Origin: a virus | Length of the DNA stretch: 64,000 nt | Strand: one strand, 5' to 3' | IMG/VR virus record: IMGVR_UViG_3300000115_000005 | Shown: positions 1 to 64,000 of the stretch, one piece after another | How positions within the stretch are numbered: position 1 is the first letter of the stretch | How the letters are laid out: the number at the start of each line of letters is the position of its first letter | The notes under the pieces: model-generated | Databases searched by the model: none | What the model was told of the DNA's origin: nothing | Seen by the model: the letters and a program-made list of their open reading frames with translations, nothing else | Translations under genes and position numbers: made by a program

Positions 1-770
1 ACAAGGTTTGATCTTTCATGAGTATCATATCTTTTTTCCATGATATATTCAAAAGCTTTATCCGTATTCACTTCTCTAAGATTAAAATCTTCTAATACAC
101 TTTTGAATATGTAATCTTTACCAGAACCAGGACCACCAATTAAAAATACTGCAACATCTTCTGCAATCTTCATGCCTTTGCGAGTATCATTGTACATATG
201 TTTTACATGAGAATCACTCATTTTTGATGGAGCCCCTGATTTAAATGACTTGTAATCACCTTTAACTGCGTGTCCTCTCATCTTAGTGCCTGACATACCA
301 GATGTAGTTTGACTATCTGGATCTCTATCACCAGATGAATGTATTGTTATCTTTTTAAAGTTGTATAATGCTTTTGAATGTGTACCATTATATCTATCGA
401 GAGTGTTTTTAAACTCTGAGACACGGTCTGAACCTGCAACAACGTGTAGGTGTGATACACCTTTTTTATGTAACTTAGCTGCTTGTTTTAAATAATTTGG
501 ATTTTCTTTATCTGAAGTGGATAAATTGGCACGTGGAAATGCCTTCTTAGCGTGTTTTAACTTATCAGTTGGTGAAAGTGGATTTTTATTTTTGTCTTGA
601 CTATGAGATAATACAACATGGTGTGAACCACCAACTTGTCTTGCGACTTGTTGCACTTTATTTACAAGTTTTTCATGGCCTTTTGTAATCGGGTTCATTC
701 TACCGAATGACATTACGGCATGATTATCTTTTTTTGATAGATTTTCATCTATGTAGTCTAGAAATTTCAT
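1..770 (-). CDS. HIGH-family nucleotidyltransferase (phage 'cytidyltransferase') fused to a P-loop kinase-like domain; runs off the window edge
   Basis: Not in the ORF track; translated by hand from ATG at 770: MKFLDYIDENLSKKDNHAVMSFGRMNPITKGHEKL (HIGH-like FGRxNPxTxGH), then in frame VFLIGGPGSGKDY (Walker A) near 150-115. Late promoter at 805-812. Confidence 0.8.
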   Translation of the reverse strand, partial: MKFLDYIDENLSKKDNHAVMSFGRMNPITKGHEKLVNKVQQVARQVGGSHHVVLSHSQDKNKNPLSPTDKLKHAKKAFPRANLSTSDKENPNYLKQAAKLHKKGVSHLHVVAGSDRVSEFKNTLDRYNGTHSKALYNFKKITIHSSGDRDPDSQTTSGMSGTKMRGHAVKGDYKSFKSGAPSKMSDSHVKHMYNDTRKGMKIAEDVAVFLIGGPGSGKDYIFKSVLEDFNLREVNTDKAFEYIMEKRYDTHERSNL

Positions 771-804
771 AAGCCTCTGCAGCTAATAAGTTAATTATTT
801 CTGT

Positions 805-812
805 TATTTATA
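805..812 (-). promoter_or_regulatory. T4-type late promoter TATAAATA
   Basis: Exact TATAAATA on the minus strand, 35 nt upstream of the ATG at 770; gp55 is encoded in the window. Confidence 0.7.
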
Positions 813-815
813 CAT

Positions 816-1574
816 TTAAGTTTTTATGGTTAGCACATCTCCATCAACAAATTGTTCTACTCCTGCTTTTTCATCAACTGGTCTAGATGCAGGTACAAAT
901 GGTGTATTATCAGAACTTCCACCACCTTGATTTCTGCCAAACTCTAAAGGTTGTTTCCAATGTATTTCACCTCTTTCAAATACAATTACACTATCATAAA
1001 ATGTAATTGATTGTGTGGATCTAGTGAAATCATCTGGTTCTACCTGACCTTTTGTATGATCTGCATTGAGTTTATCAACCAAGTTTTTAGATACATTTAC
1101 AATTGATTCTGGTTCATTTAGACCACCACCATGAGTATCTTTCCAATAAGCTGCGTGTGTATCTTCAACAAGATAAACTCCGTTCTTAGACATCTTTGAG
1201 TACAAATACTGGAATGTTTTGTTTACATGAGCGACTTGATGACTACCATCATCTATGATAATATCAAATTCACCAAATTCATCTACTAACTCTTGTAAAA
1301 ATTTTTCATCTGATTGATCACCGATACGAATAATAGTACCTGGTATTTCATAGTTTGAACAAGATGGTGTTATATCAATTGCAACTATCTTTGAAAGTGG
1401 GCCAAAATATTTCTGCCACATAGGTAGAGAACCACCATTTAAAACACCAATCTCTAATATCTTTACTGGTTTATTTCTAAACCTTTCAAAATGTTTTTCA
1501 TATATTGGAAAGTAATGTGTCCATCTTGTAATTTTATTACCATCATTCTCTAAAAAGTATTTCCATAAATTCAT
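816..1574 (-). CDS. Class I SAM-dependent methyltransferase (MycE-like sugar O-methyltransferase type)
   Basis: ILEIGVLNGGS (SAM motif I), FDIIIDDGSH, GVYLVEDTH; start moved to MNLWKYF at 1574. Confidence 0.8.
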   Translation of the reverse strand: MNLWKYFLENDGNKITRWTHYFPIYEKHFERFRNKPVKILEIGVLNGGSLPMWQKYFGPLSKIVAIDITPSCSNYEIPGTIIRIGDQSDEKFLQELVDEFGEFDIIIDDGSHQVAHVNKTFQYLYSKMSKNGVYLVEDTHAAYWKDTHGGGLNEPESIVNVSKNLVDKLNADHTKGQVEPDDFTRSTQSITFYDSVIVFERGEIHWKQPLEFGRNQGGGSSDNTPFVPASRPVDEKAGVEQFVDGDVLTIKT

Positions 1575-1575
1575 A

Positions 1576-2280
1576 TCAATATTCCTCTGTTTTTCCTGTT
1601 CCAGCCATAATACCTTCAACATACAATCTTTTAAGTTCTACCACATATTTTTTATTCAATTCTCTAAAATGTGCGTGTTCTGTATCTATATTATAAGCCA
1701 TGCAAGAGTTTAGTGCTTTGTTTAAAGTTCTAATATAATCATCAATCAAAGAAGGACAAAGTGAAAAAAATCTAGTAATAAACAAGTGATCTGTTACACT
1801 TTTATCTGGCATCCAAGTTTCAATTCTTTCTTTAAAAACGTATTTACCAAATAAATTAGAGTTGTCATATATTCCAATATTAAACTTATCTTGTAATAAC
1901 GATCTAGCTGAATATTTGAAAATTCTTTTTACAGAGTATAACAGTTTAGCTAATTCTGGGTGTTGTTTCAATAAAAAAAGTGTCTTAAGCAACAAAGTAA
2001 TTTCAGCTTCACTCTTTCTACCAGTCTTAGATAATTCTCTCACTTGTTCATCATGAGCCCAATATACTTGTCCATTAACTAACTTGTCTATTTGATTACT
2101 TTTTTCATCTTCTATCCCTCCAGGTGATCCATCAGAGAGTAGAATATAAGCATTAGGTAGTTTTTCTCTCAGGTTTTTAAGACCATCTAAAGTTTGTTTA
2201 AGTCTATCATCTTTACTAATTACACCGATTGTAGGCTCTAAAGCTGATGTTACAATAAATAAATTTTTATCGGGTATCAT
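1576..2280 (-). CDS. Hypothetical protein, possibly GT-A glycosyltransferase-like
   Basis: N-terminal LFIVTS strand, LLSDGS, FKYSAR motif; lies in a sugar-modification cluster. Confidence 0.4.
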   Translation of the reverse strand: MIPDKNLFIVTSALEPTIGVISKDDRLKQTLDGLKNLREKLPNAYILLSDGSPGGIEDEKSNQIDKLVNGQVYWAHDEQVRELSKTGRKSEAEITLLLKTLFLLKQHPELAKLLYSVKRIFKYSARSLLQDKFNIGIYDNSNLFGKYVFKERIETWMPDKSVTDHLFITRFFSLCPSLIDDYIRTLNKALNSCMAYNIDTEHAHFRELNKKYVVELKRLYVEGIMAGTGKTEEY

Positions 2281-3332
2281 TTACCACTCTTCAACAATGT
2301 TAAGTATTGGTCTAAGTCATCTTTATCTCTTTTAAGATTGATTGCTGTTGCTCTAGGGTATGGGTTTTGATTGTGAAAATCATTTATTAATATCCTATCT
2401 GCATTTGGTAACCCAATCAATAATTCATAATCTTTAAATCCTAAATTATCAAGTGTAGCTCGTGTATATTCTTCAACTTCTTTTTCTCTTGCTGTAGTAA
2501 AAACAAACTTAGATCCATTTTTCTGTAAGTCTAAAAGTACCTTTACATTTTTTTCAAGAGGCTTACCTAGTACAGACATTGCATTATTACCGACTCTGCT
2601 CTGCGATTTCACAACGGTGCCATCTATATCACAAAATATAACTGGTTTATTATTCCATTCAAACCAATCATTAGCAGTTCCAACATCTACATAATCTTCC
2701 ACATATTTTGTGTAGAATACTTCTTCGTTATATAAAGCTCTTGCAATTACATCTGATACAAATATTTCACCATCAGTAAGAATTTCTCTATAATTATCTA
2801 AGAATACTTTGGCTGATTCAAACTTATAACCACCAACACAAAATATATCAGATACAACTTTCTTTTCTATAATTTGGTTTATGATACCTTGTTCATTTGA
2901 AATGATAAAACTTTTAGAGGATAACTTTTTCAATACTTCATGAAATGATATATTAGAAACACAAACATAGTTACCCTCAGTACATTTATGTTTGAAAAAA
3001 CTATCACAATCCTTGATAAAAATTTCATCATTTTCATCTATGGGCATTTTTTCTAATATTTGATAAACAGTTTCAGCAGGTCCTCTTGTAGGATTATCTA
3101 AGATTACAATGTTTATTCTAAATCCATATTGTTCACGAATAAACTCTGAAGCTTGATATGCCTTATCATGTTCTTTTAAAATACCAATTGTAATATTATA
3201 TTTCTCATCATCTAAGAATTGTTCTATCGCATTATGAAACATCATCTTATTGTGTCGGCCAAATAAAAGAAATTTTGGTTTCATATTAGGAAATCTGGAA
3301 GAAGCCCCAGCGGCTGGTATAATTATTTCCAT
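2277..3332 (-). CDS. Sugar/phospho-NTP transferase fused to a HAD phosphatase (capsule-locus type)
   Basis: IIIPAAGASSRFPNMKPK NTP-transferase signature, DCD, YVDVGT; C-terminal IFCDIDGTV and FTTAR HAD motifs. Confidence 0.8.
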   Translation of the reverse strand: MEIIIPAAGASSRFPNMKPKFLLFGRHNKMMFHNAIEQFLDDEKYNITIGILKEHDKAYQASEFIREQYGFRINIVILDNPTRGPAETVYQILEKMPIDENDEIFIKDCDSFFKHKCTEGNYVCVSNISFHEVLKKLSSKSFIISNEQGIINQIIEKKVVSDIFCVGGYKFESAKVFLDNYREILTDGEIFVSDVIARALYNEEVFYTKYVEDYVDVGTANDWFEWNNKPVIFCDIDGTVVKSQSRVGNNAMSVLGKPLEKNVKVLLDLQKNGSKFVFTTAREKEVEEYTRATLDNLGFKDYELLIGLPNADRILINDFHNQNPYPRATAINLKRDKDDLDQYLTLLKSGK

Positions 3333-4069
3333 AAACGATTTATCTCCTTCAATATAAACTTTCTATTACTATCTCCATTTTCAGTATGTAAATAAACTCT
3401 TAACAACATAAGAATTAAAAGATAATCATTTTTTGCAAAACCAAATTTACTAAAAACTTGGTCTTCCAGATTTTGTAACTTAACATCTAACTTAATATTT
3501 TTGTTTCTTAAAAACCACCTACAAGTTAAATCTTGCCTTAATTTGGCTAGGTCGAATACATACGAATCATATTCAATTGTAACTGGATCTATCATTGTAA
3601 AGGATTCTTCATTAAAAATCAAGTTTTCTAGGGTAAAGTCGCCATGATATGTTGACCTTGGCAAGTGACTTGGCAATCTATCAATGAGTTCCTTTTTTAT
3701 AAAAGGTAAATCATCTACTGAATCAATCCAATCAAGCTTTGTGTCATAGACATTACTATAATCCACTTTTATAGCGTCTTTAGCAAATGAATCTATTGTT
3801 TGAATTATAAAATTACCTAATCTCTTTGTACTTCTAGTTTTTAGGTACTCCAAAATATCAAGACCATGAATATACTCCATCTCAATATAGTTTTCAGATG
3901 AGTCATATATTGCTGGAACATTGTAACCTTTTTCATTTAGACCTATTAACCTTTCAATATTTCTTTCCACATTGCCATTCTTTCTTACAAAAAATTCTTT
4001 ATCGTCTTTTATAAGTAATATTTCAGAACCCGAATGTCCAATAAATTCTTTTACTATCTTTTTTTCCAT
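3323..4069 (-). CDS. APH/choline-kinase-like phosphotransferase
   Basis: GHSGS loop, MEYIHG, YHGDFTLENLIF (Brenner motif), IDP, DLAKLRQD. Confidence 0.75.
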   Translation of the reverse strand: MEKKIVKEFIGHSGSEILLIKDDKEFFVRKNGNVERNIERLIGLNEKGYNVPAIYDSSENYIEMEYIHGLDILEYLKTRSTKRLGNFIIQTIDSFAKDAIKVDYSNVYDTKLDWIDSVDDLPFIKKELIDRLPSHLPRSTYHGDFTLENLIFNEESFTMIDPVTIEYDSYVFDLAKLRQDLTCRWFLRNKNIKLDVKLQNLEDQVFSKFGFAKNDYLLILMLLRVYLHTENGDSNRKFILKEINRLWK

Positions 4070-4752
4070 TTAGCACAATCATCACGAATTAAACTATGCC
4101 AGGTTCCATTAAAATCACCTGGAGGGAATGGATTATTCATATCCACATATGTCAAAAATTTACCATGTAACCCATACTCATGTAAATGGGCTTTCATCAT
4201 ATCTTCACCGATCATTGAAACCTTTTGATCGTAATAGTGGTTCATATTATTGTAAATAGTCATTCTCTTATTCATAATATTAGATGAGCTAAATGCAAAT
4301 TGATCGTTACCAAAATCTTTTTCTGGAACCATTCTACAATTTGGTATATAAAGTACCCATGGATTCATTTTATAGAATGGTATAACAATATTTAAAGCAT
4401 AATCAGGCCTCGATTTAATCACCCAATCATAATTCTTTTTTAATTCCATTTCTTTTTTAATTTTTAATTCACAGGACCTCTGCATACTATAAAGCATTGA
4501 CACCGTAAAACGAGGTGGGTGGTTTATAGCATCTGGAGTATTTTTATATCTTTCATCATAATCACCTTTAAGTTCATTTTCTAGAAGAGATGAAACTGGT
4601 TTATATAATTTTATATACTCTTCAGCTTCATCAGAATTCCATGAATGTATAAATGTATCAACATCATAGTGATCTAGTAAATTCTTCTTGTGATATTCAT
4701 AACCTTTTTCAAAACTTCTAGGTTGACCGGATAAACATAGGGCTATTTTCAT
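4054..4752 (-). CDS. Conserved glycosyltransferase-like hypothetical protein
   Basis: MKIALCLSGQPR, FIHSW, YDWVIKSRPD, NDQFAF pattern typical of proteins in glycan clusters. Confidence 0.5.
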   Translation of the reverse strand: MKIALCLSGQPRSFEKGYEYHKKNLLDHYDVDTFIHSWNSDEAEEYIKLYKPVSSLLENELKGDYDERYKNTPDAINHPPRFTVSMLYSMQRSCELKIKKEMELKKNYDWVIKSRPDYALNIVIPFYKMNPWVLYIPNCRMVPEKDFGNDQFAFSSSNIMNKRMTIYNNMNHYYDQKVSMIGEDMMKAHLHEYGLHGKFLTYVDMNNPFPPGDFNGTWHSLIRDDCAKWKKR

Positions 4753-5324
4753 TTTGAATACTTTAAATTAATTTTAGAGTGGTGTTGTTCATCAGCTCTA
4801 ACTTTTTTAATTAAATCAGAAAGTTTAGCATCTTCTTGCATTTGATAATACTCAATTGCTCTTTTAGGTGCAGGCACGTTTTCAATTTGTCCATTCTCAA
4901 CCATATAGAGGTATTCTGTGTAAGACTTAACTGCTTCACGTTCAAAATAAAAAATCATTTTGTGTGCGGTTTTAGGAAAAAATACATAAAGAAAAAAATA
5001 AAAGACCCAAAAAGTTGCCTGTGAAAAAATAACTAACCATCTTTCAAAGAAATTAGGTCTAGCTATTTCTATAAAAAACATTAAATGTTGTCTTTCATTT
5101 TCGGCTTCTGCAATTAATTCTCTAATCATAGGTCCATGGCCAGTTTCCATTTTTCTTAAACTTCTCAAATGAATCCACATTCCTGCAACAATACCAGGAA
5201 CTCCAGCTACAGTTTCTAGAACTACAGCTCTATGACCATATCTCTTAGCAAAAAAAGTGTCTGCCAAAAATCTAAAAAACTTTGTCATTGATTTAGCAAA
5301 CCAATCTGATATTTTTCTTTTCAT
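4749..5324 (-). CDS. aox: Alternative oxidase (ubiquinol:O2 oxidoreductase, di-iron), bacterial AOX type
   Basis: RYGHRAVVLETVAGVPG, EAENERQH, YFEREAVKSY, RADEQHH: all four Glu and two His iron ligands plus the catalytic Tyr are present. Start at 5324 overlaps the upstream stop (ATGA). Confidence 0.92.
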   Translation of the reverse strand: MKRKISDWFAKSMTKFFRFLADTFFAKRYGHRAVVLETVAGVPGIVAGMWIHLRSLRKMETGHGPMIRELIAEAENERQHLMFFIEIARPNFFERWLVIFSQATFWVFYFFLYVFFPKTAHKMIFYFEREAVKSYTEYLYMVENGQIENVPAPKRAIEYYQMQEDAKLSDLIKKVRADEQHHSKINLKYSK

Positions 5325-6193
5325 GTAGAATACTTCATTTGTATGATGTGTCGCCAAGCAGGAACTCTATCGTATTGGTGTACAATACAAAAGTCTTTAC
5401 TACCATCAGATGTTTTAACAGATCCACTTTCCATAATAGGGCTTGATTCTAACAAGTGTGACTTAAATTCTTGTATCTTAGCTGGATCTGCCGTTGTACC
5501 TAATTGACAAGCCCAGCCATCTTCTGACTTAAAATATTTTGATTTTTGTTTGTAGGGGGATTGTGAAACCATAAAGTTAAATGTAGATTGGTCACATATT
5601 GGTATAGGTTTACCCATGCAAGATGAAAATATATTAATCATTAGAGATTTCATAGCATAACCTGTGCCAGCTAAAACACCTACATTATAGATTTCATTTT
5701 CTTTGAAAATTTCATGTACATATGGTCCATAAGTTTCAAGAAGATTTTGATTACCCCATGGTTCATTTTTATATAAAATACTTTCAGAGGAGAAAAAATA
5801 GTCATAATGATCATTATTATTAAAGTAAAAACAATGTTTCTCTTTATACTCTTCTATCCATTTAACTGGATCTTTTTGGAATATAACGTCTTTAACATCT
5901 GTTGTAATAACCCAATCATACTCTGGTGATTTTTTTAAATAATCATATATGTGTATAAATCTTTCAACATGAGGTGGCATTTTTGAATCATGAACTAAAT
6001 TACCCTCATCATCTTTATTGAAACCTATGATTTTAAAACCAGCTTGTTCAACTTTGATAACTGTTTCTTTATCACAATTTAATAATATTAAAACTTTATC
6101 ACCTTCAAATCCACTTTGATTAATTGAATTACACCAATATTGTAGTGTATTCCAATCATAATTACTAGCACATCCTATAATCAAGTTACGCAT
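5321..6193 (-). CDS. Glycosyltransferase-like protein (GT-A)
   Basis: VITTDVKDVIFQKDP (DxxD), IYNVGVLAG, DQSTFN, IVHQYDR. Confidence 0.6.
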   Translation of the reverse strand: MRNLIIGCASNYDWNTLQYWCNSINQSGFEGDKVLILLNCDKETVIKVEQAGFKIIGFNKDDEGNLVHDSKMPPHVERFIHIYDYLKKSPEYDWVITTDVKDVIFQKDPVKWIEEYKEKHCFYFNNNDHYDYFFSSESILYKNEPWGNQNLLETYGPYVHEIFKENEIYNVGVLAGTGYAMKSLMINIFSSCMGKPIPICDQSTFNFMVSQSPYKQKSKYFKSEDGWACQLGTTADPAKIQEFKSHLLESSPIMESGSVKTSDGSKDFCIVHQYDRVPAWRHIIQMKYST

Positions 6194-6214
6194 TATTTAC
6201 TCCAATTTAAGTTA

Positions 6215-7303
6215 CTATCCTTTTATATATTGTTTAAATTTAACCAGTTGTCCTGGTGTCATTCTCTTATAATTTTTTACTACTTTATCCGTGCCCTCTT
6301 CTCCAGCTCCGTATTCTTCTTCAACACTACCTTTTTTATAATATGGATTTTTTGGGTTAGCATCTTCACTTTCATCTGGCCACCAATCATTAGTGTAAGT
6401 TTTACCAGATTCATTCATCTTAATCATGTCTTTTATTCTTTTTTCATATTCATCTTTACTAGGTTTCACCCTCTTTGCAACAACATCAAGAACATAATTA
6501 AGTGTTACTGCATTTGCTGTAAGTGAACCACATCTAGCACCAACTTGATTTTTTAGAAAGTCAATTAAAATACTTTCACTACTATTTGCCAAAGGGTCAG
6601 CTAAATCATGTGGCACTTTTAAGTCAACATAACTATACACGAAATCATAGTGTGGTGCAGGTGATCCATGTAAGATGTATTCATCTTTTACAACTATTCT
6701 TTGAAAGCCATCTTTTGCATACCAAACAGCTCTATGATCTGTAAGTTCATCTGGTTGACCAAAAGTTTTTGTTAAATGTTTTGTGTACTTTACTGGTTCT
6801 TCATTTTTCCAGTTTTCTAATGGTGAATTTTTCATTTCGTTTACGCTCTTGTGTAGTTTAACTCCTGTAACATTATGAATCAAATCACGAAATTCTTTAT
6901 GATTTTTATTTTTAATATGTGAATTCAATTTTCTTTTTTGGTTAGGTGTAGCTTTTGAATGAAACTTCACTAACTCCATAACTCCAAGATTACCAGAATA
7001 TGCAGCTTCATTCATTTTCTTTGTTTTCTTTTTCATAACATTAATAAAACTACGATACACAGCGGCTGCACCTGTTTTACCCATTACTCTAGCTCTTTGT
7101 TCCATAGCTATCGCTGCTTGAATCTTATGGGCGTGTGATCGTCCGCTTGACTTAATTTTTCGTACTGAAGCTTCTGCATCAGACTTACTTGCGAATTTGA
7201 GCCCGTGAATGGTTCCTTTCGGATCCTCGTCTGTGTAGAGGTCTGAGTGCTTTTTAGATTTTGCTGGTTGACCCGATTTTCTTGAGATTCTTGGATTACT
7301 CAT
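6215..7303 (-). CDS. Modular hypothetical protein, probably a head-packaged polyprotein
   Basis: Basic N-terminal module HSDLYTDEDPKGTIHGLKF; modules joined by MNE/VNE/VEE; C-terminal YGAGEEGTDKVVKNYKRMTPGQ. Confidence 0.5.
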   Translation of the reverse strand: MSNPRISRKSGQPAKSKKHSDLYTDEDPKGTIHGLKFASKSDAEASVRKIKSSGRSHAHKIQAAIAMEQRARVMGKTGAAAVYRSFINVMKKKTKKMNEAAYSGNLGVMELVKFHSKATPNQKRKLNSHIKNKNHKEFRDLIHNVTGVKLHKSVNEMKNSPLENWKNEEPVKYTKHLTKTFGQPDELTDHRAVWYAKDGFQRIVVKDEYILHGSPAPHYDFVYSYVDLKVPHDLADPLANSSESILIDFLKNQVGARCGSLTANAVTLNYVLDVVAKRVKPSKDEYEKRIKDMIKMNESGKTYTNDWWPDESEDANPKNPYYKKGSVEEEYGAGEEGTDKVVKNYKRMTPGQLVKFKQYIKG

Positions 7304-7596
7304 TGACCTCTCGTTAATTTTAAAACTCTTTGCATTTGTTTTTCTAATAAATTACCACGATTGGGCCAATGGATATAGGCCTGCTCTCTGGATTTATATA
7401 GGTTAGTTAAGAAAGGCATAATTAATTGTTCTAGCTCTTTCAGCCTATCTTTGTATGATTCTACTGTTAAATCTTTTTGATAATTAGTTTTTTCTAATTC
7501 GTCTTTGACTTTTTCATATTCTGTTTCATCAACAGCAGTAAATCCAAAATCAATGTCTCCATACTCTTGTAATATTTTATCTATATCGTATGCCAT
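7300..7596 (-). CDS. Conserved T4-like hypothetical protein
   Basis: DFGFTAVDE and YIHWPNR motifs; translationally coupled to its neighbours. Confidence 0.55.
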   Translation of the reverse strand: MAYDIDKILQEYGDIDFGFTAVDETEYEKVKDELEKTNYQKDLTVESYKDRLKELEQLIMPFLTNLYKSREQAYIHWPNRGNLLEKQMQRVLKLTRGQ

Positions 7597-7597
7597 T

Positions 7598-8827
7598 TTA
7601 CTTGTCCCAAGTTTTTTTAGCCGTGAAATTCTGATGTGAAAATTCTAGTCGATCAACAAGTTTCAATGCACCACCAGATAGCTTATCTACGGCAACAAAA
7701 CCCTCTGGATTGGTGATTCTAAATCCATCATCTGTTCTGACAAATGTATTTGTAACTTGTCGCATCTCTTGTAACTTACGAATGATGATTGTTTTTGATT
7801 CAACAATTGAGTTCATCAAGTTAAATATTTCAATTAGTTGTCTAGCTGAACCTCTTAAAAATCTCATCACTTCATTTTTTTCTTTTTGCCTTTTCTTTTT
7901 TGTATCTTCTCTTTTAGCTTTAATTATTTCTTTGTTCAATTTATTTTCTACATATCTAATTAAGTTTACAGTATGTGTAGAGGTGTTTCTAATCTTTTGG
8001 CCTTGTCTGACCATTTGATTATTAAATATCTTTATTTCACCAAGTATTTTATCATTAACTGATAGACGATTCAATACTAATGAGTTTATCTTCTGTAATG
8101 TTTTACCTGCTTGTGAAAGTATATTGGTTATTTGTTTTGTTTCTGCTTCTGTAAATGTTGCTGTGCCAGAGGCATTGACAAAAGAAGCATCACGAAACCA
8201 AATATCTTTTGTTGGTTTTAATCTACCAATATCAATATTAAAAGATGGCTTCATTGTGTCTAAACTTCTACCTGAATATGAAGTATGAAAAACAATACCA
8301 AGTTGAGCTGCTTGCATAGTTTTAGCAAGTGGTGTTGATTCTGGTACAGCGTAGACAATAGTGTTTGGTTGAAATGTGATGTATTTCTCTCCATCTATTT
8401 GTTCTTTTTTTATATCACCTTTTGTAAACATCATATCGCCTTGCAATACACCTTTGATACCAAGTTTTGGTAAAAATGCCAAGGCTACTTTTAGTTTTTC
8501 ATTTAAGCCACCACTTGGGTGATTTCTATCTATGTCTCTATCTGTATAGTTTAATTTTGGTGCTCTGTTAAAAACAGATTTAGTACCAACAAAAAACTTA
8601 CCATTCTTTGGATTGATACCTGCGAAAACAGCTGGGGCACCATCCCATTTTGTTGTGACATTTATTTTTGATGTTGAACTACCTGCAAGCATATCTCTCA
8701 ATGATTGTAGAAAGTTAATTGATTCTCTGGCGCCAGTAACACCACGATTTAAAACATTATCTTCTAAATGTTCTAAATGAAGATTTTTATCTTGTCTGGC
8801 TTCTTCTAAAAATTCTGTGAAATTCAT
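7598..8827 (-). CDS. DUF6267-like protein with ligase/covalent nucleotidyltransferase motifs
   Basis: KNLHLEHLED; TTKWDGAP (KxDG motif I), QGDMMF (III), EGFV (IV), LKLVDR (V). Confidence 0.6.
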   Translation of the reverse strand: MNFTEFLEEARQDKNLHLEHLEDNVLNRGVTGARESINFLQSLRDMLAGSSTSKINVTTKWDGAPAVFAGINPKNGKFFVGTKSVFNRAPKLNYTDRDIDRNHPSGGLNEKLKVALAFLPKLGIKGVLQGDMMFTKGDIKKEQIDGEKYITFQPNTIVYAVPESTPLAKTMQAAQLGIVFHTSYSGRSLDTMKPSFNIDIGRLKPTKDIWFRDASFVNASGTATFTEAETKQITNILSQAGKTLQKINSLVLNRLSVNDKILGEIKIFNNQMVRQGQKIRNTSTHTVNLIRYVENKLNKEIIKAKREDTKKKRQKEKNEVMRFLRGSARQLIEIFNLMNSIVESKTIIIRKLQEMRQVTNTFVRTDDGFRITNPEGFVAVDKLSGGALKLVDRLEFSHQNFTAKKTWDK

Positions 8828-9915
8828 TTTTTTACACCTGCGTATTGTAACTTTAACATAACTAGTTTACCTAGTTTACCTTTTGGACTACTTCTTCTAA
8901 AACCTGCATCACTCCTGGTTGTCATTTTAAGAGTGAGTTTTTTATTTGCTTTATCCATTAAATCAATAAACCACTCTTGAACAGAATTTTTATTCAAATA
9001 AGCTTTAACTTTAGTAACTTTATCTATAAAATTAACTAATGGGTCGCCTTTTTCTTCAGCTTTTGCACCAACAGCTTTAACTAAAATTAAAGGTATCTCA
9101 CCTTTTTGTGGAGCTTTTTGTAATCTAAATTCAGTCATAATCCATTCTTTGGTAGTTTTTACATCTTTATTTACTATTTTTACTAATTGTTCTCTGCTTA
9201 TTTTATTTTGTTCAATATATAATTCGTCAAATTTTCTAAGATTATTTTCATATAATTTGATTAAAGATTCTTTAAGAGTATCATTCATTTTTATACTCTT
9301 ACCTCTATATTCATAATAATTTTTTTCAGTAACACTTTTTGGAGCACCAACTTTTGAGTAAACATTTTCCCAAAGTCTTTTTTTTAATTTATCTTCTGCT
9401 TTAGAATCTATTTTTTCATAGTAAGGCTGTTTTAAAGTTGTTCTAACATATGTATTTAATAAAGGTTCAGCTGATTTTTCTGTTCCAGCTTTTAAACTAA
9501 TACCACTAATTGAGCTATCTTTAAACATAAAAAAAATATCACCGGGATGATTAGATGGCACACCTTTTGGTTTAATTCTATAACCCCAAAAAACATTTTT
9601 TATTGGATTTGAGTCGTTTGTTTCATAGATATAATTTGTAATAGCAAAAGCATTATCTAATTTTTCCTTTAACAATCTAGGTTGTATTCTACTAAACGCA
9701 TCTAATATAAATTTTTCAGCATTTGGTACATCACCCGGTGTGGTAAAACTTTTTTTAGATTTAGTGCTAGATAGATTTACAGTCTTAATAAATTCACCTA
9801 AATCCTCACCATTTTTCGGTTTAAACCCATTATTAAAAGCTAAAGCTGGGAATAATTCCGTAATCGTAGAATTTATTGTAGTCTGTTGACCGCCTGTTAA
9901 ATATTTTGCCATCAT
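8824..9915 (-). CDS. PD-(D/E)xK restriction-endonuclease-like protein
   Basis: HPGDIFF...ISGISLKAG catalytic-core pattern, with an upstream helix Glu (ITE). Confidence 0.5.
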   Translation of the reverse strand: MMAKYLTGGQQTTINSTITELFPALAFNNGFKPKNGEDLGEFIKTVNLSSTKSKKSFTTPGDVPNAEKFILDAFSRIQPRLLKEKLDNAFAITNYIYETNDSNPIKNVFWGYRIKPKGVPSNHPGDIFFMFKDSSISGISLKAGTEKSAEPLLNTYVRTTLKQPYYEKIDSKAEDKLKKRLWENVYSKVGAPKSVTEKNYYEYRGKSIKMNDTLKESLIKLYENNLRKFDELYIEQNKISREQLVKIVNKDVKTTKEWIMTEFRLQKAPQKGEIPLILVKAVGAKAEEKGDPLVNFIDKVTKVKAYLNKNSVQEWFIDLMDKANKKLTLKMTTRSDAGFRRSSPKGKLGKLVMLKLQYAGVKK

Positions 9916-9916
9916 G

Positions 9917-9924
9917 TATTTATG
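9917..9924 (-). promoter_or_regulatory. Late promoter variant CATAAATA
   Basis: One mismatch to TATAAATA, immediately before the ATGs at 9915/9912 (possibly a leaderless transcript). Confidence 0.5.
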
Positions 9925-9933
9925 ATAACACGA

Positions 9934-11052
9934 TTATCGAATTATGTCAATCTCTTTATCACCTGTCCATACTTCTAAGTCTTTTCTGAGTCTTTTGTCG
10001 TTTTTAAGAGACATATATCTGCTTGAGGCCTTCTTGACCCACCATTTAAATATATTCTCCAGATAGTGTTTATCGTGGTTATCCTTGTCTGGAATCAACT
10101 TATCTGTCTTACCAGTCACTACATCAACAAAGTTTGAGAAACCATAATTACAAGCGTAATATCGTTTCTTTTCAGTTAAATTAAGAGCTTTATTGATTGT
10201 TTTATTATATCTTTCCAAATCCTCACCATCTAAATTAGCCTTGATAAGAGCCTGTATTTTTGTAGATATTTTAAGTTTTCTTGATGAGGCATCTTCTGGT
10301 ACTATCGGTTCACCAACAGCTTTTTCCATATAATCTCTTAAATCTTCATATGGTTTGCCGTGCATCAACGGTAAAAAATTAGAATCTGTAAGACCTTTAA
10401 ATCGTAAAAATGGCTTCATGCCATCATACTGTGAACTAGACTTTGATGAACCATACAAACTGGTCGTTTCAAATAAACAAGTATTCATACCTGGATATTT
10501 TGTATTCATTCTTTCACGAACAAAGTGTGAACAACAAATACCAGCCAATAATTTACCACCAAGGTAATTAAAACCAAATGGTTGTGATGGCACAATTGCA
10601 AAACCCATAATTGATGTTTTATTAAATGATACTGCTGTTTTAGCATCTTGTGTAAAAACACAATCTAATAGTTGATTTCTTGGTTTCATATTAATTACAG
10701 GAGAACCAATACGAATAAAACCAAGCCACTTTTTACTATTCGTTTCTAATACACCTAATCGTAATGATTTTCCTGGAATACTTGTCATATTGGAATGAGA
10801 TGAAATAATTTTAACATAAATGTCCCACATATTTTGGTTCATTTCATGTATTTCTATATTCATATCTTCTGGGTGCATATCAAAGTTATCAAATAAATCT
10901 ATTTCAGGTCCCATTCCTGGTAATCCAAAGGACATTTTTTCAACTGTACTTACTTTTTGATCACGAATATAATCTGCAATACCATCAAATTTATCAAAGT
11001 AATCTGAGAATACTTTGGCACCGTGTATAGCTTGTTCTTTAGTTATTTTCAT
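9934..11052 (-). CDS. DUF4338/DruA-like protein, copy 1
   Basis: IVPSQPFGFNYLGGKLLA and ETTSLYG..SSQYD motifs, shared with 29431-30714. Confidence 0.6.
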   Translation of the reverse strand: MKITKEQAIHGAKVFSDYFDKFDGIADYIRDQKVSTVEKMSFGLPGMGPEIDLFDNFDMHPEDMNIEIHEMNQNMWDIYVKIISSHSNMTSIPGKSLRLGVLETNSKKWLGFIRIGSPVINMKPRNQLLDCVFTQDAKTAVSFNKTSIMGFAIVPSQPFGFNYLGGKLLAGICCSHFVRERMNTKYPGMNTCLFETTSLYGSSKSSSQYDGMKPFLRFKGLTDSNFLPLMHGKPYEDLRDYMEKAVGEPIVPEDASSRKLKISTKIQALIKANLDGEDLERYNKTINKALNLTEKKRYYACNYGFSNFVDVVTGKTDKLIPDKDNHDKHYLENIFKWWVKKASSRYMSLKNDKRLRKDLEVWTGDKEIDIIR

Positions 11053-12458
11053 ATTTTAAAGTCACCGAATTTGTCATCAAATCTTTTCTCATTCTTACCA
11101 AATGAATTTAGAGGTTTATCAGGACCTTTGTCATCTTGACCAGATTCTATAATGCCATCTTGACCCGATTGTTCTACATCATATAACTTCATTTTAGCTC
11201 TATCAACACCAACGATAAACTTTTTGAAATAACTTGGATCTGCATAACGATTCTTTTGTTGTTTCACAAGTATTTGATTGAGTTGTTCTAGTTCTTCATT
11301 TGATACAATAGAAAACATAAAGTCTGCTGTTGCAGGTAAACCAAATGATTCTGAAACATCTTCAAGACCTGGATCTGAGTTTGTATAACCAGACCTAGTT
11401 GTTTGTGTTGCTGATACAACTGGTAACTCATACTCAACTGCAAGGCCTCTTAATTCTTCTGCAATGGCCTTTATGAATGTATATGAATTAATATTATTAC
11501 CAGGTTTCATTCTTGCTGAAGTACAAATATTTAAGTAATCAACAAATATTATATCAGGTTTGAATTGTTTTTTCAATGTTAACTCACTTAATAATGCACG
11601 AAAATGTAAAGTAGATGCAGCTGCTGTTGGATATTCTTTAATGATTAATTGGCCTTGTGTCTTTGCTTTTAATACATTAAACTTAGCTTCGTAATCTTCT
11701 TTTGAAACTGATCTCAAATCATTCAAACTAATATTTAATAAGTTAGCATCAATTCTTTCTGCAATCTTTTCTTCAGCCATTTCCATGGTAATGTATAAAA
11801 CATTATTACCTTGAGATATACAAGCTGATGCCATATGACACATAAACAAACTTTTACCAACACCTGTACCTGCCATAATTACATTCAAGGTTTTAATTGG
11901 TAAACCACCTTTTGTAATCTTATTAAATATATCAAGATCAAAGCTCACTCTATTTTCAACTTTATGATAAAAATCAAATCTTTCACTAAAATCATTTATG
12001 TAATCATGACCAATGTGTGTATCAAAAGAAACACCAAGTGCATCACTTAAAAGTTTTGGTATTTCACCTTTAGATTTTTTTGTATTTTTATCATCAAGAA
12101 TAGAAACAGAGTTCATGATGGCATTGTAAATGGCCTTATCTTGACAAAACTTTTCAGTTTGGTCTATAAGCCAATTCAATTCTACTTCTTCATCTTTACT
12201 CTTTTTTATTTCTTGTAGAAGCTCTATTGATTTAGAAACTTCATCTTCTGTAAGATTTTTCTTTTCTGTAAAATTAATTACAAGAACTTCATGTGTAGGA
12301 AGATTTTCATATTCATTTACAAAATCAAAAATTTCACGAAATACTTTCCTTTCTACTGACTCTGAAAAGTAATCAGGTTGTATAAAAGGTAAAACTTTTC
12401 GGGTAAACTCTTCATTGTAAACTAAGTTTTTCAGTATTGTCTGTTCTAGTCTCATCAT
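11049..12458 (-). CDS. gp41: Replicative DNA helicase
   Basis: MAGTGVGKS Walker A, YITMEMAEE, FVDYLNI, SATQTTRSG, SESFGLPATAD. Confidence 0.97.
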   Translation of the reverse strand: MMRLEQTILKNLVYNEEFTRKVLPFIQPDYFSESVERKVFREIFDFVNEYENLPTHEVLVINFTEKKNLTEDEVSKSIELLQEIKKSKDEEVELNWLIDQTEKFCQDKAIYNAIMNSVSILDDKNTKKSKGEIPKLLSDALGVSFDTHIGHDYINDFSERFDFYHKVENRVSFDLDIFNKITKGGLPIKTLNVIMAGTGVGKSLFMCHMASACISQGNNVLYITMEMAEEKIAERIDANLLNISLNDLRSVSKEDYEAKFNVLKAKTQGQLIIKEYPTAAASTLHFRALLSELTLKKQFKPDIIFVDYLNICTSARMKPGNNINSYTFIKAIAEELRGLAVEYELPVVSATQTTRSGYTNSDPGLEDVSESFGLPATADFMFSIVSNEELEQLNQILVKQQKNRYADPSYFKKFIVGVDRAKMKLYDVEQSGQDGIIESGQDDKGPDKPLNSFGKNEKRFDDKFGDFKI

Positions 12459-13479
12459 TGTCTAATATATTCCCATAACCTATTTGATATTTTTCTTGTA
12501 CGAATGTTTTAAACTGCTTGTCATTTAATATATCATACCAGAATTCTTTTGTTTGTGTGGCATCAAAGCGTACTTTATCACCAATTTCGCCTGTTGTTCT
12601 ATCTACTTTTGCATACCAACCTGGAGAAGGTTTAGCTACATACTGACCTTCAATTGCAATATCAAGTAATCCAGAATACTTTTGAATACCACCATTAAAT
12701 GATACTGAAACTGGTATCTTAGACTTTTCTTTTACAAATCTAGATTTTTCCACATTAATAATAAAATTATAGCCTGTAATATCTTTACCTGTTTTTTCTT
12801 GTTGTCTACCAAGAATCCAAATTGTATCGGCTGAGTAATAAGATCCTGTGCCACCACCAACAATATCTTTAGGGAACATACCAATTTCTTTGTAAGTATG
12901 ATTAACAACAACTAAAGGTATATCTTTGATTGTAAGATGTGGTGTTATCATTCTAAACAGAGATTTAATACTTTTAGCTCTTGTCATATCTGCAACTGAT
13001 CTACCTTCAAGTGAATCTTCAATTTCTTTTTTAGATGCAAGATTACCAACAGAATCTAAAATAAAAATAACTTTATCTTCACTTGTAATATCACCCAATT
13101 GATTCATAATATCATGTTTCAATTCTTCAACATTTGTAACAGGTGTATGTAATACTCTTTCCATATCAACATCAAATGTTTCAAAATACTTTTGTGGAGT
13201 ACCAAACTCTGAATCATAAAATATGACCACGGCATCTTTATATTTCTTTAGATATGATGATGCCATCAATAAAGCAAAGGCACTCTTAAAATGTTTTGAA
13301 GGCCCAGCTAACATAGTTAAGCCTGGAACAATGCCACCATCAAGTGAACCTGAAAGTGCAACATTAACTATCGGTACACTTGTTTGTACCATATCTTTTT
13401 TATTAAAAAATTTTGACTTTGATAATATAGCCGAATCTTTAATTGTAGTATTCTTTTTCAATCTATCTAATAAACTCAT
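12412..13479 (-). CDS. uvsX: RecA-like recombinase
   Basis: AGPSKHFKS, FYDSEFG, DSVGNLASKKE, DMTRAK. Confidence 0.97.
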   Translation of the reverse strand: MSLLDRLKKNTTIKDSAILSKSKFFNKKDMVQTSVPIVNVALSGSLDGGIVPGLTMLAGPSKHFKSAFALLMASSYLKKYKDAVVIFYDSEFGTPQKYFETFDVDMERVLHTPVTNVEELKHDIMNQLGDITSEDKVIFILDSVGNLASKKEIEDSLEGRSVADMTRAKSIKSLFRMITPHLTIKDIPLVVVNHTYKEIGMFPKDIVGGGTGSYYSADTIWILGRQQEKTGKDITGYNFIINVEKSRFVKEKSKIPVSVSFNGGIQKYSGLLDIAIEGQYVAKPSPGWYAKVDRTTGEIGDKVRFDATQTKEFWYDILNDKQFKTFVQEKYQIGYGNILDNDETRTDNTEKLSLQ

Positions 13480-14298
13480 TTAACTATCCTTCATTTTTGT
13501 GATTTGATTTCTTGGCACTAGCATTTTATCCTTGTCTATAAAGAAGGAGTCTAAACTAGGACTAGGTGGTAAGTCAAGCTTTTTTTTCTTGTTTACCTTT
13601 TTTATTATAGTTTTAGGTTTTTCATTTTTATATTTTCTGTAAGATTGATTTGCGGCTATGAGTAATAATACCGCAAGAGGATCAAAAACAAATATGATTA
13701 TAAAAATTACAGTTCTTACAGCTTTATCTATAAATTGAGGGTCACCTTCACCATATAAAAACTCGGCGATAAACATAATTGGTCCAACTTCTGCTTTTAA
13801 TATATTCTCTTGCCTCAGCAGAGGTAATTTTTCTTTTGTAAGTTCTACCAATTGTGCTTGTGCATTTCGTATTTGTCTATCTGTTGTTCTTGCAACTTTC
13901 TCAGGATCATCACCTGCCTGTTTATACAGATATGTTAATCTTTCTCTAATTAAGTTTTCTCTTAATTCTATTTGTTTAATTTGCACAGAATTTGCACCAA
14001 CTACTATGTTGGATTCAATATGAGCTCTTGAGAGAAAGCCAAATATACCCATAGAAGTAATTAACATCACAAGTATGATAGCTGTAATGAAATATACTTT
14101 CATGACTAAAATAGTTTCTTTCCAGTTATTATATAACCAAGATACTGTTACAAGTTTTGCCACTTCTAAAACAGCACCCATTACAATGATTGGCCAAAAT
14201 GATCCTGGAAAAATCTGTGCTAAACCTATTACAGAATAATAAGCTGCAATTACTGATAATCCTATTGCTGTAATAAAAGGTAAAATTGCTTGTATCAT
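13480..14298 (-). CDS. Membrane protein with three N-terminal TM helices, a coiled coil and a C-terminal TM helix
   Basis: Hydrophobic segments; AAYYSVIGL, ITSMGIFGFLS, EVGP, FVFDPLAV. Confidence 0.6.
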   Translation of the reverse strand: MIQAILPFITAIGLSVIAAYYSVIGLAQIFPGSFWPIIVMGAVLEVAKLVTVSWLYNNWKETILVMKVYFITAIILVMLITSMGIFGFLSRAHIESNIVVGANSVQIKQIELRENLIRERLTYLYKQAGDDPEKVARTTDRQIRNAQAQLVELTKEKLPLLRQENILKAEVGPIMFIAEFLYGEGDPQFIDKAVRTVIFIIIFVFDPLAVLLLIAANQSYRKYKNEKPKTIIKKVNKKKKLDLPPSPSLDSFFIDKDKMLVPRNQITKMKDS

Positions 14299-14933
14299 TT
14301 TATATCTAATTCAAATTCTTTTGTGCCAAGTCTACCTTTAATATGAACATTAAAAGCAAGTGAGTGTCTATCATTGTCTGTTTCATTTTTACCTACACTA
14401 TGAATTGTTGATGATGGAAACATATACACATCTCCGTTTTTTGGAATCATACTCCAAATTTTTGAGTTAAATAAATTATAATCTATGACATCTACATCAC
14501 ATGAATGTGGAAAAATACCAGACACACTCAAATCTCTTAGAAGTGTAAATTCACCACAATCTTTCTCGCCAGTTACATCAAAATAATAAACACCAGAAAG
14601 AATACAATTTGTATGAATATGTTGTTGAGCCCAATCTCCAGATTTATGCCTAACTACCCATGAATTAGTAATATAAAATTCTATACTATCATGAGCTCTA
14701 AGTTCTCTATAAGCATATTTTATTATTTCATCATTTATTTTATCTTTTAATGATGCACATTCTGGGTTGTTAAGTATGTATTTATCTACACCATAATCAC
14801 CATTGTCTGATACCATTCTTTCAAATTTTTGATTTTTAAAAAAATCTTTAGTTGTTTCATCAATTAACAAACCCTGTTTTACATAGAGTGGTGTGCTAAA
14901 CAGAGGTACTATTTTATAATCTATTTCATCCAA
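14295..14933 (-). CDS. 2OG-Fe(II) oxygenase (TIGR02466-like)
   Basis: LFSTP, SWVV, HIH...LSGVYY, FPS..HSV, R.SLAFN. Confidence 0.8.
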   Translation of the reverse strand: MDEIDYKIVPLFSTPLYVKQGLLIDETTKDFFKNQKFERMVSDNGDYGVDKYILNNPECASLKDKINDEIIKYAYRELRAHDSIEFYITNSWVVRHKSGDWAQQHIHTNCILSGVYYFDVTGEKDCGEFTLLRDLSVSGIFPHSCDVDVIDYNLFNSKIWSMIPKNGDVYMFPSSTIHSVGKNETDNDRHSLAFNVHIKGRLGTKEFELDIK

Positions 14934-17448
14934 AAAAACTCTCCAATGAATTTGTTTTTTCTATTTCCCAGCCAATACATTCTACAATAAATCTTGTAGG
15001 TTCTATGAACCCTTTTTGAAACTGGGTGTCAAAGTCAATGTATTTGTGTAGACCAAACTCTTTTGGTATTCTTGTTGGAAAAGATAAAACATTATCTTTT
15101 ATTGGATTTGGTTGTTTAAGATATGTGAACTTAAGCTTTTCACCAGATTGAATCTTAGGATATTTTTTCTCAAGGCCCAATTTCTCTAATTGTAAATTAT
15201 ATAATAGAGCACCTCTGACATGAATTGGAGTGCCTTTCTTATAGATCAAAGTATTATCTTGATATGTTTTCAAACCATTACAACCTCGAGGAAAAGATAT
15301 TTCTTCTGGTGGTAAATTTTTAAACTCTTCTTTAAATTTTGCAATAAACTCTTGAACCTCATCTTCACCTTTTGTAACAATAATTCTAGTAAGCTCTTTC
15401 ATCTTTTCACGAATTGCATAAGGTGTTGATGACTTAATCATTTCAAGACCCATAATCTTGAGTTTAGGTGTTGTGTATCTAACACCCTCATTGTCATAAA
15501 CATTTAGAATATATCTCTTCTTAGCAGTCCAAACACCTTTATCTGCAAGTGCTTCACGTTTCATTACCATTTTTTGGTCATAAGCATGAACGTAATCAGC
15601 AAGCTCTTTATAACTTTTATCAATAAACGATTGTATCTTACCATCACAAACTTTGTCCATGAATTTGATAACTTCGTTAGTTTCTGGCTTTTCTTTAAAT
15701 ACTTTATTAACAAGCGTACCAAGTTTGAGATAAATCGAATCTGTATCTGATGCAACCACATAATCTTCTTTCGTATCAAGTAAATTATTCATGTATCCAT
15801 TTAATTTATTTTCAATCCAACGAATAGCTAATTGACCTGCCAATGTAACAGCTAGTGCCTGTCTTAGATCATAGAATCTAAAGTATTGTGAACCAAGAGC
15901 ACCATAAGCGGAGTTTAGTGATACTTTCTTTGCAAGTTGTAGATTATTATATCTTGATATTAAATGTGATAGTTCTTTACTCGGCTTCTTTTCATAATCT
16001 TTTTGAGCTTGTATCATCAACTTTTTAAATTTCTTACGATCTTCATACATCTCTTCCATCATCTTAGGTAAGAAACCTTGTTGAGTAGTTCTAAAGAATT
16101 GACCATTTGGTGTAAGTGATACATTGTTTAATTCTTTTGTATCCACTTTTTGTGATAAGAGTGATTCGACATTTACACCTTGTGTTAACACATCATTCAT
16201 ATCTTTTGTATATTCATCAGCATTAATAATAGTTTCTGGGCTAATATTATACATGATAAGTAAATGCGGATACAAACTGTTCAAGTCAAATGATGCAACC
16301 CAATCGTGCATACCAATTTGAGGTTCTTTTACATAAGCGCCTTCAAAAGCAGATATTTTCTTTTTAAATTTTTTCTGTGGTACAATAATATTTTTTCGTA
16401 GTAAATGATTGTATATTAAAGAATCCCACATTCTTGTTTGTGCAAATACATCTTCAAGATTTGTCTTGGTATCATATGCAAGAGTTAAAGCCAATTCAAT
16501 TAATTTCAACTTACCTTCAAGTTGTAAAATTAGATCAACGTCTTTAATATTATAGTCGATAAACTTCTGATAGTTTTCTTGATATAAATTATGCAAGCTA
16601 TCATACTCATCATACGATAACTTTCTTTCACCAAGTTCTACATTTGCAATCGCATCAAGCTTATATGATTCTTGTGATTTACCACCTGGTGCATACCATT
16701 TGTATAGTTCGATATAATCAAGTGCATTGATACCAGATAGATGATATGATATAAGCTCTCGCCCATTGAGAACAACTTTTCTTTCCCATATATTATTCCA
16801 AGGTGAGAGTTTCTTAGCAAAGTCATCACCAAACAACATACGAAAACGATTTACCAAATATGGTATATCAAAAAAGTCTGTATTCCAACCAGAGATAACA
16901 TCAGGATAATCTTCTTGCCAATGTTTTATAAATTGTTTACATAGATCATTTTCATTTTCACATTTGATGTATGTTACGTTTTCAGGACAATCATAGTCAC
17001 GACAACCAAATACAACCGAATTACCATTTAGTTGGCGAATACAAATAGCTGTGATTGGTGCTCTCGCTTCATATGGGTCAGGAAAACCGTAAGCTGAACT
17101 TACCTCAATATCAATTACTGATACATTTATATCATTAATATTCCATTCTATTTGACCTTTGAAATTATCTGCTATGAAACCATATTCAAAACGATCCATG
17201 CCGTAAATGTCAAAATTATCAACATCTTTATATTTACGTTGAAAGTCTTTTGCAGCTCTGATAGATTCAAATCGCATAGCATCTAAAGGTTCACCGTGAA
17301 TACCTTTGTATTGAGTTTCAGTTTTTTTAGATTTTACGAATAGGCTTGGCGTGTATGTTACTTTAGTCTTTACTTTTTTACCGTTATTTACACCACGATA
17401 AAGTATGTAATTGCCTTGACAAAGTACGTTAGTATAATGTTTAGCCAT
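14926..17448 (-). CDS. gp43: Family B DNA polymerase
   Basis: DIEV exonuclease motif, SFDLNSLYPH, KKVSLNSAYG, ASDTDS; start moved to MAKHY at 17448; no intein or intron seen. Confidence 0.98.
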   Translation of the reverse strand: MAKHYTNVLCQGNYILYRGVNNGKKVKTKVTYTPSLFVKSKKTETQYKGIHGEPLDAMRFESIRAAKDFQRKYKDVDNFDIYGMDRFEYGFIADNFKGQIEWNINDINVSVIDIEVSSAYGFPDPYEARAPITAICIRQLNGNSVVFGCRDYDCPENVTYIKCENENDLCKQFIKHWQEDYPDVISGWNTDFFDIPYLVNRFRMLFGDDFAKKLSPWNNIWERKVVLNGRELISYHLSGINALDYIELYKWYAPGGKSQESYKLDAIANVELGERKLSYDEYDSLHNLYQENYQKFIDYNIKDVDLILQLEGKLKLIELALTLAYDTKTNLEDVFAQTRMWDSLIYNHLLRKNIIVPQKKFKKKISAFEGAYVKEPQIGMHDWVASFDLNSLYPHLLIMYNISPETIINADEYTKDMNDVLTQGVNVESLLSQKVDTKELNNVSLTPNGQFFRTTQQGFLPKMMEEMYEDRKKFKKLMIQAQKDYEKKPSKELSHLISRYNNLQLAKKVSLNSAYGALGSQYFRFYDLRQALAVTLAGQLAIRWIENKLNGYMNNLLDTKEDYVVASDTDSIYLKLGTLVNKVFKEKPETNEVIKFMDKVCDGKIQSFIDKSYKELADYVHAYDQKMVMKREALADKGVWTAKKRYILNVYDNEGVRYTTPKLKIMGLEMIKSSTPYAIREKMKELTRIIVTKGEDEVQEFIAKFKEEFKNLPPEEISFPRGCNGLKTYQDNTLIYKKGTPIHVRGALLYNLQLEKLGLEKKYPKIQSGEKLKFTYLKQPNPIKDNVLSFPTRIPKEFGLHKYIDFDTQFQKGFIEPTRFIVECIGWEIEKTNSLESFFG

Positions 17449-17696
17449 TAAACGGGTATCTTTGATGTTTGTTGAAAAACACCTAAGGTGACCCATCTTT
17501 TTGGAAATAACATTTCACGACCTCTAAAATCATTCATATTTTTTGTAGGGTCTTGAACGAAACCAATAAGCTCTACTGATTTGTCAAATTCTCTATTTAC
17601 AAGATCGTATCTTTCTGCTCTTGGTAAACTATATTCTATAGCCATTTTCTTAGCAATTTCTTGCCTTGCATTTGGCTTCCATCTTTTCTTACTCAT
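17448..17696 (-). CDS. Hypothetical protein
   Basis: 82-aa ORF with GAGG RBS, downstream of the sigma70 promoter and coupled to gp43. Confidence 0.6.
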   Translation of the reverse strand: MSKKRWKPNARQEIAKKMAIEYSLPRAERYDLVNREFDKSVELIGFVQDPTKNMNDFRGREMLFPKRWVTLGVFQQTSKIPV

Positions 17697-17734
17697 AACA
17701 GCCTCTTTTCACATAAATTTTAATCATTGATACC

Positions 17735-17763
17735 ATTCTATCAGTATCAACCCCATTTGTCAA
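17735..17763 (-). promoter_or_regulatory. Sigma70-type early promoter
   Basis: TTGACA-AATGGGGTTGATACTGA (17 nt)-TAGAAT, pointing into gp43. Confidence 0.85.
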
Positions 17764-17785
17764 ACATAATATACTCAATTGCCTA

Positions 17786-18046
17786 TTACAAGAGTTCACC
17801 CATATCCAGTTTAAATAAATCATCTTTCAGTTGTTCAACTCGATCTTCTAATATCTTAATAGTTTGCCTTAAATGGCCTGAAGGATTTTTATGGCCATTT
17901 TCTTTATATTCATCTTGAAATATTATAATTTCATCTTCTAATACTCTGATACGAATTAATAATTCACCAACTGCTGTTTTGTTTATAATTTGATGTGTTA
18001 TATTATCCATAATTTCATTTGTCCCTAAAGCTTTATATATTTTCAT
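17786..18046 (-). CDS. Hypothetical coiled-coil protein
   Basis: ORF coupled by ATGA to the upstream gene. Confidence 0.5.
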   Translation of the reverse strand: MKIYKALGTNEIMDNITHQIINKTAVGELLIRIRVLEDEIIIFQDEYKENGHKNPSGHLRQTIKILEDRVEQLKDDLFKLDMGELL

Positions 18047-18660
18047 TCAACTATCCAATGGCCTAATCTATCACCACAAGGACTATCATACCATATTGAG
18101 TCTTTGGGTTGGGGTAGTTGTTCATCTTTCCAAACTGGGTAGATAACTTTGCCATTATGATTTTCAAAGTCATCATTGTATCTAAAATGTACTTCAATTA
18201 CTTTACCACCAATATATTCTATATTAGTCCAATCTAGATTGTGCATACGGTGATAATTACAAACATCAGTACCCAATCTTTCAGGAAAAGGCATCTTTTT
18301 GTCTATTAGTTCCCATTTATCAAAGCGATCTAATCTGTCTTGCCTTGGATAACCTTTTGCTGTGGTTTTTTGTTGACCATAATGATAGTCAACTGTAATG
18401 TGTTCACCTTTAAATACTTCACACCAAAAATATCCTGGTTCTATTTCATCTTCAGGTGAAAGGTTCTGTATTCTAGCACCTTTACCCATCATATGTATGT
18501 TTGTAATTGGTCTTACAACATAATCATTTTTTTCTGGAACTGGAACACCAGCTGGGCCACAAAGATGTCCTAATTTTTTTGATAGTATGAGTTTATCATA
18601 AACCCATAATAAAGACCAAGGTAATTTAGTCCATACATCTTTATCATCTATGATGTTCAC
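18043..18660 (-). CDS. ATP-grasp-like hypothetical protein
   Basis: YDKL, YVVRP...GKGA, WCEVFKGEHITVD, NIEYI...VIEVHFR match the ATP-grasp pattern. Confidence 0.5.
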   Translation of the reverse strand: MNIIDDKDVWTKLPWSLLWVYDKLILSKKLGHLCGPAGVPVPEKNDYVVRPITNIHMMGKGARIQNLSPEDEIEPGYFWCEVFKGEHITVDYHYGQQKTTAKGYPRQDRLDRFDKWELIDKKMPFPERLGTDVCNYHRMHNLDWTNIEYIGGKVIEVHFRYNDDFENHNGKVIYPVWKDEQLPQPKDSIWYDSPCGDRLGHWIVE

Positions 18661-19124
18661 TAAGCAATTAAGCCAAGCTTATAAACAGTCTTTCCATTTT
18701 CTTTCATGGCAGTCATTACTTTTTTATCGTTACCATTTTCATTGTACGATACATGAACCCATCCAGAATCTGGAATACCTGGTGTATAAAACTCAAGTAT
18801 TAATTGTTTAAAATCACAATTAGATTCTATCCACTCCGCTAACTCAGCATTTGCAACTCCGTTAATTTCTATATCGGCTGCAAATCCTTTACAATGGTCT
18901 GATGTTCTAGAACCACCTATTGCTGAATTAAGCTCAGGGCTTCTATATCCTGAATTTACTCTTACTGCTTTACCATAATTCTCTCTTACTGGTTGTAAAA
19001 CATTTTCACAAAGCAATTTTAAATTTTCAATTTCTTCTTCACCTGGTTCATTATCAATATCTTTTCTTGTAGCTGTTTGACTTTTAATCATCTCTTTCAA
19101 AGAAAAATTATCTGATAGTTTCAT
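18660..19124 (-). CDS. Peptidase M15A (Zn peptidase; likely endolysin)
   Basis: LSDNFSLKE, NSGYRS..LN..IGG...SDH..G.AADI, WVHVS. Confidence 0.88.
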   Translation of the reverse strand: MKLSDNFSLKEMIKSQTATRKDIDNEPGEEEIENLKLLCENVLQPVRENYGKAVRVNSGYRSPELNSAIGGSRTSDHCKGFAADIEINGVANAELAEWIESNCDFKQLILEFYTPGIPDSGWVHVSYNENGNDKKVMTAMKENGKTVYKLGLIA

Positions 19125-19132
19125 TGAAACTC

Positions 19133-20002
19133 CTATTCTAAAAAAATTAGAGGCACTTCCATTTTACTTAATGAGTTTGCGTGTATAAAAAAACCCAAAA
19201 ATCTTTCGCCTATAAAACCTGGATACCTCCAAGGAAAAGGTTCTGAAAATGTATCACCCGATTGTTTTGTGGGATAAACTTTAGAACAATTCTTGTATAT
19301 ATATTCAAGTATTTGAAACAACTCTGAAGAGTATTTTAAGAAATATTCTTTTTTAAAAATATAAGTTGTTGTAAATGGTACCCGATTTTGTTCAAACCAC
19401 AATAAACTTTCTTGATCATAATTTAATTCTAAGATAGCCTTATGGAATAAATTCCAATATTCTACGGGTTGTGATTGTAAATATTGTTCACTCACGGAAC
19501 AATTAAGATAAGTTGATTTATTAGTGATTACATCAACACATGACATGAAGTGTAATATTGTTCTTCTTTCATCTTCTGTACCAAGGTCTAAAGCTCGATC
19601 TGCTGGTAAATTAAAATCATTAAAATATGGAAATATTTTATATAAATTGCCATTGTAGACTGGTACATCTTGTTTGAAAGAAAGCATACGTCTATATGTG
19701 TTACAACCAATATTATCAACTTCGGGTTGTTCTTTTAATAACCAATATTCTGTTGCTTGTTGACCAAACGCTTTTAAAAAATCATCTTTTGAAACACCTT
19801 CAGCTTCGTAATATTTGTAAAAATCATCATAGATCCAGTCTATGAATATTGAATTTTTACCAATGTCTACCTTATCGACATGACATGGTTTAATCCAATC
19901 GGATTTTTCATTATAAGGAAAAGGTTTGTGGAAGTGTGGGTATATACAAATGCTCATATGTGGTTGTTCCAATTTTTTCACCGTGTCCCAAGGAGGCCAC
20001 AT
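19133..20002 (-). CDS. DUF4422-like glycosyltransferase
   Basis: IG..TYRR, YIFKKE.F..Y...LF.IL, RYPGFIGERFL. Confidence 0.6.
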   Translation of the reverse strand: MWPPWDTVKKLEQPHMSICIYPHFHKPFPYNEKSDWIKPCHVDKVDIGKNSIFIDWIYDDFYKYYEAEGVSKDDFLKAFGQQATEYWLLKEQPEVDNIGCNTYRRMLSFKQDVPVYNGNLYKIFPYFNDFNLPADRALDLGTEDERRTILHFMSCVDVITNKSTYLNCSVSEQYLQSQPVEYWNLFHKAILELNYDQESLLWFEQNRVPFTTTYIFKKEYFLKYSSELFQILEYIYKNCSKVYPTKQSGDTFSEPFPWRYPGFIGERFLGFFIHANSLSKMEVPLIFLE

Positions 20003-20005
20003 TAA

Positions 20006-20164
20006 TTATTTACTTTTCTTTTTTTTAGTGTATTCTATTTTGGTATTATCTGCATCAATAATATTTTTTTTATAGTTGGATCTTTCCTCACCTTGCATCA
20101 TAGATAAAAATATTTTATCTTGTTTACTCATTTTATAATTGCGGTTAGGTTTCACGGACTGCAT
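20006..20164 (-). CDS. Small basic hypothetical protein
   Basis: True start MQSVKP at 20164 after a GGAG RBS; the longer ORF in the track runs through a terminator. Confidence 0.55.
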   Translation of the reverse strand: MQSVKPNRNYKMSKQDKIFLSMMQGEERSNYKKNIIDADNTKIEYTKKKKSK

Positions 20165-20175
20165 TATATATCTCC

Positions 20176-20207
20176 AAATAAAAGGTGGGGGTACGAAACC
20201 CCCCACC
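20176..20207 (-). terminator. Rho-independent terminator after hsp20
   Basis: GGTGGGGG stem-loop CCCCCACC followed by TTTTATTT. Confidence 0.8.
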
Positions 20208-20211
20208 GGCA

Positions 20212-20706
20212 CTAAGCTGCTTTAGATTCTTGTAAAAGTTCAGGTTTAAGTAAATTGAGACTATTACTAATTTCAACTTTTCTTGGTTTTTTATGATCTG
20301 GTATAACATTCTCTAAACCAACTCTTAAAATACCATCCTTAAACTCAGCACCTTTTACTTCTAGAGTATCAGCTACAGATAGGGTTTTTGTGAATGAGCG
20401 TGTACCTATACCTTTGTGTAAATATGAAACACTCTCAACTTCTTTTTCAATCTTTTCACCTCTAATAACTAAAGAGTTATCCTCTACTGTTATTTCAACT
20501 TCTTCTTTACTAAAGCCAGCAATAGCTAATTCAACAATATAATTGTTTTCATTAACCATTAATATATTATGTGGCGGAAAAGTTGAAGATGTTTTATTAT
20601 TTAAGATTCTTTCGACATCCTTAAATACTCTTTCAAAACCTAAAGTAGAGTGAGCTAATAGAGCTCTTTCTAGACCTTTAAAATGACCGGTTGTAATATC
20701 TACCAT
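20212..20706 (-). CDS. hsp20: Small heat-shock protein
   Basis: FPPHNI, ELAIAGF, YLHKGIGTRSF, AEFKDGIL, IPDHKKPR. Confidence 0.95.
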   Translation of the reverse strand: MVDITTGHFKGLERALLAHSTLGFERVFKDVERILNNKTSSTFPPHNILMVNENNYIVELAIAGFSKEEVEITVEDNSLVIRGEKIEKEVESVSYLHKGIGTRSFTKTLSVADTLEVKGAEFKDGILRVGLENVIPDHKKPRKVEISNSLNLLKPELLQESKAA

Positions 20707-20766
20707 TTTTAATTCTCCTTAAAATAAGCAAGTTAAACAATTGTGACCCTTTTTAGGCATCACTAA

Positions 20767-20774
20767 TATTTAGT
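20767..20774 (-). promoter_or_regulatory. Late promoter variant ACTAAATA and structured hsp20 leader
   Basis: ACTAAATA followed by a GTGATGCC...GGGTCAC hairpin and a CTTGCTT/AAGGAG anti-SD. Confidence 0.55.
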
Positions 20775-21180
20775 TACTAAGTTCTTCTGGTTTTTTACCA
20801 ATGTTGTACTTAGCGACTAAATTCCATTCATCCTTCTCCTTGAAGGATATAATCTTTATCTGGTGTAATGGAGCAACATTATTACCAATATTTTCCTGAT
20901 TTAATATTGTTAGTAAACCCCATTCTTCTAATAATTTTGCAATAGCATTTCTTCTCTGTATATCATTTTCAGATATATTAGATGGCTTACCATCTAATGC
21001 AAATAGTTCTTTGAAATGTACAATATAATACTTACCTTGTTTATGTAATATATGACAAGATTGGTAGAGGACTTTTTCTTTTCTTGATGAAACACCTATT
21101 CTTGTTAAGGTTTCACGGACTTTTAAAAAGTCATCCTGTTCTTCTAATGTAACTTCTATGAAGTTGTTTAAGTCTACCAT
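20770..21180 (-). CDS. regA: Translational repressor RegA
   Basis: DDFLKVRETLTRIGV, LYQSCHILHKQGKYYIVHFKELFALDG. Confidence 0.97.
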   Translation of the reverse strand: MVDLNNFIEVTLEEQDDFLKVRETLTRIGVSSRKEKVLYQSCHILHKQGKYYIVHFKELFALDGKPSNISENDIQRRNAIAKLLEEWGLLTILNQENIGNNVAPLHQIKIISFKEKDEWNLVAKYNIGKKPEELSN

Positions 21181-21181
21181 T

Positions 21182-21577
21182 TTATTTCTTTCTACCACCT
21201 ATATCGGTAATCTCTTGCAGTTTTTGAATTTGATCTTTGGAAAGTATTCGAGAGGCTTCTAAAGCTTTTGTGTCTGAGAAGTTATAATATCTCTTTATAC
21301 ATTCTAAATTTTCACTCTTTGATCCAGGTTTTAACCATTTTGAAAAAGGTCTCCTCATGGATCTAACTGTATTTAGTAAAAAGTCATTCTGCATTTTATT
21401 GTCTAAAAAATGTCTTTGGTTCATTTCATTTGCGAAAATAATACAATCTTTGTGATAACTTAGAGAACGATTGGTTAAAAATGGCTTATATTCTTTCTCT
21501 GTTATATCATCAACAATCAATTGCTTTTTACCTTGCAATATTTGTTTTACAAATTCAAATGGGCTTGTTTTAATCAT
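21182..21577 (-). CDS. gp62: Clamp loader small subunit
   Basis: YKPFLTNRSLS, ANEMN, position between gp44 and regA. Confidence 0.93.
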   Translation of the reverse strand: MIKTSPFEFVKQILQGKKQLIVDDITEKEYKPFLTNRSLSYHKDCIIFANEMNQRHFLDNKMQNDFLLNTVRSMRRPFSKWLKPGSKSENLECIKRYYNFSDTKALEASRILSKDQIQKLQEITDIGGRKK

Positions 21578-22172
21578 GTGTCGTATACCAACCTGTTATT
21601 ATATATTTTTCATGTTCTTTTGTTATTTGACCTGAGTGTACATGAGTAAAATAAGCAGGCCATATTACAGTCAAACCTTTAATGGCAGGTGTTGTAAATT
21701 TTTGATACTTGAAATTTGTACCACCATCAGGAACATCATTTAAGTATGTCATAAAGACCAATACTCTATTTCCATCTGGCTTCCTATGGTCATTCTCAAA
21801 ATGATCTAAGAAATATCCTTCACCAGGTTTATAATATTGTAATACATAATCACAAAATATATTAAACTCTTTTACATTATTTACCATTGGATATTTTTTA
21901 ATATATTCCATCAAACATTTTTGTAACCATATTCTATAATCACTTATACATGAATCAATGTTTTTAGGGTGTATTACAATATCTGTTCTTTTTGTTCTTA
22001 ATGCTTTTTTGGTTAAAGGAGTAAAACCATCTGAATCATATTCATTGTACCTTAAAGTAGATTCATGTTTTTGTGAATTATTTTTAAAATACTGTACAAG
22101 ATTATCACAAATATTTTCTGGTATATAACAGCCGCCAATCAAAGATTCTAATGGAAAGTAATGTTTCTTCAT
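21570..22172 (-). CDS. 2OG-Fe(II) oxygenase (prolyl-4-hydroxylase-like)
   Basis: QYYKPGEGY..HFE, FMTYLNDV.DGGT, WPA.FTHVH, KYIITGW. Confidence 0.88.
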   Translation of the reverse strand: MKKHYFPLESLIGGCYIPENICDNLVQYFKNNSQKHESTLRYNEYDSDGFTPLTKKALRTKRTDIVIHPKNIDSCISDYRIWLQKCLMEYIKKYPMVNNVKEFNIFCDYVLQYYKPGEGYFLDHFENDHRKPDGNRVLVFMTYLNDVPDGGTNFKYQKFTTPAIKGLTVIWPAYFTHVHSGQITKEHEKYIITGWYTTHD

Positions 22173-23101
22173 TTGAAATCACACTCTACCATTAGCTCAG
22201 TTAAACAAGCAACTGTATTAATCTCTTGATCAGATACAAATGCAGCTTTATATTGATAATCTGCAAGTATTAAAACTGCCTTTGGTATCGAATGAGGTTT
22301 AAGTTTTTCATATAGCACATCATAGAGTTTACGAAACAATGCATTTGAGTCAATATCGTTTGTAGCGACCCACTTTCTAATCTCTTTAAAGTTTTTTTCT
22401 TCTATGAATCCTACGATCTTTTCTATCGGTACATCACCAATTTGCGATAAAATACCAATATCAATCTTACCAAAGTTTGAATATCTTTGTAGCTCATTAA
22501 TCACTCTACGAAAATCTGGAAAGTGTTTCTTAATAAGTTCTGCAACAACCTTTTGATCGTACTCAACACCTTCATTATCAAGAACACCAACAATTCTTTT
22601 CATGAACTGTGAAGCCATTTGGACTTTCTCACCATTGCGTAAGGTAAAGTCAACAACGGCACACCTAGAGTGTAGTGGTTCTATGATACGATTCTTATAG
22701 TTACAAGTAAATATGAATGAACAATTACTTGCAAACTCTTCTATTGCGTTTCTAAGAGCGGGTTGAGTTGAGTTTGGATTAAGATAGTCTGCTTCATCTA
22801 TAATGATGACCTTGCGACCACCAGCTAAACTAACTGAAGAAGCATAGTTCTTTATCTTAACTCGAAAGGTGTCGATACCTGATTCATCAGAACCATTGAT
22901 TATGATTGAATCACAACCAATCTCTTGACACATAGCTTTTGCTACTGTGGTTTTACCAACACCTGCACCACCACTTAATAATAAGTTTGGTATGTTGGAT
23001 GTATTTACATACTCCTGAAAAGGTTTTTTAACTCTATCTGGTAATATGCAATCCTTTATGGCCTGCGGCCGATACTTCTCTGTCCATAATAAATGTTCCA
23101 T
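22169..23101 (-). CDS. gp44: Clamp loader large subunit
   Basis: LWTEKYRP, GGAGVGKTT, IIDEADY, LHSRC. Confidence 0.97.
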   Translation of the reverse strand: MEHLLWTEKYRPQAIKDCILPDRVKKPFQEYVNTSNIPNLLLSGGAGVGKTTVAKAMCQEIGCDSIIINGSDESGIDTFRVKIKNYASSVSLAGGRKVIIIDEADYLNPNSTQPALRNAIEEFASNCSFIFTCNYKNRIIEPLHSRCAVVDFTLRNGEKVQMASQFMKRIVGVLDNEGVEYDQKVVAELIKKHFPDFRRVINELQRYSNFGKIDIGILSQIGDVPIEKIVGFIEEKNFKEIRKWVATNDIDSNALFRKLYDVLYEKLKPHSIPKAVLILADYQYKAAFVSDQEINTVACLTELMVECDFK

Positions 23102-23128
23102 TGGAACTCCTCACATAATAAATCATAA

Positions 23129-23431
23129 TCAAAGTTTTTTCAAATCGTCTATTTTTTTAGAATCTTTAATAGCTCGATTGAAATGTGTATTCATACCATC
23201 TTGGATAGTTTCGTTATCATTCAACCTTTTAATAACTTCACTTAGAGTATTTTCAACATCCCAAGATCCTTCATTTCCACAATATAATGTGGTTACTGTT
23301 TTCAATTCATTATCATCAGATGTTTTCAACTGTTCAAAAATAGTATACACCTTATCAGCATTGACGTAAATAACATCAGTAACATTACCTTTAAAAGCGT
23401 TTTTAAGTTTGATCAATTTAGCCATCATCAT
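23129..23431 (-). CDS. Hypothetical protein
   Basis: Probable start at MMMAKLIKL, overlapping the end of gp45. Confidence 0.55.
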   Translation of the reverse strand: MMMAKLIKLKNAFKGNVTDVIYVNADKVYTIFEQLKTSDDNELKTVTTLYCGNEGSWDVENTLSEVIKRLNDNETIQDGMNTHFNRAIKDSKKIDDLKKL

Positions 23432-24110
23432 TAGCCTCAAAATTACTACCAGTTTCAGTCGAGATCCAATATTGTAGTGTTGTATCTTTGTTTTTAAAAT
23501 GAGAAACACCTTTAGATGATATACTCACTTCATAGTTACCAGGTAAAATTTTACTTATGTTTTCTGTTTTGAAAACCATTTTATACTTGTTACCATTACC
23601 CTTATCAATCTGTAAGGCATCTGTATGAGCACTATCATCTTGACCATTGAATGATACAACATCAACTGTAACACCATCGGATTGAATTGCAATATGCGGA
23701 GAACTTAAAGCTGAACTTGACTTTAAAATCCAATCAAAATCTTCACTTGAAAGTAAACATTTTATTTCCGCAGCTGGCATTACAAAGTTTTTCTCAGGAG
23801 GTAATACGATCATTGTTGGGTCACAAAAACGATACTTAATTCTAGATCGACCTTTCTTACCTACAACAACAACGTGTTTGGCATCAAACTCGAATGATGG
23901 ATTATCTTTATCTAAAGAAACTACCGAAAGAAAGTTATTCAAATCGTAGACACCAAAATCTGCTGGAATATCCTCTTCAATTGTAGCCTCAGCTAAAATA
24001 TTTTTGTGAGAGGATACTGTCTTTAAAGTTTTACCTTTCTTAAAGAAAATACCTTGATTAATATTTGCATAATTTTTTAATACGTTTAACGTCTTAGAGC
24101 TCATCTTCAT
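23418..24110 (-). CDS. gp45: Sliding clamp
   Basis: LKNYANINQGI, FGVYDLNNFL, LPGNYEV; position upstream of gp44. Confidence 0.95.
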   Translation of the reverse strand: MKMSSKTLNVLKNYANINQGIFFKKGKTLKTVSSHKNILAEATIEEDIPADFGVYDLNNFLSVVSLDKDNPSFEFDAKHVVVVGKKGRSRIKYRFCDPTMIVLPPEKNFVMPAAEIKCLLSSEDFDWILKSSSALSSPHIAIQSDGVTVDVVSFNGQDDSAHTDALQIDKGNGNKYKMVFKTENISKILPGNYEVSISSKGVSHFKNKDTTLQYWISTETGSNFEANDDG

Positions 24111-24388
24111 TTATTATCACCTCGTTTTATATCATGATTATGTAATGCTATTATTCCATAGTGTAACACTTTTAAAAGGTCTTTTCGGCAATAGCCATCT
24201 TTTTTGCCGTACCTTTGTGCATATTTCATAATGTTACCAATACAGAATCCTTCACCATGGCCACTATCAATAATAAATTCAGTCGCCTGAAACTTATCTT
24301 TTGAATAGTGTTGCCCATATGTTTGATCTATGTATAAATGTAATTCATTGATCAGTTCATCTTCATTATATTTGTAATCTATTGTCAT
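24107..24388 (-). CDS. DUF3310-like small protein
   Basis: TYGQHY, GFCIGNIMKYAQRYGKK, DLLKVLHY. Confidence 0.7.
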   Translation of the reverse strand: MTIDYKYNEDELINELHLYIDQTYGQHYSKDKFQATEFIIDSGHGEGFCIGNIMKYAQRYGKKDGYCRKDLLKVLHYGIIALHNHDIKRGDNK

Positions 24389-25200
24389 AGTTTACCAGTA
24401 AATTGTGCAACAGCTGGCATATTACCAGAGAAAGCATATGTACCAATGTGTTGTGTTTTCATCCATGGGCATAAGTAAATTTGTCCACCCATTTTACGCC
24501 ACATTTGGCAAAACATATAATCTTCACTTAAATACCTATCTGAACCACCATCAGTAATGCTACCTTTACTATCAATAACGGTGTCGAAATAAGCGTGAAT
24601 ATATCTAGAACCATCAAAATGTTGTTGGCCAACATGATCTGGTTTGTAATGTATTTGTGGGTAGTGATCCTTCATTTTGTCAAATACTTGACGTTGAACT
24701 AACATAAAACCAGTACCAATTTCCATAACTTCTAATGGTTCGGTAACTTGGAATTGATCTGTTCCTTTTACTACATTGAACACATATTCCCCAACTAAAG
24801 ATTCTAGTTCACCCGGATCTAAGTCTGGATGATTTCTGGCTGCGTGAGCCACATTTCCCCAATTGATTGATTTTTTCGGATATGGACCACCCGAAACTTC
24901 TTTATTCATTGCCAATAAGGCTAATATATCTTGTGGATTGTAATGTATGTCCGAATCAATGAATAATAGATGAGTAAAACCCGATCTTAAAAATTCATCA
25001 ACCAAATAATTTCTTGCTCTTGTAATTAATGATTCATTAAAAAGAAATGAAAACTTTGTTTCTACTCCATACTTGCTCATTTGTGCTTGAAGGTCTAAAC
25101 ATGATTTAATATAAAGGCCATGTGCCATACCACCATACATAGGTGTTGCAATAAACAATTTATGTTGTTTTAAATCATCAACTTTAACTTGAATTTCCAT
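24385..25200 (-). CDS. GT-A-fold glycosyltransferase-like protein
   Basis: FIATPMYGG, ESLITRARN, LLFIDSD (DxD), GTGFML, LSEDYMFC, HIG. Confidence 0.7.
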   Translation of the reverse strand: MEIQVKVDDLKQHKLFIATPMYGGMAHGLYIKSCLDLQAQMSKYGVETKFSFLFNESLITRARNYLVDEFLRSGFTHLLFIDSDIHYNPQDILALLAMNKEVSGGPYPKKSINWGNVAHAARNHPDLDPGELESLVGEYVFNVVKGTDQFQVTEPLEVMEIGTGFMLVQRQVFDKMKDHYPQIHYKPDHVGQQHFDGSRYIHAYFDTVIDSKGSITDGGSDRYLSEDYMFCQMWRKMGGQIYLCPWMKTQHIGTYAFSGNMPAVAQFTGKL

Positions 25201-25211
25201 AATGTTCCCAT

Positions 25212-25262
25212 AAAAAAATGACTAAGACTAATACGCTCTACCTATATGTATTAGTCTTAGCC
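25212..25262 (-). terminator. Rho-independent terminator
   Basis: 13-bp perfect stem CTAAGACTAATAC/GTATTAGTCTTAG followed by TTTTTTT on the minus strand. Confidence 0.7.
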
Positions 25263-25280
25263 GACAATCATAAGCTTTTT

Positions 25281-25553
25281 TTAGGCAAAAGCATTAATGC
25301 CTTGTGATCGTAGTGCCATAATACCAGCAGATACAATCTCTTTAGTTGGTTTACCCAACCGATAGAAACTCACCTTTGAACCATTAGAAACTTTCTTTGA
25401 GTTCCTGTAAATTGCGTGTCCTTTTTTTCTCAAGGTATCAATCATGGCAGATGGATTCTTAACACCAAATTTAGAACGCATTTGATTAGCGGTGAGCGTA
25501 TTGTACCCATCAACTTTAGAAAGATACGTTATGATTTTGCTCTCACTTGACAT
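25281..25553 (-). CDS. Small winged-HTH DNA-binding protein
   Basis: LTANQMRSKFGVKNPSAMIDTLRKKGHAIY...YRLG; start MSSE after a GGAG RBS. Confidence 0.65.
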   Translation of the reverse strand: MSSESKIITYLSKVDGYNTLTANQMRSKFGVKNPSAMIDTLRKKGHAIYRNSKKVSNGSKVSFYRLGKPTKEIVSAGIMALRSQGINAFA

Positions 25554-25563
25554 AAACAACTCC

Positions 25564-25601
25564 AAAATAAAATTGAACGGTACATTTCAGGAGGACCGTT
25601 C
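25564..25601 (-). terminator. Possible terminator after the AAA ATPase
   Basis: GAACGGT...ACCGTTC stem followed by AATTTTATTTT. Confidence 0.45.
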
Positions 25602-25622
25602 TCACTCCTTTAGGGGCGGTGG

Positions 25623-26780
25623 TTATGATACACTCTCATCAGGTAGGGGAGTTTTGGGAGTTTCTTCACCTGTAAGTAGTGAGTCAGCATCAGCACCAGA
25701 ATCTACTTTGGTATACAAGTCTAAGAATGTAGCCTTAGTGTCCTCGTCAAAACGAGCAATACACTTAGCAATACTCTTTAACTTATCGGAGAATATACCA
25801 AAAGTTCTGGATATGTGAACTAATCGTCTAGTCGATATGACTTCATCACAACCACCTTGTTCAAATGTTTTACGGATAACTTCAGCCCAAAGCACAAGCT
25901 TCTCAGCAAAGTCATCATCTTGACCATCTAATTCTTTTTTGAGAATGTTAATCTCAATCTTTCTTGAAGGCCAATCTTGCTCTTCAGTTGTAGGGAATCT
26001 CTCAAGAAATGCCTCATTAAGCACGTTAGTGTACATATAACGACCATCATCTGAGCCCTTGCCTTTTGTATTAGCAGTAGCAAAGATTGTAAAGCCTTCA
26101 GCAGGTTCTACAATTTCACCTTTCTTTTTAAGAAGAAATGGCTTGCCTTCTAAAACACGTTGCAACGAAGCAAGATTATTCGCACCATAATCTATTTCAT
26201 CTATACATAATACAGCACCCTGCTTCGCCGCCACCGTGACTGGACCATCTCGCCATTCCATTTGACCATTGATCAATACATAATTACCAAGTAAATCGCC
26301 TTCATCAGTTTCAGGTGTCATTGATACGCAAACATACTTGCGTTTGTTTCTCGCACAAGCTTGTTCAACTGACATTGTTTTACCATTACCAGATTGACCT
26401 GTGATAAAACATGGAAAAAACTTTTTGGATTTAATAATACTTTCAACATCTTTATAGATGCCAAAAGGAACATAGTTTGAATATTTTTCAGGTATCAAAC
26501 TATTAACTTCTAAAGAAGTGACAACAGAGCTAATTACATTTGCCTCTGCTGTTGGTGTTTTTCTGATTGTTGTTTTTGCTGTAGGTAACTTTACTACCTT
26601 AGCAACATATTCTGAAACGTCATAGACGCCACGGCCTATTCTTAGGTCTTTTTGGTTTGTAAACCAGTATGGATGAGCAATACCTGTATCAGATACAATA
26701 TTTTTAATATCATCTGTGGTAACACTCTCTTTACCTAACTTTACAACCGCATCAATAAACTTTTGTCTAACTTTACTCAT
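25623..26780 (-). CDS. MoxR/CobS-like AAA+ ATPase
   Basis: GQSGNGKT, DLLG, W.DGPV, LCIDEID, ATANTKGKG, NEAFLERF, ISTRRL. Confidence 0.92.
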   Translation of the reverse strand: MSKVRQKFIDAVVKLGKESVTTDDIKNIVSDTGIAHPYWFTNQKDLRIGRGVYDVSEYVAKVVKLPTAKTTIRKTPTAEANVISSVVTSLEVNSLIPEKYSNYVPFGIYKDVESIIKSKKFFPCFITGQSGNGKTMSVEQACARNKRKYVCVSMTPETDEGDLLGNYVLINGQMEWRDGPVTVAAKQGAVLCIDEIDYGANNLASLQRVLEGKPFLLKKKGEIVEPAEGFTIFATANTKGKGSDDGRYMYTNVLNEAFLERFPTTEEQDWPSRKIEINILKKELDGQDDDFAEKLVLWAEVIRKTFEQGGCDEVISTRRLVHISRTFGIFSDKLKSIAKCIARFDEDTKATFLDLYTKVDSGADADSLLTGEETPKTPLPDESVS

Positions 26781-26819
26781 AATATAAAAACTCCCACGTT
26801 TTTGTTAATCTATGGTACC

Positions 26820-26848
26820 ATCCTATCAGCACCAACCCCATTTGTCAA
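26820..26848 (-). promoter_or_regulatory. Sigma70-type early promoter
   Basis: TTGACA-AATGGGGTTGGTGCTGA (17 nt)-TAGGAT; spacer nearly identical to the promoter at 17735. Confidence 0.85.
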
Positions 26849-26855
26849 GCGATAA

Positions 26856-26872
26856 TGTTGCATTTTTACAAC
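26856..26872. promoter_or_regulatory. Palindromic operator-like site GTTG-N8-CAAC
   Basis: TGTTGCATTTTTACAAC just upstream of the -35; a second copy is at 29318-29337. Confidence 0.5.
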
Positions 26873-29247
26873 TTTACCGCAATTTTTTCTATAAATTTTG
26901 TTGCTAGTATGCGATTTACTGATCTAGTTCTATTCATTTTAGTGAATTGACTAGCAAGGCTTCTTGTATTGATACTCTTTTTATTATTAACCTCAAACTC
27001 AAACTCTTCATCATCAGTAGTAAGCTTATTACTATCATTTAGAATATAAAACTGATCAAAGCCTTTGTTATTTGATTCTATAAACTTTTGCTTTCTAGCT
27101 ATTTTCTTAACCGCTTCTTTCTCTTCCCAAGGAGCTCTATAAAAATTTACGTTTTTAGAATCTTTAGGAACATATCTATAATTAATTGCATCTGACATTT
27201 TAGTTGAAACAAAGAAACCGAAAACTTGTGTATCAGTCTTAGCTTTGAGCCATATTAATAAATCATTTGTAATATTATTATTTCGATCATTTGTTACAAC
27301 ACTTGAAAAACGAACTTTTTTATCTTGTATAACAAAGTTGTAGTCTGAATTTCTCGTACCAATAGTACGCCAATGTGCCTTTAATGTATGCTTATCACCA
27401 ACTACTTCTGGATCATACCAAGTATTATATGATTGACTCCAATTAGAATCACCATCATGTACAAAAATAGTATTTACAATATCTAAATTGTTCTTTTGTC
27501 TAAACTCTGGTATAATTGTACCAAGAGCTACGATAGCCTCATTCAATGGTGTACTACTTAAACCTAATTCCTCTGGTATTAAACCATAACCAACATTAAG
27601 AGTGCTGTAATTGTAACTTGACTTACCTAATAACAAATTCTCAAGTGCATTTTTATATGCAGCTGCACCCATATCAGAATTAATAAATTCTCTTAATGCC
27701 CAATCATCATCAAGAGCAAGTGATCCTTCAGTTACATACCATTTATCAGTTAGTTTAACGCTTTCTGAATAATCTTCATAGCTACTTTTTATAGGTCTAG
27801 AGGTGAAACCAAAAACTCTAAATGGTATTTGAACTTTCTTACAAAAAGCAGTAAGAATAGCAATTTGCTCAATTGAACCGGCCATGTTGCGATCCATAGA
27901 GCCTGATAAATCAAGAACTAGAATCATACCATGATTTTTACCTTTTGGTAATTTTGTCAACTTACGAAAAATTTGATCGTCAAACTTATACTTGTAAATC
28001 TTATTAACATCAATATCACCAGAGGTATATAATCTAGCCTTGGCATATTTTGTAGCGGCTTTTTTCATTTCAAAATCTTTAGCCATCAATGAAATAAAAC
28101 GATCATTTTTCTTCTTAAACTCATTTAAAACATGGCTACGACTAAAAAGTTTTTTAGCCTCAGAAACCTCAATAAGATTTCTTTTAATATTGAAGTGCCA
28201 AAAACCATCGCCTCTAGTTGCTATTTCATCATAGAATTTTGTCATACCTTTATTCACCGTTACAGTATCTTCTAAAATTCTTTCTAAGCGTGGCTTTGGT
28301 ATGTCAATATAAATATTGTCTTTAGAAGATTCGCTAAGTAATTGACTTTCATTTTCTCTAAATGATTCATCAGTTTCGCAAGTTGGCTCATGTTTTTCAT
28401 GACCATCAACAGCGCCATGAGGCGAAACTCCTTGATCTTCTGAATCTTTTTCATTCTCTTCTTCTGATTCATCTTCCTCTTCAAGCTTGAAATTACTATC
28501 AGATGATACTTTAGAATCCTCATCTTCATCAGATTCATCAGATTCTATTTCTTCTTGTTCTGATTGATCTTCATTATCCGAATCATCATTAGGAGAAAAA
28601 CCGGTTTGATCAGATTTACCAGTCGGATCTTCAACATACAAATCTTCTATATCAGTATAATCAAACATAGTAGTTTGATCTTGTTCCTGTTCCTCTACTG
28701 CCTGATCCCACAATCTATCTGTCATAGCAATAACATCTTCCCATGATTCTAGTTTTTTAATTTCATCAATAATTAAGGACTCTTCATTAGAGAATTGAAT
28801 AGGCATAGAATATGAACTCTTTGTGAAAAGATTAATTCTATCAATAAAGCTTAACTCATTTATTTCTTCAATATCTTGAATACCAAATAAGTCCATATCT
28901 AAAAGTTCATTAAAACCTTTGATGTAAGATTTTACAAGACCTGGATATCTTCTTTTAATTCTTTTTTCAATACGAGCATCTTCAATAACATTAAGAAAGT
29001 TCTTATAGTTTCTGCCATTTTTAGATACAGCACCATGCCAACCATCAGCCGGAGTATTTAAAGCATGACCAACTTCATGACTCATTAATAAATCATAAAG
29101 TTCTGGACTCATATCTTTCCAGATAGGGCAAGTAAGAACTCTTGTTGTAGGATTGAATGAAGCTGTTTGTACTTTTTTATGTTGTATTACAACATTTTCA
29201 GTAGCAAGTAACTTCGCTAATTGTGATTTCTGTTCAACTAATGACAT
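26866..29247 (-). CDS. CobT-like protein: N-terminal HExxH metallopeptidase-like domain, acidic linker, vWA domain
   Basis: SHEVGHAL, NVIEDARIE, D/E-rich linker, LDLSGSM (MIDAS), STPLNE, HDGD. Confidence 0.85.
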   Translation of the reverse strand: MSLVEQKSQLAKLLATENVVIQHKKVQTASFNPTTRVLTCPIWKDMSPELYDLLMSHEVGHALNTPADGWHGAVSKNGRNYKNFLNVIEDARIEKRIKRRYPGLVKSYIKGFNELLDMDLFGIQDIEEINELSFIDRINLFTKSSYSMPIQFSNEESLIIDEIKKLESWEDVIAMTDRLWDQAVEEQEQDQTTMFDYTDIEDLYVEDPTGKSDQTGFSPNDDSDNEDQSEQEEIESDESDEDEDSKVSSDSNFKLEEEDESEEENEKDSEDQGVSPHGAVDGHEKHEPTCETDESFRENESQLLSESSKDNIYIDIPKPRLERILEDTVTVNKGMTKFYDEIATRGDGFWHFNIKRNLIEVSEAKKLFSRSHVLNEFKKKNDRFISLMAKDFEMKKAATKYAKARLYTSGDIDVNKIYKYKFDDQIFRKLTKLPKGKNHGMILVLDLSGSMDRNMAGSIEQIAILTAFCKKVQIPFRVFGFTSRPIKSSYEDYSESVKLTDKWYVTEGSLALDDDWALREFINSDMGAAAYKNALENLLLGKSSYNYSTLNVGYGLIPEELGLSSTPLNEAIVALGTIIPEFRQKNNLDIVNTIFVHDGDSNWSQSYNTWYDPEVVGDKHTLKAHWRTIGTRNSDYNFVIQDKKVRFSSVVTNDRNNNITNDLLIWLKAKTDTQVFGFFVSTKMSDAINYRYVPKDSKNVNFYRAPWEEKEAVKKIARKQKFIESNNKGFDQFYILNDSNKLTTDDEEFEFEVNNKKSINTRSLASQFTKMNRTRSVNRILATKFIEKIAVKL

Positions 29248-29279
29248 AAAACTCCCTAATAATTAACTCTATGTCTACC

Positions 29280-29308
29280 ATCCTAGAGGAAGGCTGCTCA
29301 ACTGTCAA
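29280..29308 (-). promoter_or_regulatory. Sigma70-type early promoter
   Basis: TTGACA-17 nt-TAGGAT followed by GGTA, as in the other two early promoters. Confidence 0.85.
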
Positions 29309-29317
29309 GCATTAATT

Positions 29318-29337
29318 TTGTTGTTAAAATACAACAA
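29318..29337. promoter_or_regulatory. Palindromic operator-like site TTGTTG-N8-CAACAA
   Basis: TTGTTGTTAAAATACAACAA upstream of the -35. Confidence 0.5.
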
Positions 29338-29340
29338 AGG

Positions 29341-29405
29341 TGGAGCGGTGTTGTGGAGTTGCACCACACTAATTACTGGGAGTAACTTGTCCTACGACCC
29401 ACCGC
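29341..29405 (-). tRNA. Non-canonical 65-nt tRNA-Gly(CCC)-like RNA with a reduced D arm
   Basis: GCGGTGG GTCGTAGGAC A AGTTA-CTCCCAG-TAATT AG TGTGG-TGCAACT-CCACA ACACCGC T CCA: acceptor stem, 7-nt anticodon loop with U33 and CCC, T arm, U73 and encoded CCA. Confidence 0.75.
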
Positions 29406-29430
29406 AAATTATGTATATACTATAACATAA

Positions 29431-30714
29431 CTATCTGCCAATTTGGGGCAAATATGAATCTTTTGTTTCATTCCATGATTTATATATTAAATCGTCATAA
29501 AATAAACTTTCTTTCGATTCTCTACCTTTTTTGACCAATTGTTTAATTCTAGGTTTTGCATACTTGTATTTCCAAAGCTCTGATAGTGACTCTGTGGAAT
29601 TATCAAATGCCTTTGTCAAATCATTTATTTCAGCTTCACCTCTCAAGTATGCACAGCTTTTATCATATAAGGGGCAAAAGTAAACACCTCTTGCGTGATC
29701 AGATTTCATTATTTCTTTTGGTATATTACCTAATTTACTATATGTGAAAGCATACGATCTATGCCTATGATCTCTTTTTAATTGTTGACCATTTGGTCTT
29801 TTGGCAACATACCATTCAAAATATTTTCGTGGGTGGTTTTTCATCAACCAATGTCTAATTTGATATATTGTTTTCTTTGTTGGTTCATATGAAACAGAAC
29901 CACTTGTAAAGCCCATTGGCTTCCAATATTTTAAATTATCATATTGTGATAGACCACCTTTTTTTGTTTTACCATAAAGTGATGTTGTTGTTACACTTAC
30001 TAAATCATCACCATAATTTTTCTTCCATTGTGATTGTACCTGTTCTGATAAACAAAGTAAAGCTAATAGTTTACCACCAACATAATTAAAACCAAGAGGT
30101 TGTAATGGTACAATCGTAGAACCTATTGCTGTATGATTTAACATACCACTTTCTGTTTTGTAATTACGATCCCAACCAATAAATTTATCTCTTGGTGTTA
30201 AGTCAATAAAATCACCTGTAATGCAAATAACACCAAGATATTTTTTAGTTTTTTTATCACGAATAATATAAGCTAAATTACGGCCTATATTGGAGTTGTT
30301 TCTCATTGTAGATGTAAAAGTTCTAATAGCATTCCATATTTCTGGCATACCATCTTTACCACCTGTATAAATCATTTCAGGTTCTAACTCTAGGTAATCT
30401 TCATTTGTTTTTGGTTGCCAAATATTATTTTTAACCTCTGCTAAAGCTTTTCTTTGTTTCTCATCTTTTAATACTTGTCGTTCACCCTCCCACAAATCGT
30501 TTACTGTGATTGTTGGGTATCTTTGTTTTACTTCACAAAACTTTTGATATAGTGTATATTCTCTTACGTCCATTTGAGAAACATAAGATAAATCTGTTAC
30601 AATGTTTTCTTTCAAATCTGAATCTGATATATCATCAAATACTATTTCAGACTCACTCCACTTTTTCCATTGTGTTTCTACATCATCTTTTACATCATAT
30701 TTGTATGTACTCAT
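29431..30714 (-). CDS. DUF4338/DruA-like protein, copy 2 (putative GNAT/Mom-like transferase)
   Basis: IGRNL..IIRD, LTPRDKFIGW, IVPLQPLGFNYVGGKLLAL, TTTSLYG, SQYD, GFTSG, HARGVY. Confidence 0.65.
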   Translation of the reverse strand: MSTYKYDVKDDVETQWKKWSESEIVFDDISDSDLKENIVTDLSYVSQMDVREYTLYQKFCEVKQRYPTITVNDLWEGERQVLKDEKQRKALAEVKNNIWQPKTNEDYLELEPEMIYTGGKDGMPEIWNAIRTFTSTMRNNSNIGRNLAYIIRDKKTKKYLGVICITGDFIDLTPRDKFIGWDRNYKTESGMLNHTAIGSTIVPLQPLGFNYVGGKLLALLCLSEQVQSQWKKNYGDDLVSVTTTSLYGKTKKGGLSQYDNLKYWKPMGFTSGSVSYEPTKKTIYQIRHWLMKNHPRKYFEWYVAKRPNGQQLKRDHRHRSYAFTYSKLGNIPKEIMKSDHARGVYFCPLYDKSCAYLRGEAEINDLTKAFDNSTESLSELWKYKYAKPRIKQLVKKGRESKESLFYDDLIYKSWNETKDSYLPQIGR

Positions 30715-30986
30715 TTAAGTGTAGAATCGCCATTAAAAATTGAATATTTTGTTTTTTGATTTGCATGGCCTTTTTCAGACTCATATGATACAAACTTTGA
30801 AATCATTTCTAGTTTATCATGATATTCAGCCATTTTACCGAGTTCACTTTCTACACCTTCTGTCCAAGCCGTATGATCATGTATCGCCATTGGGTTATCA
30901 ATCATAATCTCAACATTCATTCTGTGTTTATCCATTTGAGAGATAAGATGATTTTTAAGTGTAGTAATTATTTGTTCTGTTCTCAT
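30711..30986 (-). CDS. Hypothetical protein
   Basis: KHRMNVEI...IHDH...EL.KMAEY.DKLE helical hairpin; coupled ORF. Confidence 0.6.
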   Translation of the reverse strand: MRTEQIITTLKNHLISQMDKHRMNVEIMIDNPMAIHDHTAWTEGVESELGKMAEYHDKLEMISKFVSYESEKGHANQKTKYSIFNGDSTLK

Positions 30987-31618
30987 TTTTTACTCCTTCG
31001 CTCCACTTTTTTTAATAATTTATTTCTTTTTTCTTTAGCTCTTTTAAGTGCAAAAGGACTTGCATGATCAATCATTCTAATACCATTCATATGATCTAGT
31101 TCATGAAAGTAACATTTGGCTGATAAACCATCAAACCTTTGTGTCATTTCTTTACCTTCAGCATTAGTGAATTTACCTACAACCCACTTAGGCCTTCTCA
31201 CACTTATTATTAAACCTGGATAAGATAAACATCCTTCTTTAGAAATTTCTTCTTGTTCTGATTGATCTTCTATTTCAGGATTAATACAGGCAATACATAT
31301 CTCTTCATTACCTATAATAAAAAATCTTTCATTTATACCAACTTGATTTGCTGATAAACCAATACCGCCACTATGTTTCATTGTCAACCACATTCTGTGT
31401 AATAAAGTATTCCAATATTCATCAGGTAAACTATCAACAAATTTTGGCATAGAAGTTTTAAGTATAACATCATTTTCACTTACAAAAGGCAAAAGTTTAT
31501 CTTTAGCAAAATCAGTATTTTTTTTAATTGATCCTCTAACTGTATCAACAGTAGTATTTTTAACTCCTATACCTGTATCAATTTTTAATATATTTTCGTC
31601 ACTCATTTTAAAACCCAA
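30983..31618 (-). CDS. def: Peptide deformylase
   Basis: GIGLSANQVG, EGCLSYP, HELDHMNG. Confidence 0.93.
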   Translation of the reverse strand: MGFKMSDENILKIDTGIGVKNTTVDTVRGSIKKNTDFAKDKLLPFVSENDVILKTSMPKFVDSLPDEYWNTLLHRMWLTMKHSGGIGLSANQVGINERFFIIGNEEICIACINPEIEDQSEQEEISKEGCLSYPGLIISVRRPKWVVGKFTNAEGKEMTQRFDGLSAKCYFHELDHMNGIRMIDHASPFALKRAKEKRNKLLKKVERRSKK

Positions 31619-31800
31619 TCCTCTGCGTTAGCTTCAACATCAAATTCATTATGTGCTATTATACTATTAACTAATATTTTATCTTTATAACATTTTGCAA
31701 TATAACTATTTCCACCACCATGTACTTTGTAATAAACTTTAGCTACTTTTGTACCATCATCTGAATAAAACTCTGACAAAAATTCTTCTTTTTCTAACAT
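31603..31800 (-). CDS. Hypothetical protein
   Basis: Small ORF ending AEDWVL, coupled to gp46. Confidence 0.55.
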   Translation of the reverse strand: MLEKEEFLSEFYSDDGTKVAKVYYKVHGGGNSYIAKCYKDKILVNSIIAHNEFDVEANAEDWVLK

Positions 31801-33512
31801 TAATTAATTATCCTTGAAAAATTACGATCTTTTTTAAATTTAATCACATTCATAAATTTGTCTTGTAATACATCTCCTTTATGACTAATTACGAATAAAT
31901 TAACATCTTCTAGTAATTGTAAAATTTTCATCAAATCTTCAGTACCATTTGCATCTAATGAAGAATCAAAAGTTTCATCAAGAATAAGCAAGTTTGTATT
32001 CGCTGAATTTTTTATCTTAGCTACAGCACGCCAAGTTAAAAGTAAAGCCATATCAATTCTTTGTTTCTCACCTTCACTAAATGAAGCATATGAAAAATCA
32101 TCTCTATGTCTTGACTTAATCGTTTCTTTAAAACCTTCATCTAAATTAAAATTAACAAAAAAATCTAAACTCGACAAATACTTATTAGTAAGTTGATTAA
32201 TAATAGGCAAGTATTGTTTAATTATTTTTGTTTTAATGCCTGTATCTTTCAATAGTATTGAAGCCACCTCATAATAAATTTTGTCATCTAAAAGCTCTTT
32301 TAATTCACTTTTTGTATCAACTAATTTTTTTTCTAATACTTTTAATTCTTCTTCTTCTTTTTGTGAAGTTGATTTTGAAGTTTTTAAACCATCTATTTCT
32401 TGTTCTATCTCAACTATCTTTTCTCTTTTTACAGTAATTACGTTATTATTTGTGGCAATATTTACTTGTAATTCATGTATGTCCTCTTGAGCCTCTTGTA
32501 TTCTATTTAATTTTTTCTGTTCTTCAAAAAACTTAGTTTCTAATTCTTTTAGTCCATCTTCATATTTTACTAGGTTATCTGACAAATTGTCAAGCTTATT
32601 TGTTTTAAATGCCTCATTAATTGCCTGTTTACAGGTGGGGCAATCATCATGATTTTTAAAGAACGTAATATCTTCATTATGATTCTTTATGTTTGATTCT
32701 ATTTGAGATTCTAATTTTGTAATCTTTTTAATTCTTGATTCTGACTGTGTTTTTAATTTAACTTCTTCTTGTAATATACCTACAGCTATAGTATTTGCCT
32801 CGTTATATTGAGTGTAATTTATTACATCAGTTTCACAATTTTGTTTTTCGTTTTTATATTTTTCAATTTTTAAACGATTATCTTCTTTTAGTGTGTTTAT
32901 ATACGCAAGCTTCATTTCATGTTTTTGATCATTCAATTCGATTGAATGTTTTTTTTCTGTAACATTTTCCTTATTCTCTTGCATTTTACTTTTTAATAAT
33001 CCATTCATTACAGAAAATACTCTAATGTCTAACAAATCTTCTATGATTGATCTTCTATCATTTGGTGATAATTGCATGAATGGTGTAAAAGAAGCTGAAC
33101 CTAACATGACAATTTGTGTAAAAGATTTAAAGTTTAATTTAAGTATGAATTTTTCTAAAAAATCTTGGTAATCTCTAGCAGAGGCATCTTGATTAAGTAA
33201 TTCATTATTTTCATATATTTCAAAAACATTTGGCTTGGCACCACGAATAACTCTATACGATTTATTGTTTGTGTCGAATTGAATCTCAACAACACAATCT
33301 CTAGTGTTAATTGAATTTACAATTTGTGTTTTTGAGATTTTACGAAAAGGTTTATTGAATAGGCCAAAGCACAGAGCATCAAGTAAAGTTGATTTACCAG
33401 AACCATTTTCACCTACAATTAAAGAACTATCTTTATTGTCAAGCTTAACTTCTGTAAAATAGTTACCTGTTGATAATAAATTTTTCCATTTTATTCTGCG
33501 AAATATGATCAT
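31800..33512 (-). CDS. gp46: Recombination endonuclease ATPase subunit (SbcC/Rad50-like)
   Basis: GENGSGKST, CPTC hook, FSEGEKQRID, LILDETFDSSLD, ISH. Confidence 0.97.
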   Translation of the reverse strand: MIIFRRIKWKNLLSTGNYFTEVKLDNKDSSLIVGENGSGKSTLLDALCFGLFNKPFRKISKTQIVNSINTRDCVVEIQFDTNNKSYRVIRGAKPNVFEIYENNELLNQDASARDYQDFLEKFILKLNFKSFTQIVMLGSASFTPFMQLSPNDRRSIIEDLLDIRVFSVMNGLLKSKMQENKENVTEKKHSIELNDQKHEMKLAYINTLKEDNRLKIEKYKNEKQNCETDVINYTQYNEANTIAVGILQEEVKLKTQSESRIKKITKLESQIESNIKNHNEDITFFKNHDDCPTCKQAINEAFKTNKLDNLSDNLVKYEDGLKELETKFFEEQKKLNRIQEAQEDIHELQVNIATNNNVITVKREKIVEIEQEIDGLKTSKSTSQKEEEELKVLEKKLVDTKSELKELLDDKIYYEVASILLKDTGIKTKIIKQYLPIINQLTNKYLSSLDFFVNFNLDEGFKETIKSRHRDDFSYASFSEGEKQRIDMALLLTWRAVAKIKNSANTNLLILDETFDSSLDANGTEDLMKILQLLEDVNLFVISHKGDVLQDKFMNVIKFKKDRNFSRIIN

Positions 33513-34189
33513 CTAAATTTTGGCCCCAGAACCCAAATTACAATTGATTTTCTTGTGCCTTTTGTAACAGGTTTTACTCTATGCACCATGAATGATGGAA
33601 ACACAATTATGTCACCTTTTTTCATTTGTATTGACTCAGCATTTTTTTCTTCACCTGAATTAATTTGAAATTCACCGCCTTCAAAATCTACACCAGGTTC
33701 ATTTAATAAAAATGTAACTGACAACTTTCTAGTTTCATACATATCATCAGGTAATGAGTTACCCATAATTGTATCTTGATGAAAATCATATTTACCTTTT
33801 TCGTAATCATGATAAACAGTATATTGAAAAGTATCATAACCATTCAAGTCAAAATTATAAAATTGCACATTTAAACAATCTATTACATAATTTAATCTAT
33901 CATAAATCCAAGCCGTTTTCTCATCTCTGTTAATAAATGCAACATCAGATTTTCTCACAGCTTCATTCGGTTTTTGAGTGCTTATTATATTTGCTTTTGT
34001 ATTTGAATTTGATTTTCCTTCAAGTTTTGTCTGAATTGTACTGCCCCTATCAAGTTCATATTCATCCATTTGTTTATGAAGTTGATCCATTTCTTTTTCA
34101 TCAAAAGCCTTAGACCAATAACAATATGTAAAAAATTTTCTTTGTCTTTCCTGTGGGTTATTGTATATGCCTCTATAGCTGTGACTCAT
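33509..34189 (-). CDS. 2OG-Fe(II) oxygenase (PKHD-type)
   Basis: YDFHQD, RKLSVT, FEGGEF, FPSFMVHRVKPVTKGTRKS. Confidence 0.9.
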   Translation of the reverse strand: MSHSYRGIYNNPQERQRKFFTYCYWSKAFDEKEMDQLHKQMDEYELDRGSTIQTKLEGKSNSNTKANIISTQKPNEAVRKSDVAFINRDEKTAWIYDRLNYVIDCLNVQFYNFDLNGYDTFQYTVYHDYEKGKYDFHQDTIMGNSLPDDMYETRKLSVTFLLNEPGVDFEGGEFQINSGEEKNAESIQMKKGDIIVFPSFMVHRVKPVTKGTRKSIVIWVLGPKFR

Positions 34190-35262
34190 TCTGTACGCTC
34201 CTCATTCATAGCATCAACATAAAGTTCTTTCATTAAATCCTTCAATTTATTTGAATCTTTTACAAGATCATCAGAACGATCATCAATGTACTTTGACAAT
34301 ATTGTTATTGTATCTTCTGCTTGATTAATAATATCCTTATCAACTCCAAAATTCATATCACTAAAATCTTCAACAATGGACATATCAGCAACTTCAGCCT
34401 TATAAAAGTTATCTACAACCGTATCAAAAAGATATGGGTTTTGTTTATTTAAAACTACAATCTTGACATAAGAATCTTTTGTTTTTTTATAATCAAAGTT
34501 ATTCCAATGTTCAAAGTTTGTTTGCGAATCATCATACCTTATTCTATGAAACATTTGATATGGATTTGATATAAACTCCATTTCTCTTGTTTCAGTATCT
34601 AATATATGAAAACCTTTAGTATCACCATAATCAGACCACATCATTTCATAAGGCGTACCAACATAGTAAATATGTCCATCATCTGATTTATGGTGAAAAT
34701 GGCCTGTTAAAACCATATCATACTTGTTAAATTTGTTTCTATCTAAACCACCTAAACATTTATTACCTCTATACATTTCAAAACCATCAATATCAAAATG
34801 GCCAAAACATATATCTGAAGTGCTAGTTTTCATAGATTCAAATATTTCATTTTCATTTTCTTTACATAACCAAGGCACAATATCAACTTTCATACCATCA
34901 AATTCTATCTGAGTATAATTACTATACACAGTTACATTATTATATTCTTTTAGAAGAAGCTCTGATGAATTTACCTTTAAGGTATTCTTATATGATATGT
35001 CATGATTACCTAAAAGAGTATACATTTTTATATTGTTATCTTTTAGCTTATCAAAAAAATATTTACGGCACAAGTATAGTGAATTAAAATTGATATATTT
35101 TCTGCGATCAAAAAGATCGCCTAGCTGAAATACTGTATCAATATTATTTTCTATTAAATATGGAAAGAAAGTATTTTCATAAAACTTTTCAAAGAAATTA
35201 TGAAAATCTACTGAATCACCTCTTGCTCCAAAATGTGTATCGCCTAATATACAAAGTTTCAA
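34186..35262 (-). CDS. gp47: Recombination endonuclease nuclease subunit (SbcD/Mre11-like)
   Basis: GDTHFG, LGDLFDRR, GNHD, GHFH; TTG start with AGGAG. Confidence 0.97.
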   Translation of the reverse strand: MKLCILGDTHFGARGDSVDFHNFFEKFYENTFFPYLIENNIDTVFQLGDLFDRRKYINFNSLYLCRKYFFDKLKDNNIKMYTLLGNHDISYKNTLKVNSSELLLKEYNNVTVYSNYTQIEFDGMKVDIVPWLCKENENEIFESMKTSTSDICFGHFDIDGFEMYRGNKCLGGLDRNKFNKYDMVLTGHFHHKSDDGHIYYVGTPYEMMWSDYGDTKGFHILDTETREMEFISNPYQMFHRIRYDDSQTNFEHWNNFDYKKTKDSYVKIVVLNKQNPYLFDTVVDNFYKAEVADMSIVEDFSDMNFGVDKDIINQAEDTITILSKYIDDRSDDLVKDSNKLKDLMKELYVDAMNEERTE

Positions 35263-35280
35263 TATGTATGCTCCTAACTA

Positions 35281-35802
35281 TCACAGAAATTTCTCAAGAC
35301 CTTTTATTTTAGCCTCTTTCTTTTTCTTCTTACTTTCTTCAAAGTTTTGAATGAACTCTGCTATGTTATCATAAAGTTCAAAAGGTTTCAAGCTTCCATC
35401 AGGCAATTGTTCTTGATCTTCCATTATACCCATCTGTTCTGTGGCCTTATATTTTACATATAGCTGTTTTTTTTCTTTGGTAATTCTTCGTAAAAAGGCA
35501 TAGTAAATTATTTGTGTAAAATAGGCAAAAGGATTTTTACTTTTTTCTGGATTGAAATTACGAAAATACATTAGGCAATTTTCTATACCATCTGAAATCA
35601 TTTCATCTCGAAAAGAATATGATATGAAGTTAGGTTTTCTTGATAGGTGCTCAGCTATTTTGAAAAAACATTCACCAATGTAATTTGGTATTTGTGGTTC
35701 TGTTGTTTCATATTCTCTTGCTTTTGTACAAGCGTCTTTATATTCTATTAATGCTTTTAAAAAGTCTGCATTGTTTACATAATGATTCGATTTTTTAGTC
35801 AT
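35281..35802 (-). CDS. gp55: Late transcription sigma factor
   Basis: HYVNNADF, YIGECF.KIA, NPFAYFTQIIYYAFLRRI. Confidence 0.96.
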   Translation of the reverse strand: MTKKSNHYVNNADFLKALIEYKDACTKAREYETTEPQIPNYIGECFFKIAEHLSRKPNFISYSFRDEMISDGIENCLMYFRNFNPEKSKNPFAYFTQIIYYAFLRRITKEKKQLYVKYKATEQMGIMEDQEQLPDGSLKPFELYDNIAEFIQNFEESKKKKKEAKIKGLEKFL

Positions 35803-36401
35803 AATTCACTTTCAAATAATTTAGCATATGGTTGTTTATCATAAGCATACTCAGGGTAATGAGGACCGTTTTTATCTATGTAATGTAAAAAAGCTTGGCC
35901 AAGACGATATTTTTTACCACCTTTACATACTTCACGCCAATGTTCATAATCACAACCTCGATATATTACTGCATCACCATCTTTTAAAATACATTCGGTA
36001 CCTTCCATAAAAATAGGCCAATTATATCCATCTCTACTTGTATCAGATAATTTTACTGTTACTGATATTTCGCAAGAAGGCCTATCTGTATGTTTTTTTA
36101 ATTCATTACCTTCACGGTATAGTCTAACATAAGTGTAAGTAGAACACAAGTCTAGGCCGGTAATAATTTCCATTGTAGGTCGCATTTGTTTCATTAATGC
36201 CTGAAAAGCTAAATCACCGTGTCTAGGTGCAAAAGAACCTGGCACTTGTTCATCACCCAAATAACTATTATCTCTAGATAGTACACGAGCATGACTTGAA
36301 AACTTTAGATATTCAAATAAATATTTAGCTACTTCCCGAGGTATAAATTCTTTTACATGAACGTAACCTTTTTCTTCAAAAGTTTCTTGGTAATTGTGCA
36401 T
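35799..36401 (-). CDS. 2OG-Fe(II) oxygenase-like protein
   Basis: RLYREGNELKKHTDRPSCEISVT, GDAVIYRG..HWRE, QAFLHY; start moved to MHNYQ at 36401. Confidence 0.75.
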   Translation of the reverse strand: MHNYQETFEEKGYVHVKEFIPREVAKYLFEYLKFSSHARVLSRDNSYLGDEQVPGSFAPRHGDLAFQALMKQMRPTMEIITGLDLCSTYTYVRLYREGNELKKHTDRPSCEISVTVKLSDTSRDGYNWPIFMEGTECILKDGDAVIYRGCDYEHWREVCKGGKKYRLGQAFLHYIDKNGPHYPEYAYDKQPYAKLFESEL

Positions 36402-36409
36402 TATTTTGC

Positions 36410-36439
36410 TTGACAAAGGGGTTGACAAAATGTTACTCT
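36410..36439 (+). promoter_or_regulatory. Antisense sigma70-type promoter
   Basis: TTGACA-18 nt-TACTCT with a TGn extended -10; shares GCTTGACAAA(T)GGGGTTG with the minus-strand early promoters. Confidence 0.6.
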
Positions 36440-36484
36440 GGCTGTGTTCCGTTTGATGATTAATATTAAGGTCCTTTTTAAGAC

Positions 36485-37459
36485 TCATATGATTTGACTA
36501 CCCTCTCTACTTAGTTTGAAAGGTACCCAAACTTTAATACAATTGAGAGCTTGTTTAAATTTTTCTTGTTTTTCTGGTGGTACAACAAACATAAAGAAAC
36601 CACCACCCCCAGCACCCATTAATTTTCCACCTAATGAGCCATTTTTATCTGATAACTCAAATATATCATCTAGCTTTTTATTTGTCAAATCACTTGTCAA
36701 ATGTTTTTTAAATTTCCAAATAGCTTTTAACATACTAGATACTTTTTCTATATCACTTTCTTCTTCTATATAACGAATGCCCATATTTGCAACATCCATT
36801 ATTTCATTTAAATAATTTTTATTTTTACCAATTTGTTCTACTTGTTTTCTTGATTGTACTTCAGCAATTCTATTTTTACCTGAAAAACCTAAAAGTATAT
36901 GGTCTTCCATTTCTTTAATATATTCTTCAGATATATTTACAGGTTCTACTTCCCATTCAGGCCCAAGACCAGCAGTAATTTTATTTATACCACCATATGC
37001 AGCTGTAATTTGATCTTGTATGCCAACACTTTCTTTATTCAAGTGTTGTTCTACATGAATAGCTTGTAAGGCTAAATCTTTAGAACTAAGTTTTATACCT
37101 TTTTTATGATATAAAGCATTTAAAAGGCCAACTGTAAAAGATGAACTAGAACCAACACCAGACATTGCTGGCATTTCACCATCATGTGTTATAGTTAAAC
37201 TATCATCTACTTCTAAAAGCTTTAAACAGTTTCTTACAGATGGATGATCAATATCATCAATCTCACTTATCATTTCTATTCTTGAATATGATACCCTATA
37301 CTTGTAACCAAAATATGGTGGTAAATCTTTAACACTTAGATAACAATGGTGATCTATTGCAGCTGAGATAATTCTCGACTTATTGAAAGTGTACCAATCT
37401 GGGTAATCAGTACCGCCGCCAAAAAGTGAAAGACGATATGGTGTTTTTGATATAATCAT
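36485..37459 (-). CDS. GHMP kinase, D-glycero-manno-heptose-7-phosphate kinase (HddA)-like
   Basis: SKTPYRLSLFGGGTDYP, SGVGSSSSF, VGIQDQ...YGG, GGKLMGAGGGGF. Confidence 0.85.
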   Translation of the reverse strand: MIISKTPYRLSLFGGGTDYPDWYTFNKSRIISAAIDHHCYLSVKDLPPYFGYKYRVSYSRIEMISEIDDIDHPSVRNCLKLLEVDDSLTITHDGEMPAMSGVGSSSSFTVGLLNALYHKKGIKLSSKDLALQAIHVEQHLNKESVGIQDQITAAYGGINKITAGLGPEWEVEPVNISEEYIKEMEDHILLGFSGKNRIAEVQSRKQVEQIGKNKNYLNEIMDVANMGIRYIEEESDIEKVSSMLKAIWKFKKHLTSDLTNKKLDDIFELSDKNGSLGGKLMGAGGGGFFMFVVPPEKQEKFKQALNCIKVWVPFKLSREGSQII

Positions 37460-37460
37460 A

Positions 37461-38381
37461 TTAAAAACTTTCAGATGTTTGTATTATATTTTCTTTTGAA
37501 AGGTTGTTTTTATTCAATAAATATTCTCTACCACCATTTTCAAAAAAGTATTCTTCAGGTAAAGTAACAGCTTTTATTTTAGGAAAGAGACCATTTTTAC
37601 TTACCCATTCCCATACTGCTGATGATAATGAGCCTGATGGTGTTTGTTCATCAACAACAATAATACCATCACTTTTGTTTATCTGTTCTGTAAGCTCTAT
37701 ATCATAAGGAAAAGGCTTAGACTTTAAAATATCAGCAAAGGCAAAACGATCATCTGAATCCGATATTTCTTTACAAACGTGTGACATTTTACCATGAGAT
37801 ATTAAAAGTTTAAAATCTTTTTCTTTAGGATTATGTACATAAACATCTCTGACTTGGCCAGTATGTGTATCACGTTTATCATACATATCAGGTAAGTCAT
37901 CTCTATCTAATCTAACATATGCAAATTCAGGACGATCTAATATTCTTTTTGCAATATTAGATGCAACGATTGGATCAGAGGCCGTGTAAATGTTAGAGTT
38001 CACTATTGACCTAAGACAAGCATACTCTTCCGTGACGTAGTGTGTTGGTCCTGAGTCGCAATATCCTATACCAACACCAACTGAAATTAAAGTGATAGGT
38101 AAGTTCATAATTCCTGGCCCACACTTAATTTGTTCTAAAGCTCTCATTGAGAGAAAAGGTGCCATAGCATAACAAAACACTTTCTTTCCTTCAAGTGCAA
38201 GTCCTACAGCTACATCTATCATAGCTTGTTCTGATATGCCACAATGTATAAAATTATCTGGGTAATCTTTTCTTAGATCATCAAGAGCCGGTGCTCCGAA
38301 GTCTGCACTAAGAAAAAAAATATCTTTATCAAACTTTAAGTTTTCTTTAATTCTTTCTATAAAGGCGTCACGCTGATACAT
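37461..38381 (-). CDS. Transketolase-like protein, pyrimidine-binding and C-terminal part
   Basis: LSADFG, CGISEQAM...GLA, RALEQIK, GPTH, YVRL; start MYQRD after an AAGGAG RBS. Confidence 0.9.
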   Translation of the reverse strand: MYQRDAFIERIKENLKFDKDIFFLSADFGAPALDDLRKDYPDNFIHCGISEQAMIDVAVGLALEGKKVFCYAMAPFLSMRALEQIKCGPGIMNLPITLISVGVGIGYCDSGPTHYVTEEYACLRSIVNSNIYTASDPIVASNIAKRILDRPEFAYVRLDRDDLPDMYDKRDTHTGQVRDVYVHNPKEKDFKLLISHGKMSHVCKEISDSDDRFAFADILKSKPFPYDIELTEQINKSDGIIVVDEQTPSGSLSSAVWEWVSKNGLFPKIKAVTLPEEYFFENGGREYLLNKNNLSKENIIQTSESF

Positions 38382-39174
38382 TATTAATCTCCTTACGACA
38401 TTGTTCAATTTCTGCTTCACTCATTTTATTCATATAATGCCAATTAGGTTTGTTTTCCATTAATGAAAAACCTTTACCTTTTACAGTTCTTGATAAGATT
38501 ATTTTTGGCACATCCACTTTAACATCTAAAGCTGATTTTATTTCCGAAGTTGAATGTCCATCAACATCAAATATTTCAAAACCAAAACCTTCTAATTTTT
38601 CTTTAATAGGTTCTAAACTAACACAATCTTTAGTTTCACCTAAAATAATTAAATTATTGATGTCTATAAAAATTGTTAAGTTTTTTGGTTTGTAATGAGC
38701 TGCAAATATTAAAGCTTCCCATGTTGAGCCTTCATACAGCTCACCTTCGCTTATGACAACATAAACATTTTTTGTATAATACTCTTTGTTAGATTCTGCC
38801 ATACACATACCTAAACCAACTCCAACGCCATGACCTAAAGAACCTGATGTTACGTCAATACCTGGAATTGATATATTACCAAAAACTCTTAAACAAGAAT
38901 CTTTTGATCCCCAATTATCCCACTCTTTTTGTGGTATGATACCTAATTTAGTAAGTATAGGATATAGTGTAACAGTAGCATGACCTTTACTAATTAAGAC
39001 TTTATCAAAATTAGGCCGGACAAATCCACCGTGATATAAGGTAGTTGCTATTTCAACCATAGAAAAAGTCGAACCTGGATGACCTTGGCCAACTTCTACA
39101 AACTTTTCAAATAGTTCTGATCTGTATTCTTGAGCTTGTATTTGTAATTCATTATCATTCATATCAATCTCCAT
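38368..39174 (-). CDS. Transketolase-like protein, N-terminal TPP-binding part
   Basis: GHPGSTFS, SKGHA, SGSLGHG, SEGELYEGSTWEA (variant of GDG), TVKGKG...WH. Confidence 0.9.
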   Translation of the reverse strand: MEIDMNDNELQIQAQEYRSELFEKFVEVGQGHPGSTFSMVEIATTLYHGGFVRPNFDKVLISKGHATVTLYPILTKLGIIPQKEWDNWGSKDSCLRVFGNISIPGIDVTSGSLGHGVGVGLGMCMAESNKEYYTKNVYVVISEGELYEGSTWEALIFAAHYKPKNLTIFIDINNLIILGETKDCVSLEPIKEKLEGFGFEIFDVDGHSTSEIKSALDVKVDVPKIILSRTVKGKGFSLMENKPNWHYMNKMSEAEIEQCRKEINNVSA

Positions 39175-39190
39175 TCACTTTTAATTATAT

Positions 39191-40699
39191 TTAATCTCCA
39201 AGTATTTTTCTTTTCAACCTTATTTTTTCCATTTCAATTACATTATTTCTTGATTCAACACCAAACTTCTTTTCAACTAAATCAATAAAAGGTTTATGAG
39301 TAAAATATTTGTGCCACGCATCATCTCTAAATTTTAAAACTTCTGCACCTGTAAGGTATTTAGTTCGTAGTGGCCGACACTCATAGGATAAAAAAGCATA
39401 CTCTTCAAATCTATCTGGTATATCCCAACCTTGTTTTCTTGCATACAAGTGTAATGGACTTCCTGGAAGAGCCATAGCTGCATAGAAGTTTGCGTGTTCA
39501 GTATTTAACTCAAGTGCTAGGTCTAATGTTTCTTGCATATTACCATAATCTTCTTCAGGAAAACCAAACATATAATTACCGAGAATGTTTATATCAGCAG
39601 CTTTTATATTCTTCACAACTTCACGAATATTTACCTGTTTAAATCTACCCTTATCAATTTCTAATCTTACTTGTTGATTACCAGCTTCTATACCTAAACA
39701 CAGCCAATTAACACCAGCCTTTTTGAAAAGTTCAAGTTGATCTTTTCTTACAGAATCAACTCTAGCATAAGCCCAAAAATTAAACTTCAATCCTCTTTGT
39801 ATAAGTCCTTCAAGAATAGGTACATAATACTTTCTGTTTAAGAAAAACATTTCATCAGTTAATCTTACAGTCCTAACACCTTGTTCATAAAGATATTCAA
39901 ATTCTTTTAATATTAATTGAGGATCCCAGAATCTCATACCTTTTGAATCAGCTGAAGTTACATCATTACCATGTGATGTTCTATTTACAATATTAATCAT
40001 ACAAAAGTTACAAGCAAAAGAACAACCTAATGAAGTGTATATAGCTGCAAATGGTGTTCTGTTTTCATGTGAAAAATTAGAGTGCCAAAAATGGGCTCTA
40101 TATTTTTTCAAGTCTATTAAATCCCAAGCATAACCTGGCATCATTGTATTCATGTCTTTTGTTTGAACAATTTTTCCTGGAGTAGATGGTCTCGGTAAAC
40201 CTTTTTCTTTATACCATATACCAGGAACTTTATCTAACTCATCTTCAAAATTAGTTTCAAGTAAAGCTAAAAGACCATATATTCCTTCATTAATAAAAGC
40301 AAAGTCGCAATAATCTTTTTGTACAACTTCATTAGGTAAAGCTGAAGCATGAGAACCTATGAAAGCCGTTTTTAAATTTGAATGACTTTTTTTAAGTTGA
40401 CTTGCAAGAGATGAAGCACCAATCATCATAGTGGTGCCTGAATTTGGATTTTGTCCATATAAAACAAACACAACTAATTTTGGTTTGTATGAGTTTATTT
40501 CATCAGCGGCTTCTTCATCAGATTTATAATCGGCTTCATAATCTAATAATATAGGTTCATAACCTTTTGCACGAACAGAATTAGCTAATAGTAATGCCCA
40601 AGTGGGAGTTTCTATTGCTGAATGAGTTTTCGCTAAATCTTGATATGCTTTTTTACCAACTGATGGTATCACAAATACTACTGGCCATTGTTTATTCAT
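39191..40699 (-). CDS. Cobalamin-binding radical SAM protein (class B methyltransferase-like)
   Basis: N-terminal B12 domain (IGSHASALP, EG), CSFACNFC (CxxxCxxC), GIEAG, MFGFPEE, LPGSPL; start MNKQW at 40699. Confidence 0.9.
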   Translation of the reverse strand: MNKQWPVVFVIPSVGKKAYQDLAKTHSAIETPTWALLLANSVRAKGYEPILLDYEADYKSDEEAADEINSYKPKLVVFVLYGQNPNSGTTMMIGASSLASQLKKSHSNLKTAFIGSHASALPNEVVQKDYCDFAFINEGIYGLLALLETNFEDELDKVPGIWYKEKGLPRPSTPGKIVQTKDMNTMMPGYAWDLIDLKKYRAHFWHSNFSHENRTPFAAIYTSLGCSFACNFCMINIVNRTSHGNDVTSADSKGMRFWDPQLILKEFEYLYEQGVRTVRLTDEMFFLNRKYYVPILEGLIQRGLKFNFWAYARVDSVRKDQLELFKKAGVNWLCLGIEAGNQQVRLEIDKGRFKQVNIREVVKNIKAADINILGNYMFGFPEEDYGNMQETLDLALELNTEHANFYAAMALPGSPLHLYARKQGWDIPDRFEEYAFLSYECRPLRTKYLTGAEVLKFRDDAWHKYFTHKPFIDLVEKKFGVESRNNVIEMEKIRLKRKILGD

Positions 40700-41171
40700 T
40701 ATTTTTTCCAAAACCTTTTTCAAAAGTATTTACTAAATTTTCCACCAACTCTCTATTTTTGATATGTTCTTCTTCAACATCATCTTTTGATTGTCCATGA
40801 TATTTAACAGCTACTTTATGATAAACCATCAATTCATTAAGTGTTGTCATAGTATTAAGACCTATATCATCAGATAATTTAGAATTACCGGGTAAAAGAA
40901 ACTCACCTAAAACACGACCAAATTTACCTGATCTATCTTTTTGTGTTTTTAATGTTTGCATAGAACCTACCGGTAAATATGTTTCAACATATTTTTTTGC
41001 AAAAAGTCCATATTTTTTTTCTACTAAATCTCTGGTTCTAGATTCTGGTGTATCAATGCCATATAGACGTATTCTTTCTTTGTGTATCCAAAGACCAAAA
41101 CCTAAGTCAATATCAACATCTATTGTGTCACCATCAACTATTCTTACTATTTTACAATTATATTCAAACAT
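40692..41171 (-). CDS. SNase-like (thermonuclease) nuclease
   Basis: RIVDGDTIDV, RIRLYGIDTPESR, GKFGRVLG. Confidence 0.88.
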   Translation of the reverse strand: MFEYNCKIVRIVDGDTIDVDIDLGFGLWIHKERIRLYGIDTPESRTRDLVEKKYGLFAKKYVETYLPVGSMQTLKTQKDRSGKFGRVLGEFLLPGNSKLSDDIGLNTMTTLNELMVYHKVAVKYHGQSKDDVEEEHIKNRELVENLVNTFEKGFGKNNE

Positions 41172-41172
41172 A

Positions 41173-41586
41173 TTAGTGTACCCGTTTTAGTGTTCTTTTT
41201 TCTTTTAAAGCTTGTCTAATTTCACTTATTTCATCCTCATTTAAATCTGACTCATCTTCAAATATTTTATCTTCGCCGATTTCTTCCATTCTCTGTTTAG
41301 CATCAATTACTATATTTTCATAATATTCTTTCATTTCACCTTTAGGTTCAAATATAGTTAATACATTTATAGAATCTATAAGTGCTATGTCATCTTGCAC
41401 CATTTCTACTGGCAGCCATGGTAACATATACATCATTGGGCCTGCTTTTTGTGATGGTGTTCTTTTAAAAATTATGTGCATTGGATTTTCCAATGTAACT
41501 TTTTTTTCTTTTTTATCTTCTGTAAAAGAAGCTATCACATCTTCTCCAGATTTTAATCTTACTATTTTTATCTCTTTATTTTCCAT
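41173..41586 (-). CDS. Conserved T4-like hypothetical protein (normally between uvsW and gp55)
   Basis: IVRLKSGEDVIA, L.NP, PWL; position. Confidence 0.6.
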   Translation of the reverse strand: MENKEIKIVRLKSGEDVIASFTEDKKEKKVTLENPMHIIFKRTPSQKAGPMMYMLPWLPVEMVQDDIALIDSINVLTIFEPKGEMKEYYENIVIDAKQRMEEIGEDKIFEDESDLNEDEISEIRQALKEKRTLKRVH

Positions 41587-43042
41587 TTTTTAACTCTATG
41601 TTATAAAATTTGTAAGGAAACTTTTCCTCATCATAAATTTTACACCTCTCTATAAAATGTTTGATTGTATAATTAGCAAACTTACCTACACGAAAATCAT
41701 CAACTATATCAAACAAGGTGGCTTTTTCTTTTTGTTCACTTTTACGGAGACCCCTCCCTATTGATTGTAGATTTCGTATTCTTGATTTAGATGGACTTGC
41801 AAAGATTATATTATGTAGATTACGAATGTTGATACCGGTACTAAAAGTACCATAACTGGCCACAACAATTGCATCTGTTTCAACTTCAAGAATTGATCTA
41901 ACCGATTCTCTAATCTCTGTATCAGTACCACCAAAAACAAAAAATGTTTTTCTTTTACCTGACTTTTCTTTAATAGTTTCATATAAATTTTTACCATGTT
42001 TTTCAACATATTGATATAAAATTAATGTATTACCATCTAAAGATAAAGTTAAGTTGCGAATAAAGTTATTTCTAGCTTGACATTTGACTATGTAATCTAT
42101 TTCTGTATTATAGTCCCACTTTCTAGCTTGTTGTTTTATTACTTCATCATATTTTAAAATTAAACACTTTATTCTAAAATCAGCAAGTTGTCCTCTCTCT
42201 ATAAGTTCTGATGTTGTTGTAGCTTTATAAACAGGGCCAAAGAGTCCTTCTAAAACTAATCTATGTGTCTGAGTACCATCTAAGGTGCCTGTTGTTCCTA
42301 TCCTGTATTTAGAGTTAATGCAATTTGATAGTATCGTAGTAAGTGATTTGGCTTTAAATTGATGTGCCTCATCACCAATTACAAAATCAAACTGTTCAAA
42401 ATATCCTTTGTCATTTTTATATACTGATTGCCATGTAGATATTGTTAAAAAACTATTTGTGTGTTTTTCTTTACCTGAATATTGGCGATGACAATACTTG
42501 TCGGAATCAAAACCATAAGATTTGAAATCTGTAAACATTTGTTCAACAAGTGAGGTAGTTGGTACGATTAAAAGACCTTTGATATGATCTTTCATCAAAT
42601 ATCGTATAATTAAATAAAGTATGAGTGATTTACCAGATGCTGTTGGTGATAGTATAAGCCTTCTTTTATTTCTTATACTTTGTACAAATGATTGTAATTG
42701 ATAATCTCTAACTTTAAAAGGTAAATCTAATGTCTTGGTGAAGTCTACTGCCTCAACTAGAGATAGAGAATGTGTTATGTTAACATCTGGAGATAGTTCG
42801 AGCTTATAATCTCTTTCGGAACAAAATTTTTTTATATGGGGAATTAGCCCATAATATATTGTTTTGTTTCGCCGGTCAAATAGACAAATTTTACCATCCC
42901 ATGATCTGTTCCTGTAGGCCGGCATAAAACGATAACCAGGAACGTGAAAAGTAAAATAACCAGATAATTCCATTTCATAGTGTGGCTCACATTCGACTTT
43001 TAAGAAAGCTTCATTTAATTTATGTAATACTATATCACTCAA
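41576..43042 (-). CDS. uvsW: DNA helicase UvsW
   Basis: SPTASGKS, VPTTSLVEQM, GDEAH, GTTGT, LQSIGRGLR. Confidence 0.97.
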   Translation of the reverse strand: MSDIVLHKLNEAFLKVECEPHYEMELSGYFTFHVPGYRFMPAYRNRSWDGKICLFDRRNKTIYYGLIPHIKKFCSERDYKLELSPDVNITHSLSLVEAVDFTKTLDLPFKVRDYQLQSFVQSIRNKRRLILSPTASGKSLILYLIIRYLMKDHIKGLLIVPTTSLVEQMFTDFKSYGFDSDKYCHRQYSGKEKHTNSFLTISTWQSVYKNDKGYFEQFDFVIGDEAHQFKAKSLTTILSNCINSKYRIGTTGTLDGTQTHRLVLEGLFGPVYKATTTSELIERGQLADFRIKCLILKYDEVIKQQARKWDYNTEIDYIVKCQARNNFIRNLTLSLDGNTLILYQYVEKHGKNLYETIKEKSGKRKTFFVFGGTDTEIRESVRSILEVETDAIVVASYGTFSTGINIRNLHNIIFASPSKSRIRNLQSIGRGLRKSEQKEKATLFDIVDDFRVGKFANYTIKHFIERCKIYDEEKFPYKFYNIELKNGK

Positions 43043-43477
43043 TTATATACCTTGTATAAATTTTTCCCAATCAATTAATGATCTAAGTTGAAACGTCCTA
43101 CTATGTAATTCCTTTAATATACTTGTACATAGTTCTACTATTTCATCATGATAAACTTTTGTTGCCATGTACTTACTTAAATCCGTATCACTCTCTAAAT
43201 ATGTATTCAACTCGGATTTGAGTACATACTGAAAAGGTTCCCAACCTCTTTCTTTTAATTCTTCTTGACTCATCTTACCTGTATAATATTCCCACTTCAC
43301 TCTCTTAAGCTTTATATATTTAAACTCAGCATCTTTTGAGAGTAGTCGGTGTCTTGAAAGAATATTAAGATATTTACTGTGTAAATTTGGTACCTTAGAT
43401 AATTCTTTGCCTGGTTCAGTACGATCTATATCACAATCTTTTTTCCATAATTCAAGTAGTTCATCAATTTGTTTCAT
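43043..43477 (-). CDS. uvsY: Recombination mediator
   Basis: W.KD..ID, P.LHSKY, KWEYYTGK, IDWEKF. Confidence 0.92.
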   Translation of the reverse strand: MKQIDELLELWKKDCDIDRTEPGKELSKVPNLHSKYLNILSRHRLLSKDAEFKYIKLKRVKWEYYTGKMSQEELKERGWEPFQYVLKSELNTYLESDTDLSKYMATKVYHDEIVELCTSILKELHSRTFQLRSLIDWEKFIQGI

Positions 43478-43483
43478 AATTTA

Positions 43484-43524
43484 CCTCCTTCTAGGAGGGT
43501 ACACTATTTTTTATAATTTTTCAA
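43484..43524 (-). promoter_or_regulatory. uvsY leader: SD-sequestering hairpin with an overlapping sigma70-like promoter
   Basis: CCTCCT-AGA-AGGAGG hairpin; TTGAAA-17 nt-TACCCT. Confidence 0.45.
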
Positions 43525-44047
43525 CATTATAATAGGCAAATCTGAATGTGGCATCAGCTGTAAGTATCTCATCAGGAGAATCTGCTGAGTTAATTACAAA
43601 CGTAGAAAGTGTGGTAGGAAAAGCATCTTTAAATTTAAACCTAAATCTAGGATTATTTGATGATGAAAATAAGGTAAGTGAGGCATCATGAAATTGTGGA
43701 AATTTAGGTAAGTTACCAGCTATTTTATTTAATTTACTCATATTTTTATAATCTGCATAACCCTCAGGGAATGACATAGCACGAAGCCAATCATGTATTT
43801 CCAACCAACTTTTTAAATCTTCATCAATTAAAAATGTTACGTTTAATAAATCATACATTGGTTTATCACCAGGTGAAAACAAATCCACAAATGGTGTATT
43901 AAACATGGCTTCACCAATTGATAATCCAGGCACAGTTACAGATTGGCAAAAATATTGCAAATTTGGTGCTCTCGCAAACGAAAATATAAATTTATTCGGA
44001 TGTAAGAAATTAGGATTACTAGGGTTTGTATCTGATATGCCTGCCAT
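43511..44047 (-). CDS. gp3: Tail completion / tube terminator protein
   Basis: NFLHPNKF, FCQSVTVPG, FLIDEDL..W.EI.DW, F.DAFPT.L. Confidence 0.85.
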   Translation of the reverse strand: MAGISDTNPSNPNFLHPNKFIFSFARAPNLQYFCQSVTVPGLSIGEAMFNTPFVDLFSPGDKPMYDLLNVTFLIDEDLKSWLEIHDWLRAMSFPEGYADYKNMSKLNKIAGNLPKFPQFHDASLTLFSSSNNPRFRFKFKDAFPTTLSTFVINSADSPDEILTADATFRFAYYNVEKL

Positions 44048-44051
44048 CTTC

Positions 44052-44059
44052 TATTTATA
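44052..44059 (-). promoter_or_regulatory. Late promoter TATAAATA
   Basis: Exact match 5 nt before the gp3 ATG. Confidence 0.75.
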
Positions 44060-44080
44060 TAAGTTTGAAAGGCGGAAACC

Positions 44081-44111
44081 AAAAAAAAAGAGGAACCGAA
44101 GTTCCTCTTTT
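44081..44111 (-). terminator. Rho-independent terminator after gp23
   Basis: GAGGAAC-TTCG-GTTCCTC followed by T9 (C-UUCG-G tetraloop). Confidence 0.93.
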
Positions 44112-44127
44112 AAAGTAAAACAAAAGA

Positions 44128-45468
44128 TTACATCAAGTTTGAAACTTGGAAAGTACGATAATATTGATTCGTATTAGTTGTAATCGCACCTTGAGTTGTA
44201 GCTGCAGTACCATCAGCAAATGGATTAGATACTAGACCATAACGAGTCTTAAATCCAATTTTTGGTTGGAATGTATCTTGACCAACTGCTCTGACCATTT
44301 GTAATGGAACATATGGACAATAGAACAGGCCAGCGTCATAAGCATTTGAACCTTTATATCCAACTGTACAAAACTCATTAGCTGAACTTGCAGGCGTATA
44401 AGGGTCAATGTAGACTTTAATTCTTCCAAACATAGTACCAGCAAATGTGTTTCCAGTATCATCTACTTGAAGATTTACTTGTCCTTGTAAAGCTGAATTG
44501 TAGTCGAGTAAACCTGCCATAGCGAGGGCTGATGCCACATCACTTGAGCAAATCATCATATTACCTTTTCCTCTACGAGTCAACTTGGCGATAGCATTTG
44601 CTTCACGCTCTATTTGGAATGCAAGACCTTTAACTTTCTCAACCATCCAACGACCGTTTGAGTCAGTATCTAAGTCAAATCTACCTCTTGCTACTGTACC
44701 AACACCAGCACCAATCACGGAACTCATGTAAATAGCACGAACAACTTCACGATTGATTTCAGCAAGTATTTCTGCTGATAAGATGTTAGATAATTCTGTT
44801 TCAGCGTCAAGACCGTGAACTGCTTTTAAGTCTTGTGCAAGTTCCATGGAATACTCTGCTTTTAGAGCTCTTGTCTTAGCAGTTACGGTTACTTTCTCAA
44901 TTGAGAAGGCCATTTCATGGAAAGTGTTACCTGTATCTCCGCCTAAAGCTTCTGCCTTAGATGTTGCCATACCGAAATCAGGAACAGCGTTACCAGTAAA
45001 TACAGCGGTTGGTGGTACACCTCCAATTGCGAGTGCTTGTGGAGAATTACCTTCTGAAGCAGAGTGAGCCGTATTAGCCTCGTTATAAAATGCCTCATCA
45101 CCACTTTGATTATCAAATTTAGCTCTCATAGCAAAGATAAGGCCGGTTGGTCCAGTCATTGGCTGAACACCGCAAATATCATACGCAATAAGATTTGGTA
45201 AACTTCTTCTGACTAATGAAATAAGAATTGGATCAAAACCAGCTACTGGAGCGGCGGCAGAGCCTCCGAAACCAGCGATACCAGCATCCGTTTGTGAAGC
45301 ATTGGTTGTTGGTGTCTCAGTCAACATTCCTGCTTTTTTCATTTCAATTGCTTGATTCTCAAGAATTACGGCTGTTACCGCTTTCTTGTAAGGGTCGTCA
45401 ATCTTTGGTAGATCAGGATGATCTAAGACTCCTCCCCATTTTTTTTGTAGACTTTCTGAAAGATACAT
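44128..45468 (-). CDS. gp23: Major capsid protein
   Basis: PNLIAYDICGVQPMTGPTGLIFAMR, ELAQDLKAVHGLDAE, FQPKIGFKTRYG. Confidence 0.99.
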   Translation of the reverse strand: MYLSESLQKKWGGVLDHPDLPKIDDPYKKAVTAVILENQAIEMKKAGMLTETPTTNASQTDAGIAGFGGSAAAPVAGFDPILISLVRRSLPNLIAYDICGVQPMTGPTGLIFAMRAKFDNQSGDEAFYNEANTAHSASEGNSPQALAIGGVPPTAVFTGNAVPDFGMATSKAEALGGDTGNTFHEMAFSIEKVTVTAKTRALKAEYSMELAQDLKAVHGLDAETELSNILSAEILAEINREVVRAIYMSSVIGAGVGTVARGRFDLDTDSNGRWMVEKVKGLAFQIEREANAIAKLTRRGKGNMMICSSDVASALAMAGLLDYNSALQGQVNLQVDDTGNTFAGTMFGRIKVYIDPYTPASSANEFCTVGYKGSNAYDAGLFYCPYVPLQMVRAVGQDTFQPKIGFKTRYGLVSNPFADGTAATTQGAITTNTNQYYRTFQVSNLM

Positions 45469-45493
45469 CTTTTTCTCCTAGTTCTAGTTTATG

Positions 45494-46576
45494 TTATTTT
45501 TTTGATTTTGAAATAGCGTTGGAAACTGCACTAACAAATGGATCATGAGCTTGTTCAGCTGGTAAATCAACCTGTTCGTTTAATGCTGTTTCTTGATCAG
45601 CTTGTACTGTTCCCTCTGTGGGAAAATAATTTTCACGAATGACTGTTACTTTTTCTACAAATTCGTCCTCTGTGGAGAATTCGACACTTTCTGCAAGTGA
45701 TTTAATTTTCTCATATTGAGATTTAGTAAGTCCTTCGCATACATCTATGGTGATTTCATTCTTTTTTGCTTCGACTAATGCCTTAGCAAATGTCATACCT
45801 TTTTCCATCTCTTCATCAAGCTGAGTTTCTAACTCTTCAACTTTAGTCGCTAATTCATCAACTAAATCAACTTTATCTTCAGGAACATCAATATAATGCT
45901 CTTTGAATAAATCTCTTAAACCTACAATAAACTCTTCAGTCATCTCAGCACGGAGACCAGACTCTACTGCTATTTCATTGTCTGTCATCCACTGCTCAAC
46001 AACATAGTTAAGGTAGTCATCTACCTTTGATGTAAGTTCGGTTCTAATTGTTTGTACAGCTTCATCAAATGCAGCTGCATATTGTGAGTCGATTTCGCTT
46101 TGCACTTCTGCTACACGATCATTAACTCTAGTTTCGTAAAGTGTTGAAGCTTTTGCTTTAAAATCTTCAGAGATATTTTTATCATCAGAAAATAAAGCTT
46201 CAACATCTTGGTGTATGTCCTCTTTCATTTTTTCTTTCTTCTTTTCTAAAAAGTCTTTTAAACCTTGCGGTAAACCCTTTTCTTGGATGATTTCTTCATC
46301 TTCATGTTCCACATCTTCTTGTTTAGCTGAAGCTGCTGAAGGTTTTGTTTTTATACCAGCTTGATTTTTGGCAGAGTTATCAGGTGCCATAGCTGCAGCT
46401 TTAATTTTAGCTGAATCACCTGTATTTGAATAATTCTCAGGTGTTGGACCACCCAAGTCTTGCATACCGCCAGCAGAAGAAGCATCAGCTTTTTCCATTG
46501 GTTGGGAAGGTGAATCTGCTATGCTTCTTGATAGAACTTCAGCAGCTGCTTCCATGAGTTGATTTTTGTCTGACAT
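45494..46576 (-). CDS. gp22: Prohead core scaffold protein
   Basis: Acidic coiled coil, VDDYLNYVVEQW, LAESVEF, RENYF. Confidence 0.93.
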   Translation of the reverse strand: MSDKNQLMEAAAEVLSRSIADSPSQPMEKADASSAGGMQDLGGPTPENYSNTGDSAKIKAAAMAPDNSAKNQAGIKTKPSAASAKQEDVEHEDEEIIQEKGLPQGLKDFLEKKKEKMKEDIHQDVEALFSDDKNISEDFKAKASTLYETRVNDRVAEVQSEIDSQYAAAFDEAVQTIRTELTSKVDDYLNYVVEQWMTDNEIAVESGLRAEMTEEFIVGLRDLFKEHYIDVPEDKVDLVDELATKVEELETQLDEEMEKGMTFAKALVEAKKNEITIDVCEGLTKSQYEKIKSLAESVEFSTEDEFVEKVTVIRENYFPTEGTVQADQETALNEQVDLPAEQAHDPFVSAVSNAISKSKK

Positions 46577-46610
46577 CTGAGTTTTCTCCTCTGTTGTATT
46601 TTGTAAACTA

Positions 46611-46618
46611 TATTTATA
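46611..46618 (-). promoter_or_regulatory. Late promoter TATAAATA
   Basis: Exact match upstream of gp22. Confidence 0.8.
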
Positions 46619-46621
46619 AAT

Positions 46622-47272
46622 TTAAAGTTTTCTAAGGTAATTACCGAATAACTTGAGAGCAACATCTTCAATTTCTAATTTTGTCGCTTCTTTAATTTGT
46701 TTTTTTGCTCTATCAAAGTCAGCTTCTACAAAGCGTCCCTCGACAAACATCCACTCCTTATTTTCCATAATGCCATTTACGAAAGCACCTGGAGCAGATG
46801 GATCAGCAACAATATCAGCAGCCGTAGCAAGCTTCAAATCATCTTGCACCAAATTATATCCTTCTTTTTGTGGTTCTAAAGAACCTAATGCTCTTGAAGA
46901 AACACCAACACTTACATCATTATCAATAAAATTCTTAACAATTTGGCCATAAGGTGTATCTAATATTTTTGCCTTACCATGAAAAGTTTTACCATTTTCA
47001 CTTAATGATACAATTTTATGTGACACCCTTTCAAGATTAATTGTAGGTGTATCAGGATGTCCTAATTCACCTAATGCACGATTAGTTTTAACATATTCGT
47101 CATTGTATCGGTTCACTTCATTACGAAGTGTGTCCATTTTATACATTCGATTATTTTTGTTTACAGTATCACCAACGAGAAAAGTACCCTCTATATAAAG
47201 AGATTTTTTACCATCTTTTTCTTCTGTAAGTGTTTTCACTTCTGTAAAGTATGTTTCTGATATGAGTTTCAT
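46622..47272 (-). CDS. gp21: Prohead protease
   Basis: ALGELGHP, VSHKI, GVSSRALGS, ADIVADPSAP. Confidence 0.96.
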   Translation of the reverse strand: MKLISETYFTEVKTLTEEKDGKKSLYIEGTFLVGDTVNKNNRMYKMDTLRNEVNRYNDEYVKTNRALGELGHPDTPTINLERVSHKIVSLSENGKTFHGKAKILDTPYGQIVKNFIDNDVSVGVSSRALGSLEPQKEGYNLVQDDLKLATAADIVADPSAPGAFVNGIMENKEWMFVEGRFVEADFDRAKKQIKEATKLEIEDVALKLFGNYLRKL

Positions 47273-47281
47273 TTCTACCTC

Positions 47282-47716
47282 TTAAAATGCCGTTGATGGA
47301 TTATAAGTTGCTTTCTTACTCAACTTTATTATAACTGTACCTTGAGCATCAGCAAGAAAATCAATAACTAGATTCTTAGTAGATCCTAAAGATCCTGCAC
47401 CAAAAAAATCAGTATCAAAGTCTATATGTCCCTCACCTGGTGGTAAACAAGCAACATTAGCATTAGCGGACTTTGCCACTCCAGCCTCACCAGATCGGGT
47501 AACTAATATAGTGCCATTTGAGTTATAATAAAGAGACTGTATTGAAGCAGAAGTAACAGTTTCGGTAGTTTGTGTTGTCACAAAAGCCAAATTAGCTAAA
47601 AAAATATTAGCTTGATTTTTTGCTTGAGTAGCACCGGCATATCCAGGTCTACTGTGTATCGAGATTACTGATGGCGCTTTTAATCTATTTACTATCTGTT
47701 GTTCTATTGCACTCAT
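47282..47716 (-). CDS. Hypothetical head-module protein
   Basis: Beta-rich ORF directly upstream of gp21. Confidence 0.5.
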   Translation of the reverse strand: MSAIEQQIVNRLKAPSVISIHSRPGYAGATQAKNQANIFLANLAFVTTQTTETVTSASIQSLYYNSNGTILVTRSGEAGVAKSANANVACLPPGEGHIDFDTDFFGAGSLGSTKNLVIDFLADAQGTVIIKLSKKATYNPSTAF

Positions 47717-47738
47717 TTTCTTTTCCGTAGGTTAGGGT

Positions 47739-48065
47739 TTATCTTAGTCCTAATGAAGCTCGCCTTCTCATGGAAAGCTTTCTTTTTAATTGAGATCGGC
47801 GAAGTTTAGCTCTTCTCGTTGTTTTCCAAGATCGTTTTAACAATCTCGCTTTTTTAACTCTTGTGGTAGCAGATATTCTTTTAACTGAACCACCTTTACC
47901 TGTAGCTGCGTACCCTTTTACACCTGATCTAATTCTATTTCTCTGTACTACTATCTTACCAGTTTTATCTCTTCTAATTCTTCTTCTAATCTTTTTAGTA
48001 CGCCCAATTTTCATAATATTTTGTGGCGCTTCTTGTAGGAAGTTTAAGAGAAAATCTAAATTCAT
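47739..48065 (-). CDS. Highly basic prohead core protein (gp68-like)
   Basis: R/K-rich, ending RKLSMRRRASLGLR; position between gp20 and gp21. Confidence 0.55.
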   Translation of the reverse strand: MNLDFLLNFLQEAPQNIMKIGRTKKIRRRIRRDKTGKIVVQRNRIRSGVKGYAATGKGGSVKRISATTRVKKARLLKRSWKTTRRAKLRRSQLKRKLSMRRRASLGLR

Positions 48066-48694
48066 TTTCTTTTCACCTGACCAAAAGCAAAATCAGCCGC
48101 CTTCTTTAAATGACCTGGACTTTTGTGTACCATATTTGATAATTTTTCTTTATTTGCATCATTTACTTTTTTATGCACCTGTGTAACAGCAGATGCTGTA
48201 AAATGATCCACAGTTCTGGATGACCCATCAGCAAACTTTACTCTTTTAGCTTGTTTGTTTTTAACAATATCATGAAGATGATCCATAACTTTCATCTCTT
48301 CTATCATTTCTTTTTCAGAAAACTCTTTAAATGTTTTCATAAATTCCTCTGCCTGTAATGGATTATCCATACCTTTACCATAAGGTACCGTGACATACTT
48401 ATCTAAATTTTTATTATAATACATTGCAACCTTCATACCACCTGGATATGGTCTGATTGCCTTTCTTTTGAAAACTAAAACAAAAGGTGGATCTTTTATT
48501 AGTGATGTTTCATCTGTTACCATATCCTGCTCTGGATCATCACCAACTCTTGGAGCTCTATCACCTACTTTTATTCTGTGAGCTCGAACCTTTTTCTTTT
48601 TACCATCAGCACCAATGACTATTTTAAAGTCAGACGTATTTTTCATACGAGCCTCACCCGAAACTTCTTGCATTAGTGATTGTAAAGTTTTCAT
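48062..48694 (-). CDS. Probable internal head / prohead core protein
   Basis: MKTLQSLMQE and internal MKTFKEFSE targeting-like motifs; DPP.VLV.KRKAIR.YP and VKFADG modules. Confidence 0.5.
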   Translation of the reverse strand: MKTLQSLMQEVSGEARMKNTSDFKIVIGADGKKKKVRAHRIKVGDRAPRVGDDPEQDMVTDETSLIKDPPFVLVFKRKAIRPYPGGMKVAMYYNKNLDKYVTVPYGKGMDNPLQAEEFMKTFKEFSEKEMIEEMKVMDHLHDIVKNKQAKRVKFADGSSRTVDHFTASAVTQVHKKVNDANKEKLSNMVHKSPGHLKKAADFAFGQVKRK

Positions 48695-48966
48695 GTTTCC
48701 TTTTCTTGTCCTGTAAACGGGTCTATCTCAATCGGATTATGAGCTGCTTCCATTTCATCATTGTCAAATTCTGATGCTTCTAATTCTTCTTGATCATCTT
48801 CAGCCTCAGCCTCTTCACCATTATTAAATAAAGCAGATGTTATCTCTTGTTTTCTATTTTGTAAAGCATCAGCAGTTTTTCCAGATAACATTCCTTGTAA
48901 CTGTTCTCTCGCAGCTCCGGCGTTTCCACTAACTACTTTGTCAATAAAATCGTCTAATTCCGGCAT
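48691..48966 (-). CDS. Acidic prohead core protein (gp67-like)
   Basis: Small acidic ORF directly after the portal gene. Confidence 0.55.
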   Translation of the reverse strand: MPELDDFIDKVVSGNAGAAREQLQGMLSGKTADALQNRKQEITSALFNNGEEAEAEDDQEELEASEFDNDEMEAAHNPIEIDPFTGQEKET

Positions 48967-48988
48967 TATATATCTCCTATAATTTACT

Positions 48989-50668
48989 CTAGTTTTTTAC
49001 ATTTCTATTTAGTACGGCTTGGTTAGATTCTTTTATAAACTGTAAAATACCTTCAGTTTTTAAACCTCTAGCCGTAGCTAAATTGTCCGCATTATTAGGT
49101 GATGGGTCAGACCCGTTTGGTGGCTGTGGTGTTTGAGTCTGAATCCCATCTTGATCTATCTCTGGCTGTTGAACAATGGCACCTTCTTGTTTTATTTCTT
49201 TATCCATTTTTAATATTTCTTCATCAGATAATTGTAAAACATTTTTTCTAACCCATTCAGTAGAATAGTATCTACCGATATATGGATCAACTGTGCCTAA
49301 TAAGTTCAACCTTTCACGAAGCAATTCCGCTTCACGCATTTCAGAGAAATTATTATCTTTTTTAAAATCGTAATAAATTGATTCTTTTGCGATATCCCAC
49401 TCTTCTGTACTCATTATACCTTTAAGTGATAATTGTACTCTTAAAGTGTGGTCAAAAATTTGTGCAAATTTATTGCGTAATCTTACAATGAATTTATTAA
49501 ATTTAACTTCATCTCTTGTTACTTCAGAAACTCTGCCTAAACCAATCATACCACCTGATTGTGGTTCTAAACGTGAGATTGGTACATTAAGTGATTGTAA
49601 AAGTTTCTTTTGAAAATATTTCACATCTTCCAGCTCACCTAAGTTAGCACCAGCTGGTAGTGTTGTAATCTCTGTGCCTTTACCACCTTCTCTACGAGGC
49701 AACCAAAAATCTTCTAACATTGATTTATGTTTGCGATCATCTCTTAGTTCACCAGTTTGTGCATCATAAACCATTTTGTTACGATACTTAACCATTACAT
49801 CACGCAAGTATTGTTCTGCTTTACCTTTTGGTAAGTTACCTACATCAATGTAAAATATTCTTCTTTCTGGTGCTCTTGATATGCGATAAATTACAATTGC
49901 ATCTTCTATCATTCTTAAATTGTTTAAAGGCTTAATGGCCTTATGTAAATAAGAAATAACAAATGTATTTCTTGCATCCATCATACCTGATGAAACATAT
50001 GCAATTGCATCTGTAGCAATACGCAAACCACTATTCATGTTTGCTGTGTATGTTTGTGTCGTTGTACCCTTATCATTGTAAACATAATATTCACCGATTG
50101 ATTTTATAACCATTGCACCGGTTTTAGAGTCACGATCTTTTTTTATTTCTCGAACTTTTCTTATTTTTCTAGGATCAATATATCTTAATTCTTTAATACC
50201 TTCTTTTGGAGTTTTATCATTTACTACAATATGAAAGTAAATTCTACCATCAATATACCACCTTTTAAATAAATCGTCAGCTAAGTTACCAAAATTTAAC
50301 ATATGTTTTATTTTGTTAAATTCTTCCATTATTTTTTTCTTGATTGATTCTGGTTGTTTTAAACCTTCTAAATTAATGTCAACCGACTTGCCATTAACAT
50401 CATGAGTTATAGCTTCATTGACTATATCGTCAATAGCCATATCTAACTCAGGGTGATTTGACATCTCACGGTATCGTGTAATTAGTTCTAGTTCATTGCG
50501 AACAGAACCCTCTAGGTCAACGTATGTACCATAGTAAGCGTTATTTTGTACAGTAACAGCACCATCATCTAGCGCTGCATTAGGTAAAGCAAAAGAAGCC
50601 TGTTGATCAGGTTGTTCTTTTGCTTGATCTTTTTTGCCTAGAGTAAATCCAAATAATTTCATCGCCAT
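48989..50668 (-). CDS. gp20: Portal protein
   Basis: YLHKAIKP.N.LRMIED, RAPERRIFYIDVGNLPK, EDFWLPRREGGKGTEI. Confidence 0.98.
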   Translation of the reverse strand: MAMKLFGFTLGKKDQAKEQPDQQASFALPNAALDDGAVTVQNNAYYGTYVDLEGSVRNELELITRYREMSNHPELDMAIDDIVNEAITHDVNGKSVDINLEGLKQPESIKKKIMEEFNKIKHMLNFGNLADDLFKRWYIDGRIYFHIVVNDKTPKEGIKELRYIDPRKIRKVREIKKDRDSKTGAMVIKSIGEYYVYNDKGTTTQTYTANMNSGLRIATDAIAYVSSGMMDARNTFVISYLHKAIKPLNNLRMIEDAIVIYRISRAPERRIFYIDVGNLPKGKAEQYLRDVMVKYRNKMVYDAQTGELRDDRKHKSMLEDFWLPRREGGKGTEITTLPAGANLGELEDVKYFQKKLLQSLNVPISRLEPQSGGMIGLGRVSEVTRDEVKFNKFIVRLRNKFAQIFDHTLRVQLSLKGIMSTEEWDIAKESIYYDFKKDNNFSEMREAELLRERLNLLGTVDPYIGRYYSTEWVRKNVLQLSDEEILKMDKEIKQEGAIVQQPEIDQDGIQTQTPQPPNGSDPSPNNADNLATARGLKTEGILQFIKESNQAVLNRNVKN

Positions 50669-50693
50669 GTTTTCATCCTATAAAGAGATTGAT

Positions 50694-50717
50694 TAGAAGA
50701 ACTTAAAAGTTCCTCTA
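50694..50717 (-). terminator. Stem-loop after gp19 (weak terminator or stabilizer)
   Basis: TAGAGGAACT-TTTA-AGTTCTTCTA; no U tract. Confidence 0.4.
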
Positions 50718-50732
50718 CTCTGTTCATCATAA

Positions 50733-51278
50733 TTAAATAACACCAACTTCTTCAGCTTCCCACCATTGATATGAAAATGTTACAGTAAATTCTTCAATCG
50801 TATCATTTGATCCCCACTCTAATTCAATAGGTGAAAGATCAGTTGGGTAGAGACCGACAAATTTGTATTTTTTAAGTTCATCACCACCTTTTCCAAACTG
50901 TTTTACATCACCATCAACTGAATATCCTAATGGCGTTAAAGCAGCTGGATTTCTCACGTTCAAACTATGAGAGTTAATACCGTTCATCCATCTTTCCATT
51001 GCATTTCTAATGATAAAATCTTCATCATTAATTACTGTTATTGTCCAATCGGCAAATATTCTATTACCCGCAAATTTCAATTCACGACCAAAGTATGTAA
51101 CTGGTACAACACCTATTGAAGCACCAGGAATCTGAGCGCCTCTAGCCATGAAAGTTGTTTTTGCTTGTGCGTTTCCTGGGGCTGCGAAGCCTGGAAAAGG
51201 TAAGCCGACCTCAAACAGATTAGGGCGGGCGCCATCGCCCACCATCTGTGTTCTAAATTCGTTTACGTTAAAGGCCAT
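50733..51278 (-). CDS. gp19: Tail tube protein
   Basis: GARPNLFEV, GRELKFAG.R.F..WT.TV.NDEDF, IEEFTVTF.Y; late-like TCTAAATA at 51302-51309. Confidence 0.96.
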   Translation of the reverse strand: MAFNVNEFRTQMVGDGARPNLFEVGLPFPGFAAPGNAQAKTTFMARGAQIPGASIGVVPVTYFGRELKFAGNRIFADWTITVINDEDFIIRNAMERWMNGINSHSLNVRNPAALTPLGYSVDGDVKQFGKGGDELKKYKFVGLYPTDLSPIELEWGSNDTIEEFTVTFSYQWWEAEEVGVI

Positions 51279-51304
51279 TTATTTTCTCCTGTGTTATCCT
51301 TTAT

Positions 51305-53257
51305 TTAGAAGCGTCCTACAATCTCGTCAAATGAAACTCCCGTTCTTACTGCAACGAAATTGAGTTGTATAAAGTTAATCGACCTTGCAGGTTTAATGTA
51401 AATATCACCTACAAACTCGTTACGATCTATGACTTCACCAGTATTATTTGATTCATCACAAACAACTCTGAAGTCTGTTATACCACGGCGCCCTTGTATA
51501 TCTCTCAAGAATGGCTCTACGAGAGAAACAAATTGTGAACGTGTAAACTGATCGTTAAATTCAAAGAGTGAGAATCTTGCAGCTCTTGATATTGCTTTTT
51601 CTAACAAGATAAACAATCTACGAACATTAATTCTATCAAATGCTGAAGGTTTAGATTGCATTGTTTTGTCTCCAAACAATACTGTACCTTCTCCTTGAAA
51701 GCTAACAATAGGATTAATACCGTTACTATAAAGATCATCTCTATCTGCTTTTGATGGGTTGTAACCAAGTTTGATTACATTCTTTATAATACCACGATTA
51801 AGACCAGCAGGGGAGAAAAATGGATCTCTCTCTAAATCGGTTCTTACACATAGGCCTGCCATATCACCATTTAATGGTACATATCTGTATATATCATTGT
51901 ATTTGTCATATTGATATTTGTAACCAGAATCCATGAAACCAAATGATGTTGATGTAAGTGTATTGCGATATGCAATTATATCAGTTGCTTCACTACCTGG
52001 ATTATTTAAAGCATCAGCTCTTTCTGGTGATAAAAATACCATACAATCTTTACGAGTCAATGCAATATTATCTATAACATCTGCTGCAACTGTTGGAACA
52101 GCTGGACCTGTTACGATTAAATTAATATCAACTGAAGCTGGATCTTTAAACTCTCCAAATGCAGTAATTACGTTAGCAGTTGAAACAGCGCCATTAGCAC
52201 CTTGTACTAATGATGCACTAAATGGTGTATTTACAGCTGTAAATGTTGTACCTGTGACATCATTACCCCAATTAGTACCGCCATTCTGATGTGCTTGCCA
52301 CCAAACAAATTCGGATTGTTCATTAATTACGTTTTTATAAAAGTTTGAGGAACCTTCTCCTGTTAGAGCATCGCCAGCTTTAGAAACAGCTTGATATTTT
52401 TCTAACATTGTGTTTGCGGTACCACTAAATTCTGCATCTTCATCAACAACAGCAACGTGTAATTCATCATTAACACCACTTCTACCGGTTGCATAATCTG
52501 AAGTTCCTGGTGCAATCTTGAAATCATCAGCATATTGCCATTTTCTATTAATGATTGCATTATTAGCTATGTTAGCTGTAAAAGCAGAATCAACCACAAT
52601 GGCTGTAGTGTTTACACTAACTACATTTTTAAAAGTTGTCCCACCATCTACTGAAACTTTATCACCTTCTATTAGTGTGACTAAACCTGGAGATGTCAAC
52701 ATTCCATTCGCATTAACTAATTTATAATTAATTGTAAGTGTATTATCAACAAGGTAGTTAAGTGCATTTGCTGTAATTGCTGATGGATTAGCTGCTGATA
52801 GATTTTGTGAAAATGCGTTTGCACTTGGACAAATGGAAATTCTTAAAGAATTACCTCTATTACCAGCATATTTAGCTGCAAAAGGACCTACACTTGTATT
52901 TGCGGTACTATGGTTTAAATCATAGTCATCATCATTCTCTATAAGTATTGCACCACCAACATTTGCAGCTGCATTTAGTGAACCTGTTGCATGATCTTTA
53001 CTTACTGCTCTTACAACTTTTAAATTATTTCCATATGCTAGAAAGTTTGCGGCCGAAAACCAATACTCAAAGTTTCCGTTATCGGGGTTTCCAAATCTTG
53101 CCTGCAATATAACTTCATCCGATATAGTTGTTACTTCATTTGCAGGTCCCCAAGCAAACTGTCCAGCGGTAGCGCCAATGGAAGTGGCAACTGAAGGAAC
53201 AATTGTAGTGAGATCAATCTCAGATACGTTTACTCCTGGTGATAGCTGAAATGCCAT
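51305..53257 (-). CDS. gp18: Tail sheath protein
   Basis: FQLSPGVNVSEIDLT, FSPAG.NRG, SAFDRINVRRLF, IKPARSINFI; ACTAAATA at 53311-53318. Confidence 0.98.
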   Translation of the reverse strand: MAFQLSPGVNVSEIDLTTIVPSVATSIGATAGQFAWGPANEVTTISDEVILQARFGNPDNGNFEYWFSAANFLAYGNNLKVVRAVSKDHATGSLNAAANVGGAILIENDDDYDLNHSTANTSVGPFAAKYAGNRGNSLRISICPSANAFSQNLSAANPSAITANALNYLVDNTLTINYKLVNANGMLTSPGLVTLIEGDKVSVDGGTTFKNVVSVNTTAIVVDSAFTANIANNAIINRKWQYADDFKIAPGTSDYATGRSGVNDELHVAVVDEDAEFSGTANTMLEKYQAVSKAGDALTGEGSSNFYKNVINEQSEFVWWQAHQNGGTNWGNDVTGTTFTAVNTPFSASLVQGANGAVSTANVITAFGEFKDPASVDINLIVTGPAVPTVAADVIDNIALTRKDCMVFLSPERADALNNPGSEATDIIAYRNTLTSTSFGFMDSGYKYQYDKYNDIYRYVPLNGDMAGLCVRTDLERDPFFSPAGLNRGIIKNVIKLGYNPSKADRDDLYSNGINPIVSFQGEGTVLFGDKTMQSKPSAFDRINVRRLFILLEKAISRAARFSLFEFNDQFTRSQFVSLVEPFLRDIQGRRGITDFRVVCDESNNTGEVIDRNEFVGDIYIKPARSINFIQLNFVAVRTGVSFDEIVGRF

Positions 53258-53321
53258 GGATTTCTCCTCTTTAGACTAGACAATTAAAAAATTACATTTG
53301 ATTTACACTCTATTTAGTGTT

Positions 53322-54953
53322 TTAGAATTTTGTATTATATTGTCCACTTCTAGACCAAATATCACCGCCATCAATTGTTATTTCTTCTTGCAATCCATCA
53401 TCAATTATACCAACCGGAGTTAAACTTTCTTCTATTAATAGACTTTGTTCTTTTAATAAAATTGAACGAACATCAACATTTGTAGAATCTTTAAAATAAG
53501 TTTGTGCTGTTAACCAACCAAAAAGAACAAGTCCCATAGCTAAATCATCATGGTTACCTTCTTCAGCTGAATAAGAGTCACGAATACGAACAAATGAATT
53601 GAGTTCTGCAATTGTATCAAAATCAACAATAATTAATTTATCACTTTCAATCAGAGTTTTTAAATTGGCACAACCAATTTTCTTTACTGATTTGGTTGTT
53701 TTGATACCAAATGATGAGCTTCTTCTAAATCCGCCTGATATTGTTTGGCCCTTTATGTGATGTTGATCTATCTTGTAGATATTTTCATATTCTAAATCAT
53801 AATGTAGAATATCAACCACTTGTTGACCAATATTATTCGTTTCAATTAGAATGTATGCACCATTGTACTTCATACCAATTGAATAAATTATATTTGGAAA
53901 AAATAATAAAGGTAAATCATTTGCTCTATATTTTGCAACTTGCCTGTAAGGCGTTTGTGTTGCATCTATAATATTTATGGCCGAATAATCTTGACCAACA
54001 CCCTCTGAACAATCAACTGTAGCTATGTAAACATGATCTTCTTTTGGTTCTTCGTATATATCTAATTTATCAATTGTACTAATTGGATTGAAAAAAGCAA
54101 GTGATCTTAATTTTGATCCCGACACTAAAGTAGCTGAAGAACCTATAAATTCTGTTTCAAACTCTTGTCTAAATTGTTCTTCAGATGTATTTCGTATTGT
54201 TTCTTTTTTCCAATCTTCATCTCTACCAGGAACACTAGACCAATGAACTTCAATTGGATTATATGTTGACCTTTTTTCTATTGCATCTGTCCACATTTTA
54301 TAAAACATATTCAAACCATTTGGCGTAGAAACAATAATTACTTTTGTTGTTTTACCAGATGATATAACAGGGTATGTAGCAGTAAAAAATTCTTGTGCAA
54401 TATTATGTGGCACAAAAGCAAACTCATCAAGGAATATTAAGTTGTAAGTACCACCTCGAACACCTGAATTAGATGTTGCGTAAGCGTATATTTTAGAACC
54501 GTTTTCTAATTCTATGTTACCTTTGTTCCAAACAACTATACCTTGTTGTAACCATAAAGGTAAATATTCGTAAGCCTTTTGTAACCTACCTAATATTTCT
54601 CTTGCGAGTGCTCCTTTATTTGCAAGAACACCAACCGTATAATCGGGCTGAAATAAAACAGCCCATAACATATAACCAACTGTTGTAGTTGTTTTACCGA
54701 CTTGTCGTGGCATTTTACATATTGAAAAACGATTCTTATGAAACTCTGAGACCATGTTTTCTTGAAAAGGCCACATATCAAAAGGCACAAGACCTTTATC
54801 TACATGAATAATTTGTACATAATTTCTTATGAAATATACAGGATCTTCTGTACACTTTAGAATTTCTTTTACTTGATCTTCCGTATATGGAAGGTCTACA
54901 CCTACTTTTTTTAGTTTATCATTACCTAAGTAACCATCATTTTTATTTGACAT
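53322..54953 (-). CDS. gp17: Terminase large subunit
   Basis: PRQVGKTT, FLDEFAFV, VSTPNG, QEFETEF, HDDLAM. Confidence 0.97.
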   Translation of the reverse strand: MSNKNDGYLGNDKLKKVGVDLPYTEDQVKEILKCTEDPVYFIRNYVQIIHVDKGLVPFDMWPFQENMVSEFHKNRFSICKMPRQVGKTTTTVGYMLWAVLFQPDYTVGVLANKGALAREILGRLQKAYEYLPLWLQQGIVVWNKGNIELENGSKIYAYATSNSGVRGGTYNLIFLDEFAFVPHNIAQEFFTATYPVISSGKTTKVIIVSTPNGLNMFYKMWTDAIEKRSTYNPIEVHWSSVPGRDEDWKKETIRNTSEEQFRQEFETEFIGSSATLVSGSKLRSLAFFNPISTIDKLDIYEEPKEDHVYIATVDCSEGVGQDYSAINIIDATQTPYRQVAKYRANDLPLLFFPNIIYSIGMKYNGAYILIETNNIGQQVVDILHYDLEYENIYKIDQHHIKGQTISGGFRRSSSFGIKTTKSVKKIGCANLKTLIESDKLIIVDFDTIAELNSFVRIRDSYSAEEGNHDDLAMGLVLFGWLTAQTYFKDSTNVDVRSILLKEQSLLIEESLTPVGIIDDGLQEEITIDGGDIWSRSGQYNTKF

Positions 54954-55350
54954 CTCTTTTACCTTTTAACATCTTCACAAGATCATTTGTTGACCCGACA
55001 AATACAGCTTTATCTACATTAATATCACTTGATGTTTTTTTAGGCTCTAAATCTCTTTTTCTTTTTTGCACTTCAAGTAAATCTTTGTTTAATTCTCCTA
55101 AGTTTTTGAGTGTTTGTGCAACAACTTCAAAAGCTCTTGGATGTTCTGATTCTTTTGCCACTCTTAACAGACTATCTAAGGCATCATCACCTTTTGTAAT
55201 TAAGCTTTTTATATTTTGTCTGGCAAATTGAGCATCATTAGCTATTTCTTCACCAGTTTCCACAGGAACTATTTCATTTGGTTTTTCTTCAATAGTTTCA
55301 ATTTCAGGTATGTCTAGTAAGTCAGATAAATTTTGATTTAATTTTTTCAT
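54943..55350 (-). CDS. gp16: Terminase small subunit
   Basis: SEHPRAFEV, VFVGSTNDL. Confidence 0.92.
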   Translation of the reverse strand: MKKLNQNLSDLLDIPEIETIEEKPNEIVPVETGEEIANDAQFARQNIKSLITKGDDALDSLLRVAKESEHPRAFEVVAQTLKNLGELNKDLLEVQKRKRDLEPKKTSSDINVDKAVFVGSTNDLVKMLKGKRDVK

Positions 55351-56351
55351 AATGTATCGGGATATTCAGTTATTGTTTCAGAGAATCCAAACTCATCATC
55401 AGGCGTAGTAGTAGATGAATTTGGTGTGGGTGTTATAACTATGGCAGCTGCGTTAATTGAATTAACACTCAAAGTTTTAACAGTAAATGTTGCATTTGAT
55501 TTATCACCTGTTACAATGTCACCAACTTCAAGGGTTTTATTAAATCCTGTTATAATTAATGTGCCAGTATTAGAATTACTAAATGAATCTACTGTACCAT
55601 TCAAATCTCTTGCCTTAACTCTAATTGTTTCAGAAGATGTAAATTGACCAAACCCATTTGCAAAATCAACTGTTACTTTCTGTGCTGGTGCACCTAAAGA
55701 TGAATCAATATAAATGTTAGTGTTTGATTGACGAATATATTTACCAGATTTAACAGGTGGCCAAATATACCCTTTAGCTGTGAATTGTAAATCCCACATA
55801 ATTAAACGTGTACTCATCATATCACCTTCATAATCAACTGTTGATTGTACTGAATTTAATATGATTGGCATATCATATTTCTGATTCATTTCAGAAATAA
55901 AATTAACCGTTACAGTAAAATCTGGTGTGAAAAAAGGTAATATCTGTTCTAATATTTGTGTACCATCTTCTGTATTTCTTACATAAATTGATAAATTAAA
56001 ATCAAAATTATATGGTATTGGACTAAATTGTGTTTTAATTGAAGTTGCTGTATTAGCTGCAAAATTTCTTATAAGTGTATTTAATTTTCTTGATGTATCG
56101 TAAGTCATACTTACCATCTCAAAAGAAATTCGAGGCACAACTATATTTACAGCTCTAGTTAAATTAGGATCTCCTGTAATTCTTGTAATATATTTTTCTT
56201 TTGCACCATACGACAAAGGCACTTTAAAGATTTCTTTTTTTACTGTATTATCTAAATTATATCTTTGTAAAAGAATATCGTTAAAAACTGTACCGAAAGC
56301 TGTAACAACTTTTCGTATTGTACGATTATAAAAATGTGCGTTACCTAACAT
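55347..56351 (-). CDS. gp15: Tail sheath stabilizer / completion protein
   Basis: FYN.TIRK...FGT.FN, VPLSYG.KEK, QILEQILPFF.P. Confidence 0.93.
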   Translation of the reverse strand: MLGNAHFYNRTIRKVVTAFGTVFNDILLQRYNLDNTVKKEIFKVPLSYGAKEKYITRITGDPNLTRAVNIVVPRISFEMVSMTYDTSRKLNTLIRNFAANTATSIKTQFSPIPYNFDFNLSIYVRNTEDGTQILEQILPFFTPDFTVTVNFISEMNQKYDMPIILNSVQSTVDYEGDMMSTRLIMWDLQFTAKGYIWPPVKSGKYIRQSNTNIYIDSSLGAPAQKVTVDFANGFGQFTSSETIRVKARDLNGTVDSFSNSNTGTLIITGFNKTLEVGDIVTGDKSNATFTVKTLSVNSINAAAIVITPTPNSSTTTPDDEFGFSETITEYPDTL

Positions 56352-57241
56352 TATGCCTCACCAAATGGATTTGTTTCACTAAAGTCTAATATACCATCTG
56401 CATCAGCTTCTATTCTTGCATTGTCATCAATACTTTCAAAAGCTGTATTCATTGTTGCAGTATCATCAGCTGTATTGACAATCCATTGAGAACTTGAAGT
56501 ATTACCAACAACATTACCTGTACCAAATATACCTTGAGTTCTATAAACTTGTAATGATGTATTTGGTGTAAATGTATGCACAAGTGCTTGTGCTGTTGCA
56601 TTTGCGAGAGTAGCGTCAGAACTTTGATATATGATTTCATCAGCGACAAATGTGCCTGAGCCAGTAGTAATTGTAATTGTTGTTCTTGGATACATATCAC
56701 GGATATCATCATCAACTTGTTTAACACCAGTTTGTATAACTTCATTAGAAAATACAAACCTTTTAAGTTTTAATGCAAACACATAAACATTTGCACCACG
56801 ACCTCGGCCTAAAGTATAAAACATAGCCTGTTCATTTTCATGTTCTACAAAAGAAATTTCAAAAAAAGCATCTACAAGTGGTACATAAATTAAATCACCT
56901 TCATTCGGTCTTGTTTGATCAGCTGTTGCAACAAATCTTCTACGAGAAACTAAGAGTGTTATTTCATCCCTTATTTCTAATCCAAATTTAGAAACAAAAT
57001 CGCCTTCACCTTCAAAACCTTGTATATTTTCAAGATACATTTCAATAGAATGAGCTGTAGTATATTCTTTTAAAGTATCTTCACCATAAAGAAAATCAAC
57101 TCGATCTCTACTTGTTCTTGGTAGATAAAAAACATCCATGCCATAAATTTTCATGGACTCAATAAGCAAATCTTCAACTAAAAGTTGTTCACTCGTTATT
57201 TGATTTGCTGGAAAAGGATTGAAATATTGATTAGTAGCCAT
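56351..57241 (-). CDS. gp14: Neck protein
   Basis: EQ.L.EDL..ES.KIYG...YLPR, SKFGLEIRD, RPNEGDLIY, DFSETNPFG. Confidence 0.93.
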   Translation of the reverse strand: MATNQYFNPFPANQITSEQLLVEDLLIESMKIYGMDVFYLPRTSRDRVDFLYGEDTLKEYTTAHSIEMYLENIQGFEGEGDFVSKFGLEIRDEITLLVSRRRFVATADQTRPNEGDLIYVPLVDAFFEISFVEHENEQAMFYTLGRGRGANVYVFALKLKRFVFSNEVIQTGVKQVDDDIRDMYPRTTITITTGSGTFVADEIIYQSSDATLANATAQALVHTFTPNTSLQVYRTQGIFGTGNVVGNTSSSQWIVNTADDTATMNTAFESIDDNARIEADADGILDFSETNPFGEA

Positions 57242-57243
57242 TA

Positions 57244-58251
57244 TTAACCCATATAAATTTCATTAGGTGCTACATTGTAGATTTGCATCTCCTCTTCTAG
57301 TTTGTCTATTTCAGCTTTCGCTTCCTCTTGTATTCTAGGCCCATCAAGAGTAACACCTCCAGGCATTTGTATGCCCGCAAATTTTGAAAGGTTAGAACCC
57401 CATTGATATTTAATTAAAGCTGTTGCATATCTTTTTAAGAATCTATCATTCCAAACATCTGAAGTACCAGCTTGTGTTATAGCACCATTAGTAACATTGG
57501 CTGTTGGTGCATTAACTAGAGTGATAGATGTTGGTGAATTTATTTGTTTAATTTGTAGTTCTTGACTTACACCTTGAACCGTATTTGCAACCGTAATGAA
57601 ATCATTTTCAAGCAATTCTTGATCAAATGTGGTGCCAAAACCAGTAAGTGTATTAGCTACTGTTTCAACATATGTTTCACCAGTTGCAAGACCAGTTACA
57701 TTAACTGTGTCTGGATTTAATTGACGATAACATTCTACAACCACATATTCACCAACTCTTACATCATGTTCCCAAGATATATCTAAAAATAATTTATTTT
57801 GATGACGATTGAATCTGAATTGTGGTTTACCTGAAAACAACATATTTAATGTTTGTATATGTTGCATTGTGATTTCATAAGATACATAAGAAACGGATGT
57901 AAAGTCATACAAGTCATGTAATCTTAATTGGTATCTTAAATCAAACATATTGATTGATGAATTAGAGTCATCAAAAGGAAAAACACCTGTTACAAATATA
58001 ACAGCTGATGGTGCATATATCCATTTACGATCAATATCTTCTTGAGTGACTTGATGTTTCATAAAGACTTTTTCAACGCCATCAAAATGATAGTCGTGAA
58101 AAAAATCTAAAGCATCATCAACACGATCCTCTAGTTGATCGTCATCTATATTAATTTCAATTACTGGAAAACCTAATCTTCTTAAACAATATTCTTTGAA
58201 TTGTTGTCTAGTTGATGGTTGTCCTGTTCTTCCTCTAGTATAAGTTGGCAT
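57244..58251 (-). CDS. gp13: Neck protein
   Basis: YCLRRLGFPVIEIN, K.QWGSNLSKF.G.Q.PGGVTLDG; GATAAATA at 58279-58286. Confidence 0.93.
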   Translation of the reverse strand: MPTYTRGRTGQPSTRQQFKEYCLRRLGFPVIEINIDDDQLEDRVDDALDFFHDYHFDGVEKVFMKHQVTQEDIDRKWIYAPSAVIFVTGVFPFDDSNSSINMFDLRYQLRLHDLYDFTSVSYVSYEITMQHIQTLNMLFSGKPQFRFNRHQNKLFLDISWEHDVRVGEYVVVECYRQLNPDTVNVTGLATGETYVETVANTLTGFGTTFDQELLENDFITVANTVQGVSQELQIKQINSPTSITLVNAPTANVTNGAITQAGTSDVWNDRFLKRYATALIKYQWGSNLSKFAGIQMPGGVTLDGPRIQEEAKAEIDKLEEEMQIYNVAPNEIYMG

Positions 58252-58300
58252 CTTTTATGTCCTTAAAATCTTCCATACTATTTATCTGCTTATTTTGTAG

Positions 58301-58615
58301 TTATACATCTATACCATCTTTATATGTTTCATGAGTTTTTAAATTAGTATATAATTCTGTCATTACATTAACTGATGATAAATTTATAGAAATATCAGAA
58401 TCATTTTTATGAATTACATGATGTTCTTGAAAAATAAAAGAGCCTGGTATTTCTAATTCAACATTTGCACTTGATGAATTAGGATATACTTGAACTTTAT
58501 ATGTAATATTATTTTTAGAACCACCAAACTTATTAATTCTAACATATGCTTGTGGAAAATCATGGTTTAAATGATTATTTTCGTTTGTACTTAATAAATT
58601 TATTTGTAATGCCAT
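58301..58615 (-). CDS. Hypothetical protein, possibly tail-fibre associated
   Basis: Follows the fibre gene; ends LYTNLKTHETYKDGIDV. Confidence 0.45.
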   Translation of the reverse strand: MALQINLLSTNENNHLNHDFPQAYVRINKFGGSKNNITYKVQVYPNSSSANVELEIPGSFIFQEHHVIHKNDSDISINLSSVNVMTELYTNLKTHETYKDGIDV

Positions 58616-58627
58616 TTTATATCCTTT

Positions 58628-61501
58628 TTATAATGGTAAACTAGTGTCCGAATGGTTCATTTCAGTTGATTCTATTTTTAGTGCCCACGCTATGTCATGA
58701 CTAGTTTCACCTGTTACTGTAAATCGTAACCATGTGATAGCTCCGCTATTAACTTTTTGTGCTTCAAGATCCCATGCTGTTGCGCCAGATGTGGCAAATT
58801 TTTCTGTAACAGTAAAAGATGGTGTTGTAACGCCTGAAGATTGATTTGTTTTTATTAAACCAATGACTTCCCATGCTTTAGCATCATCGCCTTGATCTGA
58901 GTGAGCTACACAAACACCTTTGAAGTAAGATACTGTGGAAAAAGAACTTGGCCAAGCAATTGTTTTATGAACCAAATTAAAAGTTCCTGAAGCAGCGCTT
59001 GTCAATACGGTATTTGATCCATCTAATGTCAAATCATGTTTATTAGCACTTGTGGTTCTTGTTAAAAGTGTGTGTTGTCTTGTAAAGTGATAACTGGATT
59101 CAGATGAATTAACAAAATGACCAGGTATGTAAACACCACCTCTACCATAACCAGCTCTAGCTTTACTACCTCCTAAAATTACAGTCGCTCCTTGATCATC
59201 ACTAGAAATTATACTACCACTACCACCTATTATAGCACTATTTGAAGAGTTTAAAATATGGTCTGCACCACCACCTATAAAGATATTTTTTGATGAAGTA
59301 ATATTAGCTGAGTTATTTCTACCACCTGTAATAACTGTTTCATGAGCGTTAATTTTGTTACCATAACCACCAATTATTCCTGAATTTTCAGCATCTGAAT
59401 ATGTATAGTTATATTGGCCTCCTATTATACCAGTTCGTTTAGATTGTAAAGTATTTTGAGAGCCTCCAGCTAAAATACTATAATCACCATTATTATGATT
59501 TATCTTTCCTTGATATACACCAATAATTGAGGAACCAAAAGCACCTGTAACGTCTATAACACTTTGATAACCAGCAGCTATAAAATTATAATCAGAATTG
59601 GTTTCGTGACTAAATCCACCACAAATGGCTGAGTCAGCTGCAGTAGAGCCTATAACATGATTTCGACCTCCACCGATAAAGGATCTATCACCTGAAATTT
59701 CACTTTGATAACCTCCTAAAATAGCAGAGTATTCTGAGGTTGATTCAATATCATGATTCCTACCACCACCGATAAAGCCATAGTCACCATATATTTCATT
59801 AGTATTACCACCTGCAATGAAACTGTAATTTCCACCATCATAAATTTTACTTGAACTACTTATAACAAAGCTATCATTTTCATCACAAACTGCTTGGTAT
59901 CCATAAGCTATTCCATAATTACCTTTTGCTCTGGACCGAAAACCACCTACAAGGGTGCTAATACCATTAGAAGTACAAGTGTCGCCGGCTATTACAGCCG
60001 ACCTTGTGTTATTAGCAACACTGCTTGAACTCGATAATACTAATGAATATTGACCATTTGCAAAAGAGAAACCCCCATGAACAAATGCGTATGATGAGTG
60101 TGCTCCGCTCCGTATTCCTGAAGCATGAGAATAGTCACCTGTTGTTCTATTTTGTCGACCAAACGTCTGAGACCAAGCACCATCAGATATATTTCCTTCA
60201 CCTATAGCTACGGATCTCCTAGCTTCAGCCTGAGATTCTTCACCTGCGGAAAAAGAATGTAGGCCACTCGATACACAATTTTGACCAAATGCAACAGCAT
60301 AGTTGGAATTTGCTATTGTTATATCACCAAATGCAAATGAATCTGTAGCTGATGCGTTAGAACTATTACCTCCAACAAATGATCTAGTACCCACACCTAA
60401 AAACTTATTATTACTAGCCAAGAAAGCCGCATTGGCCGTATTCGCTGTATCTTTTATAAACTCGTTTGATAAGGAATCATCATTTGTGGCATCTGTGTTA
60501 GCCTGTGCAAATTGATCTGCTGTAAGTCTACCAGCTGTTGTTTGCTTAGTGACCATTCTACCCTGAGGTGATATGAATAATGCTTTAGGGTTTGGAAATT
60601 TAGCTGTTACTTTTGGTATGAAAACCACCCCACCACTAACAGGATCAGTTTCCATTTTTGTACCACCTAAAACTAATGTACTACCTGAAAGATATAGGTC
60701 TCTCCAAAAAACTGACTCTGAACCTAGATTAAATGTGTTTGAGGCATTTGGTATTATATTACCTGCAATGGTAATATCACCCGTAATACTACCTCCGCTG
60801 GTTGAGAGTTTAGTGTTACTTGAAGTGAAAGCCGCATTAGCATGATGAAAAGCATTATTAGAAAATACTAAATTTGTTGTTATGCTTGTAGCATTAGTAT
60901 TACCTGCACCAAAAGCTGCATCTGCTTTAGCCTGTGCAGTTATTACGTTAGTCGCATTGGTATTACCTGCACCAAAAGCTGCATCTGCTTTAGCCTGTGC
61001 AGTTATTACGTTAGTCGCATTGGTATTACCTGCACCAAAAGCTGCATTAGCGTGTTTAAAACTAGCATCAGCTGAGTTTTGAGCCGTAGTCACATTTGTG
61101 GCATTTGTATTACCTGCACCAAAAGCTGCATTAGCATGGTGAAAAGAGTTATTAGCAAAAATAAAATTACTATTTGCCTTACTAAAAGCTGCGTTAGCTA
61201 TTGTTGTTGGTAATAAACCTGTGTTTGCCACATTAAAGGCTGCATTAGCATGATCAAAACTAGAATTAGCTTTATCAAAAGCACCATTTGCATTACCTAA
61301 TTGTGTTACTTTAAAAGTATTACTTGCACTATCATAAACAATATAGAAACCATCTTGAAGTCCCGTTTGGTCAAAATCGGTTAAACTATCAAATGATACA
61401 ACAGGTGTAGCCGCAAATGTTTGAGATACAACGGTAGTTCTGCCTGTTGATTGAACAGTTGCTGAAAGTGAAGTTGCATTTGCAAGGGATCCAGTGGGCA
61501 T
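58628..61501 (-). CDS. Tail fibre / adhesin-like protein
   Basis: AN-rich coiled repeats, NIIP...FNLGS...WRDLY knob, YadA-head-like and S.I.GG..N beta-roll repeats. Confidence 0.75.
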   Translation of the reverse strand: MPTGSLANATSLSATVQSTGRTTVVSQTFAATPVVSFDSLTDFDQTGLQDGFYIVYDSASNTFKVTQLGNANGAFDKANSSFDHANAAFNVANTGLLPTTIANAAFSKANSNFIFANNSFHHANAAFGAGNTNATNVTTAQNSADASFKHANAAFGAGNTNATNVITAQAKADAAFGAGNTNATNVITAQAKADAAFGAGNTNATSITTNLVFSNNAFHHANAAFTSSNTKLSTSGGSITGDITIAGNIIPNASNTFNLGSESVFWRDLYLSGSTLVLGGTKMETDPVSGGVVFIPKVTAKFPNPKALFISPQGRMVTKQTTAGRLTADQFAQANTDATNDDSLSNEFIKDTANTANAAFLASNNKFLGVGTRSFVGGNSSNASATDSFAFGDITIANSNYAVAFGQNCVSSGLHSFSAGEESQAEARRSVAIGEGNISDGAWSQTFGRQNRTTGDYSHASGIRSGAHSSYAFVHGGFSFANGQYSLVLSSSSSVANNTRSAVIAGDTCTSNGISTLVGGFRSRAKGNYGIAYGYQAVCDENDSFVISSSSKIYDGGNYSFIAGGNTNEIYGDYGFIGGGRNHDIESTSEYSAILGGYQSEISGDRSFIGGGRNHVIGSTAADSAICGGFSHETNSDYNFIAAGYQSVIDVTGAFGSSIIGVYQGKINHNNGDYSILAGGSQNTLQSKRTGIIGGQYNYTYSDAENSGIIGGYGNKINAHETVITGGRNNSANITSSKNIFIGGGADHILNSSNSAIIGGSGSIISSDDQGATVILGGSKARAGYGRGGVYIPGHFVNSSESSYHFTRQHTLLTRTTSANKHDLTLDGSNTVLTSAASGTFNLVHKTIAWPSSFSTVSYFKGVCVAHSDQGDDAKAWEVIGLIKTNQSSGVTTPSFTVTEKFATSGATAWDLEAQKVNSGAITWLRFTVTGETSHDIAWALKIESTEMNHSDTSLPL
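60897..61047. repeat. 63-bp perfect tandem repeat (about 2.4 copies) encoding AAFGAGNTNATNVITAQAKAD
   Basis: Units start at 60897, 60960 and 61023; a degenerate copy lies near 61107-61135. Confidence 0.9.
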
Positions 61502-61502
61502 T

Positions 61503-61838
61503 TTATAACTCTGTGGAACCTGGTAATACGCTTACAATACCTTCAATAACTCTTGATTTTGTACCAGTATTATCAGTTATGAGTAAATCATAAACATATC
61601 GACCTGGTGATAAATTTGATGTATTAGCTGCAGTCATAGTTAATGTAATTTGACCATTAGCATTACCCGTAACTGTTGCTGTAAAATTATTCGCTGATGA
61701 CGAATAAAAAGATTTTCTCATTGAAGAGTTTGCTGTATAATTTGTAAGATTAACAGCCGCTCCTGCGGAATCTTTTACATTTACTATTGAGGAAAAATTT
61801 GCGTATTGTTCTAAGGTGAGTTCGGTGAAAGCTGCGAT
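61503..61838 (-). CDS. Small virion adaptor-like protein with a probable AUC start
   Basis: Open frame extends 39 codons upstream of the ATG at 61721 to ATC-GCA-GCT-TTC, 7 nt after AGGAG; gives (M)AAFTELTLEQYANFS...GRYVYDL...RVIEG. Confidence 0.7.
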   Translation of the reverse strand: MAAFTELTLEQYANFSSIVNVKDSAGAAVNLTNYTANSSMRKSFYSSSANNFTATVTGNANGQITLTMTAANTSNLSPGRYVYDLLITDNTGTKSRVIEGIVSVLPGSTEL

Positions 61839-61845
61839 TTTGATT

Positions 61846-61879
61846 CTCCTGTTTTTCTTCTATTTAGTATAAACAGGAG
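61846..61879 (-). promoter_or_regulatory. SD-sequestering hairpin with late promoter ACTAAATA in its loop
   Basis: CTCCTGTTT-ATACTAAATAGAAGAA-AAACAGGAG. Confidence 0.75.
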
Positions 61880-61888
61880 TTTTCAATT

Positions 61889-62953
61889 TCAGTTTATAAA
61901 ATAACCTTGGTTTGAACCAATTTTTAAAATTATAAGACCTGATCCGCCAGCCCCACCTCCTGTACTAGCATTAGGGTTGTTTGTTCCAGATCCACCGGCT
62001 CCTCCGCCTCCACCCCTATTAGCTAAACCTGCATCTCCAAAAGAAGTAGCAGGGGCTGTGTGAGAATCATTTTGAGGTGAAGCATTTCCTCCTCCATATG
62101 GGCCACCGCCAATCCAAGTTCCTGATCCATTAGCTCGACCGCCATAAGGACCGCCTCCACCTCCTCCAGCATAACCTACATTTGCTCCAGAAATTGAAAA
62201 GTGTAAACCTATACCACCTTTTGCTCCAGTATCACCGGTATTCTGACCATCTCCTCCTACTGCACCTGCACCCCCACCTCCGCCACCTTGATAATTCGGA
62301 GCTCCACCTCCAGCACCCCCAGCACTTCCTTGAGTTGTATTAGAAGATGTCCCACCATCACCCTCGAAATCTGGCGAAGTCGAATCATGTAAATTAGGAG
62401 CACAACCTCCTCCACCAGAGGCTCCAGCACCACCGGGTTGATATTGTGGGCTAGCAGTAGTAGTACCTCCACCTCTCCCACCACCAAATGAAGCAACTAC
62501 GTTAGCAGAAGGACTTGATCTAGAAATATGAGAAGCTGAACCAGGTGTTGAGAGTGAAGCTGCTGGATTTCCTGCAGCTACAGCTTGAGCACCGCCACCA
62601 CCCACATTGGCTGTATGTTTTACTGCTGGAAAAGTCGATATACCATATGAAAGACCACCAGCACCTCCACCACCGCCACCTGATCTTCCAGGTCGACCCC
62701 CAGCACCAGACCCACCACCAGCTATTACTAGGTACTCACCAGTTACTTCAGCAGTAGGAGTAAAATCTGCTGAAGTAGTAAAAGTAATAACAACTTGGCC
62801 ACCAACTATTGTTTGCGGAGCTGTAGTAGTAACAGTACCTGATCCACTTATTTGTTGACCAAAACTTAAACCTCTAGGAAAAGCAAAACCAACCGGTCTT
62901 GTGGTTTCTTTATTTACTTTAACAATTTGATTATTAGTGAATTTTATACCCAT
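61889..62953 (-). CDS. Glycine-rich domain virion protein
   Basis: YLVIAGGGSG...GGGGGAGG, ANRGGGGG, GGSGLIILK. Confidence 0.7.
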   Translation of the reverse strand: MGIKFTNNQIVKVNKETTRPVGFAFPRGLSFGQQISGSGTVTTTAPQTIVGGQVVITFTTSADFTPTAEVTGEYLVIAGGGSGAGGRPGRSGGGGGGAGGLSYGISTFPAVKHTANVGGGGAQAVAAGNPAASLSTPGSASHISRSSPSANVVASFGGGRGGGTTTASPQYQPGGAGASGGGGCAPNLHDSTSPDFEGDGGTSSNTTQGSAGGAGGGAPNYQGGGGGGAGAVGGDGQNTGDTGAKGGIGLHFSISGANVGYAGGGGGGPYGGRANGSGTWIGGGPYGGGNASPQNDSHTAPATSFGDAGLANRGGGGGAGGSGTNNPNASTGGGAGGSGLIILKIGSNQGYFIN

Positions 62954-62954
62954 A

Positions 62955-64000
62955 TTAACTTATGAAAAATCCTAAGACCGCAAGAGAGTCTGTTTTATAT
63001 TTAATTACAACTGTTCCTGAGCCACCTGCTTTTGCTCCATCCGAATCAGTAGGAGCTGCCCCCCTATTTGCAATAGTGCTTTGTGGGCCAAAACCTTGAC
63101 CACCTCCTGCTCGACCTCCTCCACCTGTATTCGCCAAAGCAACGCCATTAGGTGATGTAGATGCAGGTTCTGTTGAAGTGTTTGGTGTAGTTGAAGCAAA
63201 AGGAGCTCCGCCTCCGCCACCTGCACCTCCAGAGCCAACTATTCTTGAACCAGCCGGATCATTCCAACCGCCTCCGCCTCCGCCACCACCGAAAAAGCCG
63301 TTAGTTTGTGTTGCTATTCCTAAACCAAAACCTCCTGGTGTTCCGACTCCTGCTTCAGCAAATCCTGAAAAATTTATACCTGTTCCTCCAGAATATCCTA
63401 AACTAGGACTCACCGCTGGAGCTTTAAATCCTATTCCATTACCTACAATTGAGGAACCAGGATAACTACCTCCAGGTCCGGGTGAAAAAACTACTCCGCC
63501 ACCTTCTTGACCTGCTCCTCCACCTCCGCCACCGGAATATACAGGTGGGTCACTTGGACCTGGTCCAAAATCGGAAGGTGATGGGCCATTTGAACTCCCA
63601 CCTAAATTACCAAAATTAGACACACCTGAAATTCCTGGATTTGAGGTGGGTTGAAGAGCTGGTGAAGCAATAAAGTAACTAGGGTAGTTGCTTCCACCAC
63701 TTCCGCCAGAGGAACCACCTGATGCTCCAGTTAATCCCCCATCTCCACTATTTCCTCCTCTTGTACCTCCAGCACCACCACGAAAACCTATAACTGATAC
63801 ACTTGTTACTGAATCTGTATAAGAACTGTTAGCTCCATTAACTCCTGCTCCAAACCCATTATCAGCTCCAGCTGGTCCGGGAGCAGTTGCTCCAGCTCCG
63901 CCTGCACCTACAACCACAGTATAATCTCTTTCTGCTATAACAGGAAAATTTTGAGCAAAAGCAATACCGCCTCCGCCTCCTCCGCCTCCGCCCATTGACG
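62955..64000 (-). CDS. Glycine-rich domain virion protein (5' end outside the window)
   Basis: GGGGGGG, YTVVVGAGG, ANTGGGG, GGSGTVVIKY; paralog of 61889-62953. Confidence 0.7.
   Translation of the reverse strand, partial: SMGGGGGGGGGIAFAQNFPVIAERDYTVVVGAGGAGATAPGPAGADNGFGAGVNGANSSYTDSVTSVSVIGFRGGAGGTRGGNSGDGGLTGASGGSSGGSGGSNYPSYFIASPALQPTSNPGISGVSNFGNLGGSSNGPSPSDFGPGPSDPPVYSGGGGGGAGQEGGGVVFSPGPGGSYPGSSIVGNGIGFKAPAVSPSLGYSGGTGINFSGFAEAGVGTPGGFGLGIATQTNGFFGGGGGGGGWNDPAGSRIVGSGGAGGGGGAPFASTTPNTSTEPASTSPNGVALANTGGGGRAGGGQGFGPQSTIANRGAAPTDSDGAKAGGSGTVVIKYKTDSLAVLGFFIS

Follow-up and report, generated by a model that had tools for sequence, protein, structure and literature searches.

A short stretch behind the gene for a DUF4338/DruA-family protein of an uncultivated virus resembles a much reduced tRNA-Gly, which raises the questions of whether it encodes a genuine RNA and what a phage might use such an RNA for. 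The window analyzed here is the whole 64,000-nt stretch of IMG/VR record IMGVR_UViG_3300000115_000005, and the two features at issue in it are the following:

29341..29405, minus strand: reduced tRNA-Gly-like RNA of 65 nt, recognized by sequence, fold, covariance-model match and covariation counts
29431..30714, minus strand: gene for a DUF4338/DruA-family protein of 427 aa (Pfam PF14236)

The TAG stop codon of the 427-aa gene occupies positions 29433-29431 and is followed by a gap of 25 nt and then by the RNA, which runs from 29405 to 29341 on the minus strand. Its acceptor stem (GCGGTGG/ACACCGC) consists of 6 bp and a G7:A66 mismatch, and the position of the D arm is taken by a mini-hairpin of only 3 bp (GTC/GAC). 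The middle hairpin contains CCC within the loop CUCCCAG and is separated by a 2-nt spacer from a T-like arm with a 5-bp stem and the loop TGCAACT (UGCAACU in the RNA), and the 3' end is formed by U73 and an encoded CCA. An earlier note, written from the sequence alone, had described this position, these stems and loops, U73 and the CCA end, and all of them were found in the sequence. Folding prediction of the isolated RNA returned the same shape with a minimum free energy of -22 kcal/mol (z -2.1).

Commonly used search tools did not report the RNA. ARAGORN listed 0 tRNA genes in the window and 0 in the loci of 19 relatives, cmscan with Rfam over positions 29200-29500 gave no tRNA match even at E<=10, and a search of the whole record with model RF00005 at E<=10 returned two other sites, the mini RNA not being among them. 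The Rfam model Tymo_tRNA-like scored 13.4 bits on the RNA, which is below its gathering score of 40; the tRNA-like structures of plant viruses share the acceptor/T minihelix and the CCA end with the mini RNA, which is a stand-alone gene and not part of a 3' UTR. With a covariance model derived from relatives, the RNA was matched at 76.3 bits (E 2.5e-16), and this was the sole match in the 103-kb record.

The phages carrying the RNA come from marine and freshwater habitats and are related to SAR11 myophages, and the length of the RNA varies from 63 to 69 nt among them. Compensatory changes were observed in all four helices over 25 distinct homologous sequences: 86.2% of the cells were paired (69.2% after shuffling), 13 of the 21 pairs had changed on both sides, and the covariation score of 0.395 (0.106 for shuffled alignments) was reached by 0 of 500 shuffles. 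The T stem was paired to 97.6% and contained compensatory changes in 4/5 of its pairs, the acceptor pair 5:68 occurred as U-A, A-U and G-C, and the third pair of the D stub as C-G, U-A and A-U. Acceptor pairs 1-5 were formed in all sequences, and pairs 6:67 and 7:66 were often mismatched. The covariation among homologues, proposed in the earlier note as a check, is therefore present; the RNA is conserved and structured, and the covariance-model match together with the compensatory changes establishes that a tRNA-like RNA exists at positions 29341-29405, far beyond chance. It represents a widespread and previously unannotated family of phage RNAs. We found no prior description of such an RNA in the literature, and 0 tRNAs are listed for phage HTVC008M and many pelagimyophages (PMC7029224).

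The invariant columns of the family are G1 C2 G3 G4, the CC of the middle loop, the closing pair G53-C61 of the T stem, the acceptor 3' strand and UCCA. They contain the published identity set of tRNAGly for the bacterial alpha2beta2-type glycyl-tRNA synthetase (GlyRS), consisting of G1-C72, C2-G71, U73, C35-C36 and a purine 4:pyrimidine 69 pair (PMC10464925, PMC9976931; the loop CC is numbered 35-36 by analogy), which was invariant in all 25 distinct sequences, as were G3-C70 and G4-C69. The suggestion that the identity elements for GlyRS are kept was thus borne out. The acceptor/T half of a canonical tRNA, comprising acceptor stem, discriminator, CCA and a T stem with a 7-nt loop, is present throughout the family, and the first T and A58 of this loop are invariant or nearly so. 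Neither a canonical D arm with G18-G19 nor a 7-nt anticodon loop with U33 was found as a feature of the family. In the D region, there is a hairpin of 3 bp whose loop of 3-5 nt lacks GG, U55-C56 are missing from the T loop, and the middle arm is predicted by minimum free energy to form stems of 4-9 bp with loops of 3-6 nt, such as CCC, CCCC, CCCA, UCCCC, UACCC or CUCCAA. In this arm, the CC is the sole invariant part over the 25 distinct sequences, U33 is not conserved, and position 34 varies between C, U and A. Because the would-be anticodon arm varies so freely, most members should be unable to decode. Judged from these conservation patterns, the best explanation would be that the features recognized by bacterial GlyRS have stayed under selection and those needed on the ribosome have been set free from it. 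A D-arm-deleted tRNAGly was barely glycylated by the alpha2beta2 GlyRS of L. plantarum, which needs the L-shape (PMC10464925), and the very poor quality of such a D-armless substrate counts against charging of the mini RNA.

The genomic contexts in relatives suggest where the RNA came from. In a sister clade, it belongs to a cluster of phage tRNA genes, ordinary ones among them, at a distance of about 7 kb from the DUF4338 gene, and in loci L067 and L108, it lies 1 nt ahead of a normal tRNA-Gly(UCC). Some phages contain a tandem second mini copy ("b") with a GCGGGAA acceptor strand and a UCC loop, and HTVC008M carries an aberrant, unannotated tRNA-Gly(ACC) in place of the mini RNA. Based on the tRNA clusters, the neighboring tRNA-Gly(UCC) and the HTVC008M version, the RNA probably descends from a phage tRNA-Gly gene.

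An alternative reading is an unusually reduced elongator, comparable to the D-armless mitochondrial tRNAs, which would aid the decoding of GGG or GGA codons during infection. The loop of the window RNA, CUCCCAG, can indeed be read as a canonical anticodon loop of 7 nt with U33, A37 and the anticodon CCC, the RNA occurs among ordinary phage tRNAs in relatives, and the "b" copies present UCC in their loops. This reading is opposed by the small loops on long stems of most members, with their unconserved U33 and variable position 34, and by the missing U55-C56 and G18-G19. The HTVC008M version has the anticodon ACC, which, to our knowledge, is essentially unused in bacteria, and GGG accounts for only 2.9% of the Gly codons in window ORFs of at least 150 aa, in agreement with the earlier impression that this codon is rare here. 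Because the mini RNA stands directly beside a normal tRNA-Gly(UCC) in some phages, the two are not redundant. We therefore regard a role in translation as quite unlikely.

To describe how the RNA may be expressed, four further elements of the window are needed:

29419..29427, minus strand: extended -10 element TGTTATAGT, based on a consensus match and conservation
29317..29338, minus strand: A/T-rich hairpin of 8 bp, located 2 nt past the CCA end, putative 3' boundary or terminator from the sequence
29280..29308, minus strand: sigma-70-type promoter TTGACA-17-TAGGAT of the 793-aa gene, 10/12 matches in a promoter scan
26866..29247, minus strand: gene for a 793-aa "peptidase" (phrog_459; PHROGs E 1e-175)

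The extended -10 element precedes G1 of the RNA by 13 nt and lies just past the stop codon of the DUF4338 gene. Relatives contain TATAAT, TATAGT or TAGAAT 9-13 nt ahead of GCGG, and several of them (L023, L026, L088) show a full TTGACA-17-(-10) promoter before the RNA, which would accordingly be transcribed from its own predicted promoter, separately from the DUF4338 gene. On the other side, the A/T-rich hairpin is likely a terminator or the 3' boundary of the RNA gene; a GTTG...CAAC hairpin is conserved 3' of the RNA in relatives, and the L033-L036 and L048 lineages carry a canonical G+C hairpin with a T-run at this position. Contigs of four marine oligo-dT metatranscriptomes contained pieces over the DUF4338 ORF at 90-97% identity and none over the RNA; they cover small shares of the stretch and are uninformative on the expression of the RNA. 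The 793-aa "peptidase" gene downstream of the RNA is syntenic with HTVC008M and phage Mosig, its promoter is conserved in relatives, and its product is a possible alternative partner of the RNA.

This arrangement could also point to a regulatory or processing element, acting either as RNase P/RNase Z punctuation and stabilizer or as a small RNA that pairs with a Shine-Dalgarno sequence such as GGGAG. The CUCCC of the window loop matches as a complement the ribosome-binding site GGGAG of the peptidase gene that follows, and the RNA has stayed next to the peptidase promoter in L016 and L032 despite an insertion which splits it from the DUF4338 gene. Shine-Dalgarno pairing would nevertheless leave the invariant G1-G4, U73, CCA and T loop unexplained, and the RNA has its own predicted promoter and is far from both genes in the clade with the tRNA clusters, which makes a regulatory or processing role very unlikely. 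For the C-rich loop as an anti-Shine-Dalgarno sequence, we compared the loops with the sites downstream of them: relatives with a CCCC or CCCA loop have AGGA or CGGA as the site, and because loop and Shine-Dalgarno sequence do not covary, we rejected this idea.

The association with the DUF4338 gene was followed from both sides. The RNA is found after this gene in 40/40 related IMG/VR loci having enough flank, whose proteins share 60-96% identity. A scan starting from the RNA found the gene adjacent in 24 loci and about 7 kb upstream in 2, and no informative contig carried the RNA without the gene. More distant DUF4338 genes (37-46% identity) lack a mini RNA within 4 kb, and phage Mosig contains a DUF4338 gene, and no Gly-like RNA was found there; a weak RF00005 match at positions 93210-93268 of Mosig was discarded because it lies in coding-like sequence. 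The linkage that the earlier note proposed to check holds for the 40 relatives, but not for the distant homologs and Mosig. Because the adjacency is restricted to one syntenic phage clade, it amounts to roughly one evolutionary event.

The 427-aa protein matches the Pfam family DruA/DUF4338 over residues 125-359 with an E-value of 9e-17 and 61.6 bits (gathering score 27). Structure prediction gave a confident GNAT model with the GNAT core at residues ~106-372, preceded by a helical/beta domain and followed by a C-terminal helical domain. In a search of 48,161 representative chains, Mom of phage Mu (PDB 8bv8) was the top structural match and gave the longest alignment (186 residues vs. ~145 for other GNATs), and with Z-scores of 9.7 for Mom and 9.0-9.2 for ordinary acetyl-CoA GNATs, a difference below 1, they are tied by Z. 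Foldseek by itself returned weak GNAT matches, all with E>=0.01, a protein-atlas search yielded a sub-threshold lead (0.82) to the "GNAT-phage-like" cluster PF22559, and phmmer and hmmsearch with the protein or its profile against the PDB sequences gave nothing meaningful. The structure model, the structural matches and published work (PMC10853773) agree with the GNAT fold proposed for DUF4338 in the earlier note, and Mom appears to be its closest solved structure, ranking first in the suggested comparison with Mom and other GNATs, if only by that narrow Z margin.

Mu Mom (PF25680) is a GNAT that produces N6-carbamoylmethyl-adenine in dsDNA and shares its fold with the DUF4338 protein, which is about twice as long and contains additional N- and C-terminal domains. 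The two were compared at the level of the whole fold only, the catalytic residues of Mom being R111, S124, D149 and R151. BLASTP of the DUF4338 protein against the Mom family gave no match, hhalign of its profile against a profile of 32 Mom sequences returned a probability of 0.2%, and Pfam reported only DruA for the 427-aa protein, while Mu Mom itself matches PF25680 at 2e-75.

A second gene of the same family is present elsewhere in the window:

9934..11052, minus strand: second DUF4338 paralog of 372 aa (Pfam DruA E 2e-6, 27.6 bits)

This gene is located directly behind a gp41-like helicase gene and is the counterpart of a cyanophage "putative cytoplasmic protein". Its product is 33% identical to the 427-aa protein over 161 aa (E 1e-19), and both paralogs occur in tandem in L187 and L188. 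A complex prediction for the two proteins scored 0.00, which gives no verdict on binding either way. Besides Druantia defense systems, DUF4338/DruA proteins occur in the searched genomes of T4-like cyanophages and pelagiphages; DruA of type I Druantia, where it shares a locus with DruB-DruE, belongs to the same Pfam family PF14236 and contains a GNAT domain (PMC10853773), and we found no published function for DruA in the literature. The six neighboring ORFs of the 427-aa gene were assigned by Pfam to peptide deformylase, an AAA/SMC-type ATPase (SbcC-like), a CbbQ-type ATPase or no family, and the ORF list contains no large helicase of DruE size beside the gene. Because the locus lies in the replication/early region of a T4-like phage and lacks a DruE-type neighbor, it does not represent a Druantia system.

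In the DUF4338 consensus, a Q-x-x-G stretch is kept where the CoA pyrophosphate loop usually lies, so an acyl-CoA may serve as donor. The RNA itself could then be the substrate of the enzyme, which would acylate either the carried amino acid, as in TacT-like enzymes, or a cytidine of the C-rich loop, as in TmcA-like formation of ac4C. GNATs that carry out either reaction on tRNA are known (PMC13219725). This proposal is highly improbable, since it offers no obvious benefit to the phage, and the distant DUF4338 genes, the second paralog and the Mosig gene function without such an RNA.

Another reading dispenses with the enzyme: the charged or CCA-ended RNA would titrate a host factor acting on the acceptor ends of tRNA-Gly, for example a GNAT toxin of the TacT/AtaT2 type that acetylates Gly-tRNAGly or another tRNA-directed defense, and its adjacency to DUF4338 would be accidental. 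TacT reads exactly U73 and G71 (PMC9976931), which belong to the conserved acceptor end of the mini RNA, the lost decoding features would suit a non-translational mimic, and the RNA is also found away from DUF4338 in tRNA clusters. However, a decoy for the acceptor end requires neither the invariant CC in the distal loop nor the T-loop architecture, and the GNAT gene is present on every informative contig bearing the RNA. In addition, a tRNAGly-directed defense is not known in SAR11-type hosts, which contain few defense systems (PMC7029224). We consider a decoy unlikely.

Two known systems combine tRNAGly with GNAT-type enzymes. Mu Mom uses Gly-tRNAGly to modify adenine in dsDNA and requires features of tRNAGly, which confirms the donor that the earlier note had named for Mom, and represents the only known tRNA-dependent DNA modification (PMC13219725). 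It draws on the tRNAGly of the host without a dedicated RNA, whereas the phages described here encode the mini RNA. The Fem transferases of staphylococci are placed in the GNAT superfamily as well (PMC13219725), and the NP1-3 tRNAGly species of S. aureus and S. epidermidis, which feed FmhB, FemA and FemB, are extra copies that have kept charging by GlyRS and lost features needed for translation. Dedicated non-translational tRNAs have so far been reported from staphylococci only (PMC7826273). The parallel drawn to them extends to the T loop, which begins with TGC or TGT instead of TTC both in the staphylococcal species (PMC7826273) and in the clade of the window, where it reads TGCAACT or TGTAACT; other clades of the phage RNA have TTT or AGC. 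In contrast to the phage-encoded RNAs of 63-69 nt with a 3-bp D stub and a non-canonical middle arm, which tRNA finders miss, the staphylococcal tRNAs are cell-encoded, form a full cloverleaf with a normal UCC anticodon arm and serve peptidoglycan synthesis.

These comparisons lead to our best reading, in which the RNA would serve the adjacent DUF4338 GNAT as a dedicated donor of glycine and which we put forward tentatively, at somewhat below even chances. We infer its steps of charging, exclusion from translation, use by the DUF4338 protein and transfer to a target. What is left of a phage tRNA-Gly gene would be an acceptor/T-arm minihelix ending in U73 and CCA, a 3-bp D stub and a variable hairpin that always presents CC in its loop. 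Host GlyRS would load this RNA with glycine, the charged RNA would be a poor substrate for translation, and it would then act as a glycine carrier reserved for a tRNA-dependent transferase, with the adjacent DUF4338 GNAT as the foremost candidate. This enzyme would pass the glycine on as Mu Mom does to N6 of adenine in dsDNA, and the acceptor of the glycine may be phage DNA. A complete two-part system of pelagimyophage-type phages, in which a non-decoding glycyl carrier RNA and the DUF4338 GNAT, perhaps with its paralog, glycylate phage DNA or another macromolecule, is a more doubtful proposal. The earlier rationale of anti-restriction is weakened because restriction systems are rare in SAR11 hosts (PMC7029224).

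The split between conserved charging identity and abandoned decoding would make the RNA a natural minimal substrate of GlyRS. If it feeds the GNAT, it would open a first way into the biochemistry of DUF4338/DruA proteins and point to a novel modification in viruses that rank among the most abundant of the ocean. Should the two-part system prove true, DUF4338/DruA would form a second family of tRNA-dependent GNATs, unrelated by sequence, and this would suggest that DruA of type I Druantia also works with an aminoacyl-tRNA.

The gene for the 427-aa DUF4338/DruA protein is followed on the same strand by a reduced tRNA-Gly-like RNA (the mini RNA):

30714-29431, - strand: 427-aa ORF, with its stop codon TAG at 29433-29431
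29405-29341, - strand: mini RNA, 65 nt, beginning 25 nt past the stop codon of the 427-aa ORF

The sequence agrees with the description in the earlier note: the acceptor strands GCGGTGG and ACACCGC, with a G7:A66 mismatch, enclose a GTC-GTAG-GAC mini-hairpin, a hairpin with a CUCCCAG loop, a 2-nt spacer and the 3' part TGTGG-TGCAACT-CCACA, and the RNA ends with U73 and CCA. Folded alone, its predicted structure is cloverleaf-like and has three hairpins (-22 kcal/mol, z = -2.1). ARAGORN reported 0 tRNAs in the window, and an Rfam search at the mini RNA, even at E<=10, returned only a 13-bit match to a plant-virus tRNA-like element, which is due to chance. The family is absent from Rfam, missed by tRNA finders and unannotated in the published genomes. 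Elsewhere in the window, Rfam matched a ROSE_3 RNA thermometer at 20701-20766 (- strand; 45.6 bits vs. a gathering score of 43), where relatives carry a small heat-shock protein gene.

The IMG/VR virus record containing the window (103 kb, about 57% complete) has relatives in two SAR11 myophages of the family Kyanoviridae, HTVC008M and Mosig; their DUF4338 homologs show 55-58% identity. All three share the gene order SbcC-like gp46, peptide deformylase, DUF4338, a 793-aa 'peptidase' and CobS. Scanning IMG/VR with the protein as a guide yielded 51 loci whose DUF4338 homologs are 60-96% identical, and the mini RNA was present in 40 of the 40 loci reaching beyond the DUF4338 gene, usually 20-60 nt after its stop codon. 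Two lineages have it at a distance of 0.5-0.8 kb, beyond an inserted reverse-strand ORF. This ORF-like insert occupies about 4280-4820 in loci L016, L017, L019 and L044 and about 4280-5040 in L032, and the mini RNA still adjoins the peptidase promoter there. We aligned 26 mini RNA copies, built a covariance model, re-aligned all matches and calculated statistics on 25 distinct sequences. The stems covary, a point that the earlier note wanted checked among homologs: standard pairs were formed in 86.2% of cells vs. 69.2% after shuffling, the covariation score of 0.395 (vs. 0.106 shuffled) was reached by 0 of 500 shuffles, both sides changed in 13 of 21 pairs (vs. 9.6 shuffled), and pairing fell to 38-52% when the 3' partners were shifted by 1-3 columns. 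The T-like stem was 97.6% paired, with compensatory pairs in 4 of 5 cases; acceptor pair 5:68 varies between U-A, A-U and G-C, and in the D-substitute hairpin the third pair can be C-G, U-A or A-U. Run over the whole record, the model recovered 1 copy only, the mini RNA itself.

In all lineages, G1 is preceded at 9-13 nt by a -10 box (TATAAT, TATAGT or TAGAAT), frequently extended by an upstream TG, and several of them (L023, L026, L088) show a full TTGACA-17-(-10) promoter match. Downstream follows a hairpin (in the L033-L036 and L048 lineages a canonical G+C hairpin that carries a T-run), and then a sigma-70-type promoter of the next gene, likewise recognized by consensus match and conservation. 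Judged by these conserved consensus matches, the mini RNA is an independent gene with a putative promoter of its own. The mini RNA might also be a regulatory or processing element, which we regard as very unlikely. In the window, a terminator-like hairpin at 29432-29454 (- strand) overlies the last DUF4338 codons, directly before the -10 box.

Invariant in the family are G1, C2, G3 and G4 with their partners, U73 and CCA, as well as G8-U9 and the A-C closing the mini-hairpin, two middle-loop Cs and, in the T arm, the closing pair of G53-C61 type and loop base A58. The identity set of the bacterial alpha2beta2 GlyRS comprises G1-C72, C2-G71, C35, C36 and U73, with purine 4:pyrimidine 69 preferred (PMC10464925; PMC9976931). 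On the aligned sequences, the published set coincides with the invariant one, and the identity elements listed in the earlier note are all invariant. The middle arm, in contrast, is free to vary in all features required by the ribosome: its MFE stems have 4-9 bp, U33 is not conserved, and the loops of 3-6 nt (CCC, CCCC, CCCA, UCCCC, UACCC, UUCCC, CACCC, CUCCAA) carry C, U or A before the CC. The T loop lacks U55-C56 and starts with UGC or UGU in the window's clade, the same substitution that marks staphylococcal non-proteogenic tRNAGly (PMC7826273). The window copy still permits a canonical 7-nt loop (C32 U33 CCC A37 G38), as a residual translational tRNA might have, but GGG accounts for just 38 of the 1299 Gly codons in the window's large ORFs; we consider a translational role improbable. 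What selection has kept is GlyRS identity together with the acceptor/T minihelix and the CCA end; decoding has been given up. Very probably, the mini RNA is a genuine small RNA gene that derives from tRNA-Gly and does not decode.

Searching from the RNA side, by a pattern scan and then the covariance model, we found the DUF4338 gene adjacent to the mini RNA in 24 loci. In a sister clade (L057, L067, L079, L088, L095, L108, L113, L119, L171), the mini RNA lies within a phage tRNA cluster, surrounded by normal tRNAs; its next neighbour in L067 and L108, after 1 nt, is a regular 74-nt tRNA-Gly(UCC). L088 and L108 have the DUF4338 gene on the contig of the mini RNA, about 7 kb upstream; the remaining contigs of the clade are too short to judge. 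Tandem pairs, 3-6 nt apart, occur in L026, L028-L030, L037, L100 and L169: the first copy combines a GCGGTG acceptor with a CCC-type loop, the second a GCGGGA or GCGGAG acceptor (E. coli-like GCGGGAA in several phages) with a UCC-containing loop. HTVC008M, for which 0 tRNAs are listed (PMC7029224), is without the mini RNA. An unannotated gene with a 3-bp D stem (GTA/TAC) and a non-canonical T loop (AGCGTTA) lies 4 kb downstream in this phage, between CobS and S21:

L175 1501-1574 (= KC465899.1 91140-91213), + strand: HTVC008M tRNA-Gly-like gene, 74 nt, anticodon ACC

The tRNAs of Mosig are only tRNA-Pro, tRNA-Arg and tRNA-Leu. Given the tRNA-cluster members, the tandem copies and the aberrant HTVC008M gene, the family gives the impression of phage tRNA-Gly genes that were reduced step by step. 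Outside the window, the virus record (G000) contains a normal tRNA-Pro(UGG) at 6940-7013 and a 114-nt tRNA-model match (30.5 bits; L186 1501-1614 = G000 9072-9185, - strand). The T arm at the end of this match, GGGGGTTCAAATCCCC, looks normal, but ARAGORN does not call it; it could be a degenerate tRNA or one with an interruption.

The 427-aa ORF codes for a DruA/DUF4338 protein (Pfam E 9e-17), whose AlphaFold2 model (pLDDT 94.4, pTM 0.91; alignment of 53 representative sequences) gave only weak Foldseek matches, all to GNAT-fold proteins. DUF4338 is a GNAT, as the earlier note had assumed and as is stated elsewhere (PMC10853773). The proposed likeness to Mom of phage Mu held in part: structural Z scores tie among GNATs and Mom is set apart solely by a longer alignment, but neither BLASTP nor two profile-profile comparisons linked the sequences, and DUF4338 stands outside the Mom family. 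At the CoA pyrophosphate loop position, the DUF4338 consensus retains Q-P-x-G, so the donor may also be an acyl-CoA. A divergent DUF4338/DruA paralog of 372 aa (9934-11052, - strand; 33% identity over the core) lies directly behind the gp41-like helicase and was identified by a phage search as the counterpart of a conserved 'putative cytoplasmic protein' of T4-like cyanophages. In another phage type (L187, L188), both paralogs stand in tandem ahead of DNA polymerase B, which hints that they may work together.

Because GlyRS identity is kept and decoding abandoned, the best explanation is that the mini RNA would be charged with glycine for non-ribosomal use. The preserved acceptor end might instead act as a decoy, which we think unlikely. 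The neighbouring DUF4338 GNAT would be the obvious candidate user, since it is adjacent and its nearest solved structure is Mom, the one tRNA-dependent enzyme known to modify DNA. As reported by Silva et al. (PMC13219725; Nat Commun 2026, with a preprint in 2023), Mom takes glycine from Gly-tRNAGly, the kind of donor named in the earlier note, and attaches it to N6 of adenine in dsDNA, after which the product rearranges on the base. According to that study, it accepts all three E. coli tRNAGly isoacceptors, not Gly-tRNAAla, and scavenges host tRNA; acceptor-end recognition is the authors' speculation, and no dedicated RNA is described. Several points caution against treating the mini RNA's role as glycyl donor as settled. 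Its linkage to DUF4338, expected to be conserved, held at 60-96% identity but is confined to one syntenic clade and lost in the sister clade; distant DUF4338 genes (37-46% identity) have no mini RNA or tRNA within 4 kb, and Mosig has a DUF4338 homolog but no mini RNA. The one GlyRS tested used a tRNAGly lacking the D arm very poorly (PMC10464925), and restriction systems are rare in SAR11 hosts (PMC7029224). The adjacent RNA might also be a substrate of the GNAT, the least likely of the readings considered. We favour the full donor model tentatively, at somewhat less than an even chance. There are two precedents: in staphylococci, a tRNA-dependent transferase is supplied by a dedicated tRNA-Gly that serves outside translation, and Mom exemplifies tRNA-dependent modification by a phage GNAT; if the coupling is true, the mini RNA-GNAT system would be notable.
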